Shown here: positions 1 to 64,000 of the stretch, piece after piece
Numbering within the stretch: the first letter of the stretch is position 1
Layout of the letters: every line of letters begins with the position of its first letter
Source of the DNA: Escherichia coli O127:H6 str. E2348/69
Lineage (GTDB): Bacteria > Pseudomonadota > Gammaproteobacteria > Enterobacterales > Enterobacteriaceae
Length of the DNA stretch: 64,000 nt
Direction: 5' to 3' (one strand)
NCBI RefSeq assembly: GCF_000026545.1
Contig: NC_011601.1
Notes under the pieces: generated by a model
Databases searched by the model: none
What the model was told of the DNA's origin: nothing
Seen by the model: only the letters and a program-made list of their open reading frames with translations
Made by a program: the position numbers and the translations under genes

Positions 1-183
<183 letters not shown>

Positions 184-1099
184 TTATCACTTACTGGCGG
201 CTCATACTGAGCTGGTTAATGCTGTGCACACACAAACAAGCAATTCCATTTGTAATGTGCCTCCCTGGCAGTTTCATCCGGACCCCGGACGAAAGTAAAA
301 ATGCATATGAGTTGCACTAAAAAAGTGACTCACATTGTTCCGTTATAATGCCTGAAGTAGATCACAGAATATATCTTCAGGGATCGCATATCTATTAAGT
401 TACTCACTCTTTTCTATTTATGACATGCGCGTGTTTGTATAAATGTAAATGTGAGTCCTTGTTCCACTCTCGTACAGCATCGCTGGTCATACGCGAACAC
501 GTACAAACAGCAATGGTGAGGCGGCATCAAGAGCAGGGATCCGTCATTTATGCAAGCATTTTACCCCAAAAACCTTTTATTTATAAGGGTCATTGCGAAT
601 TATCTGATGCAAAGTTATGTTATGTTAGGCAAAGTAATCTTCTATTATTAATAAGCACAACAAAACCTTTTTGAATATTAAATAATAATTAATTAGCATC
701 ATCCCCATTCATTAATTCCGCTTAACAATAGTTTCACGCCTTGCCCCCATTGTGACACCTCGGAAATCATCACGCTGTTAAACTCTCCGTAATACGGAAA
801 TATCATCATCGCGATTCAGTAGTGAATTCTTAAACGAGGCATTTTCACACAATTATCTTACAGATAAAAAAACCACACCTGCAATTAAGAAACAGAACAA
901 TTCACTACATAACATTGCTTATTAAGCATACACACCTAATTATTTTGCCATTATTAAGTTATTAACAGCACAATCGAGCCATCCCCTCTGGCAAAATCTT
1001 ATTCTGCAGACCTTCAAAACACCGTCCTGGGGGAGTACATTGTTCTAAGCTGACTTCCACGGCAGGGAGTGGCGATAACAGCAAAAAAGGTCAAGATTC

Positions 1100-2317
1100 A
1101 TGTCCCCCATTGAAAAATCCAGCAAATTAGAGAATGTCTGTTATGACATCCGTGGTCCGGTGCTGAAAGAAGCAAAACGCCTGGAAGAAGAAGGTAACAA
1201 GGTTCTGAAACTGAACATCGGCAACCCTGCCCCGTTCGGTTTTGACGCGCCAGATGAAATTCTCGTTGACGTGATACGCAACCTGCCTACCGCTCAAGGG
1301 TATTGCGATTCCAAAGGTCTTTACTCCGCGCGTAAAGCCATCATGCAGCACTATCAGGCTCGTGGCATGCGTGATGTTACCGTGGAAGATATTTACATCG
1401 GCAATGGTGTATCGGAGCTTATCGTTCAGGCAATGCAGGCATTGCTGAACAGCGGGGACGAAATGTTGGTTCCTGCACCTGATTACCCACTATGGACCGC
1501 GGCGGTTTCGCTCTCCAGCGGTAAAGCGGTGCATTATCTTTGCGATGAATCCTCTGACTGGTTCCCGGACCTCGATGATATTCGCGCTAAAATTACGCCT
1601 CGTACGCGTGGGATCGTTATTATCAACCCAAATAACCCAACCGGCGCGGTATATTCCAAAGAGCTTTTAATGGAGATTGTGGAGATTGCACGTCAGCATA
1701 ATCTCATTATCTTCGCCGATGAAATTTATGACAAAATTCTCTACGACGACGCTGAGCATCACTCCATTGCACCGCTGGCACCTGACCTGCTGACCATTAC
1801 CTTTAACGGACTGTCGAAAACGTACCGCGTTGCAGGCTTCCGTCAGGGGTGGATGGTGTTGAACGGGCCGAAAAAACACGCCAAAGGTTACATCGAAGGT
1901 CTGGAAATGCTGGCTTCAATGCGCCTGTGTGCTAACGTTCCTGCACAACACGCCATTCAGACCGCACTGGGTGGTTATCAGAGCATCAGTGAATTTATTA
2001 CCCCTGGCGGTCGTCTTTATGAGCAGCGTAACCGCGCGTGGGAATTGATCAACGATATTCCGGGCGTTTCCTGCGTGAAACCTCGTGGTGCGCTGTATAT
2101 GTTCCCGAAAATCGACGCCAAACGCTTTAACATTCACGACGATCAGAAAATGGTGCTGGATTTCCTGTTGCAGGAAAAAGTCCTGTTGGTGCAAGGGACG
2201 GCATTCAACTGGCCGTGGCCGGATCACTTCCGCATTGTCACGCTACCGCGTGTCGATGATATCGAGCTGTCTTTGAGCAAGTTCGCGCGTTTCCTTTCTG
2301 GTTATCATCAGCTGTAA
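1100..2317 (+). CDS. alaA: Glutamate-pyruvate aminotransferase, PLP-dependent class I aminotransferase
   Basis: 405-aa ORF with aminotransferase motifs (NPTG, SKTY); position downstream of divergent lrhA. Confidence 0.93.
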   Translation: MSPIEKSSKLENVCYDIRGPVLKEAKRLEEEGNKVLKLNIGNPAPFGFDAPDEILVDVIRNLPTAQGYCDSKGLYSARKAIMQHYQARGMRDVTVEDIYIGNGVSELIVQAMQALLNSGDEMLVPAPDYPLWTAAVSLSSGKAVHYLCDESSDWFPDLDDIRAKITPRTRGIVIINPNNPTGAVYSKELLMEIVEIARQHNLIIFADEIYDKILYDDAEHHSIAPLAPDLLTITFNGLSKTYRVAGFRQGWMVLNGPKKHAKGYIEGLEMLASMRLCANVPAQHAIQTALGGYQSISEFITPGGRLYEQRNRAWELINDIPGVSCVKPRGALYMFPKIDAKRFNIHDDQKMVLDFLLQEKVLLVQGTAFNWPWPDHFRIVTLPRVDDIELSLSKFARFLSGYHQL

Positions 2318-2326
2318 TCTTAATTT

Positions 2327-2353
2327 CACTGCCGGAGATTGCATCCGGCAGTG
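2327..2353 (+). terminator. Stem-loop after alaA (cactgccgga...tccggcagtg), weak U-tract
   Basis: Inverted repeat read directly; poor T-run so may be a partial terminator or attenuator. Confidence 0.35.
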
Positions 2354-2400
2354 TTATCCCGCCACAATGACCTGATGATGTCATCATACGTAAGGTCACT

Positions 2401-3000
2401 ATGAAACAGAGCCATTTTTTTGCCCATCTCTCCCGCCTGAAACTCATTAACCGCTGGCCGCTAATGCGCAACGTGCGGACGGAAAATGTGTCCGAACACA
2501 GTTTGCAGGTAGCGATGGTCGCCCATGCGCTGGCAGCTATCAAAAATCGTAAATTTGGCGGTAATGTCAACGCCGAACGTATCGCTTTACTGGCGATGTA
2601 CCACGATGCTTCAGAAGTGCTCACCGGAGATCTCCCTACTCCGGTGAAATACTTCAATTCGCAAATCGCTAAGGAATACAAGGCGATTGAAAAAATCGCT
2701 CAGCAAAAACTGGTCGATATGGTTCCGGAAGAGCTGCAGGATATCTTTGCGCCGTTAATTGACGAGCATGCATATAGTGATGAAGAAAAATCGCTGGTGA
2801 AACAGGCAGATGCACTGTGTGCATATCTGAAATGCCTGGAAGAACTTGCGGCCGGAAATAATGAATTCTTGCTGGCAAAAACGCGACTGGAAGCGACGCT
2901 TGAAGCGCGTCGCAGCCAGGAGATGGACTACTTCATGGAAGTATTTGTTCCCAGCTTCCATCTTTCGCTCGATGAGATTAGCCAGGATTCACCGCTGTAA
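2401..3000 (+). CDS. yfbR: 5'-deoxynucleotidase, HD-domain
   Basis: 199-aa ORF with HD motif ([15 protein letters not shown]...YHDASE). Confidence 0.9.
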
Positions 3001-3004
3001 GCAG

Positions 3005-3056
3005 CCGGAGTCTGCGTCGCATCAGGCAATAAGCGCCGGATGCGACATCAGGCTCT
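3005..3056. repeat. REP (repetitive extragenic palindrome) element
   Basis: gcgtcgcatcaggc ... gccggatgcgacatcaggc palindromic units typical of E. coli REP. Confidence 0.7.
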
Positions 3057-3058
3057 TG

Positions 3059-4891
3059 TCAAAACGGAAACAGCATCGGGATCATCACCACACAAACCGC
3101 CATCACGATAATGGTGAACGGTACCCCCAACTTAACAAAGTCACTGAAGCTGTAATTCCCCGGACCTAAAACCAGTGTGTTAACAGGTGAAGATATCGGT
3201 GTCATAAAGGCGGCGGATGCTGCCATCGCCACGACCATCGCAAATGGATAAGGCGACACCCCCATCGTTTTGGCAGCAGCCAGCGCAATCGGAGCCATCA
3301 ACACCGCCGTCGCGGTATTAGAAATAAATAGCCCAATAACCGCCGACAAGACAAACAAACACCCCAGCATCATATGTGGCCCATAACCGCCGCCAATGCC
3401 CATCAGCCCTTTCACCGCCAGCGCGACACCTCCCGTTTTCTGTAATGCCACAGCAAACGGCATCATCCCAACGATCAAAATAATGCTCGGCCAGTGAATG
3501 GATTTATAGGCGCTTTCGGCATCGATACAGCGGAATTTCCCCATCAGCAGGCAGGCGATGATAGCGGCAACAGGATTAGGAATTTCATCGGTCAGCATCA
3601 ACGCCACCATTAGCACCAGACAGAAAATGGCATGGGGTGCCTGGCTGTGCGCGGGCGAAGCTTCACTCACCTCTTCCGGTAAGTTCAGCGCTACGAAGTC
3701 GCGGCCCTGTTTGGCCAGCATACCGATCAGTTTCCAGTTACCAACAACCAGAATGATATCGCCCAGCAGCAGAGGCTCATCCGCCAGCGAACCTTCCAGC
3801 GCCACACCATTGCGCTTTAGCCCCACCACATTCAATCCGTAGCGGGTACGAAAACCAATTTCGCGCACCGATTTACCAATAAGTTCTGACTCAGGAATTA
3901 ATGAAATCTCTGCCATGCCCACATCAAGGGCCTGGTCAGAAAAATACTCGCCGCGCAGTACCATCGGCTCCAGCAATTGCTCACTACAAAATTGCCGGAG
4001 ATCGACATCAGCCGCAGACATATCAATAAGCAAAACGTCACGCGCGCGAAATTCAGAAACCCCATTAACGTTCACGATAACGCGACGAAAACGCCGCCAG
4101 CGTTCAACACCGATGACGTTAGCACCATAACGTTCACGTAATTTGAGATCGTCCAGTCGTTGACCAATCATTGGCGATCCGGGGCGAATAGCCAGACGTC
4201 GCGCACGCCCGGTCAGTCGATATTCACGGATAAGATCGCGAAAGGTTCGGCGCGTCCAGCCTTCGCGTTGTGGGGTCTGGGTATCCCCTTTCAGCATGAA
4301 ACGCATCACTAACATATACAAAATACCCAGCACCAACACGACCAGGCCAATAGGTGTTACGCTAAAGAAACTGAAGCCGTGATAGCCTTCACGCAGCAAT
4401 TCACTGTTGACTACCAGGTTCGGCGGCGTCGCCACCAGCGTCATCATGCCGCTTATCAGCCCGGCAAAACTTAACGGCATCATCAGACGCGACGGCGACG
4501 TTTGCATACGCATGGCAACGCTTAACACCACGGGAATAAAGATAGCAACAACGCCGGTTGAACTCATAAACGCGCCAAGCCCCGCGACGGTCAGCATCAA
4601 CAAAACCAACATTTTGATTTCACTGTTGCCCGCCACTTTGACCAGCCATGTCCCCATTACAGTGGCAACACCGGTACGGACCAAACCATCGCCAATAATG
4701 AACAAGGCGGCAATCAGAACAACGTTAGGATCGGAAAAGCCGGAAAATACTTCGGGGACCGTCAGCGTTCCGCTTAATGCAAACGCGACAATAACAAACA
4801 AAGCGACCGCATCCATACGCACTCTGCCCGTCGCAAACAAGACGATGGCAACGGCCAGTAATGAAAGAACCCAAATCAATTCACCGTTCAC
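3059..4891 (-). CDS. yfbS: Putative anion transporter (DASS/SLC13-like permease with central TrkA-C-like domains)
   Basis: 610-aa polytopic membrane ORF with a hydrophilic central region. Confidence 0.85.
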
Positions 4892-4932
4892 AACTTATCC
4901 TTGTTAATTGAGGGGGATAACTTGATTCTGCC

Positions 4933-4959
4933 ATAAAAAAGCCCCGACGAGACGGGGCT
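4933..4959 (-). terminator. Rho-independent terminator downstream of yfbT
   Basis: agccccgacgagacggggct hairpin with a T-run on the minus strand. Confidence 0.65.
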
Positions 4960-4977
4960 AAATCATGATCAGGTGTT

Positions 4978-5628
4978 TCACTGAATAATAACATCGCCAT
5001 TTGGCTGTTTGGTCACAGTAATTTGCTCCAGACTGTGGAGGACTAAATCGACTTCATTCAGGCGCGGGGTATCTGCCGGGGCATTAACCGCAATAACATG
5101 GCAACCCGCCGCCAGACCTGAAAGCACGCCAGCGGGAGCATCTTCCACCACAACACACTCCTGCGGCGCAAGCCCCAGCAGCTGCGCGCCTAACAGATAC
5201 GCATCAGGTTCTGGTTTTCCGCGCTTCACCCGCTCAGCGGTTACAAACACCTCTGGCGCGGGAAGCCCCGCTATTTTATGACGCGCTCGCGCTACCGGCA
5301 TGGAGCCAGAAGTCACAATAGCCCACGGAATACCTGCTTTATTCAAATGATTGAGTAAGGCGATTGCCCCCGGAAGCGCGGTAATACCTTCGGTTTCCGT
5401 GGCCTCGATGTGCTCCAGACGCGTAAACTCGGCGGCAATGTCTGCCCCGGATTTGCCCGCCATAAAATGGCGCAGAGAGGTGATCGCCTGTTTACCGTGA
5501 ATGAAAGCCAGCACCTCTTCCGGCGATAACCCATGACGTCTGGCCCAGTTGCTCCACGCCCGTTCTACCGCAGGCAGGGAATCCACCAGCGTTCCATCAA
5601 GATCAAACAGAAAACCTTTGCACCGCAC
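4978..5628 (-). CDS. yfbT: HAD-family sugar phosphatase
   Basis: 216-aa ORF starting MRCKGFLFDLDGTLVDS (HAD motif I). Confidence 0.9.
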   Translation of the reverse strand: MRCKGFLFDLDGTLVDSLPAVERAWSNWARRHGLSPEEVLAFIHGKQAITSLRHFMAGKSGADIAAEFTRLEHIEATETEGITALPGAIALLNHLNKAGIPWAIVTSGSMPVARARHKIAGLPAPEVFVTAERVKRGKPEPDAYLLGAQLLGLAPQECVVVEDAPAGVLSGLAAGCHVIAVNAPADTPRLNEVDLVLHSLEQITVTKQPNGDVIIQ

Positions 5629-5638
5629 GCGGGCCTCC

Positions 5639-6211
<573 letters not shown>

Positions 6212-6215
6212 TCAA

Positions 6216-6671
6216 TTACAAATCATCAAGGAAAGTTTTATCCAGTTGTTTGAAGGCACGCTTAAGCGTGTCAGCTAATGCCTGGTAATCAGGCTTGCCT
6301 TCAACGGGTGCCAACACCTGTCCAGACTCCTGCAATTTACCGCGAACTTCATAAAACCAGTTGAGGATTGCAGGAGGTAATGGCGTTACAGAACGCTTGC
6401 CCAGCCACCACAATCCCTGCATGGGTAAACTTAAGGCGAACAGCGCAGTGGCAACTGCCGGCCCAAGCTGACCGCCCAGAGCAATCTGCCAGCAGAGAGT
6501 AAATACGGCGATCGGCGGCATAAAACGGATCGCATAACGCGTCATCTTGATAACGCGATTTTCGACAAAGACTGGGGCAAGGCGTTTTTCCAGCGGCCAC
6601 GTCTTTGAGTAATGCTGTCCCCGGCGAAACAAGCTAAAAAAATTAACAGAACGATTATCCGGCGTTGACAT
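6216..6671 (-). CDS. yfbV: UPF0208 inner-membrane protein
   Basis: 151-aa ORF with two hydrophobic helices; divergent from ackA. Confidence 0.85.
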
Positions 6672-7008
6672 GCTTCACCTCAACTTCACATATAAAGATT
6701 CAAAAATTTGTGCAAATTCACAACTCAGCGGGACAACGTTCAAAACATTTTGTCTTCCATACCCACTATCAGGTATCCTTTAGCAGCCTGAAGGCCTAAG
6801 TAGTACATATTCATTGAGTCGTCAAATTCATATACATTATGCCATTGGCTGAAAATTACGCAAAATGGCATAGACTCAAGATATTTCTTCCATCATGCAA
6901 AAAAAATTTGCAGTGCATGATGTTAATCATAAATGTCGGTGTCATCATGCGCTACGCTCTATGGCTCCCTGACGTTTTTTTAGCCACGTATCAATTATAG
7001 GTACTTCC

Positions 7009-8211
7009 ATGTCGAGTAAGTTAGTACTGGTTCTGAACTGCGGTAGTTCTTCACTGAAATTTGCCATCATCGATGCAGTAAATGGTGAAGAGTACCTTTC
7101 TGGTTTAGCCGAATGTTTCCACCTGCCCGAAGCACGTATCAAATGGAAAATGGACGGCAATAAACAGGAAGCGGCTTTAGGTGCAGGCGCCGCTCACAGC
7201 GAAGCGCTCAACTTTATCGTTAATACTATTCTGGCACAAAAACCAGAACTGTCTGCGCAGCTGACTGCTATCGGTCACCGTATCGTACACGGCGGCGAAA
7301 AGTATACCAGCTCCGTAGTGATCGATGAGTCTGTTATTCAGGGTATCAAAGATGCAGCTTCTTTTGCACCGCTGCACAACCCGGCTCACCTGATCGGTAT
7401 CGAAGAAGCTCTGAAATCTTTCCCACAGCTGAAAGACAAAAACGTTGCTGTATTTGACACCGCGTTCCACCAGACTATGCCGGAAGAGTCTTACCTCTAC
7501 GCCCTGCCGTACAACCTGTACAAAGAGCACGGCATCCGTCGTTACGGCGCGCACGGCACCAGCCACTTCTATGTAACCCAGGAAGCGGCAAAAATGCTGA
7601 ACAAACCGGTAGAAGAACTGAACATCATCACCTGCCACCTGGGCAACGGTGGTTCCGTTTCTGCTATCCGCAACGGTAAATGCGTTGACACCTCTATGGG
7701 CCTGACCCCGCTGGAAGGTCTGGTCATGGGTACCCGATCTGGTGATATCGATCCGGCGATCATCTTCCACCTGCACGACACCCTGGGCATGAGCGTTGAC
7801 GCAATCAACAAACTGCTGACCAAAGAGTCTGGCCTGCTGGGTCTGACCGAAGTGACCAGCGACTGCCGCTATGTTGAAGACAACTACGCGACGAAAGAAG
7901 ACGCGAAGCGCGCAATGGACGTTTACTGCCACCGCCTGGCCAAATACATCGGTGCCTACACTGCGCTGATGGATGGTCGTCTGGACGCTGTTGTATTCAC
8001 CGGTGGTATCGGTGAAAATGCCGCGATGGTTCGTGAACTGTCTCTGGGCAAACTGGGCGTGCTGGGCTTTGAAGTTGATCATGAACGCAACCTGGCTGCA
8101 CGTTTCGGCAAATCTGGTTTCATCAACAAAGAAGGTACCCGTCCTGCGGTGGTTATCCCAACCAACGAAGAACTGGTTATCGCGCAAGACGCGAGCCGCC
8201 TGACTGTCTGA
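7009..8211 (+). CDS. ackA: Acetate kinase
   Basis: 400-aa [23 protein letters not shown], classic acetate kinase N-terminus. Confidence 0.97.
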
Positions 8212-8285
8212 TTTCACACCGCCAGCTCAGCTGGCGGTGCTGTTTTGTAACCCGCCAAATCGGCGGTAACGAAAGAGGATAAACC

Positions 8286-10430
8286 GTGTCCCGTATTATT
8301 ATGCTGATCCCTACCGGAACCAGCGTCGGTCTGACCAGCGTCAGCCTTGGCGTGATCCGTGCAATGGAACGCAAAGGCGTTCGTCTGAGCGTTTTCAAAC
8401 CTATCGCTCAGCCGCGTACCGGTGGCGATGCGCCCGATCAGACTACGACTATCGTGCGTGCGAACTCTTCCACCACGACGGCCGCTGAACCGCTGAAAAT
8501 GAGCTACGTTGAAGGTCTGCTTTCCAGCAATCAGAAAGATGTGCTGATGGAAGAGATCATCGCGAACTACCACGCTAACACCAAAGACGCTGAAGTCGTT
8601 CTGGTGGAAGGTCTGGTCCCGACACGTAAGCACCAGTTTGCCCAGTCTCTGAACTACGAAATCGCCAAAACGCTGAACGCAGAAATCGTCTTCGTTATGT
8701 CTCAGGGCACTGACACCCCGGAACAGCTGAAAGAGCGTATCGAACTGACCCGCAACAGCTTCGGCGGTGCCAAAAACACCAATATTACCGGCGTTATCGT
8801 TAACAAACTGAACGCTCCGGTTGATGAACAGGGTCGTACTCGCCCGGATCTGTCCGAGATTTTTGACGACTCCACCAAAGCAAAAGTGAACAACGTTGAT
8901 CCGGCGAAGCTGCAAGAATCCAGCCCGCTGCCGGTTCTCGGCGCTGTGCCGTGGAGCTTTGACCTGATCGCGACTCGTGCGATCGATATGGCTCGCCACC
9001 TGAATGCGACCATCATCAACGAAGGCGACATCAATACTCGCCGCGTTAAATCCGTCACTTTCTGCGCACGCAGCATTCCGCACATGCTGGAGCACTTCCG
9101 TGCCGGTTCTCTGCTGGTGACTTCCGCAGACCGCCCTGACGTGCTGGTTGCCGCTTGCCTGGCTGCCATGAACGGCGTAGAAATCGGTGCCCTGCTGCTG
9201 ACTGGCGGCTACGAAATGGACGCGCGCATTTCTAAACTGTGCGAACGTGCTTTCGCTACTGGCCTGCCGGTATTTATGGTGAACACCAACACCTGGCAGA
9301 CTTCTCTGAGCCTGCAGAGCTTCAACCTGGAAGTTCCGGTTGACGATCATGAGCGTATCGAAAAAGTTCAGGAATACGTGGCTAACTACATCAACGCTGA
9401 CTGGATCGATTCTCTGACTGCCACTTCTGAGCGCAGCCGTCGTCTGTCTCCGCCAGCGTTCCGTTATCAGTTGACTGAACTTGCGCGCAAAGCGGGCAAA
9501 CGTATCGTTCTGCCGGAAGGTGACGAACCGCGTACCGTTAAAGCAGCCGCTATCTGTGCTGAACGTGGTATCGCAACTTGCGTACTGCTGGGTAATCCAG
9601 CAGAGATCAACCGTGTTGCAGCCTCTCAGGGTGTAGAACTGGGTGCAGGCATTGAAATCGTTGATCCAGAAGAGGTTCGCGAAAACTATGTTGGTCGTCT
9701 GGTCGAACTGCGTAAGAACAAAGGCATGACCGAAACCGTTGCCCGCGAACAGCTGGAAGACAACGTGGTTCTCGGTACGCTGATGCTGGAACAAGATGAA
9801 GTTGATGGTCTGGTTTCCGGTGCTGTTCACACCACCGCAAACACCATCCGTCCGCCTCTGCAGCTGATCAAAACTGCACCGGGCAGCTCCCTGGTATCTT
9901 CCGTGTTCTTCATGCTGTTGCCGGAACAGGTTTACGTTTACGGTGACTGTGCGATCAACCCGGATCCGACCGCAGAACAGCTGGCAGAAATCGCGATTCA
10001 GTCCGCTGATTCCGCTGCGGCCTTCGGTATCGAACCGCGCGTTGCTATGCTCTCCTACTCCACCGGTACTTCTGGTGCTGGTAGCGACGTAGAAAAAGTT
10101 CGCGAAGCAACTCGTCTGGCGCAGGAAAAACGTCCTGACCTGATGATCGACGGTCCGCTGCAGTACGACGCTGCGGTAATGGCTGACGTTGCGAAATCCA
10201 AAGCACCGAACTCTCCGGTTGCAGGTCGCGCTACCGTGTTCATCTTCCCGGATCTGAACACCGGTAACACCACCTACAAAGCGGTACAGCGTTCTGCTGA
10301 CCTGATCTCTATCGGACCGATGCTGCAGGGTATGCGCAAGCCGGTTAACGACCTGTCCCGTGGCGCACTGGTTGATGATATCGTCTACACCATCGCGCTG
10401 ACTGCGATTCAGTCTGCACAGCAGCAGTAA
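8286..10430 (+). CDS. pta: Phosphate acetyltransferase
   Basis: 714-aa [25 protein letters not shown]...; immediately downstream of ackA. Confidence 0.97.
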
Positions 10431-10440
10431 TCTCGTCATC

Positions 10441-10500
10441 ATCCGCAGCTTTACGCTGCGGATATCTGAACCGGAAATAGTCACTATTTCCGGTTTTTTA
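10441..10500 (+). terminator. Rho-independent terminator(s) after pta
   Basis: Two hairpins (tccgcagctttacgctgcgga; ccggaaatagtcactatttccgg) followed by a T-run. Confidence 0.8.
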
Positions 10501-10619
10501 TTCTCTTAATTTGCATTAATCCTTTCTGATTATCTTGCTTAACTGCGCTGCATCAATGAATTGCGCCATCTCACTTTGCATACTTACCACTTTGTTTTGT
10601 GCAAGGGAATATTTGCGCT

Positions 10620-12140
10620 ATGTCCGCAATCACTGAATCTAAACCAACAAGAAGATGGGCAATGCCCGATACGTTGGTGATTATCTTTTTTGTTGCCATT
10701 TTAACCAGCCTTGCCACCTGGGTAGTTCCGGTGGGCATGTTTGACAGTCAGGAAGTGCAGTATCAGGTTGATGGTCAAACAAAAACACGCAAAGTCGTAG
10801 ATCCACACTCATTTCGCATTCTGACTAACGAAGCAGGCGAACCTGAGTATCACCGCGTACAGCTGTTCACGACGGGCGATGAACGCCCGGGTCTGATGAA
10901 CTTCCCGTTTGAAGGGTTAACCTCAGGATCGAAATACGGGACAGCCGTTGGCATCATCATGTTTATGCTGGTGATTGGCGGCGCGTTTGGCATTGTGATG
11001 CGTACAGGAACCATTGATAACGGTATCCTGGCGCTTATTCGCCATACCCGCGGAAATGAAATTCTCTTTATTCCTGCGCTGTTTATTCTGTTTTCACTTG
11101 GCGGCGCAATATTTGGTATGGGAGAAGAGGCCGTCGCCTTTGCCATTATCATCGCACCGCTAATGGTCCGGCTGGGCTATGACAGTATTACCACCGTCCT
11201 TGTGACCTATATTGCCACGCAAATCGGTTTTGCCAGTTCGTGGATGAACCCGTTTTGTGTGGTTGTTGCTCAGGGTATTGCCGGCGTTCCGGTGCTTTCT
11301 GGCTCCGGGTTGCGCATCGTGGTGTGGGTTATCGCCACTCTGATTGGCCTGATCTTTACCATGGTGTACGCCTCACGAGTGAAAAAGAATCCTCTTCTGT
11401 CACGTGTGCATGAGTCCGACCGCTTCTTTCGTGAAAAGCAGGCTGATGTTGAACAACGTCCGTTTACCTTTGGTGACTGGCTGGTATTGATTGTCCTGAC
11501 CGCCGTAATGGTCTGGGTTATTTGGGGCGTGATCGTTAATGCCTGGTTTATTCCTGAAATTGCCAGCCAGTTCTTCACCATGGGTCTGGTGATTGGCATC
11601 ATCGGCGTTGTTTTCCGCCTTAACGGCATGACGGTTAATACCATGGCTTCATCCTTTACCGAAGGGGCGCGAATGATGATCGCCCCTGCCCTGCTGGTGG
11701 GTTTCGCCAAAGGGATTTTGCTGCTGGTCGGTAATGGTGAAGCGGGTGATGCCAGCGTGTTAAATACCATCCTCAACAGCATTGCCAATGCCATTAGCGG
11801 TCTGGATAACGCAGTCGCGGCCTGGTTTATGTTGCTCTTCCAGGCGGTATTTAATTTCTTCGTGACGTCCGGTTCTGGTCAGGCGGCGTTAACCATGCCG
11901 TTACTGGCACCGCTTGGCGATCTGGTTGGTGTTAACCGTCAGGTTACCGTGCTGGCGTTCCAGTTTGGTGATGGCTTCAGCCACATCATTTACCCAACCT
12001 CAGCTTCGTTAATGGCGACGCTCGGTGTTTGCCGGGTGGACTTCCGTAACTGGCTGAAGGTGGGTGCGACCCTGCTTGGACTGCTGTTTATTATGTCCAG
12101 CGTCGTGGTGATCGGCGCTCAGTTGATGGGCTACCACTAA
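10620..12140 (+). CDS. yfcC: Putative inner-membrane transporter (C4-dicarboxylate anaerobic carrier-like)
   Basis: Polytopic membrane ORF; start set at internal MSAITESK (ORF track starts 21 nt upstream). Confidence 0.85.
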   Translation: MSAITESKPTRRWAMPDTLVIIFFVAILTSLATWVVPVGMFDSQEVQYQVDGQTKTRKVVDPHSFRILTNEAGEPEYHRVQLFTTGDERPGLMNFPFEGLTSGSKYGTAVGIIMFMLVIGGAFGIVMRTGTIDNGILALIRHTRGNEILFIPALFILFSLGGAIFGMGEEAVAFAIIIAPLMVRLGYDSITTVLVTYIATQIGFASSWMNPFCVVVAQGIAGVPVLSGSGLRIVVWVIATLIGLIFTMVYASRVKKNPLLSRVHESDRFFREKQADVEQRPFTFGDWLVLIVLTAVMVWVIWGVIVNAWFIPEIASQFFTMGLVIGIIGVVFRLNGMTVNTMASSFTEGARMMIAPALLVGFAKGILLLVGNGEAGDASVLNTILNSIANAISGLDNAVAAWFMLLFQAVFNFFVTSGSGQAALTMPLLAPLGDLVGVNRQVTVLAFQFGDGFSHIIYPTSASLMATLGVCRVDFRNWLKVGATLLGLLFIMSSVVVIGAQLMGYH

Positions 12141-12149
12141 AAATGTTAA

Positions 12150-12176
12150 GAGCCGCAATTGCGGCTCTTTTTTCAT
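12150..12176. terminator. Bidirectional terminator between convergent yfcC and yfcD
   Basis: agagccgcaattgcggctct hairpin flanked by A-run and T-run. Confidence 0.75.
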
Positions 12177-12715
12177 TCTGCCGTTTCAGTCTCTACGGCT
12201 TCATTTTTGGCATTGCGCTTCATCCACAACGCCAGCGCTTTCAGCGAGTCTGGAGTGAACTCATCGCAGCGTGCGGTGATTTCTTCCGGCGTCAGCCAGC
12301 AAACTTCACTGACTTCATCTTCCTGTAGAGCGAAGGGACCGTGAGAGACGCAGCTGAACAACGCGCCCCAGACACGGCAATTTTTATCTTCGAAATAGAA
12401 CTGCCCGTGCTCAGCAAAGGGAACACCGGCAATGCCCAACTCTTCTTCCGCTTCGCGACGCGCGGATTCCAGCAGCTGCTCATCGGCCTGGACTACACCG
12501 CCTGCGGTCGCATCTAACATGCCGGGTAAAAAGTCTTTTGTCTCGGTACGACGCTGGACCAGAATTTTGCCCATGCCATCATGCACGACGATATAAGTTG
12601 CACGATGACGCAGACACTGTGCCCGCATTTGTTCCCGGCTGGCTTGTGCAATGACTTCGTTCTCTTCATTGACAATATCCACCCATTCAGTACTTGCCAA
12701 ACGACGCTGTTCCAT
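12173..12715 (-). CDS. yfcD: Nudix hydrolase
   Basis: 180-aa ORF with Nudix box ([23 protein letters not shown]). Confidence 0.9.
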
Positions 12716-12772
12716 TATCAGGAAACCTTCTTTTTCTGGCGCTCTTACGGCGCATTTTGAGTTGTGGGTAAA

Positions 12773-13327
12773 TTACGGATTAATCGCGACCTGCGCAATG
12801 ATACTTTGATCATTGAGTGCGATTACACTAAGTACGTCATTATCCAGCATGCCATAACTCGCCGGATTACCGCCTTTCGGAATACTCACCGAGCCGGGGT
12901 TGAAGTGGAAAATCTCCCCCCGCTGTTCTGCCACTGGCAGATGGGTATGACCGTACACCAGCACATCGTTCTGGTTTAAAGCAGGCAGATTTTCCGGGCC
13001 AAAAAGATGACCATGCGTCAAAAACAGACGTTGTTTTTCCAGTAATACCTGTTGCCACGGCGCGGTTATCGGGAAATGCAGCAGCATTTGATCCACTTCG
13101 CTGTCGCAGTTGCCGCGCACAGCGATAACCTTATGTGCCACTTCATTAAGCCGTTCAGCGACTTTGGCTGGCGCGTAACCCTCCGGTAAAGCATTACGCG
13201 GGCCATGATTCAACACGTCGCCAAGGATCACCAGCCACTGGGCACCGCTTTGGGCAAACAACTCCAGAACACGTTCCGTCGCCGGTAACGACCCATGAAT
13301 GTCCGATGCAAACATCAGTTTCATCAC
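12773..13327 (-). CDS. yfcE: Metallophosphoesterase (Mn-dependent phosphodiesterase)
   Basis: 184-aa ORF MMKLMFASDIHGS...GDVLNHG (calcineurin-like motifs). Confidence 0.9.
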   Translation of the reverse strand: MMKLMFASDIHGSLPATERVLELFAQSGAQWLVILGDVLNHGPRNALPEGYAPAKVAERLNEVAHKVIAVRGNCDSEVDQMLLHFPITAPWQQVLLEKQRLFLTHGHLFGPENLPALNQNDVLVYGHTHLPVAEQRGEIFHFNPGSVSIPKGGNPASYGMLDNDVLSVIALNDQSIIAQVAINP

Positions 13328-13330
13328 TCA

Positions 13331-14807
<1,477 letters not shown>

Positions 14808-14863
14808 CAGAAACAGGTTCTCGTGTATTATTTCATTCTAAGTAAAACAACGGAGAACCTGCA

Positions 14864-15226
14864 ATGGCACAACCTGCCGCTATTATTCGTATAAAGAACC
14901 TTCGTTTACGTACGTTTATCGGAATTAAGGAAGAAGAAATTAACAACCGTCAGGATATTGTTATCAATGTGACGATCCACTACCCCGCCGATAAAGCGCG
15001 CACTAGCGAAGATATCAACGATGCGCTGAATTATCGCACCGTAACGAAAAACATTATTCAGCATGTAGAGAATAACCGTTTCTCTTTGCTGGAAAAATTA
15101 ACTCAGGATGTGCTCGATATCGCACGTGAACATCACTGGGTGACGTATGCTGAAGTGGAGATCGATAAACTGCACGCGCTGCGCTACGCCGATTCGGTAT
15201 CCATGACCTTAAGCTGGCAGCGTTAA
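14864..15226 (+). CDS. folX: Dihydroneopterin triphosphate 2'-epimerase
   Basis: 120-aa ORF with FolB/FolX-like fold ([14 protein letters not shown]). Confidence 0.9.
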
Positions 15227-15246
15227 CCGCCATATTGGGAGGCTGC

Positions 15247-16140
15247 ATGAACATAGTGATCACCGGAGGGACGGGATTAATTGGTCGCCATTTGATTCCA
15301 CGTTTGCTGGACCTGGGCCATCAAATCACGGTAGTGACGCGTAACCCGCAGAAAGCCAGTTCCGTTCTCGGCCCTCGGGTGACACTATGGCAAGGGCTTG
15401 CCGAACAAAGCAACCTCAACGGCGTTGATGCGGTAATCAACCTGGCCGGTGAACCGATTGCTGATAAACGCTGGACTCACGAGCAAAAAGAGCGTCTCTG
15501 CCAAAGCCGCTGGAATATCACGCAAAAACTGGTCGATTTGATTAATGCCAGCGACACGCCACCGTCGGTACTCATTTCCGGCTCGGCAACGGGCTATTAT
15601 GGCGACTTAGGTGAAGTGGTGGTTACCGAAGAGGAACCGCCGCATAACGAATTTACCCATAAACTCTGCGCCCGCTGGGAAGAGATTGCCTGTCGGGCGC
15701 AAAGTGACAAAACGCGAGTGTGCCTGCTGCGTACCGGCGTAGTGCTGGCACCAGACGGTGGTATCCTCGGTAAAATGCTGCCGCCATTTCGTTTTGGCCT
15801 GGGCGGGCCGATTGGCTCTGGTCGGCAGTATCTGGCCTGGATTCATATTGATGATATGGTCAACGGTATTCTCTGGCTGCTGGATAAAGAGCTGCGCGGG
15901 CCATTTAATATGGTTTCGCCCTACCCGGTGCGCAATGAACAATTTGCCCATGCACTGGGTCATGCGCTGCATCGCCCGGCCATTTTGCGCGTCCCTGCGA
16001 CCGCCATTCGGTTGTTAATGGGCGAATCTTCAGTTCTGGTATTAGGCGGTCAACGCGCGCTGCCAAAAAAGCTGGAAGAAGCGGGTTTTGCGTTTCGCTG
16101 GTACGATTTAGAAGAGGCGCTGGCGGATGTCGTTCGCTGA
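15247..16140 (+). CDS. yfcH: Epimerase family protein (SDR fold, DUF1731)
   Basis: Rossmann motif [13 protein letters not shown]; start set at this Met (ORF track begins 12 nt upstream). Confidence 0.88.
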
Positions 16141-16187
16141 TGTGGTTTACTGCAAACATCCGCCAGTTAACTCCCGGTGTTACAGGG

Positions 16188-17090
16188 TTAGTGGCTTTGC
16201 GCGATAAGATCGTCTGGTGAAAGTCGGGTCACCATCAGAACTAACTCTCGGTCTAAACCTCTCTCCAGCATCTCCTGAGCAATACGCAGGGCTTCTTCGC
16301 GTTTGCCCAGAATTAATCCATCATTCCGCCCTTCTTCACGTAATCTGTCAGCAATAGTCATCAGTTTCTCCTTTTCTTGTGGTGCGCGTTCCGCTATCTC
16401 ACCAATAAATGCACGGAAACGCTGGGCATCCCCCGTTTGTAATACGTAATTAAACAGGGCTTTTAGCTGTCTGTCATTAGTGTTCCCTGTAACTAGCAGC
16501 GAAACAATTTGGTCGACTAATCCCAACAGATCGCGCTGACGAATATGTTTCTGAATTAACTCCAACAGAGCCATTTTGCGATGTTGCATAATCTCGTCAT
16601 CCGGCACCACGGTAATATCCACCAGCGGAAAAGCCGATGAATATATTTTGCGGGCTATAGCAGGCTCGGCAAATTCATCAAGCCAGCAGAGTGAATAAGG
16701 ATAAGGACTTCTGCAACCATGATAAAACAGCATCGGGATCACCAATGGAAGCTCTTTATAGCCTGCATCAAGATGGTTTTGCATCGCCGCAATGGAATAG
16801 CGCATCATGCGAAAAGCCATTAATTCTTCCGGCTTACTTTGGTGCTCTATCACTACATAAATATAACCCGCTCCCTCCTGCGTTTTCACAGACCACAAGA
16901 GGTCGGAATAATATTGCCGCAGGTCTTCATCAATAAAACTGTTTGGTTCCAGTTTAAGCGTTGTTAAATCACACAGTTTGCGCAGCGGCGCGGGAAGATG
17001 AATATCAATAAAATCCCGCGCGGTGTCTGGATGGCGTAAAAAAGATTTAAATACCGCATCATGCGGCGTGGAAGTTGTCGATATTGTCAT
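16188..17090 (-). CDS. rpnB: Recombination-promoting nuclease, transposase-like PD-(D/E)XK family
   Basis: 300-aa [21 protein letters not shown]..., Rpn/YhgA-like family. Confidence 0.85.
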
Positions 17091-17285
17091 GGCGTTCCGT
17101 CACCCCTCAAATTTAAGATGACGCGACAATAACCACGATTTACACCCAATGCAGCAGGCAGTTTTTATCTTTGGACAGCGAATTCAGAACTATTTTTAGC
17201 GGACTGCAACTTTTACATTTCAGCGGAAGCGGACTCGCAAATTCCCCATGAAATACTCCGGCAGCGTTAGCCACCGGAGAGGAAA

Positions 17286-18059
17286 TTATTTCAGCGATCC
17301 CTTAAGGAACTGTTGCAGACGAGGGCTTTGCGGGTTACCAAATAACTGTTCTGGCGCGCCCTCTTCTTCTATTTTCCCCTGATGGAGGAAAATGACGTGA
17401 GTAGAAACATGGCGAGCAAAGCCCATTTCGTGAGTCACTACCACCATGGTTTTCCCCTCTTCTGCCAATTGCTGCATAATACGTAACACTTCGCCTACCA
17501 GTTCAGGATCGAGCGCCGAGGTAGGTTCATCAAATAGTAAAACTTCCGGTTCCATTGCCAGCGCCCTTGCGATGGAAACACGCTGTTGCTGACCGCCGGA
17601 AAGATGCACCGGATATTTCCCCTGCGCACGTTCGTCTATCCCGACTTTCGCCAGATACTTCACCGCCCGCTCGCGCGCTTCCTGCTTGCTCAGGCCCAAC
17701 ACCTGAATCGGCGCTTCCATGACGTTTTCCAGCACCGTCATATGGCTCCAGAGATTGAAGTGCTGGAATACCATAGTCAGGCGTGTGCGCAGTAAGCGCA
17801 GCTGATTTTTATCGGCGACTTTGAGTTGACCATCTTTGTCGCGCACCAGATTGATCGTCTGGCCATTGACCACGATCGATCCTTCGCTCGGTTTTTCGAG
17901 GAAGTTAATGCAGCGCAGAAAGGTACTTTTCCCCGATCCCGACGATCCGATGATGCTAATTACATCTCCGGCATTCGCTTGCAGTGAAACCCCTTTCAGC
18001 ACTTCGTGTTCGCCGTAGCGTTTGTGCAAATCGATAACGTTTAATTTATTCTCGGACAT
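17286..18059 (-). CDS. hisP: Histidine/lysine/arginine/ornithine ABC transporter ATP-binding protein
   Basis: 257-aa ORF with Walker A (GSSGSGKST) and ABC signature (LSGGQQQR). Confidence 0.96.
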
Positions 18060-18066
18060 CGTATTC

Positions 18067-18783
18067 TCAGTGCGTTGAAGAAGGTTTCACATGCTGCAAC
18101 CAGCGTTTTTCAGCTCTACGAAAGAGGCTGATCAGAACATAAGAGATGATTAAATAGAGCACCGCGGCAATGCCGAAAGCGGTAAAAGGTTGATATGTGG
18201 CGGCGTTAATATCGCGGGCAATTTTCAGCAGATCCGGCACCGTGGCAGTAAATGCCAGCGCAGTAGAGTGCAGCATCAGGATCACTTCGTTGCTGTATGC
18301 CGGTAACGCAATACGCAGCGCAGAAGGCAAAATAATGCAGCGATACATTTTAAAGGTCGAGAAGCCATAGGCTCTGGCGGCTTCAATTTCCCCATGCGGC
18401 ACTGAACGGATTGCCCCGGCAAAAATCTCGGTAGTGTAAGCGCAGGTGTTAAGCGTCAGCGCCAGCACGGTACAGTTCAGACCACTGCGAAAAAAGGCAT
18501 TAAGGAACTCGGTTCCCTTAACAATCTCCAGCGTGTACATGCCGGAATAGAACACCAGCAACTGAACATACAGCGGCGTACCGCGAAAAATATAGGTAAA
18601 TAACCAGATTGGAAACTGGATGTATTTATTACTTGAGACGCGACCAATCGCCAGAAACAGCGCCAGAACTCCGCCTATCACTACCGACAAAATCAGCAGC
18701 CACAGGGTGATTGCCACGCCAGTAAAGCGATAACCGTCAGTCCACAGCAGTGGTTTCCAGTATTCATGTAAGATTTCGATCAC
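18067..18783 (-). CDS. hisM: Histidine ABC transporter permease
   Basis: 238-aa membrane ORF; overlaps hisQ stop by 4 nt. Confidence 0.95.
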
Positions 18784-19466
18784 AGGTCAGCCCTCTTCAC
18801 ACCCACGGAGTAGCGGCGCTCAAGGAACAGCAGCACACCATTGGAAACGGTGGTGAAAACAAGATAAATCACGCCGCAGACGATAGCGAAATAGAACGGT
18901 TCCCAGGTACTTTTGCCTGCCAGCTGCGTGGCTTTGACCACATCTTCCAGGCCGAGTAACGAAACCAGTGCGGTAGATTTGAGGATCACCTGCCAGTTGT
19001 TGCCAATGCCTGGCAGGGCGTAACGCATCATCGCCGGAAACATGATCCGCCGAAACACTTGCCCACGAGTAAAACCGAACGCCGTCGCCGCCTCTATATG
19101 TCCTTTCGGCACTGCCATAAACGCGCCACGAAACGTTTCGGTAAAATAAGCACCGTAGATAAAACCGAGAGTGATAATACCTGCGACCATCGGATCAATA
19201 TCAATCTGCCCGACGCCCATCGCCTCCGTCACCGTGTTTAGCGCAATCTGCAAACCGTAGAAAATCAGCAGCATCAATACTAAATCCGGCACGCCTCGAA
19301 TCAGCGTGGTGTACCCTTCGAAAATAAGGCCCGAAAGCCGATTTTGTGAGAGCTTACCGCCAGCGCCAATTAAACCGATGATTACAGCGAGCACTACAGA
19401 GCTGATAGCCAGCTCCAGCGTGACGAGCGCACCCTGTAAAATAACACCTGAAAACCCATACAACAT
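18780..19466 (-). CDS. hisQ: Histidine ABC transporter permease
   Basis: 228-aa membrane ORF in operon order hisJ-hisQ-hisM-hisP. Confidence 0.95.
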   Translation of the reverse strand: MLYGFSGVILQGALVTLELAISSVVLAVIIGLIGAGGKLSQNRLSGLIFEGYTTLIRGVPDLVLMLLIFYGLQIALNTVTEAMGVGQIDIDPMVAGIITLGFIYGAYFTETFRGAFMAVPKGHIEAATAFGFTRGQVFRRIMFPAMMRYALPGIGNNWQVILKSTALVSLLGLEDVVKATQLAGKSTWEPFYFAIVCGVIYLVFTTVSNGVLLFLERRYSVGVKRADL

Positions 19467-19555
19467 GCTGCCTGTCCTGTCGTGTGTGGTGAATTACCGC
19501 CTCTTGTCTCCCTCCGGATACCCGAAGGGAGCGGGCTTTCTTTCACCGATGGCGA

Positions 19556-20338
19556 TTAACCACCATAAACATCAAAATCGAAGTACTTTTTCGCTAATTT
19601 CTCGTAAGTACCGTCAGCGCGCATTTCGGCAAAGGCTTTGTTCAGTGCCTCGCGCAGTTCGTTATCTTCTTTACGCAGGCCCATGCCGGTCCCTACGCCA
19701 AACAGTTTTTCATCTTTAACAGACGGGCCACCGAATTTGTAATCTTTCCCGACGGGCTGTTTGAGGAAACCTTCGCTGGCGGCAACTTCGTCCTGGAACG
19801 CGGCATCAATACGCCCGGCGGTCAGGTCAGAATAAATGTTGTCCTGCCCCTGATAAGAGACGATTTCAATGCCTTTTGGCGCCCAGTGCTCGTTACCAAA
19901 TGTCTCCTGGGTCGTGCCCTGCAATACGCCCACCCGCTTGCCTTTCAGCGATTCTACTGTCGGCTGAATGTCGGAATTTTTCGCCACCACCAGGCGAGAA
20001 TCGGCGGCGTACAATTTGTCGGTGAAGGCTATTTCCTGCTGACGTTTTTCCGTAATGGAAAGCGATGACATGATGGCGTCAATCTTCTTCGCTTTTAAGG
20101 ACGGGATTAACGCATCCAGTGGGTTTTCGACAAACGTACATTGCGTATTGATGCGTTTGCACAACTCCTTCGCCAGGTCGATATCAAAGCCAACTAATTC
20201 ACCTTGTGAATTTTTTGATTCAAATGGCGCATAGGTCGGATCGGTACCGATGCGGATGTTTTGCGGAATCGCAGCAAATGCCGCAGTTGCGCTGGAGAAG
20301 GCCAGAACCAGAGAGAGCGATAGCACCAGTTTTTTCAT
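19556..20338 (-). CDS. hisJ: Histidine-binding periplasmic protein
   Basis: 260-aa ORF with signal peptide; paralogue of the upstream argT. Confidence 0.95.
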
Positions 20339-20558
20339 AATGTCCTCAACTGACAGTCTTTTTATCGGGAATATTTACAGGTTTGTTACACTTATCGTGC
20401 CATAAAATTGACCATCAAGGCAAAATATCCCGCCCCGCTAGACGTATTATTTTTCATTAAAAATGCTTAAGTATGCATTTCAATGCACCACGATAGTGCA
20501 ACAAACCTGGCGTGCACCATGATGATCATTCCATCAGGTACAGCTTCCCTGCGACGTA

Positions 20559-21341
20559 TCAGTCACCGTAGACATTAAAGTCGAAATACTTTTTCGCCAT
20601 CTTGTCGTAGGTGCCGTCCTGACGCAGCTCGTTAAGCGCCTTATTGAAGGCCGCCGTCAGTTCAGCATCATCTTTACGCAGCCCTACACCGGTGCCGTCA
20701 CCGAAGTATTTTTTGTCTTTCACTGATGGGCCTGCAAAGGCGAAATCTTTACCGGCGGGTTGCTTAAGGAAACCTTCGCTGGCAGCAACTTCATCTTGTA
20801 ACGCAGCATCCAGACGTCCTGCAGCCAGATCGGAATAGACTAAATCCTGGTTGGCATAGGCCACCACATCCACGCCTTTGCTACGCCAGGTCTCGTTAGC
20901 GTATGCTTCCTGGGTTGATCCCTGCAGCACACCAACATGTTTACCTTTCAGTGAATCCAGCGTTGGCTGAATCGGTGAACCTTTGGCGGCAATCAAACGA
21001 GAATCTGCGGCGTACAGCTTGTCAGAGAAGGCTATCTCCTGCTGACGTTTATCGGTAATGGAGAGCGACGAAATAATGGCGTCGATTTTTTTCGCTTTCA
21101 GTGAGGGGATCAGCGCGTCAAAGTCACTGGCAACCCAGGTACATTTCACCTGCATCCGTTTGCACATCTCGTTACCGAGATCGATATCAAAGCCAACAAA
21201 GTCACCTTTAGCATCTTTCGATGAGAACGGTGCGTAGGTGGTATCGGTTCCGATACGTACCGTCTCCGGTAGCGCCGCATAGCTGGAAGCCGCTGCGGAG
21301 AGACCGACTAACAAAGACAGAGCGAGAATCGACTTCTTCAT
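20559..21341 (-). CDS. argT: Lysine/arginine/ornithine-binding periplasmic protein
   Basis: 260-aa ORF, highly similar to HisJ. Confidence 0.95.
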
Positions 21342-21399
21342 ACATAACCCTCAAGTGAAAATGGCTTTTTTATGTTGTGTATTGTGTTGTGTGTTTGCA

Positions 21400-21415
21400 G
21401 GCTCTTTCATGCAGG
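21400..21415 (-). promoter_or_regulatory. Candidate sigma-54 (-24/-12) promoter for argT
   Basis: Minus strand reads TGGCATaagaccTGCA (GG-N10-GC spacing) about 60 nt upstream of the argT start. Confidence 0.5.
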
Positions 21416-21606
21416 TCTTATGCCATCTTGACGACAGCAGTAACATTCAACGTTAAACATGTTAATAATACGTTGCATTATTGTCCTAAAGTTGAAGATA
21501 GCAGGTATAGCGGTTGAATCGCAGCGTTTCGATTGAATGGCAGAAACAAAATGTCGAGGATTTGATCGCGGTTGCAAAATTGCCCTGAAACAGGGCAACA
21601 GCGGAG

Positions 21607-22176
21607 TTATGCGCCCTGCCAGCGGGCAAAGAGATCTTCAGGAAGGGTTACCGCAAACTGGTCAAGAACACGATTAACCGTCTGATTTATCACATCATCA
21701 AGGGATTGTGGGCGATGATAAAACGCCGGAACGGGAGGCATAATCACCGCACCGATTTCTGCCGCCTGAGTCATTAAACGCAGATGGCCTAAGTGCAGTG
21801 GCGTTTCACGCACGCAGAGCACCAACGGGCGACGCTCTTTCAGCACCACATCTGCCGCACGGGTCAGTAAGCCATCAGTATAGCTATGGACAATGCCGGA
21901 CAGGGTTTTGATTGAACAGGGTAAAATCACCATCCCCAACGTCTGGAAAGAACCGGAAGAAATGCTGGCAGCAATATCGCGCGCATCGTGTGTCACATCA
22001 GCTAACGCCTGCACTTCGCGCAGGGAAAAATCCGTTTCGAGGGATAAGGTCTGGCGCGCCGCCTGGCTCATTACCAGATGCGTTTCGATATCTGTGACAT
22101 CGCGCAGAACCTGTAATAAACGCACGCCATAAATCGCGCCGCTGGCACCGCTGATGCCTACAATGAGTCGTTTCAT
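21607..22176 (-). CDS. ubiX: Flavin prenyltransferase
   Basis: 189-aa ORF MKRLIVGISGASGAIYGVRLL. Confidence 0.95.
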   Translation of the reverse strand: MKRLIVGISGASGAIYGVRLLQVLRDVTDIETHLVMSQAARQTLSLETDFSLREVQALADVTHDARDIAASISSGSFQTLGMVILPCSIKTLSGIVHSYTDGLLTRAADVVLKERRPLVLCVRETPLHLGHLRLMTQAAEIGAVIMPPVPAFYHRPQSLDDVINQTVNRVLDQFAVTLPEDLFARWQGA

Positions 22177-22270
22177 AAATAGTTGCCCTGTCAGACTTGC
22201 AGGCAGACTTTGCAGGATTTCGGCGGGAGTTGCAAGTCAGGGTGCCAGACCGGCACCCTGAGCGAAGGCA

Positions 22271-23788
22271 TCATCCTTCGTTATGCATTTCGAGATTTTC
22301 CACTTCGTTCTGACGTTGCACTGCTTTGGCGTCGTCATTACGTAAAGTATCGAGGAAATCGAGGTAGCCCTGATCAACGTCTTTGGTGACGTAGACGCCG
22401 TTGAATACCGAGCATTCAAACTGCTGGATATCCGGGTTTTCAGCGCGAACGGCTTCGATCAGATCGTTCAGATCCTGGAAAATCAACCCGTCAGCACCGA
22501 TGATCTGGCGAATTTCATCTACTTCGCGACCGTGAGCGATCAGTTCCGTGGCGCTCGGCATATCGATACCGTAAACGTTCGGGAAGCGAATTTCCGGTGC
22601 CGCAGAAGCGAGGTACACTTTCTTCGCTCCGGCTTCGCGTGCCATCTCGATAATCTGCTCAGAAGTGGTGCCACGGACGATGGAGTCGTCGACCAGCAGG
22701 ACGTTTTTATCGCGGAACTCGGCGCGGTTGGCGTTCAGTTTACGGCGCACGGACTTACGACGCAGCTGCTGACCCGGCATGATGAAGGTACGGCCAACAT
22801 AGCGGTTTTTAACGAAGCCCTGGCGGTACGGTTTGCCCAGAATACGCGCAATTTCCAGCGCGATATCACACGAGGTTTCCGGAATAGGGATCACCACGTC
22901 GATATCCAGATCTTCCCATTCGCGGGCAATTTTCTCGCCCAGTTTGGTGCCCATATTCACGCGCGCGCTGTAAACGGAAATTTTGTCGATGAACGAGTCC
23001 GGGCGGGCAAAGTATACATACTCAAACAGGCACGGATTGCTGACCGGATTGTCAGCACATTGACGGGTAAACAACTGCCCTTCTTCAGTGATGTAAATCG
23101 CTTCGCCAGGCGCGACGTCACGCAGGAAATCAAAGCCCAGCGTATCGAGCGCAACACTTTCGGAAGCGACCATATATTCTGTGCGGTTCTCGTCAATATC
23201 ACGTTTTCCCAGTACCAGCGGACGAATCCCGTTAGGATCGCGGAAAGCAACCATACCGTGGCCGATGATCATCGCCACACAGGCATACGCGCCGCGGATT
23301 AAGCGGTTTGTAGCAGCGATGGCGGCGAAAATGTTGTCGGCTTCCAGCGGGTAGTGGCGGAAGTTGTCCAGCTCGCTGGCGAAGATATTAAGCAGAATTT
23401 CCGAGTCGGAAGTGGTGTTGATGTGGCGGCGTTTTTCTTCAAACAGTTTTTTACGCAACTCGTGAGCGTTGGTCAGATTACCGTTGTGGGCAAGCGTAAT
23501 GCCATACGGGGAGTTAACGTAAAACGGCTGCGCTTCAGAGGCGCTGGAGCTGCCAGCCGTGGGGTAACGCACATGACCAATGCCCATATTGCCCTGCAAA
23601 CGCTGCATATGGCGAGCTTCAAATACATCGCTCACCAGCCCGTTCGCTTTCCGCAAACGGAAGCAGTTATTGGCATCTATGGTGATGATGCCGGCGGCAT
23701 CCTGACCGCGATGCTGAAGCACCGTTAAGGCATCATAAATCGACTGGTTAACCGGCATAACACCGGCGATACCGACAATACCGCACAT
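22271..23788 (-). CDS. purF: Amidophosphoribosyltransferase
   Basis: 505-aa [12 protein letters not shown]..., N-terminal Cys glutamine amidotransferase. Confidence 0.97.
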
Positions 23789-23824
23789 ACGTCTTTTTCC
23801 TCGTTAAGCCACATCTCAGAGCAC

Positions 23825-24313
23825 TTACGCTCTGGGCAAGAAACTTGACGAGCTTTGCAGATAATCAAAAAACCATCTGATGATAAAACTGAACTGCGGG
23901 ATCAGCTGTGATTTGCTCCAGTCTTCGCTTTTCGACACCCCGGTAAAGGAGTCGAGAAAGAAGAGAATGGCAGCAACAATCAACACACCGCGCAACGCAC
24001 CGAAACAGACGCCCAACACCCGATCGGTGCCTGACAACCCCGTTTTCTCCACCAACTGGCCTATCACGAAGTTCACGATAGCACCAACGATCAGGGTAGC
24101 GATAAACAGTACCGCGATGGCAATCCCATTTCGAACCAGTTCGTCTTCAAAGCCCGTAAACCAGACTGACAGGTAAGTGTAGTAATGACTGGCAACAAAG
24201 AAAGCACAACCCCATGTCACCAGCGATAACGCTTCACGAACAAAGCCGCGGATCAGGCTAACCAGAGAGGAAAAAGCAATCACCGCGATTATGGCGTAAT
24301 CAATCCAGACCAT
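23825..24313 (-). CDS. cvpA: Colicin V production membrane protein
   Basis: 162-aa membrane ORF MVWIDYAIIAVIAFS. Confidence 0.92.
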   Translation of the reverse strand: MVWIDYAIIAVIAFSSLVSLIRGFVREALSLVTWGCAFFVASHYYTYLSVWFTGFEDELVRNGIAIAVLFIATLIVGAIVNFVIGQLVEKTGLSGTDRVLGVCFGALRGVLIVAAILFFLDSFTGVSKSEDWSKSQLIPQFSFIIRWFFDYLQSSSSFLPRA

Positions 24314-24477
24314 ATGTGTCCCACGATTTTACGCCCTGTCATCCTGTTCGGGGCGCATTCTAACAGAAAAAGAAAACGTTTGCGTAGGGATTTCCTTCCC
24401 GCGCATCAATAAAAATGGCGCTGAAAAAATATTCAACGCCATCGACTTTTTATGCCTTTGCGGCATCGGGCAATGCG

Positions 24478-24640
24478 TGTCGGATGCGGCGCGGGGCTGC
24501 TCCAGCGTAGGCCTGATAAGACACGCCAGTGTCGCATCAGGCAACGACTGTCGGATGCGGTGTAAACGCCTTATCCGACCTACGGGGCTACCCCTGCACA
24601 GGCCTGATAAGATGCGCCAGCGTCGCATCAGGCAAGACCG
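24478..24640. repeat. Cluster of REP elements (BIME)
   Basis: Several copies of gcctgataagacgc / gtcgcatcaggc / cggatgcggcgtaaacgccttatccgacctac motifs in alternating orientation. Confidence 0.8.
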
Positions 24641-24642
24641 TA

Positions 24643-25305
24643 TTAATTCGGTGTATAGCCCATTACCACGCCACTTAAGCCAGAAAGCTGCTTGAGCTCA
24701 CCCAGCGATCCTTTCAGCTTCTCTTTGGAAGCATCCGGCCCAACCAGAATACGGGTAATTTTACCCTGCACTGGCGTGGATGGCGACGTATAAACCCGAT
24801 AACCGGCACCGCGCAGCTTACCGACAATCTCATTCACTTTATCGGCATTTTTCAGCGCGCCCAGTTGCACAACATAAGCTTTCCCCGTTGGCGCTGCTTT
24901 TTCTTCCACGACCGGCTTCGGTTCTGGCTTCGGCGCAGGTGGTGCTTCAACCTTTGGCTTAAGCGGCTCCACCGGTTTCGGCTTCGGTGGGGCGACCGGT
25001 GCAGGTTCCGGTTCAAACTCGGTGTTATTGGCTGCAATAGTGGCCGGATCGAGCGACGGTGCTGCGGCATCACCTGCCCGTACCTCTTCCGCTGCGCCTT
25101 CCGGCGGCTGCGTCGGCAACGCCTGGGTGGCGGCTGGCATCATATCAGGCTCATCGCGATCGCCCGCTTTTGGCACCAGCGGGATAGCCGCGAACTCATC
25201 CTGATAATGTTTTTTCTGCCCGTCCAGCAGCCCTGGAAGTACAATCACCCCCAGCGCTACCAGCACGATCGTGCCCACTAACCGATTCTGAAACTTACTT
25301 GCCAC
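24643..25305 (-). CDS. dedD: Cell division protein DedD (SPOR domain)
   Basis: Pro/Ala/Lys-rich linker and C-terminal SPOR domain; probable GTG start at 25305 (ORF track extends 18 nt upstream). Confidence 0.88.
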   Translation of the reverse strand: MASKFQNRLVGTIVLVALGVIVLPGLLDGQKKHYQDEFAAIPLVPKAGDRDEPDMMPAATQALPTQPPEGAAEEVRAGDAAAPSLDPATIAANNTEFEPEPAPVAPPKPKPVEPLKPKVEAPPAPKPEPKPVVEEKAAPTGKAYVVQLGALKNADKVNEIVGKLRGAGYRVYTSPSTPVQGKITRILVGPDASKEKLKGSLGELKQLSGLSGVVMGYTPN

Positions 25306-26563
25306 CGCTTCTCCTCGCGTCAATCACTTCCATGACATGTGCGACCGTGTGGAACGAACCACACACCAGCACGGTGTCTTCCGCTTTAGCGTCCGCCATT
25401 GCGGCATCCCATGCCTGCGCAACGCTATCAAATGATTTGCCGTTACCCAAATGCTCAAGCAGTTGTTCTGCCGTGGCACCGCGCGGCCCTTCCAGTGGCG
25501 CACAATACCAGTCATCAACCACGCTTTTCAACCAGGCCAGAGTTCCGGCAATATCTTTATCATGTAGCATACCGATAACCGCCAGCACGCGCCCGTTTTT
25601 CGGTAGCGCTTTCATACGCCCGGTGAGATATTCCGCCGCATGTGGATTATGCGCGACATCAAAAATAACGCGTGGCGACTCGCTCACAATCTGGAAACGT
25701 CCCGGCAAAATTGCGCTGGCAATTCCGTCGCGAATGGCATTTTCACTGACCTCCAGCCCGCTGGCACGCAGTGCCGCCAGCGCCGTTGCGGCATTCGGTT
25801 GCGGGACAAGCGGCAACGGCAGATTTTCCAGCGTGCCGTGAGCATCGCTAAACGTCCAGTCATGATCGGTGACGGAATAGTTCCACTCAACGCCCCGACG
25901 TTGGAGCAGTGCACCTTTTTCCTGCGCCACATCAGCAATGGTAGAAGGCATCTCCGGCTCACCGACAATTGCCGGTTTTTCGCTGCGAAAGATACCTGCT
26001 TTCTCGCGACCAATACTTTCGCGATCTGGCCCCAGCCAGTCGGTATGATCCAGCGCAATACTGGTTACTACCGCGACATCGGCATCGACAATATTGGTTG
26101 CGTCCAGACGACCGCCCAGCCCTACTTCCAGAATCACTACGTCAAGTTGTGCCTGCTTGAACAGCCACAACGCCGAGAGCGTACCGTACTCGAAATAGGT
26201 CAGGGAAATATCACCGCGTGCCGATTCAATCTCCGCAAAAGAAGCGGTGTGGGCCGATTCCGGCAATTCCTGACCCTGCACACGTACGCGCTCGGTATAA
26301 CGCACCAGATGCGGCGAACTGTAGACGCCCACTTTGTACCCTGCCGCCATCAGAATCGACTCCAGCGTACGGCAGGTGGTGCCTTTGCCATTAGTACCCG
26401 CAACGGTAAACACAAATGGCGCTGGTTTCAGAACGCCAAGACGCGCCGCGACCTGGCTCACGCGCTCAAGGCCGAGATCGATAGTTTTACTGTGCAGGTT
26501 TTCCAGATAAGAAAGCCACGAAGCCAGAGGCGACGCGGCTTGAGGAGTGCGTTTGATAATCAT
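25295..26563 (-). CDS. folC: Dihydrofolate synthase / folylpolyglutamate synthase
   Basis: 422-aa ORF MIIKRTPQAASPLASWLSYLENLH... Confidence 0.95.
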   Translation of the reverse strand: MIIKRTPQAASPLASWLSYLENLHSKTIDLGLERVSQVAARLGVLKPAPFVFTVAGTNGKGTTCRTLESILMAAGYKVGVYSSPHLVRYTERVRVQGQELPESAHTASFAEIESARGDISLTYFEYGTLSALWLFKQAQLDVVILEVGLGGRLDATNIVDADVAVVTSIALDHTDWLGPDRESIGREKAGIFRSEKPAIVGEPEMPSTIADVAQEKGALLQRRGVEWNYSVTDHDWTFSDAHGTLENLPLPLVPQPNAATALAALRASGLEVSENAIRDGIASAILPGRFQIVSESPRVIFDVAHNPHAAEYLTGRMKALPKNGRVLAVIGMLHDKDIAGTLAWLKSVVDDWYCAPLEGPRGATAEQLLEHLGNGKSFDSVAQAWDAAMADAKAEDTVLVCGSFHTVAHVMEVIDARRSGGK

Positions 26564-26632
26564 GGTATCCGCTGATTCGTTACGGTGAGAATAGCAAAAG
26601 GGCAGAGCCAGTGGCCCTGCCCTTATCAGTTA

Positions 26633-27547
26633 TCAGGCCTCAGGTTCCTGATCCGGTACCGGTGGCACCACTACGCCTTCACGCGGCGCTTCAGGATTCG
26701 GCGCTGGCAGATTCATCAACTTCGCCAGAATGCTCGCCAGTTTCAGGCGCATTTCCGGACGACGGACGATCATGTCGATCGCGCCTTTCTCGATCAGGAA
26801 TTCACTGCGCTGGAATCCTGGCGGCAGTTTTTCGCGAACGGTCTGTTCGATAACACGCGGACCGGCAAAGCCAATTAACGCTTTCGGTTCAGCGATGTTG
26901 AGATCGCCCAGCATGGCGAAACTTGCAGAAACACCGCCCATGGTCGGGTCGGTCAGCACGGAGATGTACGGCAAGCCGCGCTCCTGCATTTTTGCCAGTG
27001 CCGCAGAGGTTTTCGCCATCTGCATCAGCGACATCAGTGCTTCCTGCATACGTGCACCACCAGAGGCGGAGAAGCAGATCAGTGGGCAGTTATCTTCCAG
27101 CGCCTGCTCAACGGCACGCACGAAACGCGCACCCACCACAGACCCCATGGAACCGCCCATAAAGGCGAACTCGAATGCCGCAGCGACAACCGGCATTCCA
27201 TACAGAGTGCCTTTCATCACCACCAGCGCATCTTTTTCGCCGGTTTCTTTCTGCGCAGATGCCAGACGGTCTTTATACTTCTTGGAGTCACGAAACTTCA
27301 GCACATCTTTCGGCTCAAGCTCGCTACCCAGCTCCACAAGGCTTCCTTCATCTAACAGGCTATGCAGGCGATTACGCGCTGTCATACGCATGTGATGGTC
27401 ACACTTCGGACAGACCTCAAGATTACGTTCCAGCTCAGCGCGGTATAAAACCTGACCGCAGCTATCACACTTAGTCCACACCCCTTCAGGAATGCTCGCC
27501 TTGCGGGTGGGAGTAATGTTGCTTTTAATTCGTTCAATCCAGCTCAT
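26633..27547 (-). CDS. accD: Acetyl-CoA carboxylase carboxyltransferase beta subunit
   Basis: Zn-ribbon CDSCGQ...CPKCDHH plus CoA carboxyltransferase domain; start set at MSWIERIK (ORF track extends 84 nt upstream). Confidence 0.95.
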
Positions 27548-27702
27548 TAGGGACCTTTCTGTCTGAACCTGGTTCGATGCCAGTTTTATCTTTGGGGACG
27601 CATAATGCCATTTTTGCCCCCAACAGACCATGAATGTTGCACATTAAAACATAACAGCCCGAAACTTTGGATAAAAAAGTGGTCGAACCGCGGAGTTACT
27701 TT

Positions 27703-28362
27703 TTATTTTGCGGCGCGTGCCGCAGCGCGTTTGTGGCGAATAAATTCGAAAACACCAGGCAATATTGAAACAAAAATAATGCCAACAATCATCAGTTTAA
27801 GGTTGCTCTGAATAAAGGGGAGCGTGCCGAAGAAATAACCCGCGTAGGTAAAAATCAGTACCCACAACAGTGCGCCAATCACGTTATAAGCGGCGAAATG
27901 ACGGTACGACATGTGGCCCATTCCCGCAACAAACGGGGCGAACGTTCTGACGATCGGCACAAAACGGGCGAGAATAATCGTTTTGCCGCCATGTTTCTCA
28001 TAAAACTGATGGGTTTTGTCGAGATAACTGCGACGGAAAATTTTCGAATTGGGATTACTGAATAACTTTTCACCGAACAACCGCCCGATAGTGTAATTGA
28101 CCGCGTCACCCACAATCGCGGCGATCAGCATCAGCACCACCATCATATGGACGTTGAGATCGTTGGTCTCCAGTGATGCCAACGCTCCGGCAACAAACAG
28201 CAATGAATCACCCGGTAAAAACGGCGTTACCACCAGACCGGTTTCACAGAACAAAATTAAGAACAAAATGGCATAAACCCAGACGCCGTACTCCGCGACC
28301 AGCTCTGCCAGATGCACGTCAATGTGCAGGATAAAATCGATGAGGAAATAAATCAGGTCCAT
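27703..28362 (-). CDS. dedA: DedA-family inner-membrane protein
   Basis: 219-aa polytopic ORF. Confidence 0.92.
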
Positions 28363-28444
28363 ATTTGCCTATGCCTTGTACTCGTCATCTATCAGGCTGT
28401 AACTACGTTGGCTACAGCCTGAAATGTTCCGAGCATTATTCTCG

Positions 28445-29257
28445 TTAGTCCGCCAGAAATAGCGGGCCCATTGGCGGTTTTGGAAGATCATATCGGTCAG
28501 GGTAATCCACCGCGACCAGATATAGCCCTTCCGCTTTTGCCGTTGCTGCCGCCAGCGTTCTGTCCTTTGCCGCCAGCAACTCTGCTATCCAGCTCTCCGG
28601 CTGGTTGTGGGCACCGACTTCCATCAGGCTGCCGACAATATTCCTGACCATATGATGTACAAAGGCATTCGCTTTGATATCTACCACCACATAAGGACCG
28701 TGACGCGTGACATTAATATGCATAACGTTGCGCCACGGGGTCCGGGACTGACACTGCACCGCACGGAACGAGGTGAAATCATTCTCGCCCAGCAAGCATT
28801 GCGCAGCCCGATGCATCCGTTCAGCGTCCAGCGGTTCGTAAAAATGGGTTACCCCTTTACTCAGTACCGCCGGGCGCAGCCGATGATTGTAGATGATGTA
28901 GCGATAACGGCGAGCCGTGGCGCTAAATCGGGCATGAAAATCATCAGGTACAGCTTTAACCCAACGCACGGCGATGTCACCAGGTAAATTCGCATTTACG
29001 CCCAACGTCCACGCAGCGTCTTTGCGCTGCGCGGTCGTTTCGAAATGCACAACCTGCCCGGTACCGTGTACACCAGCGTCAGTACGCCCGGCGCAGAAGA
29101 CGGTGATGGGTTCGTTCGCCACCTGGGAGAGCGCCTTTTCCAGCTTCTCCTGCACACTGCGGACTTCATTCTGCCGTTGCCAGCCGTAATACCTACTGCC
29201 GTCGTACTCAATGCCCAGCGCAATTTTATAAACTGGCGGTTGTTGCTGGTCGGACAT
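28445..29257 (-). CDS. truA: tRNA pseudouridine(38-40) synthase
   Basis: 270-aa ORF with TruA catalytic motif ([10 protein letters not shown]). Confidence 0.95.
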
Positions 29258-30270
29258 TAGTACAGATACTCCTGCACCAGTTTCTCGGCGATTTTTACTG
29301 CCATCAGCGCGCCGCCAAAGCGAACGTTATCGGCCACCGACCAGAACTGGACTTGCTCCGGCATACCGTAGTCATTACGTACGCAGCCAACAGAAAGATG
29401 CGGCGTACCAGAAGCATCCCCTACCTGAGTCGGGAATTCGTTCTCTTCAGAGAGCACAATATCTTCGCCCTGAGCAAACGCATCACGCGCTTCTTCTGCC
29501 GCCAGCGGACGCAGTGCTTCAAAGTTGACCATCTGGGCATGACCGTAGAATACCGGTGCCTGGACGACGCTTGCCGAAATCATCAGCCCTTCGTCCTGCA
29601 GGATTTTGCGTACTTCGTCAACGATACGACGTTCTTCACGCACGCTACCTTCGCTATCCGGCAGTAACGGCAGCATGTTGAACGCCAGCTGACGCCCGAA
29701 GAAATCTTCTTCGTCAATCGGAATGCCATTGAGTAATTTAGCACTCTGCCCCGCTAACGCATCGACCGCTTTTTTACCCTGGGCGGAGGCTGAAATCAGG
29801 CTGGTAACGCTGATACGTGATAAACCGCCCTGATCAATTAGCGGTTTCAGTGCCGCCAGCAGCTGGCTGGTCAGACTGTCTGGTACGGCGATGACATTCC
29901 GGTTGCGGTAATCGGTCAGTACAAACGGGTTTACTTCCGGCACCACCAGCGGTACGTCAGGTTCGAGAGCAAACAATCCGCTGCTGTCGATCACCAGACA
30001 ACCTGAGTTGGTCGCTTCTTCAACCCAGGCAGCGGTAGCTTCTTTGCCTGCGACAAAAAACGCCAGCTGCGCCTGCGTCCAGTCGAATTCAGCGGCATCC
30101 TGCACGGTGATTGTCTTACCACCAAAGCGCAGTTGTTCGCCTGCGCTTTCGTTACGTGCCAGTGCATAAATTTCCCCAACCGGGAACTGACGTTCAGCCA
30201 GCGTTTCAAGCAGGGCTTCGCCCACAGCGCCAGTTGCGCCCAGGACGGCAATGTTCCAGCCTTCAGACAT
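29257..30270 (-). CDS. usg: Aspartate-semialdehyde dehydrogenase homologue
   Basis: 337-aa [20 protein letters not shown]; stop overlaps the truA start. Confidence 0.92.
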
Positions 30271-30335
30271 GGTGGTTTACTCCAGAAATAGCAAAGCTCC
30301 CTGCCAATGTTACAGCAGAGAGCATGAAGAAGAGA

Positions 30336-31472
30336 TTAACGTGCCGGATGATGAACGGCGTTAAAACCCAGTTTACACAGCAATGATGCCGCACTGGCGT
30401 CATCACAAATTACATACAGAGATGACCATTCACGGCGCTCAAGATAGTTTTTGCGCAGTTTATCGAACTCACCCGGTATCCCGGCGACTTTACGCAGCGG
30501 TGCGTCATCGCGGCGCACATCATACACCAAATGCACCAGCCTTTTTAGCGTCGGTTGATCGAGCGGGCCATGCAGCGTAATGCGACCAAACTCTGTCGCG
30601 GGCAGTAATGTATCCAGCGCAACGTGCTGTTCATGCCCAATAAACTTGCTATAAGCTTCAAACACTTGCGTAGTACCGCGTGCTTTACCTTCCAGGGTAT
30701 AGCCTGCGATATGCGGCGTGCCGATATCCACTTTTTTCAGCAATTCCACGTTAAGTTCCGGTTCGCCTTCCCAGACATCCAGCACTACGCTTAACTTCTG
30801 GCCTTCGTTCAGGCAGGTCAGCAGGGCGGTATTATCGACGACTGCGCCACGGCAGGCGTTAATCAGGATCGCTCCCGGTTTCAGGCTGCGGATCAGTTTT
30901 TCATCCGCCAGATGCAGCGTTTTGTACGGCCCGTCTTTGAAGAGTGGCGTATGGAAAGTCAGAATATCCGCATGCTGAACTAATTCATCCAGCGAGCGGA
31001 AATCCCCCTCATCCCCACGGTCAGCGCGAGGCGGATCGCAAAGCAATGTTTTAATCCCTAACGCTTCCAGTCGCGCCTGCAATCGACGTCCAACGTTACC
31101 AACGCCCACGATCCCCACGGTACGGTCGTGCAGTGAAAATCCATCGCGTTCGGCAAGCATCAGTAGTGAGGAGAAAACATATTCCACCACCGCAATCGCA
31201 TTACAGCCAGGTGCCGCGGAAAAACCAATTCCCGCCTGCTTTAACCATGCTTCATCGACATGGTCTGTCCCCGCAGTGGCAGTGCCAACAAATTTAATGG
31301 GTTTTCCTGCCAGCAAAGATTCATTCACTTTCGTGACCGAACGCACCATCAGCGCATCCGCGTCTGCCAGTTGAGCGACGGGGATTGGACGCCCGGGAAC
31401 CGCGGTCACCTCACCCAAACGGCTAAATAAGTCGCGGGCATAAGGCATATTTTCATCAACAAGGATTTTCAC
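30336..31472 (-). CDS. pdxB: Erythronate-4-phosphate dehydrogenase
   Basis: 378-aa ORF, D-2-hydroxyacid dehydrogenase family. Confidence 0.95.
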
Positions 31473-31570
31473 GTTTGTGTTACCTGTATGAGACGAGAGT
31501 TAACCGGACAAGTGTGCCATAATCTCGCGGCCAGGCATACTTGCGAAGATTTCAGGTATAAGGATACGTA

Positions 31571-33744
<2,174 letters not shown>

Positions 33745-33903
33745 TTACTCCAGAATGCAGCGCAAGGCGAGGAGTATCCCCGTCTCATCTCTCTGATTTC
33801 AGGGTTACGGTGCGTTGGCAGGATTTAACGCGTACGTCTTTTCTGAAGGAAATCGACAAAGCGGGAAGTTTGCCTGGAACTGGCGGCGATTGTCAATGAT
33901 GTG

Positions 33904-33930
33904 AAAAAGGGAACCATCGGGTTCCCTTTT
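33904..33930 (-). terminator. Hairpin + T-run, probable fabB terminator
   Basis: aaagggaaccatcgggttcccttt read on the minus strand. Confidence 0.55.
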
Positions 33931-33937
33931 GCGTTAG

Positions 33938-33995
33938 TGCCGGAGGCCGCATTGGCGCGCAACGTCGGATGCGGCGCTGGCGCGTCTTATCCGAC
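33938..33995. repeat. REP element
   Basis: gccggaggccgcattggcgcgc...cggatgcggcgctggcgcgtcttatccgacctac. Confidence 0.7.
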
Positions 33996-34005
33996 CTACT
34001 CCGAA

Positions 34006-35226
34006 TTAATCTTTCAGCTTGCGCATTACCAGCGTGGCGTTGGTGCCGCCGAAGCCGAAGCTGTTAGACATAACTGTGGTCAGTTCGCGATCGGTCGTTT
34101 CGGTCACGATGTTCAGACCCGCAGCCTGCTCGTCCAGCTCTTCAATGTTGATGCTCGGGGCGATAAAACCGTGTTCCAGCATCAGCAGAGAGTAGATAGC
34201 TTCCTGTACGCCAGCAGCGCCCAGTGAGTGACCGGTCATTGCTTTGGTTGCAGAAATCGCCGGGCTCTTATCGCCGAACACTTCACGGATAGCTGCCAGT
34301 TCTTTCACGTCGCCAACCGGAGTCGAAGTACCATGAGAGTTCAGGTAGTCGATTGGGGTATCAACACCGTGCATCGCCATCTTCATGCAGCGCACTGCAC
34401 CTTCGCCAGACGGAGCAACCATGTCTGCGCCATCAGAGGTTGCGCCGTAGCCAACGATTTCAGCATAGATGTGAGCACCACGCGCCAGCGCGTGTTCCAG
34501 CTCTTCAACCACTACCATACCGCCACCGCCAGCGATAACGAAACCGTCACGGTGAGCGTCGTAAGTACGGGAGGCTTTTTCCGGGGTGTCGTTGTATTTA
34601 GTAGACAGCGCACCCATCGCGTCGAATTCGCAAGCCATTTCCCAGCACAGCTCTTCGCCGCCGCCAGCAAACACGATGTCCTGTTTGCCCAGTTGGATCT
34701 GCTCTACTGCGTTACCGATACAGTGTGCGGAAGTCGCACACGCGGAGCTGATGGAGTAGTTAACGCCGTGAATTTTAAACGGCGTGGCGAGGCAGGCAGA
34801 AACGCCGGATGCCATCGCTTTGGTGACCACATACGGGCCAACCGCTTTCAGGCCGCGCGGGCCGCGCATTGCGTCAGCGCCGAAAACCTGGAAACGCGGG
34901 GAACCGCCGCCGGAACCTGCAATCAGGCCAACGCGCGGGTTATTCTGGTAAGCTTCCGGGGAGAGGCCAGCATCTGCGATTGCCTGCTCCATAGAAAGGA
35001 ATGCATAAATGGATGCGTCGCTCATAAAGCGCACAACTTTGCGGTCAATGAGGCCAGTGGTATCCAGTTTTACGTTGCCCCAGACGTGGCTACGCATGCC
35101 GGAATCCTTCAGCTCCTGAGAGAAAGTGATCCCTGAACGTCCTTCACGCAGAGATGCCAGGACTTCCTGCTGGTTATTACCGATGCTGGAAACAATGCCC
35201 AGGCCAGTAATCACTGCACGTTTCAT
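34006..35226 (-). CDS. fabB: 3-oxoacyl-ACP synthase I
   Basis: 406-aa [21 protein letters not shown]..., ketosynthase fold. Confidence 0.97.
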
Positions 35227-35318
35227 TCAATACCTCTGTAAGTCGCACATAGAGTAAGTTTCGAATGCACAATAGCGTACACTTGTACGCCGAACAAGTC
35301 CGATCAGCCAATTAATAG

Positions 35319-37391
<2,073 letters not shown>

Positions 37392-37409
37392 TCTGCTTTG
37401 GCATTGTTT

Positions 37410-37504
<95 letters not shown>

Positions 37505-37511
37505 TCACAAC

Positions 37512-37790
37512 TTACTGCTGTGACGCCTGCTGAAACAGGTTTTCCCACATATCGGTCACCAGCGCCTGGTCACGCGGCGACAATTCACCGGCACCAATAG
37601 CTTTTTCCAGACTCTGGCTAACGGTTGTATGTACCGCCTGGGCGGAGTGGTCATCACCACTTTCCAGTTCTGCGATGGCTAATGTCAGGTGGCCACGCAA
37701 ATACCCACTGGCAAACAACTCATCATCACTGGCATGGTCAACCATACCGTCGATTAATGCCAGAATGCGTGATTCAAACTCCGCGATCAT
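37512..37790 (-). CDS. yfcL: Small conserved protein of unknown function
   Basis: 92-aa ORF in conserved position upstream of epmC. Confidence 0.8.
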
Positions 37791-37823
37791 CTTCTTTCCT
37801 CATTGTAAAACGTGGCGCTGGCT

Positions 37824-38372
37824 TCAGTTGAGCGCTTCCGGCCACGGGAACTGTTCCGCCGTAAGTTCCGGCGTGTGATAATAATTTTGTAGTGCTTTAA
37901 TGAAGCGTGCCGGACGTTCGGGAATGCCGTTTGCCAGATAATCCATCACCTGCGCATGTACCCGCCGTTGAAACACCACGCGGTCCGGTTCGAAATCCCC
38001 TTCCAGATTGTCGCAGCTAACATTAAACGGATATCCCGCCGCCACGCAGAACAACCAGTCCAGCGCCTGCGGCTTCACTTCAACATCTTCAAACTGGCTT
38101 TGCGTCTGGGCATCGCGTCCGTCCGGGCAATACCAGTAGCCGAAATCAACCAACTCACGGCGCGCTTTCCCGGCAATACACCAGTGCGAAATCTCGTGGA
38201 TGGCGCTGGCATAAAAGCCATGAGCGAAGACGATTCTGTTATACGGTACTTCCGCATCAGCAGGAAGATAGATCGGTTCGTCGTCGCCTTTAATCAGACG
38301 GGTATTAAATTCATCGGCAAAGCAGCTATTAAAAATCTCAATCAACTGCTCATAGTGGTGTGTACTGTTCAT
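37824..38372 (-). CDS. epmC: Elongation factor P hydroxylase
   Basis: 182-aa ORF; position and family assignment from memory. Confidence 0.85.
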   Translation of the reverse strand: MNSTHHYEQLIEIFNSCFADEFNTRLIKGDDEPIYLPADAEVPYNRIVFAHGFYASAIHEISHWCIAGKARRELVDFGYWYCPDGRDAQTQSQFEDVEVKPQALDWLFCVAAGYPFNVSCDNLEGDFEPDRVVFQRRVHAQVMDYLANGIPERPARFIKALQNYYHTPELTAEQFPWPEALN

Positions 38373-39181
38373 TAGTTCATCGCCAACCAGTGGAGGATCT
38401 CCTGTCCATGGCTATCGTAAAGTAATTTGGCACTCATCACCGCCGAGACGATAACGATCATCGGGCGGATCAGCTTTTGTCCTTTGCTCAACACCAGTCT
38501 TGAACCCATGCGCGCGCCGAGGAACTGCCCCACCAGCATCACAAAGCCCGTCGCCCAAATCACTTTGCCGCCGAGAATAAACAGCAGCAGACCGCCAATG
38601 TTTGACGTTGCGTTAAGTAATTTGGCGTGAGCAGTGGCTTTGGCGAGATTAAACCCGCACAGCGTAACGAACGCTAACGCGTAAAACGATCCGGCAGCCG
38701 GACCAAAGAATCCATCGTAAAAACCGACGCAACCACCTGCAATTAACGCGAAGGGTAAACCGTACATCCGACGCTGGCGATCTTCTTCTCCCAGTTTGGG
38801 CATCAGCAAGAAATAGAGGCCGATACAAATCACCAGAATAGGCAAAATCTGCCGTAAGACATCAGCCTGAACGTATTGCACCAGCAGTGCGCCACTCATT
38901 GAGCCGACAAAAGTCATGGCGATATTGAGTTTTTGATCGCTTAAACTAACCACTTTACGGCGAATAAAGTAGATAGTGGCGGAAATAGAGCCACCACAGG
39001 CTTGCAGTTTATTGGTTGCCAGCGCGTTAGCGGGAGACATCCCCGCCGCCATCAATGCCGGAATGGTGAGTAACCCTCCGCCACCGGCAATCGAGTCGAT
39101 AAATCCCGCCAGCATGGCGACAAAAAAGAGAACTCCCAGCAGCAGCGGGGAAACCATAAACAGGCTATTAAACGTTTCCAT
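38372..39181 (-). CDS. yfcA: TauE/SafE-family membrane protein
   Basis: 269-aa polytopic ORF; overlaps the mepA end. Confidence 0.88.
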   Translation of the reverse strand: METFNSLFMVSPLLLGVLFFVAMLAGFIDSIAGGGGLLTIPALMAAGMSPANALATNKLQACGGSISATIYFIRRKVVSLSDQKLNIAMTFVGSMSGALLVQYVQADVLRQILPILVICIGLYFLLMPKLGEEDRQRRMYGLPFALIAGGCVGFYDGFFGPAAGSFYALAFVTLCGFNLAKATAHAKLLNATSNIGGLLLFILGGKVIWATGFVMLVGQFLGARMGSRLVLSKGQKLIRPMIVIVSAVMSAKLLYDSHGQEILHWLAMN

Positions 39182-40005
39182 TAGATCACGTGCTCATCCA
39201 GTAGCGCCTGGCAGGAAGGCGGCAACGGAGGCGGTGTCTTCTTCTCAGGCTTTGTTGTTCCCGGTTTTGGAGGTTCAAACCAGCTTTGCAGTTCTGCCCC
39301 GCAACCATCGCCTGGTGGCGGTAAAGGTTGATCCTCACACTCCAGACTATCGGCAGGACAACGTAATCGTACATGCATATGCGCGCGATGCTGGAACCAG
39401 GGTCGCACTTTGCGCAACCAGTCGCGATCGGTGCCCGCATCAAGACAAAGTTGTTGTTTAATCGCCGGATTAACAAAAATGCGCGTGACGTCTTTGTCCT
39501 GGGCGGCGAGTTTGATCAAGCTGAAAATTTCTGGCTTCCACAGCGCGGGGACAACGTGTTTACCGTCGCGGGAAACTAAGTCCAGAGCTTGCGGGCGCAA
39601 GAGCTGCGCGGAGGTCCAGCGTGTTTTCGGCAGTTGCAGGAAGATATCGACATCCAGTCCGGTCTGGTGGCTGGCGTGACCGCCGTTGAAACGACCACCA
39701 GCAGGCATCCCCATATCGCCAATCAGCACCGTACCCATGCCCAGATTGCTCACCTGGCGACTCAGACGCTGGATAAACATCACCAGATCCGGGTGCCCGA
39801 AATAGCGACGCTGATCGGTACGCATGACCTGATAATGTTCGGACTGTATCGGCAACGTGTCAGCACCGACGATACAGCCATTAGAAAAACTGCCTATCGA
39901 TTGTGCGCTACCCGGCACAGGTTGGGTTATTTTTTGCCACGGCGTCGCTGCCAGGCTGGCGCTACTGGCAAGCAGAGCCAGCAGCGCAATCGCGGTTTTG
40001 TTCAT
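39181..40005 (-). CDS. mepA: Penicillin-insensitive murein DD-endopeptidase
   Basis: 274-aa ORF with signal peptide and LAS metallopeptidase His motifs. Confidence 0.93.
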
Positions 40006-40008
40006 TTT

Positions 40009-41094
40009 TTACCAGCGTGGAATATCAGTCTTCACATCGGCATTTTGCGCCCGCTGCCGTAGCAGGTGATCCATCAAAACGATCGCCAGCATCGCTTCTG
40101 CGATCGGCACCGCGCGGATCCCAACACAAGGATCGTGACGGCCTTTGGTGATCATCTCAACTTCTTCGCCAAAGCGGTTAATAGTGCGCCCTGGCACGGT
40201 AATACTGGAGGTTGGCTTCAGCGCCATATGGGCAATGATTTGCTGCCCGCTGCTGATACCACCAAGAATGCCGCCCGCATGGTTGCTCTGGAAACCGTCT
40301 TTGGTGATTTCGTCGCGGTTCTGGCTGCCACGCAGCGCTACCACGTCAAAACCATCACCAATTTCCACACCTTTCACCGCGTTAATGCTCATTAGCGCAT
40401 GGGCGATGTCAGCATCAAGGCGATCAAAGACCGGCTCGCCAAGTCCGGCAGGAACGCCACTGGCAACAACGGTGACTTTAGCGCCGATGGAGTCGCCCTC
40501 TTTTTTCAGCGCGCGCATCAGTTCATCTAACGCGTCGATTTTGTCCGGGTCCGGGCAGAAGAACGGATTTTGTTCAACCAGCGACCAGTCTTTGATTTCC
40601 AGCGGAATGTCGCCCATCTGGGTCAGGCAACCGCGAATCTCAATGCCAAATTTCTCGGCGAGATATTTTTTGGCAATCGCCCCTGCTGCAACGCGCATAG
40701 CGGTTTCACGGGCGGAAGAACGCCCACCGCCGCGATAATCGCGCAGGCCGTATTTTTGTTCATAGGTGTAATCGGCATGACCTGGACGGAAAACGTCCTT
40801 AATCGCACTATAATCCTGAGAACGCTGGTCGGTATTTTCGATCAACAATCCGATGCTGGTGCCAGTAGTAACACCTTCAAAAACACCGGAGAGAATTTTG
40901 ACCTGATCCGGCTCGCGGCGCTGGGTGGTATAGCGCGATGTCCCAGGGCGACGACGATCAAGGTCATGTTGCAGGTCCGCTTCCGTCAGCGGAATGCCTG
41001 GCGGAACACCATCGACGATGCAGCCGAGCGCCAGCCCGTGCGATTCGCCGAAGGTGGTTACGCGAAAGAGTTGTCCAATTGTATTTCCAGCCAT
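40009..41094 (-). CDS. aroC: Chorismate synthase
   Basis: [20 protein letters not shown]...; start set at the second Met. Confidence 0.96.
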
Positions 41095-41128
41095 CACGGC
41101 TCCGTTATTGTTGTGTTTGCGTGTTTAC

Positions 41129-42061
41129 TTAATCTTTATAAATCGCGAAATATTCACGGGCCGCCAGCAGCTGCTCTTTGGTGAGCATAAACACACCATC
41201 GCCGCCGTTATCAAACTCCAGCCAGGTGAACGGAACATCCGGATATTGTTCCATAAGATGTACCATGCTGTTGCCGACTTCACAAATCAGCACGCCATCA
41301 TCAGCGAGGTAATCTGCCGCGTTTCCGAGAATGCGACGCGTCAGTTTCAGGCCGTCGGTGCCAGATACCAGGCCCAGTTCCGGTTCGTGACGGTATTCGT
41401 TTGGCAGGTCGGACATATCTTCTGCATCGACATATGGCGGGTTAGTGACAATCAGGTCGTACTGCACTTTCGGCAAGTCGCGGAACAGATCGGACCGAAT
41501 AGGAATGACGTTGTGGATCAGACCGTGTTCTTCGATATTCTGTTCGGCAACCGCCAGCGCGTCGGGAGAGATATCAACCGCGTCGACTTCTGCATCCGGG
41601 AAGGCATAAGCACAGGCAATCGCAATGCAGCCGCTACCGGTACACATATCTAAAATGTGCTGTGGTTGCTTGCTGATGAGTCCGGCAAATTTATTGTTGA
41701 TCAATTCACCAATCGGCGAGCGCGGCACCAGCACTCGTTCATCGACGTAAAATTCATGACCGCAGAACCAGGCTTTGTTGGTCAGGTAAGCCACCGGAAT
41801 GCGCTCGTTGACGCGGCGGATCACACGCTCAACAATGCGGTGTTTTTCGCTGGAGGTCAGACGCGCGGTGCGCATATCTTCCGGAATATCCAGCGGCAGG
41901 TAGAGCGAAGGCAACACCAGTTGCACGGCTTCATCCCACGGGTTATCGGTGCCGTGACCGTACCAGATATTTGCCGCGCTGAAGCGGCTCACCGACCAGC
42001 GCAACATGTCCTGAATGGTTTGCAGCTCATTTACTGCTTCATCAACGAAAATTTTATCCAC
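41129..42061 (-). CDS. prmB: Ribosomal protein L3 glutamine N5-methyltransferase
   Basis: Conserved protein begins at DKIFVDEAV after a GTG (complement 42059-42061); the 421-aa ORF in the track is an upstream over-extension. NPPY motif present. Confidence 0.9.
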
Positions 42062-42226
42062 GTATTCCTCCAGGGCATGATCGCAATAATTTCGGCGGCT
42101 AGTTTGCCATGAAGATGACGATAAATCAGCATTCACGCGCGGTGAGTGAGGAAAAATACGTTTAAAACGATCGATTGTGCTACAAGTCGGGTAAACTGTA
42201 AGAAAATTAGAAATAGAGACAGTTAA

Positions 42227-42778
42227 ATGAAAAAGAAAACAACACTTAGCGAGGAGGACCAGGCGCTGTTTCGCCAGTTGATGGCGGGGACTCGCAAGAT
42301 TAAGCAGGACACGATTGTCCACCGACCGCAGCGTAAAAAAATCAGCGAAGTGCCAGTAAAGCGGTTGATTCAGGAACAGGCCGATGCCAGCCACTATTTT
42401 TCGGACGAATTTCAGCCATTATTGAATACCGAAGGTCCGGTCAAATATGTTCGCCCGGATGTCAGCCATTTTGAAGCGAAAAAGTTACGCCGTGGCGATT
42501 ATTCACCGGAGTTGTTTCTTGATTTGCACGGTCTGACGCAGCTACAAGCCAAACAGGAACTGGGGGCGTTGATTGCCGCCTGCCGCCGTGAACATGTGTT
42601 TTGCGCCTGCGTGATGCATGGGCACGGGAAGCATATTTTGAAGCAGCAAACGCCGCTGTGGCTGGCGCAACATCCGCATGTGATGGCATTTCACCAGGCA
42701 CCAAAAGAGTATGGTGGCGATGCGGCGTTGTTGGTGCTGATTGAAGTGGAAGAGTGGTTGCCGCCGGAATTACCGTGA
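42227..42778 (+). CDS. smrB: Smr-domain protein (ribosome rescue endonuclease)
   Basis: 183-aa ORF with C-terminal Smr domain ([14 protein letters not shown]). Confidence 0.9.
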
Positions 42779-42787
42779 ATGCTGGCA

Positions 42788-42830
42788 TCGAATGCCTGAT
42801 AAGACGCTTCAGCGTCGCATCAGGCATCAG
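42788..42830. repeat. REP element
   Basis: gcctgataagacgcttcagcgtcgcatcaggc palindrome. Confidence 0.75.
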
Positions 42831-42847
42831 TGCACAACGACGAGCTA

Positions 42848-43726
42848 CTACAGCATATTCAGTACGTACTGGAATCGACAGGTAGAATCAATAGGTTGCC
42901 GCGAGGTGGTATCCACGCGAAGCACCATATCATGAAGCTCTTTGTCGGTAATGGGGTGACGATTTGGTGTTACCGTCACTTTGGCATTGTCACAGCCCGA
43001 TGAGGTGAAGGTGAGCATCTGCGACACCCAACGACAATAAGCACCACGATCGTCAGTATCACCAAATTTGCTGCCGTCACACAGTTTGCCGTCTTTCATC
43101 AGGTAGGTGGAGAGCGTTTTTTCAATTATCCCGCCGGTAGACTGGAGCGCTAACGTCTTATCACGCACAACCCGACTTTCATTCCAGGAGACATCATAAG
43201 GCCCTAACGGTATAGGTGGACAAGAAGAGTTACTGACTGTGCGTCCGGAATAGGTTCCCGGAGCAGGATCAATAAGATCAATGCTATCTGCATGTGTCGA
43301 TACCAGCCACGGGCAGCCATGAACGCTGGAGTCTTCCTTCCAGACTTCCATTCGTATTTCATAACAAGTCCACATCGTCCTTTGCGCACGGCTGTCATAC
43401 TCTGTAAGCCCCGGACAAGATGATTGTGATATCGCTGTCATCGATATGACTTTTAATGATGGTGCAGGGCCAGGTCCCGTCCAGCTTTTCAAAGGTATCC
43501 ATCCAGTGATTAAACCGGTGTTATTTGGTGTCTCATAAACACCGTGATTGACGCTATCGGGGGTAAGAACATCAAGATAATAAGTTATCTTCGTTGTGTA
43601 GCTTGCATACCCTATCGGTGTATACATTGTTGCAACAATGACATTCGCCTGAACTGCTGTACTGAAGAAAAGTGATATCAGCAGGCCCAAAATCCAGCGC
43701 ATTATTTTCATCTTAAATATACTCAA
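42848..43726 (-). CDS. yfcO: Fimbrial operon distal protein (DUF2544), probable tip adhesin
   Basis: 292-aa secreted ORF at the 3' end of the chaperone-usher operon; start uncertain. Confidence 0.75.
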   Translation of the reverse strand: MSIFKMKIMRWILGLLISLFFSTAVQANVIVATMYTPIGYASYTTKITYYLDVLTPDSVNHGVYETPNNTGLITGWIPLKSWTGPGPAPSLKVISMTAISQSSCPGLTEYDSRAQRTMWTCYEIRMEVWKEDSSVHGCPWLVSTHADSIDLIDPAPGTYSGRTVSNSSCPPIPLGPYDVSWNESRVVRDKTLALQSTGGIIEKTLSTYLMKDGKLCDGSKFGDTDDRGAYCRWVSQMLTFTSSGCDNAKVTVTPNRHPITDKELHDMVLRVDTTSRQPIDSTCRFQYVLNML

Positions 43727-54326: not shown

Positions 54327-54611
54327 TTAACGCAGACCCAGCTGGAAGATCAGCATTTCAGCTTCGCAGGCAAAAGTGAAATCGATATCCAGGCGCACAC
54401 CGTCAGACTCTTCAGTGAAAGTCGGGGTGATTTTGCACGGTTCGGATTCCACGCTACGGGCTTTTTCAGTCAGCGCCGCCAGCGTTTGTTCTGCTTCTGC
54501 GCGGTTTGCAAACACACGGCTGTAAGACGCGGTGCAGTCGGAGTTGTCCATAATGGTGCCAACATCCATACAGCAGCAAACCGGGGTTTCATCAGCACTA
54601 CATTTACTCAT
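54327..54611 (-). CDS. yfcZ: UPF0381 protein
   Basis: Conserved protein begins MSKCSADETPVCCC; start set at that Met (ORF track extends 24 nt upstream). Confidence 0.85.
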   Translation of the reverse strand: MSKCSADETPVCCCMDVGTIMDNSDCTASYSRVFANRAEAEQTLAALTEKARSVESEPCKITPTFTEESDGVRLDIDFTFACEAEMLIFQLGLR

Positions 54612-54856
54612 CGTTGATTTCCTCTGTATGTGCACCCAAGGTGCCAGATAAACGTTGTGGATATTTTACGCTTCCGGAAAGTGCTGCTCCAGTTGTTAAT
54701 TCTGCAAAATCGGATAAGTGACCGAAATCACACTTAAAAATGATCTAAAACAAAATTCACCCGAATCCATGAGTGCGCCACCTCCCAATTTTGCCAGCTG
54801 GATCGCGTTTCTTAGATCATATCTGAAAAAAGATAGAAACATACTTGCAACATTCC

Positions 54857-54897
54857 AGCTGGTCCGACCTATACTCTCGCCACTGGTCTGATTTCTA
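54857..54897. promoter_or_regulatory. Two candidate FadR operators in the fadL promoter region
   Basis: agCTGGTCCGACCTatact and caCTGGTCTGAtttcta, each resembling the FadR box. Confidence 0.6.
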
Positions 54898-54982
54898 AGA
54901 TGTACCTCAGACCCTACACTTCGCGCTCCTGTTACAGCACGTAACATAGTTTGTATAAAAATAAATCATTGAGGTTATGGTC

Positions 54983-56323
54983 ATGAGCCAGAAAACCCTG
55001 TTTACAAAGTCTGCTCTCGCAGTCGCAGTGGCACTTATCTCCACCCAGGCCTGGTCGGCAGGCTTTCAGTTAAACGAATTTTCTTCCTCTGGCCTGGGCC
55101 GGGCTTATTCAGGGGAAGGTGCAATTGCCGATGATGCAGGTAACGTTAGCCGTAACCCCGCATTGATTACCATGTTTGACCGCCCGACATTTTCTGCGGG
55201 TGCGGTTTATATTGATCCGGATGTAGATATTACCGGACATTCTGATTTAACCGGTCAGAGTGCAAATGCTAAAAATATCGCACCGACAGCATGGGTACCT
55301 AACCTGCACTTTGTTGCGCCTATTAACGATCAGTTTGGTTGGGGAGCGTCAATAACTTCCAACTATGGCCTGGCTACGGAATTTACCGACAACTACGCTG
55401 CTGGTATCTATGGCGGTAAAACCGATCTGCAAACAATCAACCTTAACCTTAGCGGGGCTTATCGCCTTAACAATAGCTGGAGTTTTGGTCTTGGTTTTGA
55501 TGCAGTTTATGCCAAGGCAAAAATTGAGCGTTACGCCGGTTCGCTGGGGCCATTGTTGTCTCAACAGTTGATTGCCAAGGGTGTACCCGCTTCATTAACT
55601 AATGGTATTAATACTCCGGACTCTCAAATTGCTCATCTGAAAGGTGACGAATGGGGCTTTGGCTGGAACGCGGGTATTCTTTATGAACTGGATAAAGATA
55701 ACCGTTGGGGGCTGACATATCGTTCAGAAGTTAAAATCGACTTCGATGGGGATTACAAAAGCTCCATTAACCCAAATCTGAACAATATTTTGGGTAACAT
55801 GGGCTTACCGTATGGCACGATGGGGGCAACCCAAAATGGATCCTTAACGCTGAACCTGCCTGAGATGTGGGAGATTTCTGGTTATAACCGTGTTGCGCCG
55901 CAGTGGGCAATTCACTACAGCATGGCCTATACCAGTTGGAGCCAGTTCCAGGAATTGAAAGCGAAAGGCGATAGTGGTCAGACTCTGTTCTATAAAGATG
56001 AAGGATTCCGGGACGCGTATCGTATCGCGTTGGGTACAACCTACTATTATGATAAAAACTGGACCTTCCGTACCGGTATCGCTTATGACGACAGCCCGGT
56101 TCCGGCAGATAAACGTTCTATTTCCATTCCTGACCAGGATCGTTTGTGGTTAAGTGCTGGGTTAACCTACGCATTTAATGAAGATGCATCCATTGACGTT
56201 GGCGCATCTTATATGCATGGTCAGAAAGTGAAATTCACCGAAGGTGAAGGAGCGGCAGCTTATTCCTTCGAGTCTGAAGGTAAAGCCTGGCTGTTCGGTA
56301 CTAACTTTAACTACGCGTTCTGA
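54983..56323 (+). CDS. fadL: Long-chain fatty acid outer-membrane transporter
   Basis: Signal peptide [25 protein letters not shown] and C-terminal beta-barrel ending in F. Confidence 0.96.
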
Positions 56324-56343
56324 TAACGCGTTAGCTTAATAAG

Positions 56344-56376
56344 AAAAAAGGTGAGTTTTGCGACTCACCTTTTTTG
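56344..56376. terminator. Bidirectional terminator between fadL and mlaA
   Basis: aaaaaaggtgagttttgcgactcaccttttttg hairpin with flanking A/T runs. Confidence 0.8.
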
Positions 56377-56384
56377 TTTGTTTC

Positions 56385-57140
56385 TTATTCAGAATCGATA
56401 TCTTTTAAATCATCCTGAATCGCTTGCGCGTTCGGATTTTCCTGCGGTTTGAGTTCACCGCCATTAGCGATGAAATCATGACGCTGGAAGTACGCTTCAC
56501 GCACCATAATATAAGGATCGGACGACTGACGCAGCAGACCGTCGGAATCCAACAACTGCGCACGAGTTTCTATCCCTTCAAGCGTCCATTTACCCACAGA
56601 CATCGGCCAGGTCAGCCAGGAAAGAACCGGGTAAAGACTATCCGCCATATCACCACCGTCATCACGCAGCGTGAAGCTACCGTAGAACGGTAACTGAACG
56701 TACGGCCCATAACCCACACCATAATGACCAAGCGTACTACCGAAGCGGTGAGGTTCAGTCCGTTGCAGTTTCGGGTTTGCCATCCCTGCAACATCAATAA
56801 AGCCGCCCATTCCCAAAATGGTATTCAGGAAAAAGCGGGTAAAGTGGACCATCCCCTGATAAGGGTCGCCCTGCAAGAAGTAGTTAACCATCACCGCAGG
56901 TTCTTCAAGGTTGCCGGTAAAGTTGCTCAAACCGTTACGCGCAGGTTGCGGAACATAATCACGCCAGGCGACAGCGACCGGTCGAACAATATACGGGTCT
57001 AATACATTGAAGTTGAAGTTGTACATAGTGCGGTTAAACCCTTCTAACGGGTCAGAACGCCCTTGCTGATCTGTACCGGAACTCGCACACCCCACCAGAA
57101 GCGTAGTTCCCAGAGCAAGCGCCGACAGGCGAAGCTTCAT
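56385..57140 (-). CDS. mlaA: Outer-membrane lipoprotein of the Mla phospholipid transport system
   Basis: 251-aa ORF with lipoprotein signal (LLVGCASS). Confidence 0.93.
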   Translation of the reverse strand: MKLRLSALALGTTLLVGCASSGTDQQGRSDPLEGFNRTMYNFNFNVLDPYIVRPVAVAWRDYVPQPARNGLSNFTGNLEEPAVMVNYFLQGDPYQGMVHFTRFFLNTILGMGGFIDVAGMANPKLQRTEPHRFGSTLGHYGVGYGPYVQLPFYGSFTLRDDGGDMADSLYPVLSWLTWPMSVGKWTLEGIETRAQLLDSDGLLRQSSDPYIMVREAYFQRHDFIANGGELKPQENPNAQAIQDDLKDIDSE

Positions 57141-57433
57141 AAATGTCTCCCTGTTTTTTTATGGCTTATGCAGTTTGCCATCCATGACGGAACGATACCG
57201 TATCCGCCTGTTTAGGTGTGGGCGATTGTAACAGCACGTCAACTGATGTCCAGACGCCCTGATTTGCTGATTTGATCATAGCCTGGTAATCGCCGCCCTG
57301 TAGGCTACTTGATTCAATAGAAACAGAAAAAGGCAAACGCGGCCTTTTCTACATTTTCAGAGTAACTCCCGCCAGTTGCGAGCAAAAAAGCCGCTACGCT
57401 TTAGCTATACGTGCTAATTCAAGAGAAGAGACC

Positions 57434-58366
57434 ATGGACAACGACAAAATTGATCAACACAGCGACGAAATTGAAGTTGAGAGCGAAGAAAAAGAGCGCG
57501 GTAAAAAAATAGAAATAGATGAAGACCGACTCCCCTCCCGGGCGATGGCAATTCATGAGCATATCCGCCAGGATGGTGAAAAAGAGCTGGAACGCGACGC
57601 AATGGCGCTACTGTGGTCAGCCATTGCGGCGGGCCTGTCGATGGGCGCTTCGCTACTGGCAAAAGGGATATTTCATGTCGAACTGGAAGGCGTGCCGGGC
57701 AGCTTCTTGCTGGAGAATCTCGGTTATACCTTTGGTTTTATTATCGTCATAATGGCCCGCCAGCAATTATTTACCGAAAACACCGTAACTGCGGTACTAC
57801 CCGTCATGCAAAAACCGACAATGAGCAACGTCGGCTTACTTATGCGGTTATGGGGCATCGTGCTGCTGGGTAATATTCTCGGGACAGGTATTGCTGCGTG
57901 GGCATTTGAATATATGCCTATCTTCAATGAAGAAACTCGCGATGCATTTGTCAAAATCGGCATGGATGTGATGAAGAACACCCCCAGCGAGATGTTTGCC
58001 AACGCGATCATTTCCGGCTGGCTGATCGCCACTATGGTATGGATGTTTCCTGCAGCGGGTGCGGCAAAGATTGTGGTGATTATATTGATGACCTGGCTTA
58101 TTGCCCTGGGTGACACCACTCACATCGTTGTCGGTTCTGTTGAAATCCTCTATCTGGTGTTTAACGGTACGCTGCACTGGAGCGATTTCATCTGGCCCTT
58201 CGCACTACCTACTTTAGCGGGGAACATCTGCGGCGGCACCTTTATCTTCGCGTTAATGAGTCATGCACAGATCCGTAACGACATGAGCAACAAGCGCAAA
58301 GCAGAAGCACGCCAAAAAGCAGAACGTGCGGAAAACATTAAGAAAAATGATAAAAACCCGGCATAA
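57434..58366 (+). CDS. yfdC: Formate/nitrite transporter-family inner-membrane protein
   Basis: 310-aa polytopic ORF. Confidence 0.88.
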   Translation: MDNDKIDQHSDEIEVESEEKERGKKIEIDEDRLPSRAMAIHEHIRQDGEKELERDAMALLWSAIAAGLSMGASLLAKGIFHVELEGVPGSFLLENLGYTFGFIIVIMARQQLFTENTVTAVLPVMQKPTMSNVGLLMRLWGIVLLGNILGTGIAAWAFEYMPIFNEETRDAFVKIGMDVMKNTPSEMFANAIISGWLIATMVWMFPAAGAAKIVVIILMTWLIALGDTTHIVVGSVEILYLVFNGTLHWSDFIWPFALPTLAGNICGGTFIFALMSHAQIRNDMSNKRKAEARQKAERAENIKKNDKNPA

Positions 58367-58441
58367 ATGGTGAGGGTTTAAGCAATCGAGCGGCAGCGTA
58401 CTTACCCCGCAGTCCATTAGCGGGTATACTCATGCCGCATT

Positions 58442-58516
58442 GTCCTCTTAGTTAAATGGATATAACGAGCCCCTCCTAAGGGCTAATTGCAGGTTCGATT
58501 CCTGCAGGGGACACCA
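58442..58516 (+). tRNA. argW: tRNA-Arg (anticodon CCU)
   Basis: gtcctcttagttaaatggatataacgagcccctCCTaagggctaattgcaggttcgattcctgcaggggacacca: cloverleaf with CCU anticodon loop, T-arm GGTTCGATTCC, no encoded CCA. Confidence 0.9.
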
Positions 58517-58677
58517 TTTATCAGTTCGCTCCCATCCGTACCAGTCCGCAAAATCCCCTGAATATCAAGCCTTACGTATATTCACGGTTCGTCATGGTTC
58601 GCGTCAGATCGTTGACAGCCGCACTCCATGACGGGTAAAAAGTGGATAAAATAATTTTACCCACCGGATTTTTACCC

Positions 58678-59835
58678 ATGCTCACCGTTAAGCAGATTGA
58701 AGCAGCAAAGCCGAAAGAAAAACCATACCGCCTACTCGATGGTAATGGCCTGTACCTTTATGTCCCTGTATCAGGGAAAAAGGTATGGCAGCTTCGCTAC
58801 AAGATTGACGGTAAGGAGAAAATCCTGACTGTCGGAAAATATCCGCTTATGACTTTGCAGGAAGCAAGGGATAAGGCATGGACTGCGAGGAAAGACATCT
58901 CGGTTGGCATCGATCCGGTAAAGGCGAAAAAGGCTTCGTCTAACAACAATTCATTTAGTGCGATTTACAAGGAATGGTACGAGCACAAGAAGCAAGTCTG
59001 GTCAGTAGGCTATGCAACTGAACTTGCCAAAATGTTTGATGACGACATTTTACCCATCATCGGCGGTCTTGAGATTCAGGATATTGAGCCGATGCAACTG
59101 CTGGAAGTAATCCGCAGATTTGAAGATCGCGGTGCAATGGAGCGAGCCAACAAAGCCCGCAGAAGATGCGGCGAGGTTTTTCGTTACGCTATTGTCACCG
59201 GAAGGGCTAAATATAACCCGGCACCTGACCTTGCAGACGCCATGAAAGGATACCGCAAGAAGAACTTCCCGTTCCTTCCAGCAGACCAGATGCCTGCATT
59301 CAACAAAGCACTGGCAACATTTTCAGGAAGTATCGTATCGCTCATTGCGACAAAAGTTTTACGTTATACAGCCCTAAGAACGAAAGAGCTTCGTTCCATG
59401 CTATGGAAGAACGTCGATTTTGAAAACAGGATTATCACCATCGACGCCAGTGTGATGAAGGGACGCAAAATTCATGTGGTCCCGATGTCAGACCAGGTGG
59501 TTGAACTTCTCACTACGCTAAGCTCAATCACCAAACCAGTCTCAGAGTTTGTTTTTGCCGGGCGCAACGATAAGAAGAAGCCAATCTGCGAGAACGCGGT
59601 ATTGCTTGTGATCAAACAAATCGGCTATGAAGGTCTGGAAAGCGGTCACGGATTCAGGCATGAATTCAGCACGATTATGAACGAGCACGAATGGCCTGCT
59701 GACGCTATTGAAGTGCAACTGGCACATGCCAACGGCGGATCTGTGCGTGGGATTTACAACCATGCTCAGTATCTCGATAAACGCAGAGAAATGATGCAGT
59801 GGTGGGCGGACTGGCTTGATGAAAAGGTAGGGTGA
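58678..59835 (+). mobile_element. intS: P4-family tyrosine integrase (phage integrase)
   Basis: N-terminal arm-binding domain and C-terminal catalytic domain (R...HGFRH...Y), directly downstream of tRNA-Arg; start set at MLTVKQIEAA (ORF track begins 36 nt upstream). Confidence 0.9.
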
Positions 59836-60065
59836 TCGACCTTAACAACTATCGAATAGCACAAAGACTTGCGGGCCAGTGCAAGGCGTTCTGTGTCTCA
59901 GTTTTGTCTAAGTGTTCTACTAAAACATAGTAAAATCGGTAACGGCTGGAAATCATTCAATACTCGCACTATCGAAAGTTCGCCAGCCAGCCGCAGCACG
60001 TTCTTGCATACGACGTGGCTGCGGCTTCCAACATTAGACAAATAACTCTTTAAATTGCTTTTAAA

Positions 60066-60281
60066 TTATTTCGTTTGAATGCCAGTAACAGGAAATCGTT
60101 TATATAGGGTTGATAGCCCAACGTTATAGATACGTGCAACATAACGCCGCGATTTCCCTGCCGCTATGAGCGCTCCCATCTGTTGCCACTGCTCGTCGCT
60201 AAACTTCGGTCTACGCCCACCAATCCGGCCTTTGGATCTGGCAATAGCCAAACCAGCTAAAGTTCCGGGATGACAGGCCAG
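60066..60281 (-). pseudogene. Remnant of a Gin/Pin/Hin-family serine DNA invertase: C-terminal HTH domain only
   Basis: ...GRIGGRRPKFSDEQWQQMGALIAAGKSRRYVARIYNVGLSTLYKRF matches the invertase C-terminus; frame opens only from 60281 and the ORF-track Met is a TTG; no catalytic N-terminal domain. Confidence 0.75.
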
Positions 60282-60625
60282 TTAACATGCTCAGGGTCGG
60301 TTGTTACATCAACAGCCTTAACCTGATTCTTATATAAAAGCCACGCCGAAAGTTTAGCTCTGTTGGCATCGCTGATTTCACCCAGCATCAGCTCTGTGCG
60401 CCAGTCGAGCATAATTGCATCAGCGGCGGACAGTAATCGCTGTCGCTCATTTTCAGCAGCCTGGATGAGTTGTTCATGAGTCGGTGGGGGATTAATAATT
60501 TCCATAGCCTCACTTCTGGTGATTGGCACAAGCCCTTCTTTGATAAAAGCATCCTGTGTGCCATACGCATCGTAGGCATATACGACGTTATTTTCATCTT
60601 TGTAATACTTCATCATTGTTATCAT
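60257..60625 (-). CDS. Phage tail-fibre assembly (chaperone) protein, short form
   Basis: 122-aa ORF with the conserved Tfa C-terminal motif (...[20 protein letters not shown]); directly downstream of the tail-fibre gene. Confidence 0.75.
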
Positions 60626-61668
60626 TTTTTATCCACCTCTGCCCAGGTAACATCTGACACAGTTCCTGAAAACTGCCGCACGACATAGGTCGCACCGGCA
60701 GGAACCATGAATGCGATAGTTGCTCTGTGCCCTGCAAGATTTGTTGTCTGATTGCCGCGAAAATTAGCCAAATTACCATCCATATTAACGTCGGCGCTCA
60801 GAAATGAACTACCGTCAGACATCACCGCATTGACGCTTACAAATATGGCGAAAGACTGGCTGTTGGTGTATACGACACCGAGATTTCTAGATTTCATTCC
60901 GCATTGACCAAACAACCCTTTCATATCTGAGTAGTTTTGTGATGCAGCAAGTGATGATGCGGCAACACCAGATTCTGTTGATGTTCTGGAATCAGATACG
61001 CGGATAATTCCCTTGTTTGTAGTGGTTGCATCATTAGTCTTGCCTTGCAGAGCTACAATATCCGCATAATTCATCGCTGCCGCTTTTGCTGTTGCAGCAA
61101 GCGTTTCAGATTCGGATACCCTTGATGATGTAAGTTGAACAATTCCTTTCTGTGTCGTAGTTGAATCCTGAGTTTTGTTTTGCAAAGATTTTATGTCCGT
61201 ATAGTTTTGCGCGACAGCATTAGCTGTGGCTGCAATATCCTCTGCACCCGATACCCGCGATGACGTTAACCGGACTAAACCCACCTGTGTTGTTGATGCG
61301 TTTTTAATACCAAGGTTTTCGAGAGCCGTTTGCACAGTGCCATCCGATTTGATATCGCCAAACGGATTCTTGCGGCTCAGGTATTCAACAGCAAACCCCG
61401 ATCCCAGCAATTCAACAAAACCGGGCAGATCACCATTATCAAGCACATCCCGTTGCGTTTTATCACTTACAAACTGGGCCAGAGCTGCAGCAATAAAGCT
61501 GGCCTGCCGAATAACCTTATTGACTTGCGCACTGGATGCTTTCCCTGCTGTAAATCCGGATATAAGCGCAGGCAACGCTTCCCATTCCTCCTGCGACATA
61601 ACATTGGCATTTCGATCAGTTGCAAACGCTTTAAAGTCATTTTTCGCCATCAGAGTAATACTCCCCAT
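60622..61668 (-). CDS. Phage side tail-fibre protein with three tandem fibre repeats
   Basis: 348-aa ORF; three ~43-aa repeats ([16 protein letters not shown]...[15 protein letters not shown]) characteristic of tail-fibre proteins. Confidence 0.85.
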
Positions 61669-62330
61669 GCCCCTACATCAAAACCACTGATGAATTCGTT
61701 ATCCATATCAAAACCAAAAAATTTAGAGCCTTCCGATGGAGTTTCCACCGAAGGTGTTTCAATGCCCCCCGCCCATACCCCGGCGGCTTTTACTGTTAGA
61801 TACCCCTGTTTAATTGCCGCAATTAACTCACGCGATACATCTGAAATATCAGTATCAGGAAAGACCCAGACCGATATCGTCATGTCCTGGTTATCGACTA
61901 TCTGCATTCGCAGCCCGGATCCTGCTGTTGCCGCGTCAAGAATTGCCGGAAGCGAATCATTCCGTCCGTCCCAGTTATTAATCGCAATCTTCGCTTTAAG
62001 AATGACACGATAAGTTTCATCGCTGAGATACATGTATCCTGAATCAGGATCGTATGGTCCCTGCCATACCCCCTGATCATATCCAAGCCCGTCGGTATCC
62101 CAGCTGAAATAGACACCTGAGATAGGCTGGCTGACAACACGGCTACGTCCGATCCACAATCCAAGAATGTCAAGTTGCACACCAACCGCAGAGTCAATAT
62201 CAAATGCAGTAATCAGCCCTCTGGTGGCAGCCGCAACATCAATAAGTGGCCGGGTCATCAGATCAACATGCGCAAGAAATTTAGGTTTGGTAGCGTGGTA
62301 GTTCGTGATTAGTTCGGTGTATTTGCTCAT
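61650..62330 (-). CDS. Phage tail/baseplate protein (Mu gp48 / DUF2313-like)
   Basis: 226-aa ORF between the baseplate J-like gene and the tail fibre, as in Mu-like tail modules. Confidence 0.7.
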
Positions 62331-63526
62331 GACTCCACCGTTATAACGATATTTTCCGGGGTACAGGACGTAGATTCGTTGTATCTGATATCAATGTTTG
62401 ATGACGACAAAGCCCCCGGGGATTTCCCAATCGTCAGTTCCTGAATATCGTAATAGCGTGCATTCCCGCCACTCACCACGCCAAGATTCGCCGGTGAGTA
62501 AATGCGACTTAAAAGGACCGAATCACCAATCATCAGACTATTGATATAGTCGGAAATAGCCTGCTGGATCTGCTGCCCTATCTGTGAGGTATAACCCGTA
62601 AAAACTTTTAATTTAATCCGGGCGTAAACAGGCACATCACTGGAACGCGAGAATTTGATTACATGGGGATTGCCGTATTTATCCGGAACCGTAACGGATG
62701 TTGTACCGTGAGTGGCTGTCCCCTGGCCTTTATTTCCTCTGATAGCCTGAGCAATATCCGTCACATCACCGCCATCCACAATTACAGCAACAGAGTGTGG
62801 CGGTAACCCGTTACCGTCCTCCGAACCAGTATCGTTTTCATAGAGTTTGTGGCGGGTTACACCGGTAACATTAGAAACAGCACCATCCAGTGCTTCAAAT
62901 GGGGTTATTGATGGCAACGCAACACTTTGCGACTGGCGGATACGTAACTCCGCATCAGTTTCTGCTGGAGTGCCTACAGTAGCTGCAGCAGGATTGGTTA
63001 CCGAAACCCAGCCACGGGTTGGCGTATTAATTTCAGTGATAGTTCCAGCCAGCGCCGCCACTGCACCACTGACAGAACATTTTGCGGTCACCATCACTGT
63101 ACCATCCACGCCGACCACCACTGAAGCAGGCAAACGCCATATCACATTATTACTGTCTTTCACGCTGCCATTAATGATGGTTGTTCCGGCAGTTCCTGTA
63201 AGAAGCAAATCAACCGTAGAATTCGTCGCGCCTTTACGTGAAATACCATTTATTTTCACGTTACTGGTCAGTGCAGCCCCATAGCCGGTTGCCGGTGAAA
63301 AACAGTTGTAGACAGTTATCGCCATATTATTGGCATCATGAATCGCCAGCGCCATCAGAGCCACCATCTGGCCGTCTTTGCTGTCCGGTTCGAGGTAGGC
63401 ATCACTGCCATAAATCTGCTGAAAATAGCTAATCAGGGTGCTGAGTATCGTCTGATAATCAGGCGCACTGATCCCCTCCGCGGTTACCTTTGCAGATAAA
63501 CCGAGAGAATCAAGGTTCAGAGCCAT
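62327..63526 (-). CDS. Baseplate J-like protein (Mu gp47-like)
   Basis: 399-aa ORF; size, position and overlapping stop/start junctions typical of baseplate wedge gene J. Confidence 0.7.
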   Translation of the reverse strand: MALNLDSLGLSAKVTAEGISAPDYQTILSTLISYFQQIYGSDAYLEPDSKDGQMVALMALAIHDANNMAITVYNCFSPATGYGAALTSNVKINGISRKGATNSTVDLLLTGTAGTTIINGSVKDSNNVIWRLPASVVVGVDGTVMVTAKCSVSGAVAALAGTITEINTPTRGWVSVTNPAAATVGTPAETDAELRIRQSQSVALPSITPFEALDGAVSNVTGVTRHKLYENDTGSEDGNGLPPHSVAVIVDGGDVTDIAQAIRGNKGQGTATHGTTSVTVPDKYGNPHVIKFSRSSDVPVYARIKLKVFTGYTSQIGQQIQQAISDYINSLMIGDSVLLSRIYSPANLGVVSGGNARYYDIQELTIGKSPGALSSSNIDIRYNESTSCTPENIVITVES

Positions 63527-63879
63527 TACGCCTCCGATGTAACAGTCGTTATTCCATAGAGAGTGTCGATTTCAGCGGAAAACATGACACGTCGGGTCGT
63601 GGTATCCACCGTCGTATTGAAAGAGAGGATTGATTTAACGCCCTGCGTTTCCAGAATGCGTTTTCTGATCGCTAGGTTGTAAGTTTCCGGTTTTTGCCTG
63701 CCCAGCACAGACTGGATCCACGGAGTCCCTTCGGTAGTGTCGAGAAACCATTGCCCATACCACAATTCGAATCGCGTTTTCACAGCCTGCGCCACGGCCT
63801 CAGGCGAGTTAATCAGCCAGGTGTCATCACCGCTGCCAAAGGTGTAATCGCCATCGGCGTCTTCACGTCTGTATCGCAT
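63526..63879 (-). CDS. Phage baseplate protein (Mu gp46 / GPW-like)
   Basis: 117-aa ORF immediately upstream of the J-like gene. Confidence 0.65.
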   Translation of the reverse strand: MRYRREDADGDYTFGSGDDTWLINSPEAVAQAVKTRFELWYGQWFLDTTEGTPWIQSVLGRQKPETYNLAIRKRILETQGVKSILSFNTTVDTTTRRVMFSAEIDTLYGITTVTSEA

Positions 63880-64000
63880 CAGTTTACCCCGTCGGTACTG
63901 CTTCCACCGCGCTGAACACCGCCATGAGTGTGCGTATCATCGATTGGCTTGCCGTTAGCCTTAACGCTACCCAAAAACTCAACAACACCAGTGATTTTTG
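63879..64000 (-). CDS. C-terminal end of a baseplate central spike-like protein (partial, runs off the window)
   Basis: Reverse-complement translation ...KITGVVEFLGSVKANGKPIDDTHTHGGVQRGGSSTDGVN*; its TGA overlaps the gp46-like ATG (ATGA junction). Confidence 0.5.
   Translation of the reverse strand, partial: KITGVVEFLGSVKANGKPIDDTHTHGGVQRGGSSTDGVN

Follow-up and report, generated by a model that had tools for sequence, protein, structure and literature searches.

The window analysed here is a 64-kb stretch of DNA whose region matches E. coli E2348/69 (NZ_CP059840.2) at 100% identity by megablast. The open reading frame (ORF) listing of the window places an ATG-to-stop frame of 300 codons on the minus strand at 16188-17090, and the same 903 nt carry the label rpnB (WP_000156124.1) in the RefSeq annotation of E2348/69. 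In protein alignment, the product is 97% identical to K-12 RpnB (YfcI, b2305), whose gene, formerly yfcI, likewise sits between yfcH and hisP, so that position and near-identity together place the ORF in the RpnB orthologue group. To its left lies yfcH (15247-16140, plus strand), which encodes an epimerase-family oxidoreductase (TIGR01777), and to its right hisP (17286-18059, minus strand; NF007908, 578 bits), beyond which hisM, hisQ, hisJ and argT follow in order. The solitary position between an epimerase gene and the histidine transporter operon, as described in the first-pass annotation, is thus confirmed, and the 64-kb window holds neither a second rpn copy nor a stand-alone RpnS gene. 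The ORF is rpnB, an already characterised E. coli gene, and the finding is real but ordinary. Consensus promoter scans at standard and lenient settings returned no convincing sigma-70 site upstream of the rpnB-L ATG. The gene and its upstream region are as follows.

16188..17090, minus strand: full-length rpnB coding sequence (RpnB-L, 300 amino acids plus stop; the toxic endonuclease form), from the ORF listing and RefSeq identity
17091..17285, minus strand: hisP-rpnB intergenic region, with a terminator-like hairpin of hisP at 17279-17256 (terminator scan) and, presumably, the rpnB-L promoter

Assignment of the ORF to the Rpn family, which had been proposed from the sequence alone, is borne out by the domain matches. 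Residues 8-209 match PF04754 end to end (E=2.2e-91; 305 bits against a Pfam cutoff of 21), and with the NCBIfam model TIGR01784, named 'Rpn family recombination-promoting nuclease/putative transposase', the score is 188 bits, the cutoff being 52. When RpnB is aligned with K-12 RpnA and 28 other homologues, D11, D63, E82, Q84, R94 and the PDDE motif all fall at RpnA numbering; among the 30 homologues, conservation is complete at E82 and R94 and at least 90% at D63 and Q84. Mutating the RpnA equivalents of the catalytic residues abolished activity (PMC5350276). The N-terminal core belongs to the PD-(D/E)XK restriction-endonuclease-like fold. The AlphaFold2 model of RpnB is mediocre overall (mean pLDDT 61.7), and a Foldseek search with it gave no significant nuclease match.

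16464..17069, minus strand: PF04754 (Transposase_31 / YhgA-like) domain, residues 8-209, with the PD-(D/E)XK nuclease core in the N-terminal ~125 residues
16839..16904, minus strand: catalytic residues D63 (16902-16904), E82 (16845-16847) and Q84 (16839-16841), at the same positions as in RpnA
17058-17060, 16809-16811 and 16593-16604, minus strand: further conserved residues D11, R94 and the PDDE motif (163-166), at RpnA-equivalent positions

Against the NCBIfam equivalog models NF007418 and NF007361, RpnB scores 466 and 464 bits, the 464 bits being its score against the RpnA equivalog. Both models have a cutoff of 583, and the failure of RpnB to reach either indicates that no RpnB-specific equivalog exists. 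One of the two is still named 'ISNCY family transposase', a name that perpetuates the transposase label in annotations. The description of this ORF as transposase-derived is not supported, as its only source is the name that Pfam gave the domain historically, the protein is a PD-(D/E)XK endonuclease, and the literature opposes it: rpn genes have been described as gene-within-gene toxin-antitoxin systems that are 'highly unlikely' to be transposases (Zhong 2023, PMC10400941), and there is no evidence for their autonomous transposition (PMC10400941).

The C-terminal part of the frame contains a second start. A Shine-Dalgarno hexamer stands six nucleotides ahead of an in-frame ATG at codon 244, and the hexamer, spacer and ATG (AAGGAG-N6-ATG) are identical in 8 of 8 readable rpn genes from five kinds of locus, while nearby synonymous sites vary. 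All five K-12 rpn genes contain an internal start, RpnB-S is produced from the K-12 chromosome, and the equivalent of K240R+E241D+M244L in rpnA abolished RpnA-S (PMC10400941). The published 'D29' stop mutant of RpnB-S corresponds to K-12 D272 in our alignment only if translation starts at M244 (PMC10400941), which indicates that RpnB-S begins at M244 and thus that in E2348/69 it spans 16188-16361 and has 57 residues.

16368..16373, minus strand: internal Shine-Dalgarno AAGGAG (codons K240-E241), 6 nt ahead of the internal ATG, read from the sequence
16188..16361, minus strand: rpnB-S, M244 to the shared stop, 57 amino acids, ATG at 16359-16361; predicted antitoxin (three-helix C-terminal domain)

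Residues 244-299 align to residues 1-48 of the RpnA-S chain in PDB 7TH0 (phmmer, E=0.089), and in Foldseek the C-terminal model of RpnB matches the same structure with a probability of 1.00, a TM(target) of 0.74 and 38% identity. Orthologues of RpnB are also listed with PF27070 (HTH_Rpn_C) by their source database. Consensus scans found no convincing sigma-70 site near the start of rpnB-S; the sole minus-strand match, at 16889-16860, is some 500 nt upstream of that start. In K-12, the internal short transcript has dRNA-seq evidence (PMC10400941). The E2348/69 allele appears to carry every sequence feature that the toxin-antitoxin mechanism needs, and this intragenic RpnB-S antitoxin, by which the gene forms a complete toxin-antitoxin module in itself, within a family that has been connected with phage defence, is the main known feature that the first-pass annotation missed.

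The mechanism that we propose follows the published one. Translation from the first ATG (17090) would yield RpnB-L, an Mg-dependent PD-(D/E)XK DNA endonuclease with little sequence specificity, and unchecked RpnB-L would cause DNA damage, SOS induction and cell death. The AAGGAG-N6-ATG at codon 244 would direct synthesis of RpnB-S (57 residues), identical in sequence to the C-terminal three-helix domain of RpnB-L, and a separate internal transcript has been reported to drive the S form (PMC10400941). RpnB-S would then bind RpnB-L via the common helical domain and block the nuclease as its cognate antitoxin. Which S matches which L would probably depend on how many four-residue GXXX units the first helix has. 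Overexpressed K-12 RpnB is toxic, kills recA cells, induces SOS and raises RecA-independent recombination 19-fold (Kingston 2017, PMC5350276). When its internal start is removed, toxicity rises, and RpnB-S, but not RpnA-S, blocks RpnB-dependent SOS induction (PMC10400941). K-12 RpnB shares with the E2348/69 protein its catalytic residues and the AAGGAG-N6-ATG at codon 244, and we infer that the E2348/69 allele behaves like it, with a three-unit RpnB-S specific for its own RpnB-L.

The biochemistry behind these steps was established for RpnA. Only for RpnA has it been reported that the endonuclease depends on Mg and cuts with little specificity, that an L2S2 complex forms and that the S form inhibits in vitro (PMC10400941, PMC5350276), and by homology we infer the same nuclease activity and L2S2 complex for E2348/69 RpnB. 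Comparison with this paralogue, which had been suggested as a check on the ORF, was carried out and bears out the relationship: E. coli RpnA (YhgA) is 66% identical to RpnB, has the same gene-within-gene layout and carries D63, E82, Q84 and M244 at identical numbers, and the predicted C-terminal domain of RpnB models onto the RpnA-S structure (PDB 7TH0). RpnA differs in its locus (feoC-bioH) and in its antitoxin, which has 49 residues and only one GXXX unit. In published assays, neither RpnA-S against RpnB-L nor RpnB-S against RpnA-L had a neutralising effect (PMC10400941).

The antitoxin is also where the E2348/69 allele departs from K-12. K-12 RpnB has 296 residues and an RpnB-S of 53, whereas E2348/69 RpnB has 300 and a predicted RpnB-S of 57. 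Both DNA and protein alignments assign this difference to the GXXX units, of which E2348/69 has three and K-12 two, the extra four-residue unit falling where the K-12 protein reads A----MQGKH or G-AMQ-G-KHE in the alignments. The units start at residue 11 of RpnB-S, and the published range is 8-20.

16296..16331, minus strand: variable GXXX units G254-RND, G258-LIL and G262-KRE, including a 12-nt insertion relative to K-12 that the alignment places at 16320-16331

Besides the extra unit, the RpnB-S part of E2348/69 has three more replacements relative to K-12 RpnB (E276D, L285M and one at the R264H position). The 243-codon nuclease part differs from K-12 by 11 nucleotides (9 synonymous, 2 non-synonymous) and two amino acids, while the 53/57-residue S part has the 4-residue indel and 7 nucleotide changes, about 6 of which are replacements. 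This concentration of mostly non-synonymous change in the S part suggests ongoing selection. Homologues occur at lengths of 296, 300, 304, 308, 312, 316 and 320 residues, in four-residue steps, with one to eight GXXX units. The 296- and 300-residue alleles both occur in E. coli; the 300-residue three-unit form is found in about 1,225 E. coli genomes and also in E. marmotae, and it is the less common antitoxin form that E2348/69 carries. Variation in this four-residue repeat has been published, and for RpnC it decides which S neutralises which L (PMC10400941). By analogy with the published RpnC experiment with and without the repeat, the 57-residue form and the 53-residue form of K-12 may not cross-neutralise.

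Loci with and without the gene were compared. The sample was 5,426 complete E. coli genomes, in 5,425 of which the flanks match. An rpnB coding sequence is present in 4,755 of the 5,426, always on the chromosome and at a median of one matched place per genome; 13 genomes have two matched places, for example an IS-split copy. In a further 670 genomes, which include ST131 and Nissle strains, an identical 27-nt scar is found, and rpnB and the scar together cover 5,425 of the 5,426. Because the two counts exhaust the flank-matched genomes, absence of the gene corresponds to one deletion allele. The variable segment was delimited from the genomes that lack rpnB, where shared sequence stops at 16166 and resumes at 17181, and in the Nissle-type and AR_0086 genomes these 1,014 nt are replaced by the 27 nt CGGAAACGCTGATGAATAAATATAGAT. 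The scar was mapped by separate alignments of the left and right junctions together with local alignment, as MAFFT alignment of whole filled and empty loci misaligned the left flank.

16167..17180, no strand: present/absent segment of 1,014 nt, comprising rpnB with 21 nt downstream and 90 nt upstream, from alignments with Nissle-type and AR_0086 loci
16614..16646, plus strand: rpnB-internal sequence kept in the 'empty' allele, consisting of the microhomology ATATCCACCAG (16614-16624) and then 21 nt (16626-16646)
16120..16166, plus strand: hairpin with an 11-bp perfect stem, CTGGCGGATGT ... ACATCCGCCAG, which spans the yfcH stop codon and whose right arm serves both as the left deletion junction and as the microhomology partner

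Of the 27 nt of the scar, 21 match the rpnB interior at 16626-16646 in the same orientation at 18 of 21 positions, a score that none of 2,000 shuffled fillers reached. Since the scar retains rpnB-internal sequence, it points to a single deletion and not to an empty insertion site. On the left, ATATCCACCAG (16614-16624) is nearly identical to ACATCCGCCAG (16156-16166), the sequence at the left junction, so that the left join lies at a microhomology of 9-11 nt; the right join has no clear microhomology, which calls for either a further event or a deletion of greater complexity. As for the yfcH-rpnB intergenic hairpin itself, its fold is no stabler than that of shuffled sequences (z=-0.22), and a terminator role considered for it was dropped. 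From these alignments, rpnB appears to have been lost once by deletion, in a lineage that now makes up 12% of sequenced genomes.

Other alleles are disrupted in different ways. In a few strains rpnB is split by an IS, as in E. coli strain 3985 (NZ_CP103623.1; L015:1266-3506), where an IS4-like ISVsa5 has produced an independent natural knockout at the same locus. Three Shigella flexneri variants of RpnB (P0025, P0026 and P0033) carry in-frame deletions of 12-24 residues in the nuclease/PF04754 part and keep RpnB-S and its start intact, a pattern that would be expected if the toxin had been inactivated and the antitoxin retained.

The specificity classes and the scar each invite a further suggestion, and we regard the pair as doubtful. 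The 296- and 300-residue classes may represent an old polymorphism of mutually non-neutralising toxin/antitoxin specificity classes within E. coli; separately, the 27-nt scar, present in 670 genomes and with its microhomology of 9-11 nt, could be a footprint of RecA-independent break repair of the type that RpnB provokes.

The ends of the 1,014-nt segment lack the marks of a transposable element. Its best end-to-end inverted match scores 9, where shuffled sequences average 8.3 and 345 of 1,000 do as well; no direct repeat or target-site duplication was found at the junctions 16166|16167 and 17180|17181, and a repeat search of the locus returned nothing at the segment ends. The absence of evident terminal inverted repeats noted at first inspection thus survives a direct check of the flanks, with the missing target-site duplication to be added to it. 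A published survey likewise reports rpn genes without any inverted terminal repeats or duplicated target sites that could be identified (PMC10400941). What would identify an insertion sequence, namely terminal repeats, a target duplication with a clean empty site, and multiple or mobile copies, is therefore missing at this locus. Like insertion sequences and ISNCY 'transposases', rpnB is a single-gene unit that is patchy across genomes; it differs from them in lacking terminal repeats, a target duplication and multiple copies, and in its fold, which is PD-(D/E)XK and not one recognised for transposases.

The comparison beyond E. coli indicates long residence. Genomes labelled as E. fergusonii and as E. 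marmotae have hisP, rpnB and yfcH in the same order. Relative to E. marmotae, the nuclease part has diverged by 9.6% at the nucleotide level (70 differences) with 9 of 243 residues changed, while the flanks have diverged by 7-13% overall (hisM and hisP 7.3-7.6%, yfcH 11.6%). Flank-like divergence with so few residues changed argues for vertical descent under strong purifying selection, and rpnB is, as far as these alignments reach, ancestral at yfcH-hisP, apparently inherited vertically since before the split of E. coli and E. marmotae. Outside Escherichia, the nearest homologues are 65-71% identical and lie at other loci: at feoC-bioH, the rpnA locus, in Salmonella; beside yjiR/yjiS, an rpnD-like place, in Citrobacter; and at phr-dtpD in an enterobacterium. 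Those of Salmonella and Citrobacter were considered as rpnB orthologues and rejected, since at rpnA and rpnD-like loci they are orthologues of the paralogues. With the nearest homologues outside the genus at other loci, rpnB at yfcH-hisP appears to be Escherichia-specific. Members of the Rpn family at large stand singly among housekeeping genes at many loci, and they are common on enterobacterial plasmids, with 4,683 PLSDB plasmid records, mostly at below 60% identity. High-identity matches among these records were not accepted as plasmid copies of rpnB, as they are multi-megabase chromosomes that have been mislabelled. Three such records, NZ_OL790696.1, NZ_CP134663.1 and NZ_CP141089.1 (H80-H82), are 4.8-4.9 Mb long, contain rpnB and four other rpn places, and are evidently chromosomes filed as plasmids.

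Two loci in this comparison have a more complex structure. In CP042945.1 (labelled E. fergusonii; L004), divergence from the window is about 4% in hisM and hisP, 1.9% in folX, 11.6% in yfcG and 11.7% in the rpnB-S part, which is a third C-terminal variant, EKGFDHEVILTL; this unevenness suggests a mosaic history of the region. The ENA metagenome contig k141_1869 (L009:751-1641) has the order feoC - rpn - yfcH - folX - yfcG, and its rpn product corresponds to K-12 RpnA over residues 1-100 and to RpnB over residues 101-296, so that the rpnA and rpnB loci are joined. Either the assembly is chimeric, with the join in the conserved nuclease region, or rpnA and rpnB have genuinely recombined. Similar RpnA/RpnB mosaics occur in two other metagenome proteins (set P0028, P0034, P0036).

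We consider it very likely that rpnB is an Rpn-family gene long resident on the chromosome, in which one frame encodes both a nuclease toxin and its antitoxin, and which is not self-mobile, has been inherited vertically and was lost once by deletion. The best surviving alternative, an improbable one, is that it is a domesticated transposase, derived from a mobile element and kept by the host for RecA-independent recombination and gene acquisition. The Pfam name Transposase_31 and the 'ISNCY family transposase' label on the closest NCBIfam equivalog would suit this origin, as would the scatter of the family over many loci and 4,683 plasmid records; the fold and catalytic residues, however, are those of PD-(D/E)XK enzymes, unlike known autonomous transposases (PMC10400941), and terminal repeats and target duplications are missing here as in the published survey (PMC10400941). 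The 19-fold increase in RecA-independent recombination is likewise in its favour but was seen on RpnB overexpression only, is more simply explained as a by-product of DNA breaks, and contrasts with the quadruple rpnA-D deletion, which left basal recombination unchanged (PMC5350276). Nor does a domesticated transposase give any role to the internal antitoxin and the hypervariable repeats. The earlier characterisation as a domesticated mobile-element gene thus holds for long residence under purifying selection, on the grounds of synteny and the 9 changes in 243 residues, while an origin from a mobile element is not supported; the capacity for promoting RecA-independent recombination applies to overexpression and does not extend to the basal level (PMC5350276).

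Less probable again is that rpnB is a functionless selfish remnant, a decaying addiction module kept since loss of the antitoxin is lethal. Dispensability in 12% of genomes, disruption by insertion sequences in some, the Shigella variants with in-frame nuclease deletions and an intact S part, and the fact that no phenotype has been reported for the chromosomal deletion (PMC5350276) could all be accommodated in this way. Decay is nevertheless hard to reconcile with the strong purifying selection against E. marmotae (70 nucleotide differences but only 9 amino acid changes in 243 codons), with catalytic residues that are all intact, or with the concentrated, mostly non-synonymous changes in the S part, which suggest ongoing selection. 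Moreover, because S lies inside L and one deletion removes both, addiction alone cannot prevent loss. Finally, there is the reading of rpnB as an insertion sequence that is still mobile, or was until recently, and that inserted between yfcH and hisP, to which a single gene amid unrelated housekeeping genes and its presence or absence among strains might seem to point. Sequence evidence, within its limits, already refutes this reading: the segment has neither terminal inverted repeats nor a target-site duplication, the gene occurs at a median of one place per genome, always at yfcH-hisP and never on E. coli plasmids, the 'empty' allele retains rpnB-internal sequence, which marks it as a deletion and not as a vacant target, and the same site is filled in two other Escherichia species with flank-like divergence.

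For the long-resident toxin-antitoxin gene that we favour, a biological role is suggested by the plasmid-borne RpnP2. RpnP2, from an ECOR13 plasmid, shares its family and its L/S architecture with RpnB, and protection against T-even phages has been demonstrated for it only (PMC10400941). By analogy, RpnB may have an anti-phage role of the abortive-infection type; however, the anti-phage activity is RpnP2's own, and RpnB is chromosomal, vertically inherited and surrounded by housekeeping genes. The neighbourhood (folX, yfcH and hisJQMP) consists of housekeeping genes and is not a defense island, and RpnB matched no defence-system model in PADLOC 2.0.0 (2023), a database that may predate Rpn. 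The housekeeping neighbours, the lack of a PADLOC match and the dispensability of the gene in 12% of genomes make phage defence the weakest of our proposals.

As a discovery, the locus carries little weight, since rpnB is a named and experimentally studied gene and the E2348/69 copy fits the published model feature for feature. The 'transposase' label, propagated via Pfam and NCBIfam names, is corrected to that of a nuclease toxin with an intragenic antitoxin. Our additions are minor: the one deletion allele, the ancestral residency in Escherichia and the three-unit antitoxin form in E2348/69.

Several further observations were made in the course of the analysis. In a PDB sequence search, RpnB residues 257-289 (16224-16322) scored against designer PPR chains at E about 1e-14, and homology to PPR proteins was rejected as an artefact: the score sums about 6 bits from each of ten identical repeats, and thus reflects the likeness of helical hairpins and not common descent. 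An Rfam search matched naRNA4 (RF02564), a REP-derived nucleoid-associated RNA element, at 24510-24580 on the minus strand with 74.6 bits, in an intergenic gap that coordinate conversion places between dedD and cvpA. Near the right end of the window, a tRNA-Arg (CCT) at 58442-58516 is followed by the integrase gene intS and then, up to the window end at 64000, by phage tail-fibre, baseplate, sheath-initiator and spike genes; the interval 58442-64000 is a prophage, or the remnant of one, integrated at argW in E2348/69.

Follow-up and report, generated by a model that had tools for sequence, protein, structure and literature searches.

Studies of how NtrC and sigma-54 control argT, and of how nitrogen controls the histidine transport operon, go back to the 1980s, and modern ChIP-seq catalogues contain both of the sites discussed here. 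The closest described system is argTr of Salmonella Typhimurium and E. coli K-12, where the 16-mer TGGCATAAGACCTGCA, its position and its gene neighbours are identical to those of our locus and where sigma-54 was shown to be bound in vivo in both organisms. A second point of comparison is glnAp2, whose sigma-54 start is preceded, at about 110 and 140 bp, by two strong NtrC dyads. A third is the hisJ (dhuA) region, for which PMC6640053, drawing on Caldara et al. 2007, describes a sigma-70 promoter of hisJQMP that is weakly repressed by ArgR, with two ARG boxes 3 bp apart lying 17 bp upstream of the -35 element. Finally, Schaefer et al. 2015 defined classes I and II of sites at which sigma-54 binding overlaps and represses sigma-70 promoters, argT being one of the examples tested; in Salmonella, glmY/glmZ are a case of this kind. 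Everything essential about the locus is therefore already published and nothing in it is new: its two motifs are long-known nitrogen-starvation switches. The value of the present analysis is in confirming them, in correcting coordinates and in annotating the control region. A modest interest attaches to the target promoter of the intercistronic NtrC site in E. coli, given the weak sites upstream of argT and the non-canonical box next to hisJ.

The window, a stretch of 64,000 nucleotides, is from E. coli: 1351 bp around both motifs are 100% identical to E2348/69, and the same 1351-bp stretch is found in 5425 of the 5426 complete E. coli genomes. The genes, all on the minus strand, run in the order ubiX-argT-hisJ, followed by hisQMP, and the 220-bp spacer between argT and hisJ holds an NtrC dyad and a TGGCAC box. 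The window is of EPEC type; from ubiX to hisJ it differs from K-12 MG1655 by 86 SNPs and no indels, none of the SNPs falling inside the motifs discussed, and there is no difference of substance from argTr. To measure conservation, 80 Enterobacteriaceae loci, collected from species-representative genomes in one scan, were combined with the window to give 81 sequences; the order ubiX-argT-hisJ-hisQ is found in all 80 loci. Altogether, we identify the region with high confidence as the nitrogen-regulated (Ntr) control region of the argT-hisJQMP genes, which encode a basic amino-acid/histidine ABC transporter. A known riboswitch, leader or sRNA was also considered and rejected, as a search of positions 19400-22300 against the Rfam families gave no match at E-values up to 1. 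The features are listed in Table 1.

Table 1. Features of the ubiX-argT-hisJ region in window coordinates, in the direction of transcription.
Feature	Position	Strand	Basis
ubiX	22176-21607	-	Window ORFs/RefSeq annotation
Dyad TGCCCTGTTTCAGGGCA, just past the ubiX stop codon	21581-21597	.	10.4 bits on the NtrC matrix
Putative sigma-70 argT promoter overlapping the sigma-54 box	21431-21465	-	Hexamers read by eye
argT sigma-54 (-24/-12) promoter, ATGGCATAAGACCTGCA	21410-21426	-	Equals published ChIP-seq motif OS22
argT CDS, lysine/arginine/ornithine periplasmic binding protein	20559-21341	-	ORF and RefSeq annotation
Weak second NtrC-type site, ATGATCATCATGGTGCA	20513-20529	.	8.2 bits
Strong NtrC (GlnG) site, TGCACTATCGTGGTGCA read on the minus strand	20484-20500	.	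Consensus, matrix, inside ChIP-seq peak
Probable ArgR operator of hisJ: two 18-bp ARG boxes, AATGCATACTTAAGCATT ttt AATGAAAAATAATACGTC	20441-20479	-	Consensus, conservation
Conserved TTTGCCTT block, candidate -35 of the sigma-70 hisJ promoter	20417-20424	-	At least 95% conserved
Sigma-54-like box TGGCACGATAAGTGTA, GG-N10-GT	20387-20402	-	12.9 bits, rank 4 in the window
hisJ CDS, histidine periplasmic binding protein, first gene of hisJQMP	19556-20338	-	ORF and RefSeq annotation

The control region is crowded, bringing together a sigma-54 box, overlapping sigma-70 promoters, ARG boxes, an NtrC dyad and a second sigma-54-like box. The preliminary description of this DNA contained neither the sigma-54-like box next to hisJ nor the sigma-70 promoters that are published for both control regions and overlap them.

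Upstream of argT and on the same strand, the 16-mer reads from 21425 to 21410, with GG at 21424-21423 and GC at 21412-21411, i.e. in the GG-N10-GC arrangement. The preliminary description had the string and the spacing right but placed them at 21400-21415, a slip of 10 nt, so that its upper bound cuts through the motif. Its distance of about 60 nt from argT was a fair estimate: counted upstream from the argT ATG (21341), the box ends at 68 nt and the start site predicted by Bonocora et al. 2015 lies at 58 nt. In the window, the sigma-54 start is predicted near position 21399.

How far does the sequence itself identify this box? A loose scan of the window for TGGCAC-N5-TTGCA, with 2 mismatches allowed, returned 22 matches for 28 expected, hence no enrichment. 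As such a consensus is uninformative, matrices derived from published sites were used instead. The sigma-54 matrix was derived from Bonocora et al., using their 41 intergenic-sense ChIP-seq sites other than argT. In the weight-matrix scan that had been proposed as a check, the argT box scored 14.7 bits on this matrix, ranking second among 127,968 positions and above 11 of the 41 source sites. Since about 1.5 matches as good as this one are expected by chance per 64 kb, the score alone does not prove that the box functions; it is its position, its orientation, its conservation and its published occupancy that decide the matter.

In K-12, the sigma-54 ChIP-seq site OS22 is ATGGCATAAGACCTGCA, upstream of argT, with its motif centre at 2425890 of NC_000913.2 (Bonocora et al. 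2015); this centre maps, without indels, to position 21418 of the window, the centre of the 17-mer. In Salmonella, sigma-54 binds the identical box in ChIP-chip, and argT is up 3.5-fold with a constitutively active enhancer-binding protein. The argT/ubiX spacer was also selected in vitro by the RpoN holoenzyme (gSELEX), and an argTp-lacZ fusion was reported to respond to the Ntr system. According to a 2019 paper (PMC6640053), activation of the argT sigma-54 promoter by NtrC under nitrogen limitation is established; Ames and Nikaido 1985, who defined the NtrC consensus, are cited as the experimental basis for Salmonella argT. Conservation is in line with these data. GG-N10-GC is kept in all 81 Enterobacteriaceae sequences, with changes confined to the spacer, at a distance of 55-89 nt from the ATG; with a mean identity of 0.94, the box falls in the top percentile of its intergenic region, and the 33-mer centred on it is exact in 4902 of 5426 E. 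coli genomes. In its sequence, in its occupancy as published and in its conservation, the argT box is a sigma-54 promoter.

The same DNA would also serve a sigma-70 promoter. Reading the hexamers by eye, we propose a -35 element TTAACA (21465-21460) and a TG-extended -10 element TACTGC (21442-21437), with a start near 21431; the TTATTAACA block of this region is at least 95% conserved, and a sigma-70 promoter scan of both spacers called no minus-strand promoter. In Table S3 of Schaefer et al. 2015, the sigma-54 motif occupies +6 to +22 of the argT sigma-70 start site. In that study, expression of rpoN lowered argT expression to 23% of the vector control, and sigma-54 cut sigma-70 initiation on the argT promoter in vitro by 10-60%. 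One could thus see in the argT box mainly a brake, where parked holoenzyme blocks the sigma-70 promoter and repression in nitrogen-rich conditions outweighs activation. We regard this as rather unlikely. Repression and NtrC-dependent activation can coexist, argT was reported to be induced under NtrC-activating conditions, and the box is accompanied by NtrC sites across the family. Purely repressive sigma-54 sites differ in this respect from the argT box, which can also be activated as a promoter.

The second motif is the palindrome between argT and hisJ. In the literature, the NtrC consensus is the 17-bp dyad TGCACC-N5-GGTGCA (TGCACCAnnnTGGTGCA), from which the plus-strand string TGCACCACGATAGTGCA differs by 1 mismatch in 12, and it lies exactly where the preliminary description had put it. 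The NtrC matrix was derived from 16 sites in nine other K-12 regions under NtrC ChIP-seq peaks, whose best sites have themselves 1-3 mismatches to the consensus. On this matrix, the dyad reaches 19.1 bits, the first of 63,984 window positions, the runner-up being at 11.8, and its score is level with those of the best glnA, glnH and nac sites. Over 100 Markov-simulated windows, no position scored above 17.5. The dyad is far beyond chance.

The NtrC ChIP-seq of Brown et al. 2014 uses the same reference version, NC_000913.2, onto which the dyad maps at 2424956-2424972. It is located within their peak 12 (2424941-2425021), which is 23.7-fold enriched in nitrogen-starved cells and assigned to hisJQMP. 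Over the argT sigma-54 box itself lies peak 13 (2425861-2425941), which was added by eye, is 5.4-fold enriched and is assigned to argT. A point against the Ntr reading is that the argT/hisJ spacer is not among the targets listed in the NtrC-only gSELEX tables of one study's main text. By its sequence and its published ChIP-seq occupancy, the dyad is an NtrC site. The nitrogen-regulated expression that had been proposed for the two periplasmic binding proteins is supported by both the OS22 match and the position of the dyad inside peak 12.

The dyad is also widely conserved. Of 5426 E. coli genomes, 5285 carry the 33-mer centred on it without a change, 71 of the 81 species have an NtrC site scoring 13 bits or more in the argT-hisJ spacer, and the right half of the dyad, GGTGCA, is nearly invariant across the 81 species. 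Over these species, the two intergenic regions contain 3.46 NtrC sites of 13 bits or more per kb and the adjacent coding DNA 0.009 per kb, a roughly 380-fold enrichment. That both motifs might be chance matches devoid of a regulatory role could be argued from the lack of enrichment of the loose sigma-54 consensus and from the chance expectation for the argT box score. With both sites occupied in vivo in published work, a dyad score never equalled in simulations and conservation across 81 species together with the enrichment over coding DNA, this idea is refuted and retains next to no probability.

NtrC normally oligomerises from two or more sites, and the single strong site with a half-site in E. 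coli counts against the Ntr reading. In most other genera, the spacer contains two or three NtrC dyads, set at fixed offsets of about 95, 117 and 147 bp from the TGGCAC box. Escherichia has no third dyad because of a gap of about 31 nt, but a half-site is retained at 20513-20529, a position that corresponds to a full dyad in other genera. In this weak site, whose centre is 29 bp upstream of that of the strong dyad, only the right half GGTGCA is intact, and it is at least 95% conserved.

Which promoter does the dyad serve? The sites are deeply conserved and their occupancy comes from published genome-wide data, while the wiring from dyad to promoter is what we infer. Most likely, the target is the sigma-54-like box next to hisJ, which ends 48 nt before the hisJ ATG. 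This box is favoured because its geometry relative to the dyad matches that of glnAp2-type NtrC promoters, a geometry that is canonical in many other genera. The likeness to glnAp2 extends to the type of dyad, with AGCACCATGTTGGTGCA and TGCACCAATATAGTGCT at glnA and TGCACTATCGTGGTGCA here, and to a similar distance to the TGGCAC box, 97 bp from centre to centre in the window. The two systems differ in that the E. coli spacer has a single strong site accompanied by the 8.2-bit half-site, that at -12 the downstream box reads GT, its occupancy by sigma-54 being unreported, and that ARG boxes and a sigma-70 promoter are placed between enhancer and box.

The TGGCAC of the hisJ box is invariant in 81 of 81 sequences, and the 33-mer centred on it is exact in 5407 of 5426 E. 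coli genomes. GC at -12 is found in only 42 of the 81 species; Escherichia, with its GT, departs from the GG-N10-GC pattern. The hisJ box does not appear among the K-12 sigma-54 sites in Tables 1 and 2 and the 8 supplementary files of Bonocora et al., nor in the Salmonella sigma-54 site list. Given the GT at -12 and the lack of reported sigma-54 occupancy, the E. coli hisJ box has not been filed as a sigma-54 promoter. These two features, together with the description of the hisJ promoter as sigma-70 dependent, run against our main reading.

The two ARG boxes, 3 bp apart, have 24 of 32 consensus matches, tie as second-best site in the window and form a conserved block; judging from their layout, they are probably the ArgR operator of hisJ. 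A conserved TTGCCT begins 17 bp after the second ARG box, and from its conservation and this spacing the TTTGCCTT block is a probable -35 element for the sigma-70 hisJ promoter of the literature. As far as the hisJ (dhuA) region of Caldara et al. 2007 is described in PMC6640053, the same layout is given, with two ARG boxes 3 bp apart and the -35 element 17 bp later, and this description mentions neither the NtrC dyad nor the TGGCAC box. Downstream of TTGCCT, neither the promoter scan nor reading by eye revealed a convincing -10 hexamer at a suitable distance. A hairpin-like sequence is also present between the ARG boxes and the hisJ promoter.

This arrangement raises the question of whether the invariant TGGCAC belongs to sigma-54 at all. 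It could instead be part of the sigma-70 promoter or the site of another protein, the dyad acting on hisJ in some other way. TGGCAC(G/A)(A/T)TA is indeed invariant while GC at -12 is not, the published hisJ promoter depends on sigma-70, TTGCCT fits its -35 element at the expected distance from the ARG boxes, and no sigma-54 ChIP signal was reported at hisJ. On the other hand, TGGCAC is the canonical -24 element, fourteen species carry the textbook TGGCACGATAACTGCA (18.2 bits) at this place, functional psp promoters also have TGTA at -12 (Bonocora et al. 2015), and TTGCCT is not followed by a convincing -10. We consider this alternative a serious one, with a probability somewhat below even.

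The region most likely works as follows. In nitrogen-rich cells, argT and hisJQMP would be read from their sigma-70 promoters, hisJ being under ArgR, and sigma-54 holoenzyme parked just downstream of the argT sigma-70 start would dampen argT. Sigma-54 RNA polymerase would wait upstream of argT, bound to the -24/-12 box in a closed complex. Upon nitrogen limitation, phosphorylated NtrC, supplied in starved cells by the high-affinity 17-bp dyad, would contact the closed complex by DNA looping and hydrolyse ATP, and only then would the promoter fire. The outcome for nitrogen scavenging would be more of the binding proteins and of the HisQMP permease that they share.

A contribution of the dyad to the argT promoter, about 0.9 kb away, is also possible. 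In a stronger version of this idea, the dyad is mainly a remote enhancer of the argT sigma-54 promoter, whose predicted start lies about 907 bp upstream of it, and hisJQMP is induced by read-through from argT into hisJQMP rather than from a sigma-54 promoter of hisJ. Several observations are consistent with this. In most genera beyond Escherichia, Citrobacter and Salmonella, strong NtrC dyads are found about 201 and 171 bp upstream of the argT box; in these three, no site of at least 11 bits is present upstream of argT, and in 80 of the 81 species at least one of the two intergenic regions has a strong site. The NtrC ChIP signal is high at the dyad and much lower over the argT promoter (23.7- versus 5.4-fold), as a looped contact predicts. 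NtrC sites in the spacer are kept with or without GC at -12 of the hisJ box (in 0.95 versus 0.79 of species), sigma-54 occupancy at hisJ is unreported, and several sources treat argT-hisJQMP as one operon. Moreover, Reitzer and Magasanik are said to have found in 1986 that NtrC sites moved kilobases away from glnAp2 still activate. Nevertheless, the dyad stands at a textbook distance from the hisJ box, about -115 from the start site predicted for this box, the weak dyad at 21581-21597 may suffice for argT, sites for the nitrogen regulation of argT were defined in the Salmonella work as it is cited, and a hairpin-like sequence separates the ARG boxes from the hisJ promoter. On balance, it is possible but not probable that the dyad acts mainly in this remote manner.

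A mixed situation can also be imagined, in which Escherichia, and probably Salmonella and Citrobacter too, have lost their strong NtrC sites upstream of argT through decay, leaving the dyad as a shared enhancer for both argT, at about 0.9 kb and across a coding sequence, and the degenerate hisJ box. We put this forward only as a speculation, and an unlikely one. If true, it would provide a natural bacterial enhancer acting from downstream, at a distance so far encountered mainly in engineered constructs.

Finally, the region between ubiX and the argT box deserves a description of its own. Apart from the dyad TGCCCTGTTTCAGGGCA, no NtrC site above 5.4 bits was detected in the argT upstream region, including the DNA under ChIP peak 13. 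A conserved block at 21549-21573 was considered as an IHF site and set aside, as it matches WATCAANNNNTTR only with 2 mismatches, by eye. The dyad TGCCCTGTTTCAGGGCA has its centre 171 bp upstream of the argT sigma-54 box and aligns with clear NtrC sites of other genera, such as TGCGCTGCGGTGGTGCA of Klebsiella, where the hairpin is poorer. In E. coli, it forms a hairpin with a 9-bp stem (-15.1 kcal/mol) and UUUU after it; a scan with a terminator consensus did not call it, the run having only 4 T. It may thus be a weak NtrC-type site, the terminator hairpin of ubiX, or both.

Immediately downstream of the palindrome, the strong NtrC site in the argT/hisJ spacer (20484-20500), about 31 nt are absent from Escherichia at about window 20482-20483, as compared with Enterobacteriaceae ubiX-argT-hisJ loci L011-L084. 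In other genera, this segment holds a third NtrC dyad, whose centre is 22 bp from that of the second. Raoultella terrigena also lacks these 31 or so nt.

Near the 3′ end of ubiX, we identified a further dyad that is the alignment counterpart of strong NtrC dyads of Klebsiella and Raoultella, and whose E. coli version scores only 10.4 bits with the NtrC matrix. The same sequence also folds into a hairpin of -15.1 kcal/mol with UUUU after it, like a terminator. A second dyad, of the TGCCC-N7-GGGC type, is found 31 bp (three helical turns) upstream. The latter is probably a coincidence, since it reaches only 5.4 bits with the same matrix and lies within coding sequence.

Features of the ubiX-argT-hisJ region and of dedA (window positions)
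Feature	Sequence	Position	Strand	Location or remark
Dyad	TGCCCTGTTTCAGGGCA	21581-21597		immediately 3′ of ubiX stop codon
TGCCC-N7-GGGC dyad	TGCCCGCTGGCAGGGCG	21612-21628	-	3′ end of ubiX
Conserved block	AACCGCGATCAAATCCTCGACATTT	21549-21573	-	between the 21581-21597 dyad and the argT promoter
CA-rich tract	AAACACACAACACAATACACAACATAAAAAA	21345-21400	-	argT 5′ untranslated region
ARG-box-like pair		20441-20479	-	two 18-mers, 3 bp apart; 24/32 consensus matches
Conserved motif	TTTGCCTT	20417-20424	-	17 bp past ARG-box-like pair
Sigma-54-like box	TGGCACGATAAGTGTA	20387-20402	-	ends 48 nt upstream of hisJ ATG
Sigma-54 matrix match	TTGGCATTATTTTTGTT	27769-27785	-	within dedA in sense orientation, with accD about 230 nt downstream

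Upstream of hisJ, the ARG-box-like pair is the joint second-best site within the window. This pair and the conserved motif that follows it fit the published ArgR operator and the -35 element of the sigma-70 hisJ promoter, respectively. The hisJ-proximal sigma-54-like box has a TGGCAC that is unchanged in all 81 species compared; its -12 GC is retained in only 42 of them, Escherichia having GT, and published reports describe no sigma-54 ChIP signal at this box. GT also occupies the -12 position of the dedA match, which has the highest sigma-54 matrix score of the whole window (15.7 bits). This match is probably due to chance, because it goes unmentioned in the main text of the ChIP-seq paper on K-12 sigma-54.

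Upstream of argT, the conserved block shows an identity of 0.91 over the 81 species, placing it in the top percentile of the spacer. Within it lie a GATC and a motif, ATCAA-N4-T, that loosely resembles an IHF site. The length of the CA-rich tract differs between species through insertions and deletions of ACAAC/ACACA units, and the tract is much enlarged in Trabulsiella and in locus L077 (‘Enterobacter pulveris’). It might act as a translational enhancer or as an Hfq-type A-R-N motif.

Follow-up and report, generated by a model that had tools for sequence, protein, structure and literature searches.

The repetitive extragenic palindromic (REP) array described here lies in a 64-kb window, the whole stretch of 64,000 nucleotides of Escherichia coli O127:H6 E2348/69 that was analysed, within a series of minus-strand genes comprising ubiX, purF, cvpA, dedD and folC. 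A query of 561 bases from the window matched E2348/69 without a difference. The RefSeq annotation of the E2348/69 sequence and the list of open reading frames agree on these genes, and the annotation confirms the assignment of cvpA and dedD in an earlier note on this DNA. The two genes are separated by a spacer of 329 nt (24314-24642) that contains no RefSeq gene, so the REP array is strictly extragenic. Read along the minus strand from the dedD stop codon, the spacer passes through 9 nt, a Z2-type REP, a linker of 14 nt, a Y-type REP, a linker of 6 nt and a second Z2, and onward through a linker of 15 nt, one half of a Y, a Z2-like remnant, a terminator, a PurR operator and TAGAAT to cvpA (Table 1).

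Table 1. Coordinates of genes, REP units, linkers and regulatory features in the dedD-cvpA region of E2348/69
Feature	Position	Strand	Evidence or remark
cvpA	23825-24313	minus	RefSeq annotation of E2348/69 sequence, ORF list
TAGAAT after PurR operator	24357-24362	minus	within cvpA-purF-ubiX promoter region 24352-24385 (presumed role)
PurR operator ACGCAAACGTTTTCTT	24370-24385	minus	exact match, 0.04 expected by chance
Intrinsic terminator of folC-dedD transcript	24406-24443 (hairpin 24443->24414 + U-run)	minus	terminator scan, fold, cross-species spacers
Decayed Z2-like remnant GCCTTTGCGGCATCGGGCAATGCG	24454-24477		direct repeat, 78% over 36 nt; zero-unit allele
Half Y, 5' arm only, TGTCGGATGCGGCG	24478-24491	plus	alignments with K-12 and other strains; fold
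Linker CGGGGCTGCTCCAGC, 15 nt, of shortened unit	24492-24506		direct repeat, 85% identical to 24583-24597 onwards
Z2-type REP, complete, middle	24507-24542	minus	consensus match with 2 mismatches, inverted repeat, fold, naRNA4 match
Linker AACGAC, 6 nt, tail-to-tail	24543-24548		6 nt shorter than REP325/naRNA4 linker (Rfam alignment gap)
Y-type REP, complete, TGTCGGATGCGGTGTAAACGCCTTATCCGACCTAC	24549-24583	plus	inverted repeat, naRNA4 alignment first hairpin, fold
Linker GGGGCTACCCCTGC, 14 nt, head-to-head Y/Z2	24584-24597		sequence read; register with other strains' 91-bp units
Z2-type REP, complete, nearest dedD	24598-24633	minus	consensus match with 3 mismatches, inverted repeat, fold, K-12 comparison
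dedD stop codon TAA	24643-24645	minus	ORF list, RefSeq annotation, sequence read
dedD	24643-25305	minus	RefSeq annotation of E2348/69 sequence, ORF list

The folC-dedD terminator has a stem of 12 bp, a loop of 6 nt and a U-run (-18 kcal/mol, z = -6.5 on folding), and its hairpin, which is not a REP, was the sole terminator-like site found by the terminator scan within 24200-24800. The PurR operator is followed by what we take to be the cvpA-purF-ubiX promoter region, a role assigned from established knowledge of the purF operon; this regulatory region lies outside the BIME and sets its downstream boundary. Because the terminator and the PurR operator and promoter are placed between the array and cvpA, the BIME forms part of the folC-dedD 3' UTR and ends about 35 nt upstream of the terminator that this transcript itself carries. 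The earlier note had located the array in an intercistronic gap inside one operon, a description that does not hold given the intervening terminator and operator. Two other readings of the spacer were rejected. A REP hairpin acting as a Rho-independent terminator is contradicted by the lack of a U-run directly after any REP, as only the separate, conserved non-REP hairpin qualifies. Two open reading frames that cross the array (24329-24628 on the minus strand and 24477-24695 on the plus strand; 99 aa and 72 aa) are REP DNA in translation and are unannotated in RefSeq.

The presence of REP units of alternating orientation at 24478-24640, as claimed in the earlier note, was borne out at a frequency far above chance. 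The search with a degenerate REP consensus that had been proposed there, performed on the 64-kb window with up to three mismatches and 100 shuffles, gave four matches against 0.00 expected, and two of these are the Z2 units of the array, 24507-24542(-) and 24598-24633(-). The 13-nt REP arm GCCKGATGCGRCG, with at most one mismatch, was matched nine times against 0.55 expected, the matches including 24479-24491(+), 24530-24542(-) and 24621-24633(-). Inverted repeats and arm matches give the order +,-,+,- across 24478-24634. The note's figure of at least four units was too high: there are three complete units (Z2, Y, Z2) and the 5' arm of a Y at 24479-24491. Folding found no hairpin belonging to this arm (z = 0.37), and the count is therefore three and a half. 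In comparison with full 91-bp units, the half Y lacks 20 nt, which are the loop, the 3' arm and CTA.

All three complete units fold into hairpins with the canonical internal mismatch. Predicted stabilities are -15.6 kcal/mol for the dedD-proximal Z2 (inverted repeat 24602-24633), -13.4 kcal/mol for the Y (inverted repeat 24550-24579) and -20.8 kcal/mol (z = -4.9) for the middle Z2 (24511-24542). The adjacent Y and Z2 are predicted to form a two-hairpin fold closed by GUAG/CUAC pairing (-36.6 kcal/mol, z = -4.4), and the whole dedD 3' UTR folds with z = -4.1. The GTAG/CTAC foot is intact in the Y (CTAC at 24580-24583) and in the middle Z2 (GTAG at 24507-24510, + strand), is replaced by ACAG in the dedD-proximal Z2 (24598-24601, + strand; GTAG in K-12) and has lost CTAC in the half Y. 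The inner stem of the middle Z2 (24520-24533) reads GACAC...GTGTC versus GACGC...GCGTC in K-12, a compensatory change from G-C to A-T that E. coli E69 (L098) shares; the same inner stem in E. albertii has compensatory changes of its own. Between the dedD TAA and the first paired base of the proximal Z2 stem, G24633, there are 9 nt (24634-24642).

These features make the cluster almost certainly a BIME-2, an element of the REP family associated with RAYT/TnpA_REP. BIME-2 elements contain y and z2 units in tandem with short linkers and a copy number that varies between strains (PMC3333891; PMC1187871), while BIME-1 elements contain a single Z1+Y pair and a long L linker, frequently with an IHF site (PMC3333891; PMC2817692). 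The dedD array has alternating Y and Z2 units, short linkers (15, 6 and 14 nt), a tandem unit of 91 bp, an extragenic position at the 3' end of a gene and a strain-variable number of units. Both Z2 units match the degenerate consensus with 2 and 3 mismatches, as against 0 matches by chance, and the second hairpin of the Rfam naRNA4 model is itself a Z2. The Y unit (24549-24583) differs at four positions from the working Y consensus used in the search and was therefore missed at three or fewer mismatches; it is classed as a Y because the Rfam alignment matches it with the Y hairpin of naRNA4 and because it is in register with the Y of K-12. Departures from a standard BIME-2 consist of the terminator-side unit, cut to half a Y in E2348/69, and of ACAG in place of GTAG in the dedD-proximal Z2, both of which are allele-level decay and not a new architecture. 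The element is thus of an already known kind, and K-12 has a BIME-2 at the same locus.

The earlier note was right in describing a BIME-type cluster between cvpA and dedD and wrong in attributing IHF binding to it. The cluster contains neither a Z1 unit nor a long L linker, and the IHF consensus WATCAANNNNTTR has no match anywhere in 24314-24642, which together rule out a BIME-1 or IHF site. A BIME-1 or RIB/RIP element that recruits IHF would likewise present REPs in inverted pairs at the 3' end of a transcription unit, but has next to no likelihood here, as it would be a single copy of Z1 + Y with a long, conserved, IHF-binding L linker, whereas tandem Z2 and Y units with short linkers are the definition of BIME-2 (PMC3333891). 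The stretch should consequently be annotated as a REP array of the BIME-2 type within the 3' UTR of dedD; labels such as gene, sRNA or IHF site would be wrong.

A close relative, and the best-studied BIME-2, is REP325, an array of 12 Y/Z2 units that separates yjdM from yjdN in E. coli K-12 and on whose Y-linker-Z2 unit the naRNA4 model was built. The Rfam naRNA4 family (RF02564) matches 24580->24510(-) over the full length of the model (positions 1-77) with 74.6 bits against a gathering threshold of 59.5 (E = 2e-11), the only difference in the Rfam alignment being a linker that is 6 nt shorter; no other Rfam family was matched in 23700-25400 at E-values up to 1. The two arrays share the two-hairpin Y-linker-Z2 unit and a 3' UTR position on the transcribed strand. 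They differ in size, with three and a half units at dedD, in the shorter tail-to-tail linker and in the dedicated intrinsic terminator that follows the dedD array. HU binding and activity as a terminator and stabiliser have been reported for REP325 only.

RAYT (TnpA_REP, yafM) represents a domesticated IS200/IS605-like transposase with non-autonomous hairpin substrates. Of the features needed by TnpA_REP for binding and cleavage (PMC3333891), the Y and the middle Z2 carry the GTAG/CTAC tetranucleotide and all three complete hairpins the stem mismatch, and the variation of the dedD units in number and sequence fits the role proposed for TnpA_REP in BIME variability. There is no RAYT gene in the 64-kb window, and some B2 strains have lost tnpA_REP.

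Comparison of E. coli strains revealed a polymorphism in the number of units. The K-12 spacer is 258 nt long (counterpart 2430764-2431021) and has exactly one 91-bp Y+Z2 unit; that of E2348/69 is longer by 71 nt, which is a 91-bp unit minus 20 nt. Spacers of 167, 258, 329 (E2348/69), 349, 440, 531 and 804 nt were observed, and all lengths except 329 nt are accounted for, in perfect register, by a unit of exactly 91 bp that is present 0, 1, 2, 3, 4 or 7 times. Among 59 systematically sampled chromosomes, 39 had a single unit and about 18 had several. The E2348/69 allele, which consists of one full unit and a second lacking 20 nt, is rare: of 5,426 complete E. coli genomes, 73 have its junction. 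This variation in the number of 91-bp units is textbook BIME-2 behaviour.

The zero-unit allele of 167 nt is found in E. coli EC17CM6 (L127, 315-481), where the GACCGTA ahead of the dedD stop codon directly adjoins the Z2-like remnant, a fusion that would be produced if the remnant recombined with a true Z2 arm. The remnant is common to every E. coli allele examined, this one included. Two further alleles have deletions inside a REP hairpin, of 23 nt in L128 (315-549) and of 15 nt in L129 (315-648), indicating that hairpin-internal deletions recur at the dedD-cvpA locus. The boundaries of the deletion in the shortened Y of E2348/69 are G|T and A|C, and do not agree with the C|T rule for cleavage by TnpA_REP (PMC3333891). 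Across 22 distinct units, stem positions are paired in 97.9% of cases as opposed to 24-42% when the partners are slid, and two stem pairs show compensatory changes. Across the 5,426 complete E. coli genomes, the locus provides a clean polymorphism in length that is easy to type (91-bp units numbering 0-7, with rare hairpin-internal deletions such as that of E2348/69), and it offers a natural allelic series for asking whether REP copy number tunes the upstream gene, as proposed in work on REP325.

A cross-species scan of one genome per species, using a degenerate pattern for the start of cvpA, yielded 120 loci. Synteny of dedD and cvpA extends from Shewanella through the Enterobacteriaceae. Within the Enterobacteriaceae (spacers L009-L118), the terminator and the PurR box and promoter (24352-24443) are conserved nearly base for base, and the PurR box is kept in every spacer compared, with one substitution in the metagenome-assembled genome L046. 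The stretch that separates the dedD stop codon from the terminator is hypervariable, ranging from 26 to 493 nt. Significant structure was detected in 39 of 55 orthologous segments from this family; seven species have segments of only 26-39 nt with no significant structure.

Arrays with E. coli-type REP arms occur at this site in E. coli and E. albertii only, and single REP-arm matches were found in Buttiauxella noackiae and in three genomes of Citrobacter, a genus that has one or two REP-like hairpins of its own. In Enterobacter, Pseudocitrobacter, Pseudenterobacter and Pluralibacter gergoviae, the site contains palindromes of the form CCCTCTCCC...GGGAGAGGG, often with TTAGGGTGAGGGG, which are unrelated to REP (spacers L039, L013, L047, L110 and L040); Pseudocitrobacter faecalis (L039) has about seven tandem copies in a spacer of 620 nt. 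These palindromes resemble the dedD BIME-2 array in being tandem, GC-rich hairpins in the same slot between the dedD stop codon and the terminator, and differ from it in belonging to an unrelated sequence family. They presumably resemble the 'box C' repeats of E. coli. As the slot is filled differently in each genus and is sometimes empty, the site tolerates or attracts palindromic repeats and requires none. The occurrence of unrelated palindrome families at one site illustrates how such repeats are tolerated or attracted by 3' UTR segments just upstream of terminators.

Our explanation starts from what is observed, namely the family of the array, its architecture, its 3' UTR position and its unit-wise length polymorphism. 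We consider it highly probable as a whole that the array is a BIME-2 and mainly a tolerated repeat. It would be a semi-selfish, non-autonomous element of the RAYT family, and its location in a 3' UTR would explain why it is tolerated. Growth and shrinkage in 91-bp Y+Z2 units probably occur by unequal recombination, by slippage during replication or by cutting and rejoining through RAYT, and small deletions also arise inside the hairpins. The functional effects that we infer at the dedD-cvpA locus would be local and modest. For RNA, the three stable hairpins may slow 3'->5' exonucleases and RNA polymerase, making the array a potential stabiliser and partial terminator like REP325, and the stop-proximal Z2 hairpin may hinder terminating ribosomes; for DNA, the array could be a preferred gyrase site, as BIME-2 arrays are. 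A measurable effect on dedD mRNA or DedD protein levels is conceivable, though somewhat less probable than no such effect, and a requirement for termination or for control of cvpA-purF is very unlikely. The conserved terminator that follows the array would render any termination role of the array largely redundant, and an important function is argued against by the existence of a zero-unit allele, by orthologous spacers that lack structure and by how widely copy number varies.

A stronger role for the array, as a functional 3' UTR element, is possible although doubtful. It would protect the folC-dedD mRNA from exonucleases and promote Rho-aided partial termination, such that unit number sets the dedD/cvpA ratio. 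Stabilisation of the upstream mRNA is plausible by analogy with REP325, which has the same Y/Z2 architecture and which at its native locus raised yjdM mRNA about 3-fold and lowered yjdN about 10-fold, acting as a partial Rho-dependent terminator and upstream mRNA stabiliser with no nucleoid compaction (bioRxiv 10.64898/2026.03.23.713779). The stability of the three hairpins (-13 to -21 kcal/mol), the z-score of the whole 3' UTR and the frequency of significant structure in orthologous Enterobacteriaceae segments are also consistent with such an element. However, the strong, conserved intrinsic terminator after the array already supplies a protective 3' hairpin and termination, E. coli has a zero-unit allele, seven species manage with short, unstructured segments, and no optimum is apparent among copy numbers of 0 to 7. 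The same preprint describes REP effects as strongly context-dependent and reports no general gain in mRNA half-life; in its supplements, dedD and cvpA appear only in genome-wide expression tables. Transcript 3' ends, which the earlier note had suggested as a check, did not favour an effect: the K-12 Term-seq tables list none in 2430606-2431708, a range that includes the spacer (PMC7815308 supplement), an absence that carries little weight since the peaks are thresholded and REP reads map ambiguously. A literature search on dedD, cvpA and REP in combination found nothing specific to this locus.

A role at the DNA level, as a site of gyrase binding and cleavage or as a topological insulator between folC-dedD and cvpA-purF, would suit an array placed between two co-oriented transcription units but is rather unlikely. 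BIME-2 elements are described as having a higher affinity for gyrase than BIME-1 and as being cleaved in vivo (Espeli & Boccard 1997, as summarised in PMC3333891 and PMC2817692). Gyrase binding has no sequence signature that could be scored, and a variable copy number that extends to a zero-unit allele speaks against a required role.

Translational control, in which the Z2 hairpin stalls terminating ribosomes and thereby leads to tmRNA tagging and less DedD, is in our view unlikely. Ribosome stalling by REPs has been described for distances to the stop codon of fewer than 16 nt (Liang, Rudd and Deutscher 2015, as reported in PMC12306157), and the Z2 stem, 9 nt after the dedD stop, falls within this limit. 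The Z2 arm keeps this 9-nt spacing in E. albertii and in all examined E. coli alleles with at least one unit, because units are added on the terminator side. Constant spacing within Escherichia is, however, explained equally well by common descent. The zero-unit allele has just a weak remnant hairpin at that distance, and in Citrobacter and other genera the hairpins lie 17-35 nt or further from the stop codon.

It is improbable that the gap of a few dozen nucleotides between the dedD stop codon and the terminator is a targeted or selected landing site to which unrelated palindromes (the Y/Z2 BIME-2 of Escherichia, the REP-like hairpins of Citrobacter and the CCCTCTCCC/GGGAGAGGG palindromes of the Enterobacter group) were each recruited independently, and in which unit number (0-7 in E. 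coli) acts as a heritable, fast-mutating dial of the level of DedD and also of FolC, the product of folC. Such a dial would operate through the stop-proximal hairpin and the stability of the 3' UTR, and would give rise to strain-specific levels of the cell-division protein DedD.

That processing of the dedD 3' UTR releases the Y-Z2 unit as a naRNA4-like sRNA that binds HU and helps to condense the nucleoid is highly improbable, despite a Rfam score above the gathering threshold and the predicted two-hairpin fold. Since the Rfam model amounts to a BIME-2 unit profile, a match to it tells of sequence family and not of function. The dedD linker is also shorter by 6 nt. The nucleoid role of the founding naRNA4 is itself disputed by a 2026 preprint, in which REP325/naRNA4 had no nucleoid effect and RNA levels were very low (bioRxiv 10.64898/2026.03.23.713779).

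Other REP sequences are dispersed through the window, and the earlier note had listed four of them as single units. Two of these are genuine, at 33964-33999(+) within 33938-33995 and its flank and at 42790-42825 within 42788-42830. The sequence at 37410-37492 is instead a second small BIME (37410-37490), composed of a Y(+) at 37410-37443 and an inverted Z2 at about 37454-37490, head to head across a linker of 9-10 nt. That at 3005-3056 holds no complete unit and is a degenerate remnant (3015-3047), in which the REP half-arms GTCGCATCAGGC and GCCGGATGCGAC (3015-3027 and 3035-3047) face each other across 7 nt. Next to the single REP at 33964-33999 is a hairpin that resembles a terminator (GGGAACC...GGTTCCC, flanked by T/A runs, about 33908-33932); in the near-identical K-12 counterpart of this stretch (33905-33999), Term-seq gave a strong 3' end, labelled 'orphan', at minus-strand position 2440281 (PMC7815308 supplement).

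At the far end of the window, a tRNA-Arg(CCU) gene (58442-58516) is followed by a phage-type integrase (58642-59835) and, beyond this, by tail-fibre and baseplate-J genes on the minus strand (stretch 58442-63526). From its anticodon, we take the tRNA gene to be argW, and a prophage appears to be integrated at it.

Follow-up and report, generated by a model that had tools for sequence, protein, structure and literature searches.

The window analysed here is a 64,000-nucleotide stretch of contig NC_011601.1 from Escherichia coli O127:H6 str. E2348/69 (assembly GCF_000026545.1), in which RefSeq annotation together with family models gives the gene order fadJ, fadI and yfcZ (all minus strand), fadL (plus), mlaA (minus), yfdC (plus), argW (plus) and intS (plus), followed by minus-strand phage genes. 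A 2.9-kb segment containing the fadL-mlaA junction matches the record NZ_CP059840.2 of E2348/69, the EPEC prototype, at 100% identity. The fadL gene, encoding the long-chain fatty acid outer-membrane channel, spans 54983-56323 on the plus strand in the RefSeq annotation. Its product belongs to the FadL family, scoring 832 bits against NCBIfam model NF007988 (cut-off 585), and matches the solved structure PDB 1T16 over residues 26-446 with an E value of 7e-211. An in-frame ATG lies just upstream at 54977, and this is the start coordinate used in an earlier interpretation of the same DNA made without database searches (the sequence-only reading). The convergent mlaA (vacJ) gene, for a phospholipid-binding lipoprotein, occupies 56385-57140 on the minus strand (NF011672, 505 bits; RefSeq). 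The two genes are contiguous, as that reading had stated: their stops fall at 56323 and 56385, and the 61-bp spacer between them (56324-56384), uninterrupted when aligned with K-12 and with outgroup spacers, holds zero ORFs, which makes this a yfdF-negative locus. On the other side of fadL, the fadI-yfcZ spacer (window about 54100-54300) is 225 bp here versus 180 bp in K-12, a 45-bp indel.

The sole hairpin in the fadL-mlaA spacer, at 56344-56375, consists of AAAAAAGGTGAG-TTTTGCGA-CTCACCTTTTTT and forms 14 pairs. RNA folding on the two strands gave energies of -20.5 and -19.0 kcal/mol with z-scores of -4.2 and -5.0, zero shuffles were as stable, and a terminator scan flagged the same element. 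An A-tract upstream and a T-tract downstream would supply a U-run at the transcript end on each strand, as in a bidirectional intrinsic terminator. Judging from the fold, this single hairpin most likely terminates the fadL and mlaA transcripts both; the bidirectional terminator proposed for the 61-bp gap is a fair reading.

Beyond mlaA lie yfdC (57434-58366, plus strand), a formate/nitrite transporter family gene according to family models and RefSeq, and argW (58442-58516, plus strand), a tRNA-Arg(CCT) gene called by ARAGORN. The last 15 nt of argW (58502-58516, plus strand), CTGCAGGGGACACCA, form the core of attL, and the same 15-mer recurs beyond torI at the far prophage end (L091 3256-3270). 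This duplication identifies integration into the argW 3' end with an attR copy; K-12 has the pair as well, its attR copy bearing the annotation pawZ. With the 15-nt core at both ends, the E2348/69 prophage measures about 43.3 kb. Its first gene, intS (58678-59835, plus strand; family models and RefSeq), encodes a tyrosine integrase with 99.7% amino-acid identity to K-12 IntS, and the prophage extends past the window end. The excision factor TorI, 100% identical between the two strains, is encoded at the end opposite to this attL-borne IntS orthologue, an arrangement that marks a prophage of the KplE1/CPS-53 type. In both strains a 31-nt copy of the argW 3' end is split into halves around torI, with the T-arm 16-mer TTGCAGGTTCGATTCC just upstream and the acceptor-end 15-mer, which is the att core, just downstream (L091 3256-3270 and 3564-3579 in E2348/69, outside the window; L093 16276-16291 and 16585-16599 in K-12). 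The first 16-mer match, considered as attR, was rejected because it lies on the wrong side of torI, and the core was assigned to the adjacent 15-mer beyond torI. Past attR (L091 1-2816, outside the window), E2348/69 carries the sucrose-utilisation genes cscA, a kinase gene and an MFS transporter gene, and K-12 carries dsdC and dsdX at that position; the whole argW-dsd region is variable between the two strains.

The genes after intS all lie on the minus strand. The first feature, at 60066-60263, is the C-terminal HTH_7 remnant of a Pin/Gin-type serine DNA invertase (PF02796, PHROG 125; an incomplete HTH protein in RefSeq), which occupies the slot of gtrABS in K-12. It is followed by a tail fibre assembly protein gene (60257-60625; PF02413, PHROG 188), a tail fibre gene whose tail-fibre-homologous part is incomplete according to RefSeq (60622-61668; PHROG 11303, PF03406), and baseplate genes for a DUF2612 protein, a baseplate J protein and a gp25-like sheath initiator (61650-63879; RefSeq, Pfam and PHROG), which are 97.7% identical at the nucleotide level to Escherichia phage vB_EcoM-606R2. 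The content of the prophage as a whole combines lambdoid immunity, replication, nin and lysis genes with a contractile-tail morphogenesis set.

In K-12 MG1655 (NC_000913.3), the corresponding order is fadL-yfdF-mlaA-yfdC-argW followed by CPS-53 (intS-yfdG-yfdH-yfdI ... torI), where yfdG, yfdH and yfdI are gtrA, gtrB and gtrS; a K-12 derivative has this layout too. The K-12 layout cited in the sequence-only reading, with yfdF between fadL and mlaA and gtr genes after the integrase, is thus accurate, and K-12 does not show the adjacency seen here. Pairwise alignment reduces the difference at the junction to one 1544-bp block in K-12, positioned at about 56336/56337 of the window and running from ~12 bp past the fadL stop codon up to the shared hairpin. 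The GC content of this block is 33-36%, compared with about 50% in the flanks. A search around the K-12 block for terminal inverted repeats and target-site duplications returned chance-level short repeats only, and YfdF gave zero family matches in Pfam and NCBIfam. Across other E. coli genomes, yfdF (also named icaT) exists in length variants of 343-423 amino acids that reflect expansion of an acidic internal repeat and C-terminal truncation, and PGAP labels these variants as hypothetical protein and not as YfdF. The hypothetical protein annotated between fadL and mlaA in some genomes, considered as a third insert type, was accordingly rejected as a longer yfdF allele with internal repeat expansion.

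The same alignment reveals a second difference within fadL itself, since identity to K-12 is 97-100% on both sides and 65-85% across 55216-56265 (plus strand). This divergent core represents a second allele class with 70.6% nucleotide identity to K-12, and its amino-acid differences fall mostly in predicted extracellular loops. At its two ends (the first 233 nt and the last 55 nt) the gene is 98-99% identical to K-12, and the two proteins are 77% identical overall. Between the allele classes the core shows pS of 0.70, which amounts to synonymous saturation, and dN of 0.20; the first 233 nt, compared between E2348/69 and K-12, give pS of 0.068 and dN of 0. Set against Salmonella, the K-12 core has a pS of 0.63 and a dN of 0.056. 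The K-12-type protein follows the species tree: it shares 95-96% identity with its counterparts in E. albertii and E. whittamii and 91% with that of Salmonella. The E2348-type protein is 76-78% identical to those of E. albertii, E. whittamii and Salmonella, and its nearest relatives outside Escherichia are found in Leclercia sp. 29361, Enterobacter soli and E. wuhouensis (84-86% protein identity). In a structure model of moderate confidence (pLDDT 72), 51% of the positions within predicted extracellular loops differ, as against 15% of those within strands, and the loop assignment leans both on this model and on the known FadL topology. Of 5426 genomes, 1213 (22%) carry the E2348-type core, in sub-groups at about 99%, 96%, 92-94% and 85% identity. 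Another divergent-allele block beside conserved core genes is the yfcO-yfcV chaperone-usher fimbrial operon (window about 42848-49296), with ~73% nucleotide identity to K-12 next to sixA at 98-99%.

We hypothesize that the 1.05-kb fadL core did not diverge within Escherichia. It would be either a cassette acquired from a different genus of enterobacteria or a polymorphism that predates the split of Escherichia and Salmonella, and it would be swapped by recombination in the conserved gene ends (233 nt at the 5' side, 55 nt at the 3' side) beside the yfdF insertion point; we regard this proposal as moderately probable. If it is correct, the second type of FadL surface loops would gain an identified source, and different sensitivity to FadL-dependent phages would be predicted in those E. 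coli (22%) with an E2348-type core. A literature search of phage-receptor papers yielded nothing relevant to FadL allele diversity.

Which state of the fadL-mlaA junction is ancestral? One genome per species was scanned for FadL relatives and the downstream genes were read, and this outgroup survey returned 80 Enterobacteriaceae loci. In most of them a convergent mlaA lies 51-100 bp past fadL, and the species with direct fadL-mlaA adjacency include E. albertii, E. whittamii, two Salmonella subspecies, Citrobacter, Enterobacter, Kluyvera, Leclercia, Kosakonia and Raoultella. A YfdF homologue downstream of fadL was found in 0 of the 80 other species surveyed. In an alignment the E2348/69 spacer is colinear, down to single bases, with the spacers of E. 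whittamii, E. albertii and other Escherichia species, with no insert remnant, and the hairpin stem is kept out to Salmonella and Citrobacter. The adjacency in outgroups and the base-level colinearity of the spacer indicate that the arrangement in the window is ancestral and the K-12 insertion derived. From these sequence comparisons we infer that the empty fadL-mlaA site is the ancestral enterobacterial state and that the yfdF block is a derived AT-rich insertion.

A population survey of 5426 complete E. coli genomes found the contiguous empty junction in 1125, by means of a 301-bp junction probe, and yfdF in 4295 (79%), and these two states together account for all but six genomes. The window therefore carries the minority state among E. 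coli. The sequence-only reading, which had described yfdF as an extra gene of K-12, was right about its presence there but understated its distribution. In a spread sample classed by flank, mlaA-yfdC was at least 98.8% identical to E2348/69 in all 13 empty-site genomes and at most 98.7% identical in all 46 yfdF-positive genomes; B2-like in this sample refers to the class defined by flank (mlaA-yfdC) identity to E2348/69. Because the flank haplotype tracks the site state (13/13 versus 0/46), the empty site appears to be a trait of the B2-like lineage and not of E2348/69 alone, and the genomes with an empty site include ST131 strains. The two fadL allele classes each occur both with and without yfdF, which gives all four combinations and indicates that the locus recombines and that the site state is not strictly vertical.

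At argW the comparison with K-12 takes a different form. Searches with K-12 YfdF, GtrA, GtrB and GtrS by tblastn found zero homologues in the 64-kb window and the 47-kb prophage locus, and the annotation of the prophage likewise holds no gtrA, gtrB or type-specific gtr gene by the integrase or att site, so the element is not of the serotype-converting kind and the claim that no glucosyl-transferase genes follow the integrase holds. The accompanying statement that tail genes follow instead is correct for the tail-fibre and baseplate genes, but the first feature is the invertase remnant. The framing of the gtr difference as an insertion that was never acquired does not stand, because argW is occupied in both strains by a prophage with the same IntS/TorI module, each a different phage. 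The K-12-type adjacency of intS and gtrA occurs in only 533 of 5426 genomes, intS-like sequence is far commoner, and the exact E2348/69 junction after intS is present in 6 of the 5426. Thus the lack of gtr genes after intS is normal and K-12 is unusual; most IntS prophages are without gtr, and the slot that separates the integrase from the tail-fibre module takes the gtr cluster as optional cargo.

For yfdF, the choice left between never acquired and lost can be narrowed, because an empty site that is ancestral and tracks the B2-like flank fits the former much better. A secondary loss would mean that yfdF/icaT was already present in the ancestor of all E. coli and that the B2-like lineage lost it, through either a precise deletion or homologous replacement with DNA of a donor that has an empty site, for example another Escherichia species. 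The locus offers some scope for such an event, in that fadL allele class and yfdF state are uncoupled in a recombining region, the neighbouring fadL core of E2348/69 is itself imported or very old, and Escherichia species with an empty site and a 96%-identical fadL core (loci L007 and L009) are possible donors. The strain IAI39 also bears on this point; later phylogroup schemes, we assume, place it near B2. If so, the report of icaT in IAI39 (PMC9241512) counts toward loss, and a single gain after the B2 split would need an extra recombination transfer. However, loss would require a scarless return to an ancestral spacer that is colinear with outgroups, yfdF is absent from all 80 other species sampled, and the empty site matches the flank haplotype perfectly in the sample. 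The idea that import of fadL brought the empty site into B2 was rejected, since W224N, with a B2 flank and a K-12-type fadL, has an empty site too, and since the 3' end of fadL and the spacer in E2348/69 are E. coli-like (98% identical to K-12). Loss of yfdF in B2 is for these reasons very unlikely.

An analogous argument can be made at the prophage, namely that E2348/69 once held gtrABS between intS and the tail-fibre module and lost them in the deletion that truncated the invertase. A deletion at exactly this slot is indeed evident: at the matching end of phage vB_EcoM-606R2 the invertase is intact and an invertible fibre segment is present, and E2348/69 is without the catalytic N-terminal part of the invertase and without that segment, which points to a deletion in the int-proximal slot of E2348/69. 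The IntS/TorI module is also the same as in the gtr-bearing CPS-53. Yet in vB_EcoM-606R2, whose tail module is the closest one sequenced, that end carries an invertase but no gtr, intS is followed by gtrA in few genomes relative to the frequency of intS-like sequence, and no gtr fragment is left in the window or the prophage locus. We therefore consider a former gtrABS cargo in this prophage unlikely.

The preferred explanation, to which we assign a probability of roughly 0.88, joins an ancestral fadL-mlaA junction that never received yfdF/icaT in the B2-like lineage with a different IntS/TorI prophage at argW that is without gtr. In E2348/69, a phylogroup B2 strain, fadL and mlaA converge on one shared hairpin in the ancestral arrangement. 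The 1.54-kb AT-rich yfdF/icaT insertion of K-12 and about four fifths of E. coli would be derived, and the B2-like lineage would never have received it. In both strains a prophage would have entered the final 15 nt of argW by means of one and the same IntS/TorI module, leaving K-12 with the 10-kb CPS-53/KplE1 remnant and its gtrABS cargo, and E2348/69 with a ~43-kb lambdoid contractile-tail prophage whose corresponding slot holds only the end of a truncated tail-fibre DNA invertase. The junction and prophage facts are real, ordinary and already published.

These observations show that at neither site does K-12 represent the default, as it carries a derived, silenced, type III secretion-linked icaT at fadL/mlaA and a minority gtr cargo at argW. 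Gene-order differences from K-12 should consequently be polarised with outgroups before they are called gains or losses. K-12 FadL also serves as a model phage receptor, and about a fifth of E. coli (ST131, ATCC 25922 and E2348/69 among them) carry a FadL that is only 77% identical, with differences mainly in the surface loops.

Comparison with known systems begins with icaT, the name under which yfdF has been studied. The gene has a functional MxiE box, is silenced by H-NS, and encodes a product secreted by the Shigella type III apparatus (PMC9241512; PMC9769918). It occurs in phylogroups A, B1, D and E and not in B2 (PMC9241512), and E2348/69 is named as icaT-negative (Silue and Campbell-Valois 2022, PMC9241512). 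Since yfdF is icaT, its absence from B2, E2348/69 included, has been in print since 2022, along with the conclusion that icaT was inserted beside fadL after B2 branched off (PMC9241512; the same conclusion in Hall et al. 2022, PMC9769918). The window presents the icaT-negative state of the same chromosomal site and leads to the same inference of insertion after B2. What is added beyond these papers is the count of 1125 empty and 4295 filled sites among 5426 genomes, the 80-species outgroup survey and the base-level spacer colinearity, none of it different in kind; the outgroup and population data back the published conclusion with numbers and do not constitute a new idea.

The fadL dimorphism has been described as well. 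FadL is a mosaic outer-membrane protein in which each of five loop regions comes in two major types whose distribution is at odds with lineage (10.1101/2024.10.30.621157; PMC12175518), and the source of the variable regions was left open (10.1101/2024.10.30.621157). The window carries the non-K-12 major type and resembles that description in both its loop differences and its lineage incongruence. It goes further in that the whole 1.05-kb core, and not the loops alone, is saturated at synonymous sites, and in that it groups with fadL of Leclercia and Enterobacter; this grouping with other genera and the core-wide saturation are the only additions.

The argW prophage is most closely comparable to CPS-53/KplE1 of K-12, with which it shares integration into the argW 3' end, the same 15-nt core, near-identical IntS and TorI, and an integrase beside the tail-fibre end. 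CPS-53/KplE1 is a 10-kb remnant with gtrABS between the integrase and the tail-fibre remnants, whereas the E2348/69 element is about 43 kb long and combines lambdoid genes for regulation and replication with a contractile-tail morphogenesis set, and in its slot a truncated Pin/Gin-type invertase takes the place of gtrABS.

Follow-up and report, generated by a model that had tools for sequence, protein, structure and literature searches.

A 3' fragment of a Gin/Pin-type DNA invertase gene beside a single tail-fibre cassette in the argW prophage of Escherichia coli E2348/69

Tail-fibre switches and the prophage setting

In the tail-fibre switches of Mu (G/Gin), P1 (C/Cin) and e14 (P/Pin), the constant part of the fibre, a crossover site, the variable part, a chaperone gene and the invertase gene follow one another in the same direction, and the crossover site lies in frame at an ..NLG.. 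motif. A Fis-dependent recombinational enhancer sits in the 5' part of the gin, hin and cin genes. The locus analysed here has the same order and direction and the same placement of the site, and the C-terminus of its invertase aligns with residues 123–181 of Gin; it differs from the Mu, P1 and e14 systems in an enzyme without residues 1–122, a single site, a single cassette and a different phage backbone. It is the remains of a host-range switch of the Mu G/Gin, P1 C/Cin or e14 P/Pin type.

Intact switches of closer kin are found in E. coli prophages and phages. ABWA45 (NZ_CP022154.1) carries a whole switch at the same argW–intS site and with the same baseplate gene order, in which the fibre gene and tfa point one way, Sv' and tfa' lie beyond them in the opposite orientation, and the invertase gene, encoding a 187-aa recombinase, closes the array and is again read in the fibre direction. 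The same two-cassette layout occurs in ETEC H10407, phage SKA5 and phage vB_EcoM-606R2; H10407/SKA5 is a dusA prophage with a Mu-type baseplate. ABWA45 and H10407/SKA5 share with our locus the crossover-site family, the 3' part of the invertase gene and the spacer behind it (one difference over 59930–60265), whereas their invertase is complete at 187 aa, they have two sites, and their two Sv-tfa cassettes, which lie in opposite orientations, are not the one found here.

The window, a 64,000-nucleotide stretch of the E. coli E2348/69 (EPEC O127:H6) chromosome, is identical over 59700–60800 to that chromosome and to two other assemblies of the same lineage (100%). Locally the genes run mlaA, yfdC, argW and intS, followed on the minus strand by the late end of a prophage in the order invertase-stub frame, tfa, tail-fibre gene, DUF2612 baseplate gene, baseplate J and a gp25-like gene (Table 1). 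The excisionase gene torI lies about 43 kb from intS at the opposite prophage end (E2348/69 record 1551343–1594646). The prophage is thus a full-length relative of the cryptic KplE1/CPS-53, and the locus is its late end, next to argW; of the marks of this family, argW, intS and torI are observed here. In K-12 the KplE1/CPS-53 element is a short remnant in which gtrABS separate intS from the tail-fibre genes. The E2348/69 element resembles it in its argW attachment, the adjacent intS and torI at the far end, and differs in its length of about 43 kb, its apparently complete gene set (early, lysis, head, tail, baseplate) and the invertase stub in the place where K-12 has gtrABS. Its genes include those for repressor, replication, lysis, terminase, head, sheath, tube and baseplate along with two phage tRNAs, and pseudogenes are few; the argW prophage of E2348/69 looks potentially inducible.

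The spacer behind the invertase stop holds a terminator-like hairpin on the minus strand (59885–59868), 3' of the stub. An unannotated segment just 3' of intS (59837–60024) has 86–92% identity to unannotated int-to-tail DNA of lambdoid phages, namely HK75, HK106, mEp234 and several Stx phages, and makes up a conserved int-flanking element. When Rfam was searched with 58300–61800, the tRNA alone was matched and everything else, 59837–60024 included, stayed far under the gathering scores.

Table 1. Features of the argW-proximal end of the prophage, in window coordinates
Feature	Position	Strand	Remark
Context block, argW and intS	58442–59835	+	
argW, tRNA-Arg(CCT)	58442–58516		Attachment site
intS	58642–59835	+	Prophage integrase
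Spacer, intS to invertase stop	59836–60065		Native 3' flank of the invertase gene, collinear with the intact ABWA45 locus
Open frame with invertase remnant	60066–60281	-	Homology to residues 123–187 of 187
tfa, tail-fibre assembly (chaperone) gene	60257–60625	-	Intact; PHROG 188, E 5e-28
Deletion/recombination junction	60258–60265		8-bp microhomology TAAAGTTC; three-way alignment
Tail-fibre gene, whole	60622–61668	-	348-aa open ORF
Tail-fibre variable (receptor-binding) part	60622–61311	-	LGIKN to end
Orphan 26-bp crossover (gix-like) site	61300–61325		GTTTTTAATACC-AA-GGTTTTCGAGAG; core AA at 61312–61313, inside the fibre gene
Tail-fibre constant N-terminal part	61314–61668	-	Baseplate-proximal; common to relatives with other cassettes

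The invertase remnant and its junction with tfa

The frame of the remnant is open for 71 codons below a stop at 60282–60284, and the ORF listed within it (60066–60251) begins with a TTG at 60251–60249, 5 nt past the tfa stop. As a preliminary description of this DNA had stated, the closed frame overlaps the 3' end of tfa; the overlap amounts to 25 nt in a different reading frame. Codons 1–5 (LACHP) are tfa DNA read out of frame, codon 6 (GGA, Gly) straddles the junction, and all the DNA between 60265 and the stop at 60066–60068 comes from the invertase gene; it codes for the last part of helix E, the linker and the HTH_7 DNA-binding domain. The Gin structures 3UJ3 and 4M6F match the frame with E values of 1.5e-17 and 1.1e-15 over Gin residues 123–181 of 193, a similarity to serine invertases far beyond chance; the Hin DNA-binding domain 1HCR matches with 4e-5, and PHROG 125 (“DNA invertase”) with 1.6e-16 at profile positions 143–207 of 254. 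Pfam returned HTH_7 (resolvase helix-turn-helix, E 1.7e-12), the Resolvase catalytic domain and with it the serine nucleophile (S9 in ..RVST..) being absent from the frame, and NCBIfam gave no family for any of the three proteins tested. In gamma-delta resolvase the catalytic domain comprises residues 1–101 at the N-terminus, the E helix residues 102–137 and the DNA-binding domain residues 138–183 (PMC3575834); by alignment to these domains, the stub starts only in the last part of helix E, which the linker and the helix-turn-helix follow.

All 65 residues from T123 to K187 are the same as in the C-termini of the intact 187-aa invertases of ABWA45 and H10407, and at the DNA level 199 of 200 nt agree; over 59930–60265 the one difference, at 60150, is synonymous (TCG/TCA, Ser). 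Of the gene, the first 364 nt are missing, and codons 1–122 with them. The frame therefore has the C-terminal HTH_7 domain of the small serine invertases (Gin/Pin/Cin/Hin) and descends from a full-length member, and it lacks their catalytic domain. These results bear out the earlier view that of a Gin/Pin-type invertase nothing but the DNA-binding C-terminus is left and that no catalytic domain can be made, but its term “decayed” is too strong for a stub and spacer that differ at a single synonymous position. The frame is what is left of the 3' end of a serine DNA invertase gene of the Gin/Pin family, and we infer that it has no function. It is an ordinary pseudogene of an already known kind, flagged by RefSeq/PGAP as lacking its N-terminus under the name “helix-turn-helix domain-containing protein”. 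A reading of the stub as the remnant of a transposon resolvase was dropped because it is identical to invertases adjoining invertible fibre segments.

A three-way alignment with intact loci, of the kind proposed in the preliminary description for locating the breakpoint, resolved it to eight bases. Homology to the intact invertase genes extends to 60265, homology to the cassette of E. coli 23AR0998 starts at 60258, and the overlap is TAAAGTTC, which occurs at the tfa stop in 23AR0998 and at invertase codons 122–124 in ABWA45 and H10407 (L002 9558, L006 6346). The junction joins the tfa stop codon to invertase codon 122, turning the stop from TAA into TAG without altering the tfa protein. These coordinates are read directly from the alignment; the join itself looks like a microhomology-mediated illegitimate one.

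The tail-fibre cassette and the orphan crossover site

The Sv-tfa cassette of the window (60258–61324, 1067 bp) has 97% identity to that of the P2-like prophage of 23AR0998. Its tfa and those of the P2-like prophages of 23AR0998 and Z1323HEC0011 share 99.5–99.7% identity, and the 230-aa variable part of the fibre is collinear with the intact 23AR0998 tail protein and the same at 220 of 231 positions, the shared stop counted. PGAP calls the tail-fibre gene a pseudogene (61081–61650, “incomplete, missing C-terminus”) and leaves 60626–61080 unannotated, although the ORF is open; the mosaic make-up of the gene has probably misled the annotation. Both RefSeq labels, the name of the stub and the pseudogene call on the fibre, can be improved. 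Only one set of fibre and assembly genes is left, as previously noted: there is no plus-strand fibre or tfa ORF in 59836–61700, and hence no second, opposed Sv + tfa cassette.

A crossover site remains within the fibre gene, in frame over ..ENLGIKN... Its outer half is that of the H10407 site and its inner half that of the 23AR0998 cassette. The inverted repeat of H10407 consists of two 26-bp sites, TTCTCCCAAACC-AA-GGTTTTCGAGAG in the fibre gene and TTCTCCCAAACC-AA-CCTTTCAAATAT just upstream of the invertase, and ABWA45 and 23AR0998 have equivalent pairs. A half-site matrix was built from six sites, leaving out the invertase-side site of vB_EcoM-606R2, and applied to each locus. In every locus with an intact switch, vB_EcoM-606R2 included, precisely two sites reach 22.7 bits or more, and both lie where they are expected. 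A single site, of 21.5 bits, stands out in the 64-kb window, the runner-up scoring 10.2; the score of 21.5 is partly circular, since both halves of the site occur in training sites, while the absence of a partner is not circular. When a partner was sought across the whole 46.7-kb prophage region of E2348/69, the search returned the same single 21.5-bit site and a next best of 14.4. A generic inverted-repeat search of the window gave weak pairs only (75–88% complementarity), without crossover-site-like arms. An in-frame 26-bp site that splits the fibre is thus present, and neither an inverted site pair nor two opposed cassettes were found. The matrix replaced an earlier pattern, AAACCNNGGTTT, which at up to two mismatches matches dozens of places in the window; a loose match at 60875–60886 is one of these chance hits. 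The residual site that the preliminary description anticipated does exist, but lies at its own position in Table 1 and not at 60.6–60.9 kb, where nothing was found.

The constant-part homology of five other loci starts at 61309, 3 nt from the core, which places the boundary between constant and variable parts at about 61.31 kb, and the homology breakpoints of six loci fall within 61309–61324. Cassette borders in KplE1-like, Mu-baseplate, P2-like and lambdoid-remnant prophages (L004–L010) likewise lie within a few bases of the core. This coincidence points to the crossover site, or to the conserved ..NLG.. coding block, as the point at which fibre cassettes are exchanged between unrelated phages.

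With the 5' 364 nt of the invertase gene gone, the enhancer position known from Gin, Hin and Cin is not present in the locus. Since enzyme, partner site and presumably enhancer are all missing, the segment should be unable to invert: the fibre would be locked in one form and the prophage have a fixed receptor specificity. The three independent E2348/69-lineage assemblies all have the same single orientation.

Origin of the truncation and alternative readings

The cassette, present in just 8 of 5,426 E. coli genomes, is uncommon and stands beside an intact invertase in two loci only, the P2-like prophages of 23AR0998 (L004) and Z1323HEC0011 (L013). Both carry an invertible segment with one cassette (L004 5891–7068; L013 3891–4861) and both crossover-like sites; past the tfa stop come 98 bp with a hairpin and then a gixR-like site, and the “other” fibre end is seven codons long (RFEQEE*). 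They share with the window the Sv-tfa cassette at 97–98% identity and the inner half-site, and differ by the 98-bp tail, the gixR-like site and an intact invertase that is only 63–69% identical. Inversion in these two prophages would truncate the fibre, as in either an on/off switch or a half-decayed two-cassette switch. A direct parent, with the exact cassette beside the exact invertase type, was found in none of the 5,426 genomes, so the structure before the deletion is a reconstruction, and megablast of a phage collection gave no match to the cassette. The deletion would measure about 541 bp if the parent was of the 23AR0998 type, and about 1.2 or 1.5 kb if it had two cassettes as in H10407 or ABWA45. 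With one-cassette segments as the nearest invertase-keeping relatives, a loss of roughly 0.54 kb has to be considered next to one of 1.2–1.5 kb. Certainly lost were invertase codons 1–122, the region upstream and the invertase-side crossover site, whereas there may have been no alternative cassette for this event to remove. Removal of such a cassette by the deletion is thus one possibility only, the segments of the two relatives holding one cassette and a seven-codon stub.

The same junction recurs in strain EcPF16. The prophage there is unrelated: it sits at dusA, its integrase is a different one, and it carries a DinI-like gene and a Mu-type baseplate (YmfQ, gp46, gp47). The two sequences differ at 2 positions in 730 bp (59930–60660), and their similarity ends near 59930 and near 61380. 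Across the 5,426 genomes, the junction is present in four, three of which belong to the E2348/69 lineage, making two lineages in all. It must therefore have arisen once, and recombination has carried a module of about 1.45 kb between prophages that are not related. Invertase-side SNPs do not discriminate between an origin of the junction in the argW prophage and one in the dusA prophage: ABWA45, H10407 and EcPF16 share one difference from the window, at a single position. The EcPF16 fibre lacks one 135-bp repeat unit (window 61054–61188), and its own orphan site (L003 10253–10278, equivalent to window 61300–61325) has changed from ACC-AA-GG to ATC-AA-GA and scores 13.0, one of the two core-adjacent substitutions giving fibre G120D. 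Hence the earlier statement that the switch was frozen by a deletion through the invertase gene stands as regards the locked state, with one site and no catalytic domain, but the loss need not have happened within this prophage.

We consider it very probable that a single illegitimate joining at TAAAGTTC fused the tfa stop to invertase codon 122, leaving a dead Gin/Pin 3' fragment and a locked fibre, and that the junction then moved as a module. Such a joining would have removed the catalytic domain with the serine nucleophile and most of helix E, the invertase-proximal crossover site and, if the gene was organised like gin, hin and cin, a Fis-dependent enhancer in its 5' part, together with whatever lay in between, either a stub of about 100 bp or a second, inverted Sv'-tfa' cassette. 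What would be left over is an intact tail-fibre gene, the chaperone gene and a single orphan site within the fibre gene. Without enzyme, partner site or enhancer the segment would be unable to invert, and the phage would have one fixed receptor specificity; the E2348/69 prophage and that of EcPF16 would both have inherited the junction within the exchanged module (about 59930–61380). The absence of disabling mutations in the stub fits a recent deletion and is compatible with retention too.

Other routes to the same structure have to be weighed. An Sv-tfa cassette of foreign origin, such as that of a P2-like phage, could have taken the place of the resident invertible segment in one step, with one crossover at the conserved site region (~61312) and an illegitimate one at TAAAGTTC in the invertase gene, so that the acquisition itself destroyed the switch. 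The 97% identity of 60258–61324 to cassettes in P2-like prophages and a lambdoid remnant, the right border at the crossover core, the rarity of the cassette and the lack, in the 5,426 genomes, of any locus that has it beside this invertase type would all agree with such a capture. Every cassette of the family ends at the core, however, which makes the border non-discriminating, and a deletion of about 0.54 kb in a hybrid parent gives the same junction in one event. We regard capture as possible but doubtful; by either route the outcome is a locked fibre and a dead invertase. That the invertase is truly intact and the junction misassembled across inverted repeats is effectively refuted: short-read assemblers are known to struggle with invertible segments flanked by inverted repeats, but three separate complete assemblies of the E2348/69 lineage agree with 100% identity, and the junction is found again in another prophage, in the unrelated strain EcPF16.

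It might also be asked whether the stub is a working gene, a helix-turn-helix protein of about 61 aa that is re-initiated after the tfa stop, binds crossover sites and modulates inversion in other prophages. The frame is open and its sequence unmutated, and re-initiation at the TTG so near the tfa stop is conceivable. The stub lies 3' of tfa in the late operon with the sole terminator-like hairpin further downstream, and a scan for sigma-70-like promoters in 59700–61800 returned 0 sites, suggesting that it would be co-transcribed with that operon. The isolated DNA-binding domain of Hin binds hix half-sites, and 1HCR is this domain alone (52 residues). Pin-type invertases are able to act in trans between prophages (PMC12529663), which makes a competitor consisting of the DNA-binding domain only conceivable. 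Against this stand the lack of a Shine-Dalgarno-like sequence before the TTG or any in-frame ATG, the lack of a promoter of its own in the scanned region and the restriction of the arrangement to two lineages among 5,426 genomes. Relatives with the same baseplate module have lost the invertase in other ways: PD7 (L007 2425–2688) keeps the last ~50 nt only, and FJ_Ec_21 and TUM2820 have none, a tfa' stub being kept in FJ_Ec_21 and PD7; the annotated invertase CDS of vB_EcoM-606R2 (L010 3801–4115) is just 315 nt long. Such varied, independent lesions favour neutral loss over a selected function of the stub, and we think a working gene very improbable. There is equally little to recommend the idea that a free-standing, site-binding stub could damp the invertases of other prophages, and that locked cassette and stub spread together because they were favoured.

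The importance of the locus beyond careful annotation is small. The argW prophage of the EPEC reference strain E2348/69 is predicted to have a fixed fibre specificity, which is of relevance to anyone inducing the prophage or using its fibre module. The locus also offers a clean case, resolved to the base, of the death of a host-range switch, probably through a microhomology deletion into the invertase gene, and it shows a locked cassette still travelling between unrelated prophages, with its borders at the crossover site.

Follow-up and report, generated by a model that had tools for sequence, protein, structure and literature searches.

The window, by which is meant the whole stretch of 64,000 nucleotides of DNA that was analysed, is 100% identical to Escherichia coli O127:H6 strain E2348/69 between positions 59800 and 61700. 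The genes fadL, mlaA and yfdC lie to the left of a prophage, whose end is marked by a tRNA-Arg gene (argW) followed by the plus-strand gene for the integrase IntS. A minus-strand series comes next, consisting of an invertase fragment, an ORF of 122 codons, a tail-fibre ORF of 348 codons, a DUF2612 gene, a baseplate J gene and more baseplate genes. The features on which the analysis depends are the following.

58442-58513, plus strand: tRNA-Arg gene (argW), with an Rfam tRNA score of 63.4 bits and a RefSeq annotation; marks the prophage end.
58642-59835, plus strand: prophage integrase IntS, identified by Pfam Phage_integrase and by RefSeq; marks the prophage end.
59913-60065, no strand assigned: non-coding stretch 3' of the invertase remnant, which travels with the cassette described below and overlaps an element of about 115 nt at 59905-60028.
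60066-60263, minus strand: serine-invertase remnant of about 65 residues, an HTH DNA-binding domain (Pfam HTH_7).
60257-60625, minus strand: tfa, tail-fibre assembly protein, 122 aa from M1, with an ATG start and a TAG stop; N-module at residues ~5-48, C-module (Caudo_TAP) at residues ~45-121.
60258-60265, minus strand: deletion junction at an 8-bp microhomology, GAACTTTA, placed by three-way alignment.
60622-61668, minus strand: tail-fibre ORF of 348 aa, whose likely start at M7 (61650) gives 342 aa, as in SEN34 and FJ_Ec_21.
60625-60897, minus strand: fibre-tip domain, the last ~90 aa, with the signature SRxxxxxYTNSxxxPxxV...NG...FxVPxGATY...WxEx.
61300-61325, minus strand: crossover-like site of the Din-invertase type, coding strand CTCTCGAAAACC-TT-GGTATTAAAAAC, encoding LENLGIKN.

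The prophage at argW is about 43 kb long in the RefSeq record, which was read past the end of the window. It carries regulatory, replication, lysis, terminase, head, sheath/tube, tape-measure and baseplate genes with almost no pseudogenes, and it appears to be complete. Its tail module is syntenic with that of Salmonella phage SEN34 at about 75% DNA identity, and as in SEN34 a lambda-like early region (N, CI/Cro/CII, nin genes and Q) is combined with a contractile tail; genes for tRNA-Asn and tRNA-Thr are also carried. A literature search on the E2348/69 argW prophage found no directly useful description of it.

The ORF at 60257-60625 had attracted attention in a preliminary description of this DNA as an unusually short gene of 122 codons with clustered Met codons. 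The ORF is real: on the minus strand it runs from an ATG to a TAG and begins MITMMKYY, with Met codons at positions 1, 4 and 5. Its assignment to the tail-fibre assembly proteins is supported by several comparisons. Residues 45-121 match positions 56-131 of the 131-position Pfam profile Caudo_TAP (PF02413) with a score of 67.9 bits (E=1.3e-18), which is above the curated gathering score of 22.1; residues 3-121 match PHROG 188, “tail fiber assembly protein” (E=5e-28); residues 50-120 match the sequence of Mu U (PDB 5YVQ_B, E=9e-4); and the RefSeq product, WP_000632058.1, bears the name “tail fiber assembly protein”. The gene is co-oriented with the fibre ORF of 342 or 348 aa and lies directly downstream of it, an arrangement also found in SEN34, MSW-3, 23AR0998, S1 and the locus L013. 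The dN/dS ratio relative to the SEN34 homologue is 0.07, and the gene is under strong purifying selection.

The start codon of tfa is ambiguous, since the Shine-Dalgarno spacing and the overlap with the fibre gene favour M1 while conservation favours M5. A GAGG sequence lies 10 nt upstream of M1, and the ATG of M1 overlaps the stop codon of the upstream fibre ORF (ATGA, 60622-60625), whereas M5 is about 22 nt from that GAGG and has no Shine-Dalgarno sequence of its own. If translation instead begins at the conserved MKYY (M5, 60613), the true product is a protein of 118 aa, the MITM codons are an untranslated spacer and the Met cluster is an artefact of ORF calling. The MKY start of SEN34, MSW-3 and most diverged relatives, together with the annotation by PGAP of the near-identical 23AR0998 copy as 118 aa, speaks for this shorter product, but an in-frame MITM or MREM extension is kept in many close relatives, and we regard the shorter product as possible though somewhat doubtful. 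The MITM extension was also considered as a fusion point and was rejected in that role, because it is in frame in close relatives, because the Shine-Dalgarno spacing fits M1 and because the homology to the P2-like cassette continues across it without a break.

Although the C-terminal part of the protein is what the Pfam model recognizes, the residues that precede it are also conserved. Exhaustive searching of 1.84 billion cluster representatives with phmmer returned 605 matches, among which about 55 clusters (at 50% identity, 107-135 aa) start with the same motif of about 45 residues, MKYYKDxxNxVYAYExDGSQDxFIKxGLxPITExEA..NPPPT. The preliminary description was right that the C-terminus is conserved and that the N-terminus falls outside the usual model, but the N-terminus is not the unrelated sequence that it had seemed, because it is a conserved module. 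The C-modules found behind MKYY N-modules vary, and one of them was scored as PF16778 (Phage_tail_APC); conversely, C-modules 65-81% identical to that of Tfa occur with other, longer N-modules in proteins of 144-197 aa. In these sequence combinations the two modules recombine independently across relatives.

An AlphaFold2 model built from an alignment of 63 sequences has a pLDDT of 93.3. Its three short strands (residues 2-5, 11-14 and 29-31) are followed by a helix (33-40) and then by a helical hairpin formed by residues 46-76 and 82-100. The predicted architecture is accordingly one of two modules, a small beta/alpha N-module and a C-terminal helical hairpin. Among predicted viral structures the best match to the model is a phage tail assembly chaperone of 124 aa (TM 0.73/0.70, E=1e-6), and the next matches are also tail-fibre assembly proteins; comparison of the model with solved structures gave nothing specific, including no fold-level match to TfaMu (5YVQ). 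A passage of PMC9608196 that cites the Mu Tfa structure describes Tfa proteins as modular, fibre binding being the task of a variable N-domain and trimerisation that of a conserved C-domain.

The gene downstream of tfa is the remnant of a serine invertase of which only residues 123-188 are left, the catalytic domain being absent. In tblastn comparisons of the remnant with Gin, the Cartapus invertase and the 23AR0998 recombinase the alignment begins at residue 123 of these proteins, and the remnant has the same amino acid sequence (100% identity) as the C-terminal end of the intact recombinase of ETEC H10407, a protein of 188 aa. About 75 complete E. coli genomes have an intact recombinase gene that is 99-100% identical to the remnant in its 3' part. 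The H10407 invertase belongs to a dusA prophage and adjoins a canonical invertible segment, in the order fibre, tfa, inverted tfa' and Sv', invertase.

The position at which tfa was joined to the remnant can be read from a three-way alignment of the tfa end of 23AR0998 (CCCGGAACTTTAAACC), the E2348/69 window (CCCGGAACTTTAGCTGG) and the H10407 invertase (GAGCGAACTTTAGCTGG). The octamer GAACTTTA is common to the 3' end of tfa (GAA CTT TAA) and to codons 121-124 of the invertase (CGA ACT TTA GCT), and the alignment therefore places the fusion within this octamer, at 60258-60265. The deletion joined the tfa stop codon to invertase codon 123, and in doing so it retained all tfa codons, changed the stop from TAA to TAG and left tfa and the remnant overlapping by 7 nt. 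A rearrangement near tfa, as the preliminary description had supposed, has therefore indeed occurred, with its junction on the stop codon. At the E2348/69 locus the opposite strand carries neither a tfa nor a tip ORF between tfa and the remnant. The identical junction is found in the dusA-type prophage of strain EcPF16, and it follows that the deletion happened once and that the cassette moved later.

The preliminary description had offered two readings of the gene: a truncated or chimeric product of the rearrangement that removed the invertase, or a genuine short variant. The protein is short relative to Mu U/U' (175-177 aa) and to the Tfa proteins of the FJ_Ec_21 and H10407 prophages (197-202 aa), and to this extent its description as unusually short holds; relative to its own family it does not, since the Pfam Caudo_TAP model itself has 131 positions and, among the best 150 representatives at 50% identity, most are 105-145 aa long and only 6 reach 175 aa or more. 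A word-indexed search found 530 relatives, and all of the best 120 (from E. coli, Salmonella and Citrobacter) are 117-133 aa long. More than 100 relatives of 117-124 aa are colinear with Tfa over its full length. Fifteen records from phage genomes cover at least 80% of the protein, including those of SEN34, the Edwardsiella phages MSW-3, PEi21 and PVN06 (39-42% identity), the Escherichia phages Cartapus and vB_EcoM-613R3 (37% identity), Proteus phage RS51pmB and HK225. The Tfa of SEN34, a myovirus that is induced by mitomycin C and forms plaques (PMC5261728), is 117 aa long, 68.6% identical and colinear with the E2348/69 protein from MKYY (M5) to the last residue.

Close full-length homologues of about 120 aa thus occur in functional phages, which is the observation that the preliminary description had itself named as decisive against truncation and which upholds its other suggestion, that of a genuine short variant. 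A truncated or chimeric remnant, in which a tfa of 175-200 aa was cut by this or another rearrangement and the rest fused to an unrelated Met-rich N-terminus, would be in keeping with the deletion junction at the 3' end of the gene, the mosaic character of the fibre-tfa cassette, the restriction of the Caudo_TAP match to residues 45-121 and the 175-177 aa of the canonical Mu proteins. It is nevertheless contradicted by the colinear Tfa of a plaque-forming phage, and the junction lies on the stop codon, with every tfa codon present and a C-terminus (...NWPVIPEL) identical to that of the 23AR0998 P2-like prophage copy, where no deletion has occurred and the gene stands before an intact recombinase gene. 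The 45 N-terminal residues are conserved in about 55 diverged clusters as well as in isolated phages, the ORF is under strong purifying selection, and the cassette junction in the fibre gene is about 700 bp upstream of the tfa start, neither in the gene nor beside it. Alignment with SEN34 and the other relatives reveals no missing segment with respect to functional members, and we consider truncation to be extremely improbable. Tfa is complete and ordinary for the widespread class of naturally short Tfa proteins of 117-124 aa to which it belongs, and its shortness is native.

The second boundary of interest lies in the fibre gene, where a junction of the kind that the preliminary description had proposed to look for is present, at codons ~115-120 (61309-61324) and not at the 3' end of the gene. 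The identity of 99.6% to FJ_Ec_21, a sister SEN34-like prophage, stops at 61309, and the identity of 97% to the P2-like cassette of 23AR0998 starts at 61324, so that the fibre switches between CTCTCGAAAACCTTGG and TATTAAAAAC, a point encoding LENLG/IKN. This mosaic breakpoint falls at the core of the crossover-like site at 61300-61325, whose outer and inner half-sites score 11/12 and 9/12 against the consensus and which aligns with the bona fide-looking 26-bp crossover sites of FJ_Ec_21, Cartapus and Mu. In P2-like, SEN34-like and Cartapus fibres alike, the change from constant to variable sequence takes place at the same core, ACCTTGGT. A generic search for the crossover-site pattern gave 3 matches against 3.4 expected per window, which is not above chance, and what speaks for the site is its position on the mosaic junction together with its alignment with the sites of other phages.

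A partner crossover site was not found between 59800 and 62000, and a search for repeats round the locus turned up neither a partner in inverted orientation nor meaningful direct repeats. With its partner site, its catalytic domain and the inverted tip and tfa all missing, the inversion switch is dead. What is left between the two boundaries is a cassette of fibre tip and tfa (60258-61324), copies of which, about 97% identical, occur in P2-like and lambdoid prophage contexts; the dusA prophage of EcPF16 has 97% identity over 59913-61100. A near-full-length copy of tfa is present in only 8 of the 5426 complete E. coli genomes, 3 of the 8 being E2348/69-type O127:H6 assemblies, and the gene is 99.5-100% identical across six genomes and 98.3% identical in two more.

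Two of the prophages used in these comparisons have features of their own. In the P2-like locus of 23AR0998 (L005, 883-4356) the short tfa is followed by an intact recombinase of 183 aa, and its surroundings also contain a second recombinase gene, two DinI-like genes and a hemerythrin gene; neither an inverted alternative segment nor a partner site was found at this locus. The FJ_Ec_21 prophage (L007, 2953-4759) lies beside bioA-ybhB with only the 3' end of its integrase gene left; the N-terminus of its fibre is 99.6% identical to that of E2348/69, and it has an unrelated tip, a Tfa of 202 aa and a fragment of an inverted second tfa. The FJ_Ec_21 locus is another decayed invertible segment.

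The fibre ORF into which the cassette leads is uninterrupted, and it is a mosaic of an N-terminal baseplate-attachment part, Phage_fiber_2 repeats (Pfam) and a C-terminal tip. The FJ_Ec_21 fibre shares 92.8% identity with residues 7-131, and an annotated fibre in strain S1 shares 95% with residues 162-348; the tip ends colinearly with the SEN34 and MSW-3 fibres. In the RefSeq/PGAP annotation only the first 190 codons are recorded, as a pseudogene “missing C-terminus”, and 60625-61081 is left unannotated; this call is probably an artefact of annotating a mosaic gene.

In each of the six loci that were compared (E2348/69, SEN34, MSW-3 and the metagenomic or genomic loci L011, L012 and L013), the gene directly before that of a short MKYY-type Tfa ends in the tip signature; the last three of these loci have Tfa proteins of only 42-43% identity. 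The fibre tips of FJ_Ec_21, H10407 and Cartapus, which are associated with other Tfa N-modules, have no significant match to the E2348/69 tip, and Mu S has only a weak, off-register one. Because the N-module and the tip signature co-occur in the six loci, the tip domain is presumed to be the binding partner of the N-module.

It could be supposed that tfa is intact and yet a silent passenger, the prophage or its fibre being defective and the protein having no current role in E2348/69. The partial fibre in the PGAP annotation, the destroyed invertase, a cassette that is rare and was gained by recombination, and a literature in which no induction data on the argW prophage were found are all compatible with such a state. 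It is, however, difficult to reconcile with a fibre ORF that is continuous over 342-348 codons and colinear at its tip with SEN34 and MSW-3, with a prophage of about 43 kb that has a complete gene set and hardly any pseudogenes, or with the near-identity of tfa in the eight genomes that carry it, and we judge it unlikely.

The explanation that best accounts for the locus, and in which we place high confidence, is that tfa encodes a complete, functional-looking short Tfa of two modules which belongs to a portable cassette and which was left unchanged by a microhomology deletion. The gene would be translated just after the fibre gene of a SEN34-like myovirus prophage at argW and would probably be coupled to it. 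The N-module, about 45 residues with three beta-strands and a short helix (MKYYKDxxNxVYAYDxxGxQDxFIKxGLxPIT), would recognize the cognate fibre tip of about 90 residues, and the Caudo_TAP helical hairpin (~46-100, with its WPxxP tail) would, in analogy to Mu Tfa and Pam3 gp25, make the fibre fold and trimerise. Fibre tip and tfa make up a single portable cassette whose left boundary is the core of the crossover-type site in the fibre gene. On the right side, a deletion at the 8-bp microhomology fused the tfa stop to codon 123 of a Gin/Pin-type invertase, removing the catalytic domain and any alternative fibre segment and leaving the Tfa protein unaltered. The ORF, its family, its colinearity with phage homologues over the full length, the purifying selection, the two junctions and the joint occurrence of N-module and tip are shown by the data, and binding, chaperone mechanism and expression are inferred. 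Counting against the explanation are the ambiguity of the tfa start, the pseudogene flag of PGAP (though the fibre ORF is continuous), the rarity of the exact cassette (8 of the 5426 complete E. coli genomes) and the pairing of N-module and tip, which is suggested by sequence signatures in six loci.

Comparison with known systems separates what is shared by the E2348/69 locus from what has been lost. SEN34 gp28 (YP_009191634.1, 117 aa, Brunovirus) occupies the same site after the fibre, in the order baseplate J, DUF2612, fibre, tfa, and its fibre has a homologous tip signature and a different middle part. Unlike the E2348/69 gene, gp28 starts at MKY without an MITM extension and is followed by an O-acetyltransferase and an integrase, where E2348/69 has the invertase remnant. 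Mu U/U' (TfaMu, 5YVQ chain B) belong to the same Pfam family, and their C-terminal ~70 residues align with Tfa at 34-39% identity. Both Mu and E2348/69 have the fibre-tfa order, an association with a Gin-type invertase and a variable N-domain joined to a conserved C-domain. The Mu N-domain, however, has about 100 residues, is without sequence kinship to the E2348/69 N-module and binds a different fibre tip, and Mu keeps an intact invertible G segment, which E2348/69 does not.

Cartapus has paired short Tfa proteins, gp21 (131 aa, 37-44% identical to Tfa) and gp20 (139 aa), and a cassette of tip and tfa lies there between crossover sites in a P2-like invertible segment beside a Gin homologue. 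Its N-modules and fibre tips differ from those of E2348/69, and its inversion system is intact, with two sites and an invertase of 188 aa. In the invertible tail-fibre segments of the Din family (Mu G/Gin and the H10407 dusA prophage), fibre, tfa and invertase are co-directional and a crossover-like site stands at the boundary between constant and variable fibre sequence, as in E2348/69. An inverted alternative tip and tfa is present in H10407 and Cartapus but not in E2348/69, and in contrast to the Din-family systems the E2348/69 locus has neither a catalytic domain nor a partner site nor such an inverted alternative.

A broader reading is a serious possibility to which we give a little less than even credence: that the MKYY N-module and the “YTNS...VPxGATY...WxE” tip form a minimal, self-contained recognition pair, distributed as one cassette across unrelated tail types (in SEN34-like, P2-like, dusA-type and lambdoid contexts), combined with at least two kinds of C-module (Caudo_TAP and Phage_tail_APC) and exchanged at crossover cores. 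If this sequence-based reading is correct, Din crossover sites would serve as points of cassette exchange between phages as well as sites of inversion, and the N-module and tip would constitute an unusually compact chaperone-plus-tip unit for host-range engineering. Independently of it, the pairing of a small N-module with one tip might be of modest use in engineering the host range of phages or tailocins, and the locus offers a base-level account of an invertible fibre segment that was frozen by a microhomology deletion with its chaperone gene unharmed. Tfa itself is ordinary biology and already annotated, and the value of the analysis is mostly one of annotation hygiene, in that a short Tfa is not to be taken as a truncation.

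A final observation concerns the element at 59905-60028, which is the right-hand homology common to the dusA-type and argW prophage ends. An Rfam scan of 58300-61000 reported the tRNA-Arg alone and assigned no family to this element. It is unannotated and about 85-120 nt long, and 5242 of the 5426 complete E. coli genomes contain a match; the copy number has a median of 2 and reaches 8. Its place in K-12 is between ecpE and ykgJ, and prophages carry it immediately downstream of DinI-like genes.

Follow-up and report, generated by a model that had tools for sequence, protein, structure and literature searches.

The tail-fibre gene of the prophage located at argW in Escherichia coli E2348/69 (EPEC O127:H6) contains three contiguous units of exactly 45 amino acids. 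These are very probably Phage_fiber_2-type shaft repeats of a trimeric fibre, which is itself a three-part chimera with an exchangeable cassette and a decayed invertase switch. The window, by which we mean the whole stretch of 64,000 nucleotides that was analysed (contig NC_011601.1), holds the fibre gene together with the integrase end of the prophage. The proposed architecture has three elements: an N-terminal anchor that would fit the baseplate of a SEN34/Brunovirus-like myovirus prophage; a short conserved joint that ends in a Pin-type crossover site; and a portable distal cassette, which comprises the three 45-aa repeats, a 90-aa TNF/C1q-like head and the downstream chaperone gene. Each unit in the trimer would add one fixed increment to the shaft, such that the unit number would set the distance between head and baseplate, while the head, assisted in its folding by the chaperone, would determine host recognition. 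An invertase system once active at the joint has since decayed, leaving a single locked form of the fibre. The features are the following, in window coordinates:

58442-58513, plus strand: tRNA-Arg (argW), from the annotated record and an Rfam scan
58642-59835, plus strand: IntS-type integrase, on which Pfam and PHROGs agree
60066..60263, minus strand: serine DNA invertase remnant, the C-terminal HTH third, equivalent to aa ~123-181 (HTH_7 8e-13; PHROG DNA invertase)
60257-60625, minus strand: tail-fibre assembly chaperone gene (tfa, 122 aa; Caudo_TAP 1.3e-18, PHROG 188 5e-28)
60622-61650, minus strand: tail-fibre gene, 342 aa from M7 (mechanical ORF 60622..61668, 348 aa)
60625-60894, minus strand: C-terminal head domain, 90 aa (aa 259-348), all-beta, putative receptor-binding tip
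60895-61029, minus strand: repeat 3 (R3), aa 214-258, 45 aa, the most diverged copy
61030-61164, minus strand: repeat 2 (R2), aa 169-213, 45 aa, the best Pfam PF03406 stretch
61165-61299, minus strand: repeat 1 (R1), aa 124-168, 45 aa
61300..61325, minus strand: relic of a 26-bp Pin/Gin-type crossover site, CTCTCGAAAACC TT GGTATTAAAAAC, with the constant half and core intact and the variable half degenerate
61300..61380, minus strand: conserved joint, aa 97-123, common to fibres of unrelated tail types
61381..61650, minus strand: N-terminal baseplate-anchor module, aa 7-96, found only with the DUF2612/Phage_Wedge1 myovirus tail type
61650-62330, minus strand: DUF2612/Phage_Wedge1 gene (Pfam and PHROGs)
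62327-63526, minus strand: Baseplate_J gene (Pfam and PHROGs)

The fibre gene and its three repeats

The identification of the gene as a tail fibre, made in an earlier note from the bare sequence, is borne out by its neighbours and its matches: DUF2612/Phage_Wedge1, Baseplate_J and sheath-initiator genes lie upstream, a Caudo_TAP chaperone gene that overlaps the fibre stop codon lies downstream, and PHROG tail-fibre families match the protein at 1e-62. The annotated record has yfdC, tRNA-Arg (argW) and intS, followed by the prophage in reverse direction: the invertase fragment, tfa, tail fibre, DUF2612 and baseplate J, with a complete tail and head module beyond them. The true start of the fibre is probably M7 at 61650, which yields 342 aa and is favoured because the PGAP annotation, with an ATGA overlap between this start and the upstream DUF2612 gene, agrees with the homologues; one of these (P0002) is 96% identical over its full length. 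By megablast, the 1,412-nt span of tfa and fibre has 100% identity only in three complete E2348/69 records, among ~1,550 complete E. coli genomes with a match, and a literature search gave no usable name for the E2348/69 prophage at argW.

Self-comparison of the protein places its top diagonals at offsets of 45 and 90, with windowed scores of 99 and 68; the next diagonal reaches only 28. The tandem repetition described earlier therefore stands, with a period of exactly 45 aa (135 nt) in place of the ~43 aa given there; the interval assigned to it, 60910-61300, also holds apart from the distal end, which was off by about 15 nt from the true limit at 60895. Pairwise local BLOSUM62 scores between the units are 135, 90 and 92, against means of 22-25 (SD 4-5) for shuffles that preserve composition, i.e. 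z = 14-22. R1 and R2 have 28/45 residues in common, and R3 has 17-18/45 in common with the others. The Pfam family PF03406 (Phage_fiber_2) matches in two stretches with an E-value of 3.1e-14 and 52.7 bits (gathering cut-off 22), its model reaching no further than about residue 27 of each 45-aa unit. The protein, a tail fibre, has the tandem arrangement of this family: units of about 40 residues with a G-[IV]-V-x-L ... A-A-[TS] core. R1 and R2 retain G7, L11, S17 and A23/A24 of the family alignment, from which R3 deviates by a V at L11 and by AAS instead of AAT. The likeness to the repeat of E. coli side tail fibres, also pointed out beforehand, is thereby confirmed: lambda Stf (orf-401; E 9e-20) and Mu S each carry one PF03406 copy.

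The periodicity is present at the protein level only. Neither Tandem Repeats Finder nor a DNA repeat search finds a tandem repeat, because the copies are only 62%, 50% and 47% identical in DNA and the duplications are old; third codon positions are near random, and the longest exact shared runs are 6-8 nt. By the Nei-Gojobori method pS between copies is 0.70-0.74 (saturated) and pN 0.26-0.45, which marks these as old duplications maintained at the protein level. That no repeat is detectable in the DNA, and that A, S and T abound in the region, could be taken to mean that the periodicity is a compositional artefact of a low-complexity stretch; this idea is already refuted by the scores against composition-preserving shuffles, the curated Pfam match and the indels of homologues, which fall exactly in register at 45 aa, and we give it practically no weight.

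The end of the prophage at which the fibre gene lies offers some further observations. argW and the integrase mark the left prophage end, with the integrase directly beside the fibre end of the phage genome, and an Rfam scan of 57-64 kb finds nothing beyond the tRNA-Arg. A stretch of ~90 nt at ~59930-60016, with the integrase on one side and the invertase remnant on the other, is matched by megablast in 5,305/5,426 complete E. coli genomes, and in other E. coli genomes often adjoins DinI-like genes; it belongs to no Rfam family and contains no ORF that reaches 60 aa. A dinI-like gene may have been lost here, of which the stretch would be the flank or the terminator, because homology to another prophage (L004) stops 9 nt inside the dinI gene of the latter.

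Unit structure and unit number

Each unit has two parts: a Ser/Thr-rich segment of about 21-24 non-helical residues, (A/S)TTxxKGI(V/I)xLxSSRxSxxE, and a second part of the form AA(T/S)AxAxAxNYxD(I/M)xxLxxK. Two AlphaFold runs agree in making the second half of every unit a helix of ~20 aa (pLDDT of the region 26-42), and the helix of R3 continues in the model into the head domain. The heptad a positions are hydrophobic in R1-R3 (I/V/I, L/A/I, V/A/M), and the d positions are T/N/L, T/N/L and S/N/L, with an invariant final Leu. This pattern would fit a short trimeric coiled coil of about three heptads in the second half of the unit. An AlphaFold2 monomer based on 29 homologues has a mean pLDDT of 48, with ~30 in the repeat region, and in a Foldseek search against the PDB yields no match at E <= 1e-3, just weak generic beta-sandwich similarity. 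A pseudo-trimer, modelled from a 19-row concatenated alignment with 60-residue Gly/Ser linkers between three copies of aa 122-348, raises confidence in the head alone, to a pLDDT of 75-83, and leaves the shaft at 26-42; hence neither the monomer nor the linked pseudo-trimer gives a confident 3-D model of the repeat region. Among PDB chains, sequence and profile searches find the motif in Mu S only, as a single copy at aa 112-154, and the sequence searches find no solved structure of a tandem PF03406 array. The family is listed among those repeat families without known structure in a 2021 survey (PMC8078820), and in the in-situ structure of Mu only the N-terminus of gp49 was built (PMC11915804).

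The earlier suggestion that the number of repeats varies holds true, with one, two or three units in near-identical cassettes. In the 120 closest database proteins, an HMM of the repeat counts three units in 80, two in 38 and one in two, and all 120 have the same 90 residues after the last unit. Proteins with a common N-terminus form length series in steps of exactly 45 aa: 283/328/373, 279/324, 387/432 and 458/503. Alignment of near-identical cassettes places exact 45-aa (135-nt) indels at no fewer than four (>=4) different registers, with the following junction types: the body of R1 onto the tail of R2; the head of R1 onto the body of R2 (...VGLVR|LTSS...); R1 missing, with the anchor directly onto R2; and the head of R1 onto the tail of R3 (...AATA|LAVAQNY...), which leaves a single unit. 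One pair of two-unit and three-unit forms compared at the DNA level shows a clean 135-nt indel, whose ends lie between the short shared hexamers GAYATA...TTGCAA. Among 150 diverse representatives from a library of 1.84 billion proteins the family ranges from 1 to 16 units, with a mode of 2 and periods of mostly 44/45 or 56 aa.

That the number varies by recombination and changes fibre length, as the same suggestion held, is inferred. Ordinary RecA crossing-over between the present copies is an unlikely source, because they share exact runs of 8 nt or less. A more elaborate proposal treats the 45-aa unit, made up of a beta-segment and a three-heptad coiled coil, as a discrete quantum of length: the polymorphism of one, two or three units would be an adaptive dial by which the head's reach is fitted to the depth of the O-antigen or capsule, in cassettes that circulate among at least three unrelated myovirus tail types and are newly captured at relic invertase crossover sites. 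We regard this full version as rather doubtful.

The portable cassette and the relic of an invertase switch

The anchor, the joint and the cassette differ in their distribution. The N-terminal module is ~75% identical to the N-terminus of the fibre of Salmonella phage SEN34, and by analogy with the structure of Mu gp49/gp48 (PMC11915804) it may bind the baseplate wedge. By megablast, the first ~120 aa of the fibre (61309-61668, i.e. anchor and joint) are common to related E. coli prophages with different distal parts. Conversely, the distal cassette of repeats, head and tfa is found, at >=90% identity, fused to at least eight (>=8) different N-termini, three of which could be placed in their genomic context: a DUF2612-type baseplate (L004), Mu gp45-48-type (L007-9, L015, L016) and P2 gpH-type (L011). 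All these fusions converge on the conserved joint, and the megablast breakpoints in the joint region are at 61377, 61316 and 61309. Exchange of the cassette among unrelated tail types at this joint is the best explanation.

The joint ends in the relic of the crossover site. Its distal part is DNA-identical, over the 28 nt compared, to the constant part of e14 stfP. The pixL site within that gene, CTCTCGAAAACC TT GGTTTGGGAGAA, is identical to the relic through the core, plus 20 or more nucleotides upstream, and the variable half-site of the relic matches pixL at 6/12 positions. The relic was also compared with the inverted-repeat sites of another prophage (L002): DNA identity to both e14 stfP and L002 stops 3 nt past the core dinucleotide, and in L002-type prophages the homology to the window is lost at 61309, inside the crossover site. 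In these prophages the invertible segment, [Sv-tfa-tfa'-Sv'], is intact and accompanied by pinE and by an inverted repeat of 20 nt. The crossover site is thus the point at which the constant and variable parts of the fibre are fused. Fibres that carry PF03406 repeats and are switched by an invertase at 26-bp crossover sites have been described before (PMC4134206, citing Sandmeier 1994).

Directly after the tfa stop codon lies the serine invertase remnant, ~60 codons long and labelled 'missing N-terminus' by PGAP, with 69-71% identity to PinE aa 123-180 and to the recombinase found in P2-like prophages. The same remnant, at 98% identity, is present in prophage L004 at a different chromosomal site; therefore its decay is older than E2348/69. 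The window holds neither an intact invertase gene, nor two inverted 26-bp sites, nor a mirror-image C-terminus with tfa', such as characterize a fibre switched by a Din invertase. No partner crossover site is found in it at up to 3 mismatches, and for an alternative cassette in mirror image there are no inverted ORFs in the ORF list, the stop codon of tfa abutting the invertase fragment. As there is no intact invertase, second site or mirror cassette, no switching is possible, and judging by these sequence features the cassette is a frozen switching module, with the fibre locked in one form.

Compared with two P2-like prophages (L011 and L012), ~540 nt are missing at the invertase remnant. A large deletion that removed a mirror-image cassette was considered and set aside as unnecessary: P2-like prophages have the cassette, tfa and an intact recombinase without any mirror image, and because such prophages exist the loss of ~540 nt suffices.

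Three other prophages show how the same elements are arranged elsewhere. In L011 (2780-5604) an intact 183-aa recombinase comes after the three-repeat cassette and tfa, on the same strand and with no second cassette in mirror image; in L012 (2769-4317) the same tfa is accompanied by a 188-aa recombinase, and the fibre is cut to a 150-aa fragment that starts within repeat 2. Both have a pix-like AAACGAAC(C/G)TTT between tfa and the recombinase. In a related prophage of E. coli TBE6 (L003 2594-4683) the invertible fibre segment is broken by the IS4-like ISVsa5 and the recombinase is truncated, which is another, independent way of freezing the switch.

Head domain, gene integrity and related fibres

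No Pfam model matches the head domain. Its relatives form a diverse family of fibre C-termini that conserve the motifs SR.LGVTYTN...FxVPxGATY...W.E, and it is predicted to be a compact TNF/C1q-like jelly roll that can be superposed on TNF/C1q heads. The linker-joined pseudo-trimer model gives alignments of 130-135 residues to single-chain TNF/C1q trimers, suggestive of a trimer. Comparable heads sit on stalks in C1q, APRIL/BAFF, Bacillus BclA and the Bdellovibrio Bd2133 fibre tip, to which sequence identity is 10% or less, the fibre-head side of the comparison being the predicted model with its pLDDT of 75-83.

Two types of head allele occur: ...HR... versus ...NVNVDGNSANFRGSQ...QR.... Between them, 2 synonymous and 9-11 non-synonymous differences fall in the head, as against 11 synonymous and 3 non-synonymous in the repeats (Fisher p = 0.002), in a comparison of few substitutions and essentially two allele types, with comparisons that are non-independent. 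The repeats are under purifying selection between the alleles, with a dN/dS of about 0.09. The chaperone gene always travels with the head domain, directly downstream of it. The earlier attribution of receptor binding to the part beyond the repeats gains indirect support from the constant 90-aa domain, its cognate chaperone downstream and the excess of non-synonymous differences in head alleles, which together point to the C-terminal head as the putative receptor-binding part.

Alternatively, the repeats might themselves be adhesive, their Ser/Thr-rich segments binding LPS or O-antigen along the shaft, with copy number tuning avidity and not length. Lateral binding sites on fibre shafts do exist in other phages, the non-helical halves of the units are rich in exposed Ser and Thr, and R3 has clearly diverged further than the other two units. 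However, the repeats are near-invariant between alleles whose heads differ, their motif recurs in fibres of many phages with different hosts, and it is the chaperone-dependent terminal head that has a predicted ligand-binding trimer fold; we consider adhesion by the repeats quite improbable, and prefer their role as shaft units.

The gene could also be seen as a decaying relic of a defective prophage, in which the repeats would have no present function. The invertase beside the gene is truncated, only the three E2348/69 records have the exact combination at full length, and PGAP marks the gene 'incomplete, missing C-terminus' in NZ_LT827011. Such decay is unlikely given that the ORF is intact and ends in ...WAEVDKK like all homologues, that full-length relatives with 96% identity are present in other genomes, that the dN/dS of the repeats is low and that the annotated record continues with a full module for head and tail. 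The pseudogene call (NZ_LT827011.1, L001 20825-21394) spans only the first 190 codons of the fibre and is most likely an annotation artefact that arises from comparison with a longer reference protein, because the reading frame is open to its end, the 96% relatives are of the same length and the repeats are under purifying selection. Hence the flagged gene most probably encodes an intact tail fibre.

The systems closest to this fibre fall into three groups. The PF03406 fibres: these include lambda Stf, Mu S/gp49, P2-like gpH and the fibres of the EC958 prophages, and have the same motif, A-T-T-x-x-K-G-I-V-x-L...S...AAT.KAV. They likewise place it in the shaft of a trimeric fibre, in varying copy number, with a distal specificity domain and a Tfa chaperone beyond (PMC4134206). 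The E2348/69 fibre differs in having AATA(N/K)A(V/A)AxNYxDI where these have AATPKAVKxAYD, and its heptad-patterned helix is longer. Moreover, the repeats of the EC958 prophages precede the crossover site, in the 5' part that stays stable (PMC4134206), whereas those of the E2348/69 fibre come after the site and belong to the exchangeable cassette.

The SEN34 tail module: Salmonella phage SEN34 (Brunovirus) is the closest isolated relative, collinear in the tail module at the tail-fibre end, which is the part compared, and sharing the order spike, wedge subunits, DUF2612 protein, fibre and Tfa. Its fibre, SEN34_27 (381 aa; the Tfa is SEN34_28), aligns end to end at 37% identity; the N-terminal anchor and the head family are the same, and the repeats likewise number three. 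It differs in a longer linker before the repeats and in units that are more canonical and more irregularly spaced; further, SEN34 has no invertase remnant and carries an O-acetyltransferase gene after its tfa.

The Din-family segments: these comprise e14 P with pinE, Mu G with gin and P1 C with cin. The distal part of the joint matches e14 pixL exactly, as do the constant half and the core of the crossover site, and as in these segments a piece of an invertase gene lies downstream on the same strand. Unlike them, the E2348/69 prophage lacks an intact invertase, a second site and a mirror-image cassette.

Repeats of this kind are ordinary and have been described before, the genome is a well-known reference, and the finding is of little significance beyond annotation. 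What is added here are the exact boundaries of the units, the age of their duplication and their in-register polymorphism of one, two or three units, together with a predicted TNF/C1q-like head, a relic Pin site and an invertase fragment. As an example of fibre modularity, one distal cassette, with 1-3 shaft units, occurs on SEN34-like, Mu-like and P2-like tails, and this modularity could help to engineer chimeric fibres of a chosen length.
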